This document shows, piece by piece, positions 1-64,000 of a stretch of DNA of 64,000 nucleotides; position 1 is the first letter of the stretch, and every line of letters begins with the position of its first letter. The notes under the pieces were generated by a model. It was given only the letters and a program-made list of their open reading frames with translations. It had not been told where the DNA came from and ran no database searches. Source of the stretch: Neoconidiobolus thromboides FSU 785 (Eukaryota; Fungi; Entomophthoromycota). The translations under genes and the position numbers were made by a program. The stretch spans positions 1-64,000 of the forward strand of contig MU626300.1 of NCBI GenBank assembly GCA_025603075.1, read 5' to 3'.

Positions 1-371
1 CTGATATCTCAAACATTTAACAAAGCCACTAAGAAAACTTAGTAGTATTTTACGCAGATTTTACAGTAGTATTGTCTATTCTATTTGTTTTACATAGTCT
101 GTAGCCTATTAAACACTAATCTTCATAATCCAAGTCTATCTTAGTCATATAAATTAAGACCTTTCATCTTATAGTGTAGTCAATTAGGTAATAGCTGTTT
201 TTGACTCCAATCACCAAGTATCAGATTTTACACTGCTTGATTAAATTTACTATTATTAATAATAAGCTTTAATAATAAACAATTTTGTTTTATTCTAAAA
301 CTCTGTAAATTCTCGATCGTTATAGATAATTATTAAATCTGATATAAATGAACTATAGTGTTTATATAATA

Positions 372-471
372 TGAGGATGTATTTTTGTGTTTAACAATTT
401 TACCAACAAATTTTCCACTCAGATAGCGCTTAAAAAATTGAAAAATAATGAAACCAAAAAAAACAGCCCCA
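372..471 (+). mobile_element. ~100-bp MITE-like element, copy 1
   Basis: TA|TGAGGATGTATTTTTG...AAAAAAAACAGCCCCA|TA; imperfect terminal inverted repeats, TA on both flanks; matches 10 other copies in the window. Confidence 0.85.
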
Positions 472-1143
472 TATGTTTTTCCTTGTTACGTTAAAATTTG
501 AAAAAATTTGTTTTAAGTTTAATGATGAAAGCTTGTATTTTATTTTTATTTTAAAAAATAAAGTTAATTATATACTTATGTATTATATATCTATTAAATA
601 TTTAATAAAAATAATACAAAATATACAATCAAAAAAGTAGTTATTTAAAAAAAAATAAACCAAAATAAGTTTTAATTTTGACTTCTTTATTTAATTTTTA
701 AATTATAATTAATTAGCTGATTATTTTTGTAGTTTTCTTATAAGTATTTTATAATAAAATAAAAGTACTACTTTTTGGCTATAATAAATATAAACTAGAT
801 GTTTTGATTTACTTGAAAAATTAGGAAATAATAAATTTAAAAAATCTTTACTACAATTATTTAATTATGCTGGTTTTATGTAAATTTACTCGAATTATAA
901 TTATAGTTATAATTGTTTTATTATGATGTTTTCTAATTTTGAAAAAAAATTCAGTTAGTCAAAAATAAATCAAAATAACTATAGTAAGTTGGAAATGCTA
1001 AATTACAATTAAGCTCAACTTACAAATATTGCAACTCCATCGTAATCAAATTTGTAGTTGCTTTTAGAGCTAGTTAGTTATTTGTCTGTTTGTTTTCTTA
1101 AAGTATAACTTTCGGATTTTGGTCCGATTTTAAAAAAAGTATA

Positions 1144-1243
1144 CGAGGATGTATTTTTGTGTTTAAGAATTTTACTAACAATTTTTCCGCTTAAATAGCG
1201 CTTAAAAAATGGAAAAATAATGAAGTCAAAAAAAACACTCCCA
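1144..1243 (+). mobile_element. MITE-like element, copy 2
   Basis: TA|CGAGGATGTATTTTTG...AAAACACTCCCA|TA, 100 bp. Confidence 0.85.
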
Positions 1244-1303
1244 TATCCTTAAATAAACAGCCAACTAGGTTTTAATAGAGTTGTAGCAATTATAATTTAT
1301 ATA

Positions 1304-1402
1304 CAGGGATGTATTTTTGTATTTAAGAATTTTACTAACAATTTTTCCATGCAAATAGCGCTTAAAAGATGGAAAAGGCAATGAAGCCAAAAAAACATCC
1401 TG
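1304..1402 (+). mobile_element. MITE-like element, copy 3
   Basis: TA|CAGGGATGTATTTTTG...AAAAACATCCTG; about 60 bp downstream of copy 2. Confidence 0.85.
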
Positions 1403-1624
1403 ATTTTTTTTATTAATAATAATTAATTCTAAAAATTAAAACAAAATTAAAACAAAATCAAATTATATTTTTAATATTTTAATTCGAAGTTGAGAAAACT
1501 GATATGAAATAATAATGATAAAGCTATATGTATGAAAACATATATTGCCTTATAAATCTTATAATTTGCGGTTTTTATTTATATTAAAAATAAAACAAAA
1601 TAAAATAAAAACACTAAACCAAGG

Positions 1625-4172
1625 TTAAAGTAATCCAGACAACACCTTTTTGCATCCAAGGCATATAGTTAAAATGGTATTATTTGAGTTTATATGTATA
1701 CACATAGAAGTAGGCGAAGAGGGAGTAGTTAACGGATGATGACTGTTACTATTATTTGGCAAATTTACTACTGCATTATTTGGTAATTTAATCGATTGAA
1801 GAGGGAGAGAGGTAGTAGATTGATTAGGGTTTTCCAGTGTATTATTATTTTTTACAGCATTTGAATTATCATTATGAGTTCCGGTAATAAGATTTGCATT
1901 GTATGCTACTACCTTTGCATTTGTATTACAGTCTTTACAAATCATTTGATCGTTATTAAAGACTGGTTTTGTATCATTATAGACGATAGAACCTGTTAAA
2001 TTAGATCTACTTGTTTTCGTTGAACTAGCATCTGAGCCCTTCCTTTCTCTTCTAAGTGATCTTGTCAACTCCTTGCTTATCCTTCCTAATTTGTGAATTG
2101 ATAAATTGTCATCAAATAATATACTTCTGATTGAAGGAGTGTAAGGAGCTGGTAATGTGTTACGTCTAAATACTTTCAAATTACCCAAATAATCTGCACT
2201 GATTAATATATGGCCTTCATTGATATATGACTCTACCGATGGATTTTCCAAAGAACTGGATTGTGGATTAAGCAATGGATCGTCCATTTGTGCTAATAAT
2301 CTTTTGGTGATTTTAGGCGCCAACACTGCTGCAGTAACAATACTATTGTGTGCCTCAATTGCTTCATAAGAACAGTCAGCTTCTTTCTTTTTAAATAAAA
2401 ATCCTTTTTTAGCTAAGTGTGTATCAAGTTTATCTATAGGATTATTTAAATTAAATATAAAGGTTTGATTGTTTTCTGAGCCACATACAACATATTTAAG
2501 ATCATCACTACAATGATAAGGTATTAGCTTTAATGTTAATCATTAACTAAATATAAACTACCTAAAAGTTGCCTTAATTTGATTTGAATTATTTTCTGGC
2601 CCTTTTAATTTTTGGTCTAATGATAGATCATTTACATTATAAATTCGTATTCTTGAATCATTCGAAGTTATCATCACTTTACCCCCTTCTACGTTTGGGT
2701 CAGGGATAGCTTCTATACCTGTAATCTTTCTCGCAACTACAGTTCTAGTTTTTGCCCCTGATTTTACTGTTATTTGCGAATGTACTTTCAATCCTTCTGT
2801 TTTGTAAAATACGCATAGCCCATGATATGATCCTGCTATTGCAAGCTTTCCATCTACACTAAATCCTACAGCAGTTACAAGGTTTCCATCAGGTAATTCG
2901 GCCCAGCTTGATACTTTTTTTTCAGGAATATTCCACAATCGAATTCGACAATCTAAAGATCCAGATATAAAATATCGATCATTTTTAGGATGAAAAGCAA
3001 CTGATGTTACAAAATCCATGTGTTGGTATACGCAAAGACATTCTGCTCGATTGACATGCCAAAGTCTAATTTAGATATTAAAAATAAAACAAAAAGCTAG
3101 TTATCATTTCCTTTACCTTACTGTTTTGTCTGTTGAAGAAGATAAAAGAAACCCTGTCTTAGACCACGATAAATCTAATACATCACTTTGATGTCCAACA
3201 AATGTTCTAACTGGTGAAGAAGTAAAAATAGGGAAATTTTCAATAAACCCTAAACCTCTTGATTTCTTAGCATCATCAAGTTCTTCTTCAGTTTGGTTAT
3301 TTCTTAACCTTAAGCCCCAAATACGGATCACTCCATCTTGCCCACCAGCTGCTAAATATTCTCCATCTTTACTAAAACCAAATGCCCATATCGCTCCTGG
3401 TTTGATCTTTTTGTTATTAGCTTCTATTTTAATATTGTTATCTTCTGATTTAGTATTGTTATCAATGTTAGTAGATGAGGTGGAATCTTTTCCATTTTTC
3501 ATCAAAATCTGAGATAAAAACATCTTATCGAAATCTCTAGTAAATTTGTTTTTTACTTTTGACTATAAATAAAATAAATTCGTGATAGCTTTAGTATCTT
3601 TATAAAAAATTACTTTTACAAAATCCATTGTTTCTTTGGGGATATCTGAATTAGATATGCTTTGAAAATCAACAAAGGAATTTCTGTTTGTAGTTTCTAT
3701 TGCATTTTTTTGAGTGCTTGGGGATGATCTTAAACTTTCTGTGCTTTTTGCTTTTCGAATTTCCTTTGAGTTAGCTACTTGAATATCGTTAAAATCTTCA
3801 TTTGAGTTTTTCGCCTCTTCCTTTTCACTTTCTCCATCGTCTGAAACTTTGGTTGAGATTCTAATCCTTGGTGTTGGTTTTAATTTTATTGAATTTTCTG
3901 GAGATTTAGTTGTCCAGAAATGTACATTATTAAGCAAAGATTTAGCGCCAGAAGTTAAGGTACTATTATTTTTAATTAATGTTTAATTCAAAATTAATTT
4001 CTCTTACTTAAATGGCACTTTTAAAGAATTACTATTTTCGTTTTCGTTTTCATTACGGGAAGGAATCTCTTTGATTGCTTCATCAACTAAAGTCATCAAT
4101 TATAATAAATTTTGGTTTAAATGAACATAATTCTATACCTGGGGAAGTTGGAATATCATGATGCTCTGCCAT
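1625..4172 (-). CDS. WD40-repeat protein, WDR44/Rab11-binding protein family (yeast YMR102C/DGR2-like); multi-exon
   Basis: ORFs 1625-2326, 2558-3019, 3113-3523 and 3563-3937 join through GT-AG introns; WD repeats (GHQSDVLDLSWS, HMDFVTSVAFHPKNDRYFISGSLDCRIRLWNI, SNDSRIRIY); ATG at 4172 with two short 5' exons read by eye. Confidence 0.85.
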
Positions 4173-4722
4173 TATAAAAAATGAAAAGATTAAAAATGTA
4201 TCTTTAAAGCCTCTATTGCTAAATTGATTGGCTATTTAAACAGAACAGTCACTAAAATTTTAGTTTTAAAATCACTAATAATATTATATTTTATTAGAGA
4301 ATGGTAATAACAAGTACGTTTTTAATTTATTAAAATGCTCTATTTTAATTTTTTTTGTGATTTGACTCTATTTAAATTTCATGTTATAGTTTATAGTTTA
4401 TATGATAATGCGATTTCTTAATACATTACTTTTAAAAATCTTTTAGTTCAAATATTGTGTTATTTTTAATTTTTTTTATAACTTTTAGTATATAAGCATA
4501 TTTTTATATTTTTACTAACAATTAGATAACTTCAAAAGTAAGGTGCTTAGTCATTAATATGAGATAAATTTTATTCTTTACATTCCAAAATAACTAATAA
4601 TATTATGAACTGTAATAATATATTTACTACTAAATGATCTTGTTAAGCATTTTGAATTTAAAATTGTTTTTGTTCAAACTTAAATTTACTTTTTAAATAA
4701 AAATAAAATTATTATACAATAA

Positions 4723-5477
4723 ATGAACAGAGAAATAAAACCAAAGACTAAAAAATCAAGTTCAAAGTAGTCAATATAATTTTATAGTTACCTTTATATT
4801 AAAACATCATTATTTAGACCTGCCGAATTACCAGCCAATAAACCTGTTGGTAGGTTTAGACAAGTTATTGAAGTTACTTCAAAAGTAATATCAAAGGACT
4901 ACTATTACTATTGTATTTACTAATAAATCGATATAGAATTTAAGAGATCCAAGATTTGATAATTTGAGTGGGAAATTCAATGAAGATTTATTTAAAAAAT
5001 CATATAGTTTTGTGAATGAAATTAAGGCTAATGAAATGCAAGAACTAAAAACTAAAGTTTCAAAAACTAAAGACCCACTTTTAAAAGAAAAGTTTAGTAA
5101 ACAATTAAATGCGGAGGTATAGTAATTATATGTATATAATTCAACCATGACTTAAACTATTAAAGCTTTCGAAATTAGCAGCAGAAAAACAAAAAGAAGA
5201 TAGAACTATACTGAAAAGAAAAATTAGAAGTGAAGAAAAAGATATGGTCAAACAAGGAAAAACTCCATTTTACCTTAAGAAGAGTAACTATTATTATATA
5301 GGATATTTATGTAATTTAACCCTTTATATAGGTGCTATCCGTCAACTTGAGCTAACACAAAAATTTAACCAAATGAAAGATAAAAAGAACTTTGATAAAG
5401 TTATTGAAAAGAAACGCAAGAGAAATGCAACCAAAGACCACAAGAAACTTCCATTTAAACGTAGGCAGGAGGAATAA
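4723..5477 (+). CDS. RRP36: rRNA biogenesis protein RRP36; multi-exon
   Basis: Spliced translation has PAELPANKPVGRFRQV, RDPRFDNLSGKFNEDLFKKSYSFV, KQGKTPFYLKK and KKRKRNATKDHKKLP, characteristic of Rrp36. Confidence 0.88.
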
Positions 5478-5610
5478 CTTCATTGAATTAACTACCATGA
5501 TAATATATAATAAATAAAAACTGAAATAGATATAGAATAAATGACATAAAAATGAAACTATATATTTAAAAAGTATAGATAAAGTATTTAAGATCTATTT
5601 AGCTTTTTTC

Positions 5611-6044
5611 CTATTCTGACACTTCATATTTAAATCGATAGTGTAAATGCTTTATTGTTTCTTTTCTAACTGTACACCTATTGTACGCAATCTCTTAAAT
5701 GAGGTAGAAACAAATTTGAGTTCCTCATCAACTTCAAATATCATATCCGTACCACTGGTTTGATCGTACTCCCCTCTTAAAGTATTAGAGCCTATTTGTA
5801 TGAATGGATTCGGTCCTTCTAAACCCTTGAGTTATTTTAGTTTTTAGTTTTTATTTTTTATTTTTTATTTATTTACAAGGATGGAATAAGGATCTCCCGG
5901 CTTTATATCTCTCTCACAATCTTTAAGTTCAATATCTAATATTATATAAGTTTCCTATACTAATTCATAAAAACATCTTATAATATCATATATTAATTAA
6001 ACCTTTTCAATAATTTCATATTCTTCATCATTATCAATGTTCAT
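5611..6044 (-). CDS. TFIIIC subunit, triple-barrel domain (GTF3C6/Sfc7/Tfc7-like); 3 exons, absent from the ORF track
   Basis: Spliced: MNIDNDEEYEIIEK|ETYIILDIELKDCERDIKPGDPYSIL|GLEGPNPFIQIGSNTLRGEYDQTSGTDMIFE...; fits the GL-x-x-x-NP-x-x-QIG-x4-G-E-Y/W...GTD-x-IF pattern. Confidence 0.72.
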
Positions 6045-6382
6045 TTTAGCTTTTTGAATTAAATGCAGATTTAATTCAATAATACAATTTTTGGTTGTAA
6101 TTCTAAAATCAAGTTTTTATTTTTAACGAATAATAAATCACTTTTATTTTTGAACTTTTATTTCTAAATATAAAAAATATATCATTATATAACTCTTTAT
6201 GTAAAACTTTATTTAATAACACTTCAATAATTTATAATAATATAATTTACATCTTCTATAAATATCATATTTATGGAAGAATATAAAAATAGTTTATTAC
6301 TCTTCTTTAATTAATGAACTGAATAAAAACATAGGATTTAAAATAAACATCCTTATATAAAAATAATTTTTACTAAATATTA

Positions 6383-8505
6383 TTAATTTTGTCTACTTCC
6401 TGTTACCAGCCTAGCTAGGTCTTGTTTTGAGCATGCTTTTTTAAGAAAAGGATGCTAAAAAAGATATTAATACTAAATAACAAATAAAATAAAATAAATA
6501 CGTTTAAAAGCTCCTCAGCATTAGCTCTACTAACATTATCTACGCATAAACAAAGAGCCAAAAATTCTTTGAGTTCTTCACTAAGTAATTCAGGTCGCTT
6601 TAAAGAAGGTGTTCCATTTGTAGCTATTAAATACAAGGCTTTTAATGGTTCTTCATCAAGATATGGAGGTTCATTTTCAACCATTTCAATAGCCATAATC
6701 CCCAAGGACCAAATATCTACTTTAGTATCGTATTCTTTTTGTTTAACTACTTCTGGTGCCATCCAATAAGGCGTACCGACCATCGTTGCTCTTTTTCTTT
6801 GCCTATCACTTATTTTTGCACAGAAACCAAAATCAGCTAAAAATTGAATTAATATCAAATTAAAATAATACACCAAATTATTACTCAGTTTAACTTGACC
6901 ATCTTCTGCTAACAATACGTTATCACTTTTAATGTCACGATGTATTATATTACGATCATGTAGATGCTTAAGTCCTTTACATGACTATAAATTATTTTTT
7001 GTCACTATTATAATTCTATTTTTTTATTATCTATATACTTACCTCTAAGCAAATACTTGAGATTTGTTCTTCTGTTAATGTATTTGAGTCAATAATATCC
7101 GTTAACGCTCCTCCTTTCATATACTCCATTAACACCCAAAGATCATTACCAGAAAGGAAACTATCAACGTAATTTACAATATTTGGGTGCTTTGCTTCTT
7201 TCATTACTGATAATTCATTATAAATTAAATGTTTACGAGGTTGTTGCGAAAGATCGATTAATTTCATTGCTACATATGTTTTACTTTTAAGATTACAACC
7301 TACATAAACTGACCCAGAAGCTCTGATAACGGATTAGTTTTATTTTGTTAAATTTAAAAGTTTTATTTACTTACCCTTGTCCAATTTTTTGCAATTTTTC
7401 ATAGCTGTCTTTAATGTTCCCTGAGTTAACTAGCTCTTCTATTTTTTTAAATATATGTTAATATAAATATATACCGAGTTTAAAGAATACAAACTTAATG
7501 CTTGGTAAACTTGCATATCTGACATAACTTGATCTGCTTGTGGTTTAGGTTTAGTTGCTGGTTTGGAGGAATTTGCCGTTAATGCAGCTAATGCTGATTT
7601 TTTGGAGCCATCATTTTCTACTTTATTTTCATTTGTATCATCAAAGTTCTTTTTAAAATATTACTTTAATCATATCACCATAATAAAATAAACTTACAAT
7701 TCCTTCATCAAACAATACTGAAAGTTTCTGAGGGAGTTCAGGCAAGAATGATAAACGATCCACAGGCAACTTTGTTTTGTCTTTTTCTGACCCTCCTAAT
7801 TGAGCTTTGTTTTGTGGTATTAAACCAGCCCATTTATCCCCATAATCCACATCTATATTCTTGGTGCTTTGTCCAGTATAAAAGCCAAGTGCATCTATCA
7901 CAGCCTGTGGGTTTTGTTTATAGTCTTCTTTTGTAATATTTGATTTTTGAAGTATTTGAGCCCATCCAGGAGGTAATCCCTATTATAATCATTATTTCAT
8001 TCTTTTATATTATGTGACAAATTACAGTAAAAACTCCGCTAACTGGATCAAAGTCTACGTGAATTTCATGAACAAAATTGGTTGGGTTTGAAACTGCTGC
8101 TTGAGATGAACGCTAAATAATTCAATTATAAATAATGGTTCATTTAATATTGTTTTAATAAAACCTGATAAATTGCGTCCATCCATGAATAAAGCTCTTC
8201 GTCATCTTTACAACTTATGTAATATGTTTTATCTTTAGTAATAATTTCAAAACTATGGGTTCTTAATTGATTCCTTGAAACTTGCAATACTTCTTTAAGA
8301 AATACGAGTGATGAAGCTTGATAAGATGACTATTACAAAGTTAGTAAGTTCTTTTTATCCAAGTAAACATTACTTCATTGCGGTGAAAAGTTAATGTATG
8401 TTCTCTAAGTAAAGCCCACCTTCTTTGCCAACGCCATGACTTGAAACTATCTTCTTTTATAGATAAATAACCTTCTTTAACCACAAGATATGAGGGCGTC
8501 GTCAT
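6383..8505 (-). CDS. CLA4: PAK/STE20-family kinase with PH and CRIB domains (Cla4-type); multi-exon
   Basis: PH-like N-terminus ([32 protein letters not shown]), CRIB ([17 protein letters not shown]), kinase motifs [23 protein letters not shown]. Confidence 0.9.
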
Positions 8506-9748
8506 TGATTAAGTGTAAAAATGGGAACTGATCAACCTTGGCTTTATATTAATCAAAATCAATCAAATGAAGATTTATCAGTGTATTGGATGGCTTAAAA
8601 TTGTTGGAGAATTAAAATTTTATTTGATCAAATAAAATGAAGCTTTCTTATTAAAAAGGAAATGTGTCTGTGATTATGATGCAATAAAGCTTACTCATTT
8701 TAAGTTGATAGCAAATCATCTTACCTTTACAAAGTCCTACTTTGGAGTTAAAATAAAAGTTTATAAACAATAATCCAACTATACGATTATAATTAAGTTT
8801 TTGAGTTATAACAAATTATGGATATATTAGTTTTTAAGTTATATAATTAGTTTGATAATACAAGAGATATAAAGTGAGTATCTTTTTACTTCAAAACAAT
8901 TGATTTTTAAGCTATAAACACTTCAAAATAGGCTCACTTTTAAAAATTAAACTACCAGGTTGTAGCTAAATTTAAAGATTAATTTTTATTGCTACCACTA
9001 TATACATATTCAATTTCCAAGTAATATATTAGCTACTTTTATAGACTTTAGGTCATTTTTTAAATTATTATACAATACAGTACAATATAATATGGAATAT
9101 ACTTTTATGGTTTTAATTCCGATAGAATTTTGCTCTTTCTTTCAATATTATCAAAAATTTAATTTAATTAATTTAAACAAGAATTAAACTTGTCAAAGTA
9201 CTTTAGCATCAAAACTATTAGAAAGTGAAAGCTTAAAACATTAAGTTGCTACTAATTTTTATATCTTAATAAAAATCTTTATATTTAAGTTAAAACACAT
9301 AGGAAAAAAATACATATAAATAATAAAAACAATTAAAATACTTTCACATACATTTCAAACAATCTTTTATCCCAAGACAGCTTTTGTTACATGAAAGGAC
9401 TTTTGGTTATGAAAACAAGTGACTTTTGGAACAACTTTAATTAAGAAAGCAAAAAAAACTCAAAATAGTTAGTGCAAATTATAGCTTAGTAAATGTATTA
9501 AAGTTCCAAAGCAATAAAAAGCTAATTTGCTTAATAAGCTTATCAAAATCAAACATAGCTTTTAAAAAGACGATATAATAATATTTACCAAAACTATTCT
9601 CTAACTTTAATAGGCATCAACAGTATAGAAATAGACTATAGTCTCAACTCTAGAATACAAAAGTAAGCCGAGATTTTAAAATAACTTTATTAGTTTTTAA
9701 TCAAGTAGCGAAGATTACCTTTTTTATAGAAAAATAGTCTTTTTTAAA

Positions 9749-11348
9749 ATGCACAATGATACACCCAAAAAACTATTAGGTGAAACTATATTAACAGTTC
9801 AAGATAAAGTTGCAGTTTATTACGAGTATGATATACTTTATTTTATTTTATTTATTTGATAATCTATTTAGTGATGAAAAAAAACCAAGTATAGATTCTG
9901 TAACGCTTTATATTACCTCTCATCAAATTTATTTTAAAAAAGACAACAGTGAAATAAATTTTCATTTAAAAAACCAACATATAATTTCATTCCAAAATAT
10001 AGTAAGTATTATTTTAAAATATGAATATCAAAATTGAATGTTAGTTATAGACAGGAAATATATTTAAATCTCATAAGATAAAAATAATATATATTGAAGA
10101 AGTGAATGAAGTTGTTGAAAAATGGACTTGCGACTTTTGCTTGTTTAAAGAAAACGAGATCAAAAACAACATATGTATATCTTGCAATCTATCTAGAAGC
10201 TCAAGGACAGATTCAAAAACAAACTCAAAAACAGCCAAACAAAAAGATACAACAGGAATCGTTTGTCAAGGATGTACTTTTATAAATCATCCTTTAATGA
10301 AATTCTGTGAGATTTGTGAATTAAAACTTGATAATGATGAAAAGGAAAATGAAGATCATAATAAAAAGGATGAACCTATTGCCAAAGTCATAGTTTTTTC
10401 ATTTCGGGGTGGTGGTCAACCAATAGCCCTGTCTTCTCTTGAGTCGAGTTTAAATAAAAAAGCTTGGAAGGTAAAATTTAATAAATAATTGTATACTAAT
10501 ATTAAGATTTGAAGGCAAAATATGATGAAGGTTCCTTTATTAAAAATGAAGAATTAACATATCATGGGGGGATTTCATCAATAACTCAAAGAGCCGAAAA
10601 ATCAAAAATTACTACACAAGAGACTTTAACCCAGGCATTTTCAGATATAGATGCATTAATGGAAAGGGCTACTCATATGGCAAAACTTGCTGAGTATATC
10701 GTTAATAAGTTAAAAGCAAAAAATATAAGCGATAATTCAGAAGCAGAAATGGTCGAAAGCTATTTTCAAAAACTTGGGATTGAGTCTCCAATTTCAAAGT
10801 AAACAATTTATTTTCATTTTCAAATTTAATTTAATGTAGTTAAAAGGGATGTTGCTGGATCGTTATTTTATTTGGAAATAGCAAATGAAGTAGGGCAAGT
10901 TATTCTTCCAATAATTACTAACCCCCCTTATATTGGCGTTATGGATGTTATAGATGTCTATTGTATTTTTAATAAGGCGAGAGGAATAGGGAATTTAGTA
11001 TCACCTTCAGACTTAGTGGCGTCTTTTAATAAATTCGATGAAGCAAGGGTTCCATTAATATTTGATACCTTTTCTACGGGAGTAAAAGTGATTAAACATA
11101 AAGATTCAAATGATGATATTATAGTCGATAAAATTGTCAATATTTTAGATACAAAACAAAAGGAGTTGGACGAATATTTTGGTTTAGATTCCACAGCGAT
11201 AGCCAATAACTTAGGTGGAGGGATGAGTTTAGAAATTATTAATCATTATTTGAAACAAGCAGAAATACAAGGAAAATTATGTCGAGATTTAGTCCCACCT
11301 TTGAATATAATAACATATTATTTACCGTTTCCATTTTTCGAAGAATAA
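9749..11348 (+). CDS. VPS36: ESCRT-II subunit Vps36 (GLUE domain, two NZF zinc fingers, winged helices); multi-exon
   Basis: GETILTVQDKV...LYITSHQI; WTCDFC..CISC and CQGCTFINHPLMKFCEIC zinc fingers; TLTQAFSDIDALMERA; DVYCIFNKARG..LVSPSDL. Confidence 0.88.
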
Positions 11349-11390
11349 AAAGATGATTAAAAATACAAATTAGCTTTATTAAACAAATTA

Positions 11391-12062
11391 TTAATATCTT
11401 GAACGCACATTTTTCCATTGATACCTAAGATAAAATGTTAAGCAAAGAGATAAAGTACTTAAAACAAATATAAAATATCCTAAAACACCAGAAACAGTTG
11501 AAAAAGTACATATTGAGGGAAAGTCTATAGATTCTGGATGCTTCTCTTTCCAATCGTAAGAATAAGAAGAGCTTAATTTACATGCAACTAATCTCAAAGT
11601 TAAATATCCAGAGAATTTATCACTTTCATTGACACCAATTGGACCTGCGGGCGATCCAACTAATACTAAATTAGTTGCAACAAGAAACCCAACAATTAAG
11701 ATAAAGTCAATTGTAATATATGAAAATATTAGCCATTTTGGTAAATTGTATTGATGACCTTGTGCTAAAGTTTGGAACATTGCCAAAAAACAATATACAA
11801 CTGAAAAAACTCCAAGTACTAAATAAAAATAATGATGACCTTTAATAATGCCAATACTATAACCTGTTTCTATTAAAAATGTATCATTTTTACCAAAACA
11901 TTTCAAACAATAATATATGAAACCGCTTGCTATTGTACAAAAGAATAGTGAAAAGAATCGAAGGTAAAATCGAAGTTTGTCTAATCCTTCTAGTCTAGTT
12001 TCTATAACATTCTTTCCTGACTCTATGGCAGATACTGAAGGCAAATCATGAGGCAATAACAT
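11391..12062 (-). CDS. Four-TM membrane protein, MARVEL-like
   Basis: Intronless 223-aa ORF with four hydrophobic segments; LRFFSLFF in TM1, IDFIL in TM3, Cys before TM4. Confidence 0.6.
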   Translation of the reverse strand: MLLPHDLPSVSAIESGKNVIETRLEGLDKLRFYLRFFSLFFCTIASGFIYYCLKCFGKNDTFLIETGYSIGIIKGHHYFYLVLGVFSVVYCFLAMFQTLAQGHQYNLPKWLIFSYITIDFILIVGFLVATNLVLVGSPAGPIGVNESDKFSGYLTLRLVACKLSSSYSYDWKEKHPESIDFPSICTFSTVSGVLGYFIFVLSTLSLCLTFYLRYQWKNVRSRY

Positions 12063-12840
12063 TGATATACAATATTGGGTAAAGATAAATTAAAAAAATA
12101 AAATGAAAAATAGCAACGGAACTTATTTAGCCAATTAAAGCAATTGATAAAAATATTAATTAAGGTATTACTCATGATCGGACAAATTTTTATTCCAACA
12201 AAATTCCTTTTTTTTGTAAAACAAATTTGTAGTCACAAAGGATATCAATTAAATTAAAAAAGCAGTCTTGTATAGCTTTTGAAGCCCTGACGATTTAATA
12301 TTATATCAAAATAAGATATTGCTTACTAAAGAGGAACACTAATCAGTATTAAGGTCCAGAGTTGATATTATGGTTGGGTTAGGATCATGAGTTTTTATTT
12401 TGTTATAAAAATTGCCTAACTATAAACAATACCCTGACCAAATTTAAGTAGCTCAAACTTTAATTAAAATTCTAAATCATTATTAAATCATTGAATTTGT
12501 ATATTTATAAATATATTGTAAATATAATTTTATGTTAAAATAAAAAGTAAAGTATTAATGAAAATCATAACCATGGTAGTATTTGTTTCCTATTTATTTT
12601 ATTTATATTTTATATTTTTTTATTTGCTTTGTAAAATATATCTTTATAAAAAATTTTAAGTTTAATTTATCATTTTTTATAACTTATGAAAATATAAATT
12701 AATATTTGAATTCCAAAATTTATATTTTTATATTTTCTTTAATTTTGAAATCATAAGCTTTTAGCGTTTTATAATTTTATAATTTTGAAAGCTCCATTTA
12801 TTATATTGAAATCATTATAGTTAAGATAAAAAATAAAAAA

Positions 12841-12882
12841 TAAATAAATAAATAATAAATAATAAATAATAAATAATAAATA
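12841..12882. repeat. (AAATAAT)n simple repeat
   Basis: Direct reading, intergenic. Confidence 0.7.
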
Positions 12883-13242
12883 AAAAATAGATAAAAAGTA
12901 AAAAGTAAAAAATATTAGCATTTTATAACACATTAAAAAAAGATTATACTTAATATGCTTTTTAAAAAAGTCAGTGATTAAGTATTTAATGGAAATAATA
13001 GAGTATCTCCCTATTCAAACATATTAACATCTAAATTTACAAAATTTTAATATTTCAAAAATACAGTACTAGTTGAGGTGATTTTATTTATTTACATTCA
13101 AACATTATTATATATCACAAATGTTTGTAAAACTAAATTGATATTTATATCAGTTATTGTTCTGCATTATTATTTATAATATTTTTTTAATGTTATTTAA
13201 AATTAATCAAATAAAATTTACTAAATCCTCTTTTAAAATCCT

Positions 13243-13563
13243 AGCCAATAAAATAACTACAAGATGTTAAACATTTTGAACAAATCTAGGACAGTAAACT
13301 TACTTTTTTTGGTCTTAAATACAACCTATCAATCTAAATTTCATGGTTTGAGTTCTTTCTTTAGCTAATCAGATGCTCTAGTCCTTATTTTTGTCGAATA
13401 TTATTGGCTTTTAGGGTAAAAAGCATAAAATCTATGAATTAATCCGATAACTCTACGTAATCAAAAGATAATGGTAATAGTATATGATAGAAATAATTTG
13501 ATAAGCTATCAAATTGTTTATCATGTTGAAATAATATATACGAATGTTCGAGAATGATTGGCT
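13243..13563. promoter_or_regulatory. Three CCAAT boxes upstream of GAPDH
   Basis: AGCCAAT at 13243, ATTGGCT at 13403 and 13557; TATATAAA about 50 bp before the ATG. Confidence 0.5.
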
Positions 13564-13641
13564 CATCCCATGTTACGACAATCTTCCCTAATAATAAATG
13601 TATATAAACAACAATTTTTATTATCTTTAAAGTAATCTTAA

Positions 13642-14658
<1,017 letters not shown>

Positions 14659-14841
14659 ATATTTAATTCTTTGAAATAATATATTGCTTTTAAACTAATT
14701 TAGGTAACTTGCTTTTTAATTTTTTAATTTTTTAAATATAAATATAGTAAGTGTTATTCTTTACAATATCAAATTATATTATAAATATTATTATTCATCA
14801 ATTGATTTATTTAATAATTATGAATGGGGTCTGTCAGTATA

Positions 14842-14939
14842 TGGGGATGTATTTTTGTTTAAGAGTTTTGCTAACAATTTTTCCGCTCAGATAGCGCTTA
14901 AGAGATGGAAAAAGTAATGAAGCCAAAAAACCATCCTTG
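14842..14939 (+). mobile_element. MITE-like element, copy 4
   Basis: TA|TGGGGATGTATTTTTG...AAACCATCCTTG|TA; about 185 bp after the GAPDH stop. Confidence 0.85.
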
Positions 14940-15618
14940 TATATACTATAAGTTTGCTATGCTAAACTATTTTAAAGTAGTTATTTAAGTTGGAAGGATG
15001 TAGTTCATAAAATAGATGTATAGTGTATAGACAAGTATCTTTCTAGTAACTTTTGTTATGTTTTTGTAGATAAGAAATATATCTCTGATGTCATATATGG
15101 TAATTTTTTATTGTCCTAGTTTTTTTAGTACATGAATCATTGCCAGTTTTGGTCATATTCTCGGTTAATCTCTAAAGTAAAAGATTATTATTCTAAGTAT
15201 AACCTCTTGTCTTTATTAAAGATATTGGTACTCCGCATTATAAATGATTTAATATGATATTATCTTAGGTCTGCTATCTTATTCTGTTCTATCAAAATAC
15301 CAAAGTTAAAATTGTGTACTATTTATATAAGTAATTATTTATATTTAATGACCTATACACTATTAATTTGGTCTATTGAAACATTTTAACATTGTTGTTA
15401 GCTATCTATCATATCTAGTTGGCTCTTCAAGCTTATAAAAATAGTTTTATTTGGATATATCTGCTTCCAAATAAGACTGATTTTGATGGCTAAAGTATAT
15501 AATAAAATTTAATTTAAATATCACTAGAGCTTCTTGGATTGAAGTCCAATATGTTTTTATATGAAATCGGTATTTAAAGTAGTTTAAATTTAAGATATCA
15601 ACTATATCAAACATTTTT

Positions 15619-16711
15619 TTATTTAATATTTTTGATACTTTTACTATTCTTTTGTACTAAATCTTCAATAATCTTTGACGTATGTTGTAAAATAGATTCA
15701 GGTGAATGAAAACAAGATACATTTGCCAATTTCTCCACACGCTTGTAATAATTTATCACTTTCTTTGAACCCCCATTATAAGCGTCGATTCTACTTTCAA
15801 TTATTTTTCTATCAGGATTGTTAAATCTCTTTATTTGTTCTTCTATTGTACAATCTATATTAACAACTAAATTGGGTGAGCAAATCTAATAAAATGTAAG
15901 TTTAAAATAATAAAATATTGAAATGATATTACATTGTCTTGAAACTCTATTGTTTGTTCTATTTTCCTTGGGAAGCCATCAATTATAAATCTAGTCTTGT
16001 TAGAAGTCAACATTGCATTACGAAAAATTGACGTAATAGTAGACGATGGAATAGTAACACCGTCTTTTATACAATTACTTAAAACTGAGTAATTGGTAGA
16101 TGATGGATCGCTTAATTCCTTTCCAACTAGCTCATTTACTAAACTTATTAATATTTAAATATCAAAATTAAAATAAATAATACGATTGAGATGTAACATA
16201 TTAAATTTGTTTGATAGCTCTTTGGCCAAAGTAGTTTTGCCACTTGAAGGCCCACCTAGTTATATTTAATATGTGTCATTTACTAAAAACGATAAGTTAC
16301 CAATAACAAAAACAATAAACGGATCTTCATCAAGTAATAGTTGATTATTCTTTTTCATCTCTTCAACCATTTTACCATAATTTTCACCACCTTAAATTAG
16401 TTTAACAAAATATAAATGTAAACAATAAAATTACCTTTTCTTTGTTGAATTAAAGCCCAATAAAGTCCATAAAGCATAGTCAACACTGCTACTACAGCTA
16501 ATGGATGAAATCCGCTACCATAATCTTCTATCATAGCTCTGTCTCCGAATTTTATTTCTCTTCCATCATTTAATACAATTTTGTCGATTTTTTTCCCTTT
16601 TCCTTTCTTTAACATTGAATAACATCTGATAGTGTCATTGTTTATTATACATTTTTTAAGTAAATTGGTATTTAATTTAAAACTTAGTTTTTTTAATCTA
16701 ATCAAACTCAT
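15619..16711 (-). CDS. Adenylate/UMP-CMP kinase-like protein with a basic N-terminal presequence and one TM helix; degenerate active site; multi-exon
   Basis: ORF 16397-16711 splices in frame (QQRK G|GGENYGKMVEEM) into FIVFVIGGPSSGKTT...FIIDGFPRKIEQ...VINYY; stop at 15619. Confidence 0.75.
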
Positions 16712-17020
16712 ACTTATTAAATTTGATTTAATTTAATTATTTTAAATATAGACTTTATTTTCCCATAAACTAGTAAATCAATCCTTTGCTAAACCTTAAC
16801 AATTATTTTGACTATTGAATAATAAAATTGAATATTATGTGAATTTGGTAGCACTGTGCATAAATTATTATAAGACGTCTTTATTTTCTAAATAGAATAA
16901 ATATTCAGTACTTAAAAATTTAATATAATTGGTCTAAAAGCGAATTACTACATAAAATATTGAGGTGAAAAAGTATATTAATAATAATTTTTTATATCCA
17001 ATTTATATCTACTGCTAATA

Positions 17021-17705
17021 ATGTCATCTCAATTAAATACTAAAACTATTATATCCAACGTTAATGAAAAATATAGTGATATCTTAAATAATATAATAAG
17101 ATTCAAATTAAGCTTTGATGAAGTTCACGAAGCAGAATTAATAGACTGTGATAACTCTGGAATTAAAGTTTTATTTTTTGATAAAAAAGATAGTGAAAAA
17201 AAGAAGAAGGGATACGTAAAGTTTAACGACCAAGTTAATAATATAGGTGAATTTTATACACAATTTTCAGTTTTAAAAAAAGAAGCATATGAAGGTTTAA
17301 AAGTAAAACATAATAATATATCCTCATTTTAATATCTTAACGTTATATTAGATAAAAGAGGTAGAAGTTTCAGATAAGATAGACAACTTTAGACTTCCAG
17401 ATGGCTACCTTATGGTGATGGTGCTTTGTGGAATGACCTTTTTATTTTGCTTTGCATATCGTATTGGCCTTAATCCACTTTTAACTGAACTTAGAGATAA
17501 TATGGGTGACGAATTCATATTCCGTACTATTAGCTATATTCTATATTCAAACATTATAGTATCATTCTTGACTTTTATTGTCTGCTATTTACATGGAAAT
17601 TATACTTTTTACTGTACTTGTAAATGGATGACATCTTCATTTGTATTTGGAATGCTGTCTCTTGCAGTATTAGTCCCTTCAAGACGTCTTAAGATTCTTG
17701 GTTGA
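17021..17705 (+). CDS. Membrane protein, probable DUF2470 N-terminus plus TMEM254-like C-terminus; 2 exons
   Basis: ORFs 17021-17332 and 17412-17705 join across one short intron; IISNVNEKYSDIL resembles the DUF2470 start; C-terminal KWMTSSFVFG. Confidence 0.5.
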
Positions 17706-17818
17706 TTCATTCTAACCGCTTTTTTTTAATGATACCAAGATTCTTGATCAAAAATAAAATTAATACAGCATAATGTGAAACTAAACTATTAACATTTTCA
17801 ATTTAATAACAATAGAAT

Positions 17819-18296
17819 TTAATTCCTTTTGGAGGTTTTTTTTGAGCCAAGAGTAACTTTATCAGATTCCAAACTAGCAACAAAATCATTCAAAATATCA
17901 TAAAGATGATCATTTCTACGTGCACACAATTTAACATCTTCTGATGTGATTGTACTTCTTCTAGCATGACCAGAGAAAGCTTCGATATCTTTTGACATGT
18001 GTTGTAACTGCGTATACATTACATCTCCCAAAACTTGCTTAAAATTTCGAGTTATCTTACAATTGAGTTTTTTTTCTATTTAATATTTGAGGTTAAATCA
18101 TTATTATAATATCCTTTATCTTACCTTCAGAATCACAAACTTTAGATGTTGTGTTCCATATCGAAGCTCTCAATTTCTATTATAATTTAATATTATCGAT
18201 TTATAATAAATAATTTACTTCTTCTATTCCATCTATATTTAAATCACCATCATCCTTATTTAAACTTGAATCATTTATATCTTCAAGGTTGTCCAT
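17819..18296 (-). CDS. MHF1: CENP-S/MHF1 histone-fold protein; multi-exon
   Basis: KLRASIWNTTSKVC and DIEAFSGHARRSTITSEDVKLCARRN. Confidence 0.88.
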
Positions 18297-18472
18297 AATT
18301 TATAAAAGTTTAAAAAAAGCAAATTAAATATTTGTAGTTTTCAACCTAAACTAATAATAAATTTTAATTATGGAAATAGTAGATTGTCAAATTAAATATA
18401 AAAAAATTGTTTCATATTTAATTAAACTATTATTTAAATTATTAAAAATCAACATTTTATTATCAAATTATA

Positions 18473-20147
18473 TTAATGAAAAAGTGCTTCGATCTCGCTT
18501 ACTTCCTTTAGAAGAGGAGTAAGGTTATCGTGACCATTTTCAGTAACAACTACCGAATCTTCAATACGTACACCACCAACCTTAACAAATTCTTGGGCAA
18601 GATCAATATTTACGTATTTGGCAATTTCTGGATCTGCAATACCTGCAGCAATTAAAGCTGAAGAGAAGTAGATACCTGGTTCAACAGTTACAACCATACC
18701 TTTAGTAAGTTTACGGCGCATACGTAAATAGCGAATCCCTGGTTCTTGAATACGTTCAACGCCTTTAGGATAGCCACCAACATCATGGACATCAAGACCA
18801 ATAGAATGACCAAGGCCATGTGGGAAAAATATAGCAACAGCACCAGATTTTAGGGCTTCTTCAGGAGTACCTTTGAGGATGTTAAGTTTAACTAAACCTT
18901 CAGCAGCAACTTTCATAGCAAGGCGGTGTAAATCTTCCCACTGTACACCTTCTTTAATAGTATCAAGGACTGCTTTTTGCATATCAAGTACCAATTGATA
19001 GACAGCACGTCCCTTTTCAGTAAATTTACCAGCAACTGGGAATGTACGAGTAATATCGGCAGCGTGATAGCGGAAATCACATCCAGCATCAACCAACACT
19101 AATTCACCTTCTGCTTTAATATTAGCACAGTTTTGATGATAATGAAGAATAGCCCCATTAGTACCAGATCCTACGATGGGATTATAGCCTAACCCGGATG
19201 AACTAAATAAATATTCAACATTTATTTTTTAAAAATATGTATAATTTACCCATGAGCATGACAATGATATGCGAATAGGGCATGGAGCTCACGTTCATTC
19301 ATACCAGCTTGTGCTTCTTTCATTAATTTAACATGAGCTTCACTGAATACAACTTAATAAATACTTAAAATAATTTAATTAGAGTAGATTACCAAGAGAT
19401 ACGATTAGCTTCACGTAAAAGCGAGATTTCGAAGTCTGATTTAATCATCCGTGATTCATTTAATGCACTAATAAAATACTAAATTTATATTAATAAATAA
19501 AGTATAATAACTTACGTTTGAAGATGTTCATTATTAAGTTTTGATGAAAATTGAGTAATAGTTTCGTTTTTAAATACTTGATCAAATGTGTGAATAGTAT
19601 TTGAGTTCAACTTCTCGATATAAGGGATAAGTTGTTCAACGTATAATATTTCATCGACATTATATTTTTCTTTTTGTTCAGTTAAACTTGCTATTTAAGA
19701 TAAGTTTAATTTCAAATTTAATTATTTTCATATAACTTACGTTGCTCTCCAATCCACATTATTTCATCGTCATGTATCTTTGGCGCGAATAAAATAGATT
19801 TACCAGAGGATAATTCAACGATGACGTGATATCCAGGTTGATCAACACCTAATAAATTAATTAGTCTATTTAATAATTAGATAAATTTTATAATACCAGT
19901 TAAATAGAAGAAATTAGATTCTTGACGAAATACTTCATCCTAATAACAGAATTTAGTGAAATATTGATATTAATTCGTTTATACTTACCATATCAGTGTC
20001 ATGTCTGCAAGAAGCAATGTCACCTTGGAGATATAAAATATCATTGTCTTCGACTTTGGTTAATGTTTTCAAATAACTAACGACTTTCTCCACATTTTGT
20101 TTAGCAGGGTATTGTACGTTAATGAGCTGAGATACTGTTGCAACCAT
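18473..20147 (-). CDS. Xaa-Pro dipeptidase (prolidase, M24B); multi-exon
   Basis: FRQESNFFYLTGV, LVDAGC..YHAADITRTFP, HGLGHSIGLDVHD, TVEPGIYF, GGVRIED metal-binding motifs. Confidence 0.92.
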
Positions 20148-20791
20148 ATTAAATTTAAGTAAAATAGGTAATAGTCTGATCTGGTATTGTCTATTTATAC
20201 TTTTATTTTTTATTTTTATTTTTATTTAAATAACTGATACTACAAATTTAGTTGATTATAATTGGTTAAATTTATTGTGGTTATGGTTGAAAATGACATC
20301 AGGTGACCAAAATTTCGAAGTGAAATCATTCTGATTTAAATCCTAATTAAATTAATCCAAAATCTTCATTAATAATAATATTATATCATATTAATTTATG
20401 TAATAAATATCTTGATATCTTAATTTTAAAAATTTTAAAAAATCGTATATTAATTATATTTATTGTAATAAATCTCTATAAATTTACGTTTAACTTGATA
20501 TGCATGTGAGGTTATTTTTAATAACTTGGTATTTTTTGAATTTGAAGTCTTCTAAAAAATAATTAAAATACTGAAATGACTAAAGACAGTCACTCTTGTA
20601 AATAAAAATTAATATTAATTCTACTTTCTTATTTTCTATTCTATTCTGATTAATATTAATAATTTCATGTATTAATATTAAATCCTTATTTTATATACAT
20701 TTACTTATAATTTATTAAAAACAATTAATAAGTTTTATAAATTTTAATAAATTTTATTTTAATAAAAAAGTGAAATACAAATTAGACATTG

Positions 20792-23716
20792 TTACATAGG
20801 GGCATTTGGATTAAAATTAAAGTCAAAGTTATATAAGGGATCCCAACCAAATGGCTCTAATGTATTATTTCTATCTGAGTTCATATTTTGTAAATTATTA
20901 TTATTATTAAATCCATTGTACATAAATTGATTAGGATCAATAATGTTTTGATTATTAAGATTGGTAAATGCAGCTAAATTATTATTGTTATTAAGTTGCG
21001 CTTGGTTTTGCTGTAACAATGAATTTAAAAAGAGTTGTTGATTGGCATTATTATTAAATAACATTGTGTTTTGTAATCCTTGTTGGGCTAACGAATTATA
21101 GTTCATTATATAGTTACTATTGTTGTTATTCCCCAAGTTTAGACCTTCTGATATTAATGTATTTGAACTCAAAGTAGGTTGATTTTGTTGAGAGCCAATA
21201 TTACTATTAGTTAAGTTCACTTGGCTATTGTTTAATTCAAAAGCTGATTGGTGAACAAAAGCTTGATTGCTTGAACTATAGCTTGTGGAATTTGTAACTG
21301 GGATATCTCTTTTCGGTACATTCTCAATAATTTCACGTAGTATAGCCGGCTGTTCACTTGAAGGTTGAGCTTGAATGCTTGAGTTTGAATTATTGTTCGA
21401 ACCATCATTGTTTTGGTTATTATTACTCGAAGTGTTTGTCTGCTTAATGTCTTTAAGTACTCTGGCTTGTAAAAATTGAGTTGGATTGAGAGGTTTAATT
21501 CCATGCACTCCTATATTTGGATTAATATTATTTGGCATAGCTGGATTAGCATTTTGTTGTTGAGGTGGATTTTCTCTAACATTTTGTGGAATACTATTCT
21601 TGTCATTATTTTCGCCTTGCTCAACCCATTGTTCTGAGCTAGCTAATCCATAAAACGTGTGTACGATTTCTTTAAGGGATTCAGGCCAAGATTCATCAAT
21701 GTATCCTTGTGTTAGAATACCTAAAGACGTTAACATATCAAGAGACCCCATAACGATCTTCTTTGACATGGGTGTATAGCTAAAGGTTGAAATGATGCTT
21801 AGTGTATCAAACGCATATTGCTTAGACTTTTCTTGAGAAGCCTGTTCATCAATAGTTGTAGATGCTCCTAAAGTGTGAATTGAAAATGCTACTAACAATG
21901 GATAATATTTAAAAAATAAAAAAGTTTCTCTGTAACTCTCGATATGATTACTAACTAAATGCACGATACCTCGTGACGCGATTTCACATTTATCATAATA
22001 AGAGCGTGCAAATGTACTAAGCAAATTAGATGGTCGAGGCAAAAGTGGACGATGAAGTAAAATTGTGATAGTTAAATAATATAATTTAAGGTGCAATCCA
22101 AATTTATAGCTATTGTTTTGCTCAGAGTAATCCAATGAATTTATCTGTGGCCACTCTTGTAATAAAGAATGGTACCAACCTAATAATGTGTCATCCAAAT
22201 GGTGTATTTGTGATTGTAATTTTAAAGCAGAATAACCTTGACGGGAACGCACCGAATAAATATTGTGTGTTAATTTTCCATAAATTTGCATCAATTCAAC
22301 AAATTTAGAGAAAAACATCCGTCTCAGATTTAAAGGAGGCTGTTTAGGAAGTGGGATAGATACAACATTTGGCATACCAGATCCAGTTTCATAGGAAAGA
22401 TCTGGAAAAGGGGTGTCATATTCATCTTCGCTAATAGCAAGAGGTCGACCAACGTTTACACTGGTGATCCTATCAGTAATGTAACAGCCCCACCATAATC
22501 TACGCCTTGCTTCTCTTTCTAATAAACTTTCAGAGTCACTTTCTACAATAATAAAATCACGATGTAATCCAAGATCTAAAGCTTGGCGAATAGCAATACC
22601 CGAATTAGTCCAAGATTTCCCACCACGAGCTATATGAACACATAAGGAAAGTAAAAGAAATGCTTGAATGCTATAAATTGTAGGCTCATCAATCAAGAGC
22701 AAAAGTTTTTGACGGGAACGGACATAAAGAATTTCGCCAAGTTGGTTTAAATTTTCAATTTGGTTCTGCTTAACATGTTCAAATGTATAAAGACTAAGTG
22801 AGCAAATTGCATCTAATAAAAAAGCAGGAAGTGATGAGGTTGATTGATTGTACTCCTGTAAAAACCAATCCTGGCAAATAATGGGGAAATGAGGATGAAT
22901 GGTATTGAAATAGTTGACTACCAATATGTCTAGGTGTTCTTTGGGTAAGGAAAGATTCAAATTCAGTGAAGCGGTTCTACTTGCACTAAGAATATCGGCA
23001 TCAGCAGGTACTTTCAATAGTTCAACTTTGTCTGCTTCTTTACTTTGTCGCATTAAATAAACCCCAGAACTTTCACCAAGATACCTTGTGCTTCCGTTTT
23101 CTAAAAGATTAAGCTGACCTGCTTTTCTAGGTGGATTTACATGCTTAACTACTGCTTGAGATCTTAAGTTCACCCCAGAAACTTTGATATAACTTTCAAC
23201 TGGCCTAGGAAATTTAGAAACTTCCTTCCCTGTTGATTTGTTATTTGAGCTTATAACCCTTACCTCATTATTTCTGTTCGCTAAAACTATTTGTTTATTG
23301 TTCCCTGTTTCATTTTTGGACATTTCATTACTAACATTTTTAGGAGATTCATGATCAGAGTTGATTTCTTCTCCGAATTCTAAATTGTCATAATTTTCAT
23401 CAAAAAACGGCTCACCTTCTATAAGGAAAGGATCTTCAGAATTAGAAGCAAAATTTGGAGGAACTGAAGGTGATATTTTTTCAACGTAATCTTCCAGAAG
23501 GTTTTGTAAACTATCAAGTCTATTTTCTAACGCTCTAACATAACCCTTTTGTGGCCCTCTTCTTTTTTCAATTGCTACGTAGACACATTCAAATCCATGC
23601 ACAGTACAATTTGAACATTTAGGATAGTCACCAGAGCATTTGGTTTTCTTTTTTCTACAAGGCTCACAAGCTTGTCTAGCTCTTGATCTTTTGTTAGCAG
23701 ACTCGTCGTCAGCCAT
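20792..23716 (-). CDS. Zn(II)2Cys6 transcription factor with fungal TF middle-homology domain; intronless, Asn/Gln-rich C-terminus
   Basis: CEPCRKKKTKCSGDYPKCSNCTVHGFEC; AIRQALDLGLHR...RRRLWWGCYITD....GRP. Confidence 0.93.
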   Translation of the reverse strand: MADDESANKRSRARQACEPCRKKKTKCSGDYPKCSNCTVHGFECVYVAIEKRRGPQKGYVRALENRLDSLQNLLEDYVEKISPSVPPNFASNSEDPFLIEGEPFFDENYDNLEFGEEINSDHESPKNVSNEMSKNETGNNKQIVLANRNNEVRVISSNNKSTGKEVSKFPRPVESYIKVSGVNLRSQAVVKHVNPPRKAGQLNLLENGSTRYLGESSGVYLMRQSKEADKVELLKVPADADILSASRTASLNLNLSLPKEHLDILVVNYFNTIHPHFPIICQDWFLQEYNQSTSSLPAFLLDAICSLSLYTFEHVKQNQIENLNQLGEILYVRSRQKLLLLIDEPTIYSIQAFLLLSLCVHIARGGKSWTNSGIAIRQALDLGLHRDFIIVESDSESLLEREARRRLWWGCYITDRITSVNVGRPLAISEDEYDTPFPDLSYETGSGMPNVVSIPLPKQPPLNLRRMFFSKFVELMQIYGKLTHNIYSVRSRQGYSALKLQSQIHHLDDTLLGWYHSLLQEWPQINSLDYSEQNNSYKFGLHLKLYYLTITILLHRPLLPRPSNLLSTFARSYYDKCEIASRGIVHLVSNHIESYRETFLFFKYYPLLVAFSIHTLGASTTIDEQASQEKSKQYAFDTLSIISTFSYTPMSKKIVMGSLDMLTSLGILTQGYIDESWPESLKEIVHTFYGLASSEQWVEQGENNDKNSIPQNVRENPPQQQNANPAMPNNINPNIGVHGIKPLNPTQFLQARVLKDIKQTNTSSNNNQNNDGSNNNSNSSIQAQPSSEQPAILREIIENVPKRDIPVTNSTSYSSSNQAFVHQSAFELNNSQVNLTNSNIGSQQNQPTLSSNTLISEGLNLGNNNNSNYIMNYNSLAQQGLQNTMLFNNNANQQLFLNSLLQQNQAQLNNNNNLAAFTNLNNQNIIDPNQFMYNGFNNNNNLQNMNSDRNNTLEPFGWDPLYNFDFNFNPNAPM

Positions 23717-24544
23717 TTTAAACTAATTTTGATTGTATATTTAAAATATAGATTTTACTGAAAGCATATAGCTTGAGGAATGAAAAAACTGTTTATTAAA
23801 TTCTCATAATTATTTGAGAATAGTTGAGTAATATTTGTACACAGTTTAGGTTACAGTTAAAAATTACTAAATTTGTAAATAATCACAGTTTAAAGTAGGA
23901 AATTGAATTTTAATATTAATAAAACGAAGTTTATTAAAAGAAATTCATTAAAAAGAAATGATATAAGGATATAAGAATTAAGCTAAGATATATTATAGGA
24001 AGTGTTAATAGTTTTACATTTCTTGATCCCAATATGTTTCAATTATCAATTTTCAATATGAATAAAAAGCTTATTAAAATTTGTTAATATTATTTAAAAC
24101 ATTGCGTAGTTTATTTAATATTATATTATTAATACAATAAATATTTAAGTTATATTTCAAGTATAATAAAATTAAATTACTAAAATAGAATTTTGACTTT
24201 TTGATGTATTAAGGCTTGTTTATTTTGAAATCAAAAATTAAAGACTTTAGAACGTCCTATTTGCCAGTTTTTGATAAATATAATGCTAGCTAGTGTTTCT
24301 AATATATTATTTATACAATTATATTAGATAAAATTATAGTATTAACGTGATTATAGCTTATTCTCATTTAATTTGATAGAGATAAGGCTAAAATTAAAAA
24401 AAAGGATTAAGTTACAATAAATTAAATCATGTTAAAAATAATTTATAGCTAATATTTGATAAGAAATTAAAAATGATTGGATTAAATAATCAGCATGCTG
24501 CTATAAATTAAATTATAATCAAATATAAATAAAATAAAATTTTT

Positions 24545-26468
<1,924 letters not shown>

Positions 26469-27098
26469 TTATAGCAACTGTTTACTAAAGTTGTTGTTCT
26501 GTCTTCTGAACATTTCGTTTATATTTGAAATATATCCCGTATATAATATTTTTTAACCCATTATTATAAAAATGAATACTGTTTTATGCTACTATACACA
26601 TTCTTTAAAAACATTAACCTATTGTATAGTAATCATCTTTTTTTATTATCATTTATGAGTAAGACTATATATAAACTTCTTTTTTGATTCAGTATTTGAC
26701 TGAAAAGTTTTGATCTATGTTAAATAAAAATAAATAAATAAATAAAAGAGAACAAAAAACATTACCATCCGTTTAATATTTAATATTTTATTATAACTCG
26801 ATACATAAAATGCTTAAACTTATTATAATACATTTTGTAGTGAATATAATATATGAACTCACCAAACTTAAGAAAGCCTATTTCAAAGCAGCTTATAATT
26901 GTCTAAGTTTAAATGTCTACTCTGTAGTGATAATTTTTATACTCAATAAGCTCTATATTATTGAGTTGATTACAGCTTGATACTTAAGATCCATCCTTAA
27001 ATAAATAGTTAACTCGCGCACTTTTGAGCTTAAATACCTTTAAAATAATAGTAAAGTTAATCATTCCTTAAAAAACTTAGTTATAGGCATCTTATATA

Positions 27099-27197
27099 TG
27101 GTGATGTATTTTTTTGTTTAAGAGCTTTACTAACAACCTTTCCACTAAATAGCACTTAAAAAATAGAGAAAATAATAAAACCAAAAAAACATTCCCA
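27099..27197 (+). mobile_element. MITE-like element, copy 5
   Basis: TA|TGGTGATGTATTTTT...AAACATTCCCA|TG. Confidence 0.8.
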
Positions 27198-27529
27198 TGT
27201 TTTCAAGAATTATGATATCAAATTATTTTTTAAATAGTATATTTTTAATAAGTATAGTTCTTTTTAATCAACTATTATAATTTAGTTTGTGTGTTATTGA
27301 CATTTAAATTTTATATTCATTAATTAAAGCGAAATATCCTTTTGTAAACTTAAACATCTTATAAGAGTCATTTTTAACTATTAATTTAAAATAAATAGTT
27401 TTATAAATATTATTAATAGACCAAATAGTTATTTTATTATTGAATCTAAATTGAATCCAACATTAAAATATTTATCTCGAATAAATATTTCATATAGATA
27501 AAATTAATTTGTTTAATTTATGGCTAAGT

Positions 27530-28150
27530 TTAATACTCATAGTTGCTGTAGTCTTCCTTGTAGTCTTCCTTGTAGTCCCCTGAGTTTTCTTGGTAGTAAT
27601 CGCCCGAGTAATCTCCCTTGTTTTCGTCTCCATATTCACCTCCATATTCACCATTGTTGTTACAATAGTTATCATAAGGATCACATGATGGGCTTGGACC
27701 TGGAGTAGTTGAGGTGACTGGAGCAGTAGACTTACTACAGGCTGGATCATAAGGATCACATGATGGACTTGGAACTGGAGTAGTTGAGGTGACTGGAGCA
27801 GTAGACTTACTACAGGCTGGATCATAAGGATCACATGATGGGCTTGGAACTGAAGTAGTTGAGGTGACTGGAGCAGTAGACTTACTACAGGCTGGATCAT
27901 AAGGATCGCATGATGGGCTTGGACCTGGAGCAGTAGCAGTACATAGTTCATTAGCCTTGGTTTCAGTTACAGTAGTAGTGATGGCTGGAGAAGCTGAGCA
28001 TGATTGAGTAGCAGCTGGAGCAGTGACAGTCTTAACTTCAGTTTTAGTACAAGTTTTAGTGACGGTTTGAGCCTGGCATTGTTGCTGATTATATACGTCA
28101 GTAGCAGAAACGATAGCAAGAAGTAAAGCAGTAATCGTAAAATATTTCAT
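27530..28150 (-). CDS. Secreted Thr/Pro/Cys-rich repeat protein with an acidic Tyr-rich tail
   Basis: Signal peptide MKYFTITALLLAIVSA (ATG 28150); 25-aa repeats; intronless; relatively GC-rich, biased codons. Confidence 0.85.
   Translation of the reverse strand: MKYFTITALLLAIVSATDVYNQQQCQAQTVTKTCTKTEVKTVTAPAATQSCSASPAITTTVTETKANELCTATAPGPSPSCDPYDPACSKSTAPVTSTTSVPSPSCDPYDPACSKSTAPVTSTTPVPSPSCDPYDPACSKSTAPVTSTTPGPSPSCDPYDNYCNNNGEYGGEYGDENKGDYSGDYYQENSGDYKEDYKEDYSNYEY
27671..27930 (-). repeat. 75-bp coding tandem repeat, about 3.5 units
   Basis: ATCATAAGGATC recurs at 27671, 27746, 27821 and 27896; encodes PSPSCDPYDPACSKSTAPVTSTT(S/P)(V/G). Confidence 0.95.
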
Positions 28151-29454
28151 CTTAATTAAATTCAATTTAATTTTCTTTAGTATGTAAATAAATGTTATTC
28201 AATAACAAAATTTGGAAATTTGATAATGGAATTACATTTGATCTGCTTCTATTTATACTATCTCTTGATAGATATGTATAATTATATTATATTTTATTTT
28301 TATCTTTTTCAATAGATTAGTTATAACATAAGGGTTAGCTAATCCTACAATTAACTTTTATAGTTATTAATTTCATAATTATATTAAGGAATTATTTTAC
28401 AATTTTATAGAACATTAAGAGTCTATTATTAGTTTACAAACAGCTTAGTTTAATAAACTCAATGACATAAAAGATGGTAGATTTAATAAATCTATAAATA
28501 ATAATTTTATTTAATGAATTTCATATATAATATATTGTAATGAATCTTTAGTGATAATTCTTTTAATTTTGATGTTGTAAATATGTATCGTTAAATAGAA
28601 CTATTAAATTAACCTTAATAGTAAATTTAAATAAAATATTTTAATATCAAAACTTATAATTTATACTTAATAACAAGAATATGTATATACTCTAGTTATT
28701 TTGTATCATAAATTGTCATGGTTTTTGGTATTTAATTTTTCATAAATATTTTCATGAATTAATATATAGAGTTTATCTAATATCTTCATTTTGCTACCAT
28801 TTATTTCAAATATAAAAAATATAGAGCATTAGTTTACAAAACTTTTCACCTTGGTTCTAAAAGAAATGACTAACTCGATAATTAATTGGCTCTTTTAAGG
28901 TTTTAAAATAACTTTGTGTAAATTTAATATATCAAAGTTCTGAATAAAAGAAATGAAGGACAGATATATAATATGTGATATGAAATTTGAATAATTTTGT
29001 ATCGAGATTTATCATAAGCCAATAATATCATGAATAAAGAATATATATTAATGTTCATTATTTATTATTTTGAGATTCTAGGATTTTATATTTCTAAAAT
29101 TATATAACTAAATATTAAGGACCAATTGAATATAGTTATGAACATAATAGTATCTCACATTCCCGTATTTGGTATAGGCTAGTAATTTTAAAGGGTTGCT
29201 TTATTGCAAGTAATCATGCTAATAAAATTTACAAGTTTGTTTATCTATGTAGATTTTCTAATCTTTTTATGATAGGTTAAATTACTTATAACACCTATAG
29301 AACTACCAAGAAATTAAATATTAAATTCAGTTCCTATTAGTTTAATTCTAAAATAAGAAATTCAATAACAAGTAATTCAAACAATGATTTGACTTATTAA
29401 AATAAACACAGTATTAAGTTCTGAATATAACGAACAATACAAATATTATATATA

Positions 29455-29555
29455 TGAGGCTGCTTTTTTTTAGTTTCACTATTTTTCAATTTTTTAAGCA
29501 CTATTTAAGTGGAAAGATTATAGTAAAATTCTTAAACAAAAAAAACGCATCCCCA
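29455..29555 (-). mobile_element. MITE-like element, copy 6 (reverse)
   Basis: TA|TGAGGCTG...GCATCCCCA|TA. Confidence 0.85.
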
Positions 29556-30013
29556 TATCTTGGAAGATATGAATGTAATCTTTCCTACTATAAAATGAGC
29601 AATATTCATCACTTAGTTTCATATCGATATACAATACACACTTTTAGCTTCAATATTGAACTATTTTAATATAATATATATAAAGCTACTTATATTAACT
29701 CAACTTATTAACTAAATATATAATAAGGTCTGTTGTTTTTAAGAATAAATTGATGAAAACTTTTATTGCATAGTTATAATTCATTTAGCGACAATTTACA
29801 GAAGATAAAGCTTCTCAACACTGGTGTTTTAATCATCAAGAATGATAGTGGTAAACAGGGATGTAGCAGTACATAAAGAGACATAACGAGTACAGCATAT
29901 AATACTACTAAATAAAGCATAAAAAAATGCTAAAAGGATATATGATAATAAACTTCTAACTAGGATTTTTACTTATTTTTAAACCTTTAAGGTATATCAC
30001 ATTTTATTTTTTA

Positions 30014-30122
30014 TGAGATCTTATATAATGGTGTTTATTTCATCATTTTTTCCATTTTTCAACCACTGTTTGAGAGTGGGAAAATTATTTGTAAAATTCT
30101 TAAACAAAAAAATATATCATCA
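30014..30122 (-). mobile_element. MITE-like element, copy 7 (reverse, decayed; left boundary uncertain)
   Basis: Core TTTTTTCCATTTTTC...GTGGGAAAATT...GTAAAATTCTTAAAC; right end TATCATCA|TA. Confidence 0.65.
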
Positions 30123-30520
30123 TATTATATTTAGACCTGTTTATTCTAAAAAAACTATTTTGGTAAAAAGACGAAGTGGTAAAGTCAAAGTTTTATACTC
30201 AATGTATTTATAGGGTCACCCTAAGATGCCCAAGTTAGCATAAAAGTTCTAACTGTAGTGAGAGAGAAAGCTATAAGGAAGTTTATAGAGTAGTAGTTAT
30301 CGAAAGGATAAAATTGCCTTGAGAAACTTACTTTGAAGAAACTATGTAAGGCAACTTATACACATATCAACTATTAGTATATATAATTAAAATTTTATTC
30401 TGACTTTCAGTTTCAAAACTGCTTTATAATACACTTTAAACTTAAGTTGTTTTAATTGAAAATCATCTAATACATGAGTAGTTAATGAAAGCCTTATATT
30501 TTAGCATTCAAGGGAGTATT

Positions 30521-30617
30521 TGGAGATGTTTTTTGGTTTCACTATTTTTCCACCTTTTAAGCGCTATTTAAGTGGAAAAATTGTTAGTAAAACTCTTAAA
30601 TATAAAATATACCCCCA
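30521..30617 (-). mobile_element. MITE-like element, copy 8 (reverse)
   Basis: TGGAGATGTTTTTTGGTTTC...AAGCGCTATTTAAGTGGAAAAATTGTTAGTAAAA...ACCCCCA. Confidence 0.82.
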
Positions 30618-32038
30618 TTTATTAATTAAACTAGTTAATGACTAACAATAATACTCATACGTTAATAAGTCGTATAATTAGTAATTATTTTAAGATAAAA
30701 AAACACTGTTAATGTTATTAATACATTTATAAAATCAGTTATAATTTGATAAATTTTTTATGTATTTACATGAAAGTAACATTTTATTTATATACAAAAT
30801 ACTTCTAAAAATAGCTTATTATATGCAGTATTTTAGAATGACTTATTATATTATTACAATCAAATTATCATTAATAAAGTCTGTTGATTAGATTAACGAT
30901 GCTTGAGTATAAGTTAATAAATTTTTAGGTATTTAAAAATTGTTTTTGTATATAATATTTCTTTTAATAATAAGTATATTGATCTAAAAATTATTAGATC
31001 CTATTTTTGTTTTATTCCCACATTTTTATTTAAATATTTTAAAATCCAATTTTATTAATTTATATAAACTTATAAATTTTATTTTAATATCTATAATAAA
31101 TACAAAGTTAATAAGGATAATTATCAAAAAAATTAAAGGGAGTTAACTATTGACATGACCATATAACTATTTAAACCTCATTAAACACAACAAAGTCACT
31201 GCAACTAATCAAACATAAACTTCAAGGGTAATTATTTTTAAACAATAAGAGAAGAATGACTATTACATTGATCACATAACCATTTAAACCTCATTGAAAT
31301 TAGTAAATTTATTATGATTAATTAACTAAAATCTAGACAAATCTTTTAATAAGGTTCCATTTATATAGTAAAAGGCTTATAATATTGTTATTATTTATAT
31401 TAATAGCAGTATAATTAATTATAGTAATTAACGTTATCAAAAGTACCCTTTTTGCATAAGTTTTATTAATTTTTATTAAATATAACATTATCTCTTTTTT
31501 TGAATAAATTTTCAATTTTCAATTTTTCATCAAATTTTATTAATATAGCCTAATACTTTGTATACATGTATTAATAACAATTAAAATTTATATGATATTT
31601 AGGATAAATGACAGTTTATTAATAAATTTTATTTAACTAGATTGTTAATTCATTTTGCTGTTTTAGTTTAACTAATGCAATATTTAAACCAAAAATTTAC
31701 ATCATCCAATTATACTTTGGATACTAACTTTAAGCCAACCATCTTTTGTTTTTTAAAGCTATAAATTACCTTATTTAGTAATCAGCAGACTTAGGATAAA
31801 GTAATGCAGGAATTACCCAAGCCAATAAATTATCACAAATTTTACCTAATCATAAGCTTAGACATAACTTCAAAAGTACCTTTTTAGATTTAACCGCATA
31901 AACAAAAAGAATTAGTGATTGATTTATGAGTGTATTTAAATAGCAAGAAACCACCTTTCAAGTTCTATTGTCATTATCCAACTTTTTTAAGCCATGTATT
32001 TAAATTCTTCAAAATTTACCATCACTACCATAGATAAC

Positions 32039-33364
32039 ATGTCTGTATTACCTTGGTTGTTGATCTTAGGCTCAAGTTTATCTTCAATATTTGGAGGTAA
32101 TTTCCAATATTGCATTTAAATTTCAAATTTTAATCCCTTTATTTTTTTAGCTACCATTGTATATTTAGATATTCCAGTCCAACGTTTTACCAGATACAAA
32201 AATTTTTCATTTTCTGAAAACAAATTATTTATCACTACCGTACTATCTTTATCTGGTGGTATTTTATTCTATTCTAGTCAAATGATCTTATTACCTGAAG
32301 CTTATGAAACTGTAAAATCTGTATCTATATTTGAAAACTATGCTCTTTTCTATACTATCTTGTTTTATTCTATTGGCTTAGGTTTCATTTTATTAGTAAA
32401 CAAATTAATATCTTATGTTGCTCCTTCTGCCATTGCCTGTCCTTGTAGCCATGAAGAGAGCAAAAAATCACCCAAAATTGAATTTTCCAAATTCGTTAAT
32501 TCCCCACTATCTCCACCCATCAGTCCAGGCTCAATGAATTCTGATTTAACTTTATCTGAAAGATCCCCATTATCTCGGGCCTCTTCAACAAGTCAAGTGA
32601 TCACTTATTCTACTCTACCAAGACCTTGTCCACCAGGTCGTTGTTTATCATCTCAACGTAATCCAACTTTATTATCATTAGAGTGTCAATGTGAATTCAT
32701 CCCAGTGCTTGGGCCAGATGGTCAGACAGTTTGGGCTTTTACGCCATTTCAAGATATGGCAAGGTTTTCACATATATCTTGTCATACTACGATAGAAGAA
32801 GCTACTGCTGATAATTGTGATTGTTTAGAACCTAAACCATTAACAGAAATCAAAGTTAGACGTGAAGATGTTGAACAACATAATATTATGTTTGGAGTTG
32901 GTGTACAAACTGCCGTAGCTATTACTTTACATAAATTACCGGAAGGTTTAATTACTGTTATGGGTACTCAATCGAATGTTTTACTAGGTTTGGGATTATT
33001 TATTGGGATCTTTTGTCATAATTTACCTGAAGGGTTTATGCTTGCTGTTCCTATCTATGCAGCTACTGCTAGTCGCTTTAAAGCCTTTTTATTTGCTTCA
33101 GTCGTTGGCGGACTTACCCAACCATTAGGTGGTCTATTAGGCCTTTACCTCTTGGATAAAATTGAGCAATCCCATCTTACTTTATTTAATGCTGTTTTGT
33201 TTCCATTGACTTCAGGTATTATGCTGATGGTTATCTTAAAGTCATTCTTACCTGCAGTCAAAAGACAACTTAAAAATAAGAATGATTTTCTATGTCCAAT
33301 AATGGCTTTTATTACTGGGTTTTTAGCTATGGCTACCTTTACTCATCTATTTGGGGATGTTTGA
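32039..33364 (+). CDS. ZIP-family metal transporter (Zrt3/ZupT-like); 2 exons
   Basis: Exon 1 MSVLPWLLILGSSLSSIFG|ATIVYLD joins in frame to ORF 32282; HKLPEG (TM4) and HNLPEG (TM5); GGLTQPLGG. Confidence 0.88.
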
Positions 33365-33465
33365 GTAATCTGTAGATATTTTGTTACTCTTTTATTTATT
33401 CCTTTTTTTTCTGCTTAATAAATTATATTTTTTTTTAAATTTTAAAAGCTAGTTATATATAGAGC

Positions 33466-33564
33466 TGGGAATGTTTTTTTTTGGTTTCATCACTTTTTTC
33501 ATTTTTTAAGTACTATTTAAGTGAAAAGATTAGTAAAATTCTTAAATAAAAAATATATCCCCCA
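33466..33564 (-). mobile_element. MITE-like element, copy 9 (reverse)
   Basis: TGGGAATGTTTTTTTTTGGTTTC...ATATCCCCCA|TA, between two convergent stops. Confidence 0.82.
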
Positions 33565-33660
33565 TATTTAAAAATTTAAAAAAGGATTTTCAATAAAAGC
33601 AATTTATTTTGATTCAAAAAACTCTAATAACATCAAAAAATAAAACTTAAAAGCATGATA

Positions 33661-36600
33661 TCAATTCAACTTCATTTTGTCTTCCACTTTTTTTAAAAGC
33701 ATCTTAGAATATTCTTCTAAAAGTTCCAACCTTTGTTGTTCAAATTTTAACTCTTCTTTTTGTTTTAAAGGTACCACTTCCAATAATATATCTCTTAAAA
33801 CTATTAGTTCCTTTTTCATCCCCTTTTTTTCATCTCCTTCTTCATTTCTATATAATAAACACATCTCTTTCAGTTGATTAGTCAAATTAATAATATTCAA
33901 TTTTGGTTCTTCATCACTCTTTCTCATCTCCACTTCGCTTTTCTCACTCTCTTGATCTTTTACTTCAGTAACTTCCTTACACATTGAACTCAAAAACACT
34001 TCCTCCTTTTTATTGATTTCATTATTGAAACTACTACTTTTCAATCCTTGTTCCTTTAACTTATTAATAATACTATCTTTCATACCTTTGACTCTTTCCC
34101 TAGTACTGGAAATTTCATCCATTTTCTTTTGATCTATTACCTTATTTTCTTTTACTTCATTATTTATCTTCTCTTCAATATCATCTAATGTGATTGATAA
34201 ACTGTGTAAATTAGATGAAAGTGGCCTTGGGGTCGTTGGGGACATAATTAATTGTCTAATACCCAGTTGATTGATTCCTAATGGTTTTTCAGCTTCTTCT
34301 GGTAATTTAATACTTAATTTTGGTGGCTCTGGTATAGCGATTGAAGATCTAGAACGACGTAATTTACCTAATACTGTTGAAGTTGTTAAATTATATCCTT
34401 TATTGTTATTTTCCATTCGATTATCCATCCCGTTTTTATATCTAGGTAAAGGCGTTATAGTATTATTAGAAAATGGGCATACATTTGGTATATTATTATT
34501 ATTATTATTATTATCGGACACTCCTTTTTTAAATCTTTGTGTCATTTGATTAGAATTTAATGCTAAAAATCTAGAACTTAAACTACGTCGATGAGTAGGT
34601 AATGACATACTAATCACATGGTTAAAAGGTTGTTCTAAGTCATCTTCCAAGTTTATATCATCTTCATGGAAATCAATAGGTGAAGCCATCTCAGTAATCT
34701 CTTCTATCTCTTCTTCTTGTTGCCCATCTTTATCTGAGGATGTAGGTGAATGTGAATGGTTATTATTGCCATTCTCATGATCATCTTTTGTTACATGAAA
34801 TATATGGTTGTTTTGTACATCAAATGCTTCTTCCACAAAATAAAATTCATTGATAATTTCATCAATACTATCATTATCTGAGTTGATTGTTATTTTATTA
34901 TTATTCTCATCTTGTGATTTTTCATAAAATTTAGCCAAATGATTATATGTAAAATCAAGAGATGAACTTAGTTTAGTATTACATTCCATTGATTCTTTGG
35001 CTATTATTGGCTTTGGTTTAGAATTAGAATTAAATACTGAAATTCCATTTAGTTCAATTTTCTGTGACCATTTATTATCCTTTTCTTTTTCATTTGTTGA
35101 AGATACAACATCCACTGAATTAGATCTCATCCTTACATGGGTACGCAATTTAGATATTTTAGACACGTTACCTCCTTTATTATTATGCTCATCTATCATA
35201 TTTTTATTATTGGAAAAATATTCTAACTCTCCCTTCTTACTCATCGGACTAATAAGCTTAGCTAATTTATTTCTCATTTGACTAGCCAAAGTAGGTGTTA
35301 CTTTCCAAATATACACACAACCATCCCCAGAGGTAGATATAAGCTTATTACAATCATATGAAAATTTTACTGAAGTGATCATCTCAGAATGACCTAAGCA
35401 GGAGCTTATAAATTGTCCATTGTTTAAATCAAATAAACGTACATTTTTGTCAGGCCCACCAATACAAGCAAATAAACCCGAGGCATCTAAAGCTATTCTA
35501 GAAATAGAAATGTCTTCCCCATTATCTGGTTTATAACTATTAATTAATTTACCAGTTTGCACATTAAATTGGAGTATTTTTTTGTCTTGAGATACTACTG
35601 TAACTGTATTACTAAAATGATCGGGCGCCATTGAATATAATGTTGCTTTACCACAATATTTACTATATTGGGTATAATAAGGTAAATTAAATTTTTCTTT
35701 ACTACCTCGAAATATAATACTTTTATCTGCACCACAACTTACTAAACAATTACCTTGATCAAAGAACTTCACTGAAGCTATACAGGCTGAATGATCATCC
35801 AATGTTTGTACTAATTTAAAACTTGAATGAGACATTGAGAATACGTGAATTAATCTATCTCTTGAACAGGAAGCAATATAATAAAATACGTTATCATCAT
35901 TTAACATTGTTAATACATCTAAATCCATAATTTCCGCATCATGGGCTTCTTGATAAGTTATAAGCTCATATGTTTTCATATCATGGACTCTTAAGTTTCC
36001 ATTTCTATCACCAGTAACTAAATATTTACCATCTGAGGTTAATTTTAAACATCGTATACCTCTATTAGGTTCATAGTTTGATTTCAAATGTGAATTACTT
36101 GATCTTGCTCTTTCAGTAGGTTGAATATCTGGATGTTGATATTTTAAAATTAAATCCTCTTCAATATAAATAATCTTTAATAATTCTTTTGAGAATATAT
36201 TTTGTTGTGATAAATTATTATTTAAATTCCAAATCCTTACTGTACCATCTGAACCACAGCTTAAAAATTGCTGTTTATCTTTATTATTTATGACTTCACT
36301 GCCCCAAATAGAATCACTGTGAAATAAGGAACTACGGAACTTACTTATCTTTTTTAAATTGGTTATATCCCATATATAATAACTTCTATCACAATAAACA
36401 ATTACTGCTTTTGTAGCGTTATAATTTAATTTAACAATCGAAGCATCTGGGAAACTGTTAGTTTCATTTTGTTCCACTCGATAAACAGTATCTTTGTAAT
36501 CCGACAAATTTACTCCAAGTGGATGAGGTTTAGGTAAAGTACCAAGATAACTTAGATCCTTTGATAAAAATAAACGCACTATTCCATCTTCACAACCACA

Positions 36601-37874
36601 AATTAGAGTATTATGATTATAATCAAGAGATAAAGCAGATTTCACTTTTAAATCAATAAATTTATCAATTTTTCTTTCCTTATTAAAAGAACATAAAAAT
36701 CCATCTTTTGTAATAGCATAACATAAAGCAGCATCATTGGTACATGTAACATCAATGAAATTACTATCTTTAAAATTACCCAAGATTCCACTACGACCTT
36801 CTAATACTTGAGTCTTTTATAGTTTTATATAATAATAATTATTATTTTAATAAATATGATTAATTTTTAAACTTTTTTTATAAAAACATACTGTTAATCC
36901 AGAAGCATTACTATTTTTAAAATACCAAAATTTTAAATGTCTTAAGCCTGAGGTTACACAAAACTCTCCATTTAAGGCCATGGCTAAAGAAGATACCTAA
37001 ATTTTTTAAAGTTTATTATTTTATTTTATTATTCAATTCAAATATTATAAATTACTTTAGCCGTTATTCTATTACTAGCTATTTTTAATCCTTGTCGCCA
37101 ATTCCATATATTTAATACACCATCATGCTTATTAATGAATAATAATTAATATAAAAAATTGATAAATAATAAATAATAAATAATACTTACCTGATATCCC
37201 AAAGAAATCAAACTCTTACTATCAGGAGTAAATTTAATTCCTAATACCCCAAATTTATGTCCTTTTAACTCTGCTATATATTTTTCTGCTTCAAAATCCC
37301 ACACTAATACTCTTGGATTATGACCTGTCTATTTAATATAAAAAATAAATCCTACAAACTATAAATAAAAAATAAGCTACCTCTCCAACCGCAAGGTATT
37401 TACCATCTGGTGAAAATGCTGTTGAAACTACTGTCTTTGGGGTTGTATTTACATTTTTATTCCCCAATATTCCACCCCCAACTCCACCCCCATTCCCCGA
37501 AAAAACTGGAGTTTGAGTAGCTATTGGACTACTTATATTTTCTAACTGACAACTTTCATTCTTAGAAATTAAAAAAGGTCCTTGTAAATTTTTATCCCAG
37601 TTATAACAAACCACTGTACATCCTGCTGGATAAACCATATTACTACTTTCTGGATGTAATGAAACTGAAGGATTTGTTAAATTCGTTATACCATGAATCG
37701 TTTCGAGTTCTAACTAAGTGAGAGAATAGATTAGTAAGAGGGAATATTAATTATTATTATTAAGGGCGGGATTACTGTTGATGTCTTTGTAGTGGTTAAT
37801 GTATGACGTCGTAAACGTCGCATCTTTAAGTTACCAGCTGCGTCATAGTTTGATTTTAAGGGTGTTTGTCGCAT
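33661..37874 (-). CDS. MAPKBP1/WDR62-family WD40 protein; multi-exon
   Basis: LELETIHGIT...MVYPAGCTVV, FHSDSIWG, SGDRNGNLRVHD, EAHDAEI, SRDRLIHVF, TLDDHSACI, GHSEMITSVKF; C-terminal LLEEYSKMLLKKVEDKM helix. Confidence 0.87.
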
Positions 37875-38643
37875 CCTTTTTTTTTGATTTTTGAGAATAA
37901 ATAAAGGAAGAAATAAAGAATAAAAGGACAAATTTTGTATTTTAATAGTTAATGGTTTATGTTTTATAATAATTAAATCCAATTTAATTATTTAATATAA
38001 ACTAAAATTGTTAGCGTTATTAGCTAACTTGTTTATTTCTTGTTTTTTTAACTTTAACTGAAAAGAGTTAGATTCTTTTGGACTTGAAAAAAAGTGATAT
38101 TATAATTTGTAAAAAATTCATAGTTTTAGGTTAAGTAAAAAAAAGGAACAAGTTATGTAAGATAAAAATGAATCTTCATTTGTTCTCTCTTTAAAAGTAA
38201 TATATAATTATTGACTAAATAGAGTAATTATAACCATATCTTTCGGCCATTTTATTCCTATCTCTTAATAAAATATGTAGTTCTAAAATATTAATATAAA
38301 TAATTATGAATAGAAACTAAAGTTATAAATTCTAATAGTAATAAAACACTTCTTAAATAATGATTATCTGGTTTGTTTATAATACTTGGAATATTTATTA
38401 TTATAATAGCTATATAATCATTATAATCATAGAGATAATAGCAAATTTATCTTAAAATATTAGATTTAGTAATATTATGTAATAGTTTAGATATTGTAAT
38501 TTTTTTTTTTTTAGAATTTAATAATTGTTAAATTGTAAAATGATTTCATTAAACATATATAGATTAAAAAGTAGAAAAATATTTATTACTTATATTATTT
38601 AAGAATATATTAAAAATAAGATCTAATAATCTCATTACTCTCC

Positions 38644-41600
38644 TTAAAGAGCTTGTGAATCCCTATTGTTCCCTGTAGAAATTTGAGTAAGATTAAGATC
38701 TTCCAACATAGCCAACCTTTCAAGTGTAATTTCTTCAATACATTGTTCAATAAATTCTTTATAATATTCAATATTTTCACCAAATACAGTATAAAGATGT
38801 TCTTTAACTTCTCTTCTTGTAATCGTATGTAAATCCGCATCTTGTAAAAAGTAATAGATTTCCTCACTAATCATTTGTTGACTTTGTTCAATGGCTTCTA
38901 CTTGTTCTGGATAACTAGAGGATTTCATAGAATTTGAAATCATTGGGTTGGTATTTTGTTGAGATGGTGCACTTGATTGGGTATAAGCATCAGAAGTTAA
39001 CTGATTATTATAATTAATAGATATTGAATATTCTGATGAATAATCAGAACCAACTACAGACATCATTTTTGGATCTCTAGGAGCAAAAGGTGGTAACCTT
39101 GCCACTTGTGAAGTTCTATTTAAAGAACCTTGTAAACTGATACCAGATAATCTAGATGATCCCACTTCTTTATTGGTACTAATTTGTGTAGTAAAAGGGG
39201 ATCCAGAATGTCTTGAATTTGATAATTTAGAACCAATAGAACTACGATCCAAAGTAAGCATAATAGGTTGATCTAAACTAGATTTACTATCTGTTGTGGT
39301 ACTTGGTGGTAAAGGGAAATTCTTAGCAATACCACCCAATTTCATTGCATTTGATTCATTATTATTTTGTACCTGCCAACTCATTCCACGCAATTTTTCT
39401 AAATTTTGTTCCATTGGACTCATTGGTTGATGATTAAAAGTAGGTGAAACTGGGGAAACGGGTAAAGAGGTACGGGAGACTGAATTATTCATATCATTTA
39501 GATTGTTACTGTTATAACCACTACTGCTATTACTGGTAGTTGGACTATTATTGTTACTATTATTGTTACTATTATTGTTATTGATATTATTTATATTACT
39601 TATTGTATTAAGTGGACTATTTTTAATTATATTACTATTTCTTGATTTTAAGCTTGTGTTATCACTGGGGGTACTAATGGGTACACCAGCACGATTGATA
39701 TCTGTATATAGAGAAGACATAGGTAATTGTTTTGGAATTGAAGGTGACTTCTTTAAATAACTTTTTTCATATGGAGTAAAGGTATATCTAGATTTATGAG
39801 TATTATCAAAATTTTCTCCATCAATGGCTCCATGTGGTCTAGATCTTACTTGATCTCCACCAAGATCATACCAATTTAAATCATCCATTTTAATTAAAGA
39901 ATAAATAGGAATAATAATATAATAAAAAGGTAAACCAATAGTAACATAATATAAACAGCCTAATAATAAATTATTGTTCTTTTCAATAACACATGATAAG
40001 AATAAAATAACTACAATGAATAAAGTAACAATAGGAATTAATACAGAAGGTAAATCTAATTGTATCAAACCTCTTAATAACATAGCATAAAAGTAGAGTA
40101 AGAATATTGGACTAAGTAATTGAGCTAAAAATTTAATTGAAATAATAATGAATGTAATTATCTTTGATGAAAAGATACAAGAACTATTAAATAATTCAAA
40201 TGTATTATGTAATTTAGTATTAAATAAATTCTTTTCTCTTTTTAATAATTGTTGAAATGATTGATAACTTAATGTAGTAGCCTTAGCTTCTTGAATATAA
40301 CCTAATTTCATACCCTTCCAATGTTTTAATAAACAAGTATGAATATATTGTTCTTCACCTAATAATACCATATGCCTTGTATGTAAAGTAGTAATACGTT
40401 TATTAATAATATAACTTAATAAATCATAATCCATTAAACATAATGATCCAGTTGCTTGCTTTAATCGATATAATATTAATCCTGATCTTAATTGAGTTAT
40501 TAAATTGAATTTAAAATTAAAATAATTTTGTATATTTCTATTTAAATAATTGTGAAATAATTGTAAGGGATACAATAAGAAATGATTGGAGATATCTTTT
40601 AATAAAATTTGTCCTGATACTGCTATATAATCTGAATTACGTTGCATAAAAGAAGTCATATGAATTAATGCTTTGTTATCTAATAATATATCTCCATCCA
40701 TATTTAATAAATAATCAAATTTTAAGGGATCAATTTCTAATTGATCCATATGTAATTGAATATCTTCTTCTAAAGGTGTTAATAAATTTTCATTTGAAGT
40801 TAAACCATCTAAAAAATTTAATAAAATTAATAATGAATCCCTTTTACCACGATTCCCATTTAATTCTATTTCATAATTATTTCCAACTTTAACAATTAAT
40901 ATATAAGGTACTCCATGATTTTCATTATAATAATGTCCTGAATATACTTTAGCAAAGTTAATATTCTTTTTACCTAAACCTAAACTTTGATATGTTTTTG
41001 ATTTAGGTTCCACTCCATTATAGTTTAATATATCTAATAAGGAATCTGTACATGAATTACCATCACTTATTATCATTAATAATTTATTATGATCTGTATA
41101 ATGAGAATTAATTAAAGAATTAATACTACTTAATAATTCACTTTTTGTTTCATTAAAACAATTTAAAAATAAAATACATTTACTATCATTATTAACATCT
41201 AATAAGTTATGTTGTTGATAATTCATTAAGATTGATATTAAATTTAAAAATAAGCGAATAATTGTTATTAAAAAAGGTAATAAAATCATTATTATTGGTA
41301 AATACCATATCATACAATTACTATAAATACCAGCTAATTTACTGGGCATTAATTTACCTTTATAAATTAAATTATCTAAACACAATTCAATTGCTTTAGA
41401 ATTCTTTAAATTATTAAATTTATTACTAATATCCTTATTTTTGTCATTGATTATTAACTCATTTAATTGTTTATTAATAAAATAATTATTATTAGTAATA
41501 TTATTATTTAATATTAATAAACTAGTATCATAAACCTTATTATTTAATATAAAATAATTATTATTTAATTCATTATTATTTAAATAAATATCTCCTATAA

Positions 41601-42301
41601 TATTCTTTTGATATTCTGAATATTCATTATTTTCATAAAAACAAGGACCATCTTTACTATATTCATTATCTCCTTTTTTAATAGGACAATTGACTAATTT
41701 AAAATTATTAACTTTATAATGATTATTCATTAAAACTTTAAGCCAATTATCCATAGAATCAAAATCATTATCATTAATACAATCGTTAATTAATTTATAA
41801 GGTGATAAATCTCTACCAGGTAAACGAGCAAATAAACTAAATTTTGGAAAAGAAAGTGATATATCTTTTCCTTTATTGTCATTACTAAATGAAGCTAACT
41901 TATTGATATTATTATTCTTCAAATTAACCACTTTACCATGAATTATATTATATCCTTCTTTTTCTACTGTTGATATTGAATATAGATTATTACTATTACA
42001 TATTACATTTGGCAAACCTTCGCCAATTATTAAAAATAAAATTGAACTTAATGTTGTTAATATTAAAAACGAAACCTTTTCTCGATGAAATTGTACTTCA
42101 TCTAATTAAATGATAAGTAAATTATTTTTATACATTAATGAATGAAATTAATATAAACCTACCTTCTCCTTTAATGCCCATTGAATGAAATACTGAGTTT
42201 GGTAAAAATAAAGTAAAAAAGTAGCTTAATTTAATCCATAATCCTCTTTTAAATGTAATATTTTTACGACTGGCAACAGTGCCTTCCATTTCATTACCCA
42301 T
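38644..42301 (-). CDS. Chitin synthase-like protein (class IV/V/VII division, C-terminal DEK_C, no myosin motor) with degenerate catalytic motifs; 2 exons
   Basis: Exon 1 (ATG 42301; LWIKLSYFFTLFLP) splices to DEVQFHREKV and runs into ORF 38644-42015; GNRGKRDS, ISDG, LLGEEQY, KMDDLNW; DEK_C-like FLQDADLHTITRREVKEHL. Confidence 0.85.
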
Positions 42302-42983
42302 CCTCTTGTTTTAATATTAAGCTTATATTAGTGAAAAATTAATTAATTTTTTTATCAAAAAAAAAAATAAAAGTAGAATTAATTATAAAAAATTTATTGC
42401 TAATTCTTCATTCTCTGTTTGTTCCTTTTTTCACCCTTTGATTTTGATTTTGATTTTGATTTTTTTTTAAATTCCTCCACATTCAATTGTTGGTTTTGAT
42501 TAGTTTAGGTTAATTAGAATCTTAAAAGAGATTTAATTAGCTAATTTTATGAAATTGACTTCAAATTAAGCCAATCAATTTGGAGAAGGCTTATTTTATG
42601 GTAACTTTGGTAAAAATTCTGTTCCCTGAAAAATAAAAATTTATTTAAAATATTAATTTATTATTTGACTTATTTTTATTTAATAATTATTATTAATAAG
42701 TATTGAAATTATAATCTATGAATAACTAAGATTTTACTTTAGTAATTTAATTTAATATATTTTTATTGAAATATATTTGTAATAATATTGTTGTCATTAG
42801 TTTATTATATATTATATACTTAATTTTTTAATATTTTTATAATTTTAAGTAATTGATTGGCTTTATATTCAGTTTATTAGAATTTCAATTAATAAATTAA
42901 AAATAATTTACAATTACTAAAAATAACTCAAATTCATTTTATTTTTATAAATCTCAATAACACATCACTACATCATTCATATA

Positions 42984-64000: not shown

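Follow-up and report, generated by a model that had tools for sequence, protein, structure and literature searches.

A conserved and expressed chitin synthase homolog of an AT-rich fungus that has probably ceased to polymerise chitin

The gene described here, found in a 64,000-nucleotide window of the AT-rich fungus Neoconidiobolus thromboides FSU 785 (contig MU626300.1), is best explained as a functional and expressed division-2 chitin synthase paralog in which both polymerisation and export of chitin have been lost, a non-polymerising pseudo-chitin synthase. We give this reading a probability of about 0.68. The protein has lost residues needed for the ancestral reaction, from which we infer a loss of activity, and a regulatory, partner or sugar-nucleotide-binding role would be most likely. 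Because proteins like it are known from several early-diverging groups of fungi, we probably have before us an old relative of chitin synthase that does not polymerise, rather than a dying gene.

The first-pass annotation had placed an open frame of about 1200 amino acids at 38644-42301, and this proved to be a two-exon gene for a protein of 1198 amino acids that starts at the ATG at 42301. Its parts are as follows.

38644-42301, minus strand: two-exon gene for a 1198-aa division-2 chitin synthase homolog (frame and product checked)
42163..42301, minus strand: exon 1, with the ATG, 46 codons and base 1 of the codon that the intron divides (sequence and frame read)
42102..42162, minus strand: intron of 61 nt, GTAGGT...AATTAG (GT..AG), skipped in RNA-type contigs
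38644..42101, minus strand: exon 2, including the stop codon (open frame, domains and alignment)
38896..39813, minus strand: low-complexity linker rich in S, N, P and T, about 305 aa, poorly conserved
38728..38883, minus strand: DEK_C domain at the C-terminus (PF08766 at 2e-8, 34-39 bits)

Exon 1 encodes the W..L...T...P....G segment by which division-2 chitin synthases lead into their first membrane helix. Exon 2, whose open frame (38644-42105, minus strand) runs for 1153 codons, encodes membrane helices, a luminal cyt-b5/CHS4-like region, the GT-A domain and a C-terminal helix bundle, followed by the S/N/P-rich linker and the DEK_C tail. Pfam and fold searches used exon 2, and the 46 codons of exon 1 were compared by eye. 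The chitin synthase scaffold claimed at first reading is indeed retained, with a match to Chitin_synth_2 (PF03142) at 5e-63 and 213.9 bits against a Pfam cut-off of 27 (216.7 bits in the genome scan), a DEK_C match that reaches 38.8 bits when the tail alone is scanned, and hydrophobic segments at residues ~20-34, 56-77, 305-341 and 687-783 in a hydrophobicity scan. The CHS4-like domain is a weak Pfam match of 18 bits. No match to the myosin motor PF00063 was found, and the protein begins ~55 residues before its first membrane helix. The linker holds an N-rich microsatellite at ~39544-39582 and shows an in-frame length difference of 63 nt (21 codons) in two of the sequencing runs compared (X2 and X5).

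We compared the protein motif by motif with nine canonical paralogs from the same genome and 13 canonical enzymes from other fungi. All equivalents lie on the minus strand.

41146..41163, minus strand: motif 1, NCFNET against canonical PCY(T/S)EG, glutamate kept
41053..41073, minus strand: motif 2, IISDGNS, DG kept
40834..40857, minus strand: motif 3, GNRGKRDS, intact in the alignment
40684..40704, minus strand: motif 4, NMDGDIL against canonical VDADT, both DxD aspartates kept
40603..40623, minus strand: AVSGQIL for canonical G(L/I)CGET, from the alignment
40543..40566, minus strand: motif 5, LQLFHNYL for IQV(Y/F)EY(Y/F), E-Y pair gone
40465..40497, minus strand: motif 6, TQLRSGLILYR for TCLPGCFxMYR, gate proline gone
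40339..40365, minus strand: motif 7, LLGEEQYIH for LLGEDRYLT, from the alignment
40204..40248, minus strand: motif 8, LLKREKNLFNTKLHN for LLSQRRRWINSTxHN, with Q, third arginine and W gone
39826..39888, minus strand: motif 9 region, MDDLNWYDLGGDQVRSRPHGA for FDDFSWGxTR, carrying the lineage signature W[YSC]D...RxHG

The donor side of the active site is kept. The motif 1 glutamate is invariant in 23/23 aligned sequences, and GNRGKRDS is identical throughout save for one N-to-T change in a Spizellomyces protein (GTRGKRDS). The four UDP-GlcNAc motifs can all be read in the sequence, as CFNET, SDG, GNRGKRDS and DGD, and the residues of the UDP-GlcNAc "tub" are present (E364, D393-G394, G462-S469, D515/D517 and E629). 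The CON1 motifs QxxEY, EDRxL and Q(R/Q)xRW are replaced by QLFHN, EEQYI and REKNL, and the gate motif (V)LPG(A/C) and the CON2 motif SWG by LRSGL and NWYD. In motif 7 the base aspartate has become glutamate (E630) and the arginine glutamine, the E of GE being kept. The roles of these motifs in catalysis, acceptor binding, gating and the donor pocket are taken from reviewed cryo-EM work (PMC12653383). The first-pass annotation had listed GEEQYI, KREKNLFN, DGDI and LRSGL, all of which are borne out by the comparison; to these we add CGET to SGQI, QV(Y/F)EY to QLFHN, SWGxTR to NWYD..RPHG, and an 8-9-residue deletion past the DG of motif 2, shared with two of three orthologs, the third being gapped there. 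Its broader claim, that the catalytic motifs are destroyed, holds for EDR, QRRRW and LPG but not for DGDI, which retains both DxD aspartates and is thus altered rather than destroyed. The three orthologs, unlike the protein studied here, retain VDADT.

The predicted structure is consistent with a membrane-integrated synthase of GT-A fold. The AF2 model has a pLDDT of 77.8 and a pTM of 0.79, with pLDDT >90 in the GT-A core, and its top Foldseek matches are the solved chitin synthases PsChs1, CaChs2 and ScChs1 and hyaluronan synthases, with probability 1.00 and E ~1e-16. A sequence search against solved structures returned nothing at E 0.01 or better.

The gene is transcribed and spliced in two related organisms. 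In X4, a probable RNA run, a 3593-nt contig shows 0 differences from the window and lacks exactly the intron, and in X6, from a diverged relative, a 718-nt contig has the same splice, position 42163 being joined to 42101 in these contigs. The RNA nature of both runs is an automatic guess that is backed here solely by the exact removal of the intron; no intron-less joint is listed in the DNA runs X2 and X5. An assembly error does not account for the degenerate motifs: contigs from three other runs (X2, X4 and X5) independently cover these regions. There, X4 shows 0 differences over the covered portion of the coding sequence, the X2 records cover motifs 1-4 and 6-8 with 0-1 differences, and X5, from a diverged relative, covers motifs 7 and 8 with only synonymous differences listed, the sole one in motif 8 lying at 40231.

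That selection maintains the gene had been proposed at first reading, and several observations agree. Among the 34 coding differences listed from close relatives (listed differences being 40 of the 244 found in the reads comparison, which covered 4101 nt), 28 are synonymous and six are conservative nonsynonymous changes, with 31/34 at third codon positions. For these listed variants pN/pS is ~0.05 over 694 synonymous and 2900 nonsynonymous sites, which is not near the value of 1 suggested as a sign of a recent pseudogene. The listed indels are non-coding or in-frame, except for one deletion of 2 nt at 41554, where the sequence is of low complexity, that probably comes from another locus. Orthologs with the same losses occur in Entomophthora, Massospora and a metagenomic fungus; they score 1596-1743 bits while the match after them falls to 312, and their DEK_C tails are strongly conserved. 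Between the Entomophthora and Massospora orthologs dN is 0.18-0.25 (0.18 in the core) and dS is saturated. Thus, the gene is under purifying selection and conserved in other species. A neighbouring Gig1/DUF3605 gene is a real match to its family, but none was found within 6-8 kb of the three orthologs, and we therefore rest nothing on it.

The same losses, together with a new W[YSC]D..RxHG motif, are found in proteins of Mucorales, Spizellomyces and Neocallimastigomycota. We define this degenerate lineage by W[YSC]D..RxHG where canonical enzymes have SWGxTR, (S/H/N)G where they have CGET, and the absence of tryptophan from motif 8 and of proline from motif 6, all of which hold for the protein studied here. 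At the CGET site (S/H/N)G stands in 10/10 sequences of the lineage, an acidic residue (D/E) occupies the base position in 10/10, and DxD is present in 9/10. Among the database matches without QRRRW, SWG and LPG, 30 carry W[YSC]D..RxHG. A second degenerate gene of the genome has no useful BLAST similarity to the protein. A profile built from the ortholog set recovered no new members and a ten-member lineage profile recovered one, a Piromyces protein; known members were clearly lost at the word pre-filter, so the lineage occurs in at least the taxa given here.

In two trees, built on sequences cut to the core region, the degenerate proteins form one group (SH-aLRT 97-100), and the phylogeny called for by the first-pass annotation thus places the protein with them and outside the class V clade. 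When the Entomophthoromycotina clade is joined to class V and thereby parted from the remaining degenerate proteins, the AU test rejects the arrangement (p = 0.0007). The tree does not settle in which order class IV, class V and the degenerate group split from one another. Compared with a canonical paralog across an equal species distance, the branch of the protein is ~10x as long, so its grouping with the other degenerate proteins could partly reflect long-branch attraction.

Members of the lineage in other phyla differ among themselves and from the protein described here. The CS2-only proteins of Mucorales (Rhizopus, Mucor, Benjaminiella, Blakeslea and Choanephora), of Spizellomyces, and of Neocallimastix and Piromyces all share both the losses and W[YSC]D..RxHG and group with it. 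LLGEEQY is identical in it and most Mucorales members. However, all these proteins are just 24-26% identical to it; those of Mucorales carry large inserts and show no detectable DEK_C, and in those of the chytrid and the neocallimastigomycetes GED and the two arginines of QxRR are still present. Among established classes, class V/VII (superclass V), exemplified by Aspergillus CsmA/CsmB and Ustilago Mcs1, has the same division-2 Chitin_synth_2 core and DEK_C tail, an N-terminal membrane hairpin bearing the W..T..P..G..(A)WREK-like segment, a cyt-b5-like region on the luminal side and a helix bundle at the C-terminus. In contrast to that class, the protein has no myosin motor, lacks motifs 5-9 and CGET, carries the RxHG motif and falls outside the class V clade. 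Class IV, the yeast Chs3 type, is of the same division and similar length and likewise has no motor, and the CHS4-like match recalls it, whereas class IV keeps all nine motifs, lacks DEK_C and forms a separate clade (SH-aLRT 99).

Two proteins of the chytrid Rhizoclosmatium globosum, ORY39038 and ORY46363, were described in 2026 with a CS2 domain from which some or all of QxxEY, EDRxL and QxRRW are missing, and the authors considered ORY39038 likely non-functional as a chitin synthase (PMC13561034). Unlike our protein, ORY39038 carries a fused GH16 domain, and it has a separate place in the phylogeny; that study gives no conservation, selection or lineage-wide analysis of the CON1-less genes. 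The literature searched on chitin synthase pseudoenzymes, Conidiobolus and Entomophthoromycotina held no relevant report, and the lineage is not described there. Neither GEEQY nor WYDVWPT matched in part of the supplementary sequences of Goncalves et al. 2016, where a link between the Mucorales members and class IVc was sought. One large chitin synthase survey removed CON1-less sequences as false positives (PMC5353729), and in another EDRXL and QRRRW are said to be common to every class (PMC4734345), which is the probable reason why the literature searched does not discuss the lineage.

In sum, the protein keeps the membrane-embedded GT2 synthase fold and the UDP-GlcNAc tub residues, whereas the tryptophan that binds the acceptor and the arginines of QRRRW are lost, as are the helix of QxxEY, the gate proline of LPG, the loop of SWG and the base aspartate. 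It would then most likely serve as a non-catalytic subunit or regulator, seated in the membrane like an active synthase. UDP-GlcNAc or UDP might still be bound, and active chitin synthases, which are dimers, might be modulated or partnered through the membrane domain and the conserved DEK_C tail. Donor binding may be weakened, given that the third QRRRW arginine, which contacts the diphosphate, is lost in the protein and its orthologs.

The kept donor motifs and the acidic residue at the base position would fit a UDP-GlcNAc sensor and equally a repurposed transferase, which is the main rival and in our judgement unlikely. Such an enzyme, a glycosyltransferase or UDP-sugar hydrolase, would bind UDP-GlcNAc, use E630 (D in some relatives) as base and pass the sugar non-processively to another acceptor or to water, and could do without gate, channel and the tryptophan of QRRRW. 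Non-processive GT2 enzymes do work without QxxRW. Motifs 1-4, DxD and the GE(D/E) acid pair are conserved throughout the lineage, and the confidently modelled GT-A core is under strong purifying selection; a purely structural protein would not need the D/E base residue and DxD, so that some chemistry is possible. Yet the protein and its orthologs lack motifs 5, 6 and 9 as well as the motif 8 arginine that contacts the diphosphate, and no alternative acceptor site is evident. Nagahashi et al. reportedly found in 1995 that yeast Chs2 loses its activity when QRRRW or the aspartate of EDR is changed, even conservatively.

We place very little credence in a genuine chitin synthase with unorthodox motifs: although the overall fold, membrane bundle and donor pocket motifs are kept, five acceptor, gate and base motifs differ from all 9 + 13 canonical enzymes aligned, and in Pfam score the protein reaches between a quarter and a third of what the nine paralogs attain (214 bits for Chitin_synth_2, against 762-926). 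Cryo-EM work gives these same five motifs essential roles (PMC12653383). Least credible of all is a recent inactivation drifting to a pseudogene, or an assembly or annotation error. The long terminal branch, the AT-driven composition and the low-complexity linker would suit it, but the 1198 codons are free of stops (the chance of none in 1152 codons at the local base composition is ~1e-43), the intron is precisely removed in transcripts, pN/pS is far below 1, orthologs in distant genera share the losses, and the motif regions are identical across independent runs. We therefore favour the non-polymerising pseudo-chitin synthase.

Chitin synthases are a main antifungal target, their genes are far more numerous in early-diverging fungi than in Dikarya, and pathogens of people and insects are found among Mucorales and Conidiobolus-like fungi. 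A lineage that is conserved and expressed but does not polymerise appears to make up part of the chitin synthase expansion. In that case the number of genes exaggerates the catalytic capacity, and wall synthesis may include a regulatory or substrate-sensing layer that has escaped notice. The lineage would also offer a natural dissection of the enzyme, with a donor pocket but no acceptor site, gate or channel entrance. A more ambitious proposal, which we consider quite improbable as it stands, is that early-diverging fungi hold an ancient third division-2 branch, lost in Dikarya, in which polymerisation is gone and the UDP-GlcNAc pocket kept, and whose members act as substrate-sensing regulatory subunits paired with active synthases, setting the place and amount of chitin or chitosan in the wall. 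Were this true, it would amount to a pseudoenzyme layer of cell-wall control that published surveys have removed by design.

The chitin-synthase-like gene occupies 38644-42301 on the minus strand, and its structure, together with the gene that it faces, can be set out as follows.

Gene structure and neighbour, by window position
42163-42301, minus strand: exon 1, whose start ATG at 42301 opens 46 codons (sequence reading)
42102-42162, minus strand: intron of 61 nt, with a GTAGGT donor at 42162 and an AATTAG end at 42102, across which the frame runs on into the long exon (sequence reading)
38644-42105, minus strand: long open frame of 1153 codons (ORF reading)
43081-43560, plus strand: DUF3605 (Gig1-family) gene, head-to-head with the chitin-synthase-like gene, 57 bits

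The joined exons amount to 3597 nt and encode 1198 amino acids with a single terminal stop, and at the base composition of the window an open frame this long has a chance of about 1e-43. The first-pass annotation gave the coordinates and the length of about 1200 amino acids correctly, since the ATG at 42301, the intron and exon 2 join into this model. The exon 1 peptide shows a W..L...T...P......G pattern, and with the HREKV that follows it matches the (A)WREKV segment which each of the nine canonical division-2 paralogs in the genome has ahead of its first membrane helix. Exon 2 was the query in searches and folding.

Contigs of four public sequencing runs were mapped to 38400-42500. Run X4, guessed by the tool to be RNA and carrying the organism code of the probable source, yielded a 3593-nt contig lying on 38681-42101 and 42163-42288, which omits exactly the 61-nt intron (CT..AC ends on the plus strand, that is, GT..AG for the gene). 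It differs nowhere from the window over the part it covers, so that the degenerate motifs are real and not the assembly error for which the first-pass annotation had allowed. A 718-nt contig of run X6, from another coded organism and likewise guessed to be RNA, has the same joint with about 31 differences. No intron-less joint was found in the DNA runs X2 and X5, though both cover the locus; the joined form is thus an RNA product. Two related organisms therefore transcribe the gene and splice it correctly; contigs of this kind show that a transcript is present and not at what level.

Both domains proposed at first pass were matched in Pfam, Chitin_synth_2 at 5e-63 (214 bits) and DEK_C at 2e-8; a CHS4-like match fell below threshold, and no myosin head was found in the protein. 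The protein is hydrophobic at about residues 20-34, 56-77, 305-341 and 687-783, and between the last helix bundle and the DEK_C tail runs a stretch of about 305 residues rich in S, N, P and T. Scanned in six frames, the complete 24.6-Mb genome yielded nine canonical division-2 genes at 762-926 bits, as against 217 bits for the window gene, besides a division-3-like gene, division-1 pieces and one more very weak match. In the tree the canonical paralogs L001, L002, L003 and L009 group with class IV and L004 to L008 with class V, L005 standing very close to a Massospora class V enzyme. Since the nearest relatives of the canonical synthases are those of Massospora, the window probably stems from a fungus of the Entomophthoromycotina. 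Two further loci of the genome are listed here.

Other chitin-synthase-like loci of the genome
L011:775-3366 (contig C278), minus strand: division-3-like chitin synthase of 864 aa with a signal-like N-terminus and canonical motifs all present (QDAEY, LPG, GEDR, QRRRW, SWG); outgroup in the tree
L012:1258-4194 (contig C52, about 91995-94931), plus strand: second CS2-like open frame, 979 stop-free codons, degraded much further than the window gene (Chitin_synth_2 only 78.5 bits), reading GIRGNRDN for GNRGKRDS and without DxD, ED, QRRRW, LPG or SWG

The core of the window protein was aligned to the nine paralogs and to 22 proteins of other fungi, and was read against the nine motifs defined from cryo-EM structures of chitin synthases, as summarised in a review (PMC12653383).

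Chitin synthase motifs, canonical form and form in the window protein
M1: PCY(T/S)EG; NCFNET, E kept
M2: xDG; SDG
M3: GNRGKRDS; GNRGKRDS
M4: DADT; DGDI, both D kept
CGET: CGET; SGQI
M5: QV(Y/F)EY; QLFHN
M6: LPGCF; LRSGL
M7: GEDR; GEEQ
M8: SQRRRW; KREKNL
M9: SWGxTR; NWYD...RPHG

The four motifs of the UDP-GlcNAc tub are kept in substance, as is the donor-sugar-binding glutamate of GE(D); those for the acceptor, the channel entrance and the chemistry are all replaced. The four substitutions reported at first pass (GEEQ, KREKNL, DGDI and LRSGL) all appear in the alignments, although to call DADT destroyed was too strong, given that both aspartates survive. An AlphaFold2 model of residues 272-835, built on a 23-sequence alignment, reached a mean pLDDT of 77.8 and a pTM of 0.79, with much of the GT-A core above pLDDT 90. 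Foldseek matched this model in the PDB to Phytophthora Chs1, Candida Chs2, yeast Chs1 and hyaluronan synthases (E 1e-17 to 1e-14, probability 1.00). As modelled, the synthase fold is retained, interfacial and membrane helices included.

The reads tool gave the 40 best-supported of 244 differences. Of these, 34 lie in the coding sequence: 28 are synonymous, 31 change a third codon position, and the six amino-acid replacements (V/I, T/I, S/T, I/M twice and M/I) are conservative. Over 694 synonymous and 2900 nonsynonymous sites, pN/pS for these best-supported differences comes to about 0.05. Indels were listed for both flanks (3' and 5') and for the intron. The coding sequence changes length, by 63 nt and in frame, at an N-rich microsatellite in the coding linker near 39544-39582, where the X2 and X5 contigs are longer by a 37-nt repeat plus 26 letters. 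A 2-nt deletion at 41554, seen in one contig within a low-complexity, depth-inflated bin, is probably derived from a different locus. For the Entomophthora and Massospora gene pair, dN is 0.25 over the whole length and 0.18 within the core, and synonymous sites are saturated (pS 0.75). These values support purifying selection, which the first-pass annotation had expected. Along the tree, about 2.0 substitutions per site separate the window protein from its Massospora ortholog, against about 0.2 for a canonical class V pair from these two organisms, indicating that constraint is much relaxed relative to the enzyme, yet clearly not absent.

A word-indexed search of 5.8 billion proteins returned three proteins, one each from Entomophthora muscae, Massospora cicadina and a metagenome contig (JGI, 26% G+C), that are 41-43% identical to the window protein across the core; the closest proteins after these are canonical class V/VII enzymes, at only 27-29%. 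With a profile of the four proteins the orthologs score 1596-1743 bits and the next protein 312 bits. Common to the orthologs are CFNET, SGQ for CGET, loss of the LPG proline and of QRRRW (which reads KERxx), a GGDQ(T/V)RxRPHG insertion and a highly conserved DEK_C tail. All three keep VDADT, two have the post-DG deletion (the Massospora model is gapped at the site), and M7 reads GEEQY as in the window in two and GEDVF in one. ORFs of 271-272 aa directly upstream of the metagenomic and Entomophthora orthologs (L015:5202-6017 and L017:7064-7882) are probably N-terminal exons of the same genes, so that the deposited models (907 and 941 aa) look truncated.

The degenerate pattern extends to CS2-only proteins of Mucorales, one of Spizellomyces and some of Neocallimastix and Piromyces; known members escaped the word pre-filter, so this taxonomic spread is a minimum. 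Across the ten aligned members (Piromyces being outside the alignment), M3 is intact, the glutamates of M1 and M7 and the DG are kept, and DxD is present in nine; the CGET glutamate, the M5 E-Y pair, the M6 proline, the M8 tryptophan and the M9 glycine are lost in all ten. A derived W[YSC]D...RxHG motif is shared across the lineage. LLGEEQY, the reading of the window protein, recurs in most Mucorales members; degeneration has gone less far in the chytrid and neocallimastigomycete members, which retain GEDK and QxRR. The DEK_C match reaches significance for the window protein and its Entomophthora ortholog, is only a hint for the Neocallimastix (18 bits) and Spizellomyces (13 bits) proteins, and is absent from the Rhizopus protein.

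Maximum-likelihood trees of the core (LG+C20 PMSF) place the 11 degenerate proteins in a single group, with an SH-aLRT of 100 without outgroup and 97 with the division-3-like gene as outgroup. This group makes up a three-way polytomy with class IV (99) and class V (92), and an AU test rejects (p = 0.0007) a topology in which the Entomophthoromycotina clade joins class V and is parted from the remaining degenerate proteins. Long-branch attraction may play a part, given that the branches are all long and the composition of the window protein is skewed; the gained motif common to the lineage argues for common descent.

The window protein is a membrane protein with a chitin synthase fold, expressed and under purifying selection, whose donor-pocket residues are conserved. 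Judged from its sequence, it lacks the residues for acceptor binding and channel gating as well as the aspartate base, and we infer that it would make no chitin. Our preferred reading, to which we give a probability of roughly two in three, is that this paralog does not polymerise and instead acts by binding, its possible partners being a sugar nucleotide and active chitin synthases. The chitin synthases of known structure are dimers (PMC12653383), and work cited in PMC4734345 describes the C-terminal region of DEK as a module for self-multimerisation. Its main rival, a repurposed, non-processive transferase or hydrolase, could make use of the acidic residue that all ten aligned lineage members keep at the base position, but the diphosphate-contacting arginine of M8 is also gone in the window clade, and we regard such an enzyme as unlikely.

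The neighbouring DUF3605 gene is the only DUF3605 match in the genome, its Pfam match starting about 780 bp from the start codon of the window gene. Candida GIG1 is induced by GlcNAc and affects nikkomycin sensitivity, which makes the pairing suggestive. However, a search of the 6-8 kb around the three ortholog genes brought up no DUF3605 sequence, and the pairing is therefore treated as an observation only.

A motif-less division-2 class is undescribed in the review (PMC12653383) and in the classification papers PMC5122149, PMC4734345 and PMC5353729. Candidates without QxxEY, EDRxL and QxRRW have been discarded as false positives (PMC5353729), and EDRXL and QRRRW are said to be conserved in all classes (PMC4734345). 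Two CS2-domain genes of Rhizoclosmatium globosum without some or all of the CON1 motifs (QxxEY, EDRxL and Q(R/Q)xRW), one of them called likely non-functional (PMC13561034, 2026), provide a precedent for dead chitin-synthase-like genes. Pseudoenzymes and CON1-less chitin-synthase-like genes are thus known already; what these papers were not found to describe is a conserved, expressed and selected lineage with a defined signature, present in at least four groups of early-diverging fungi.
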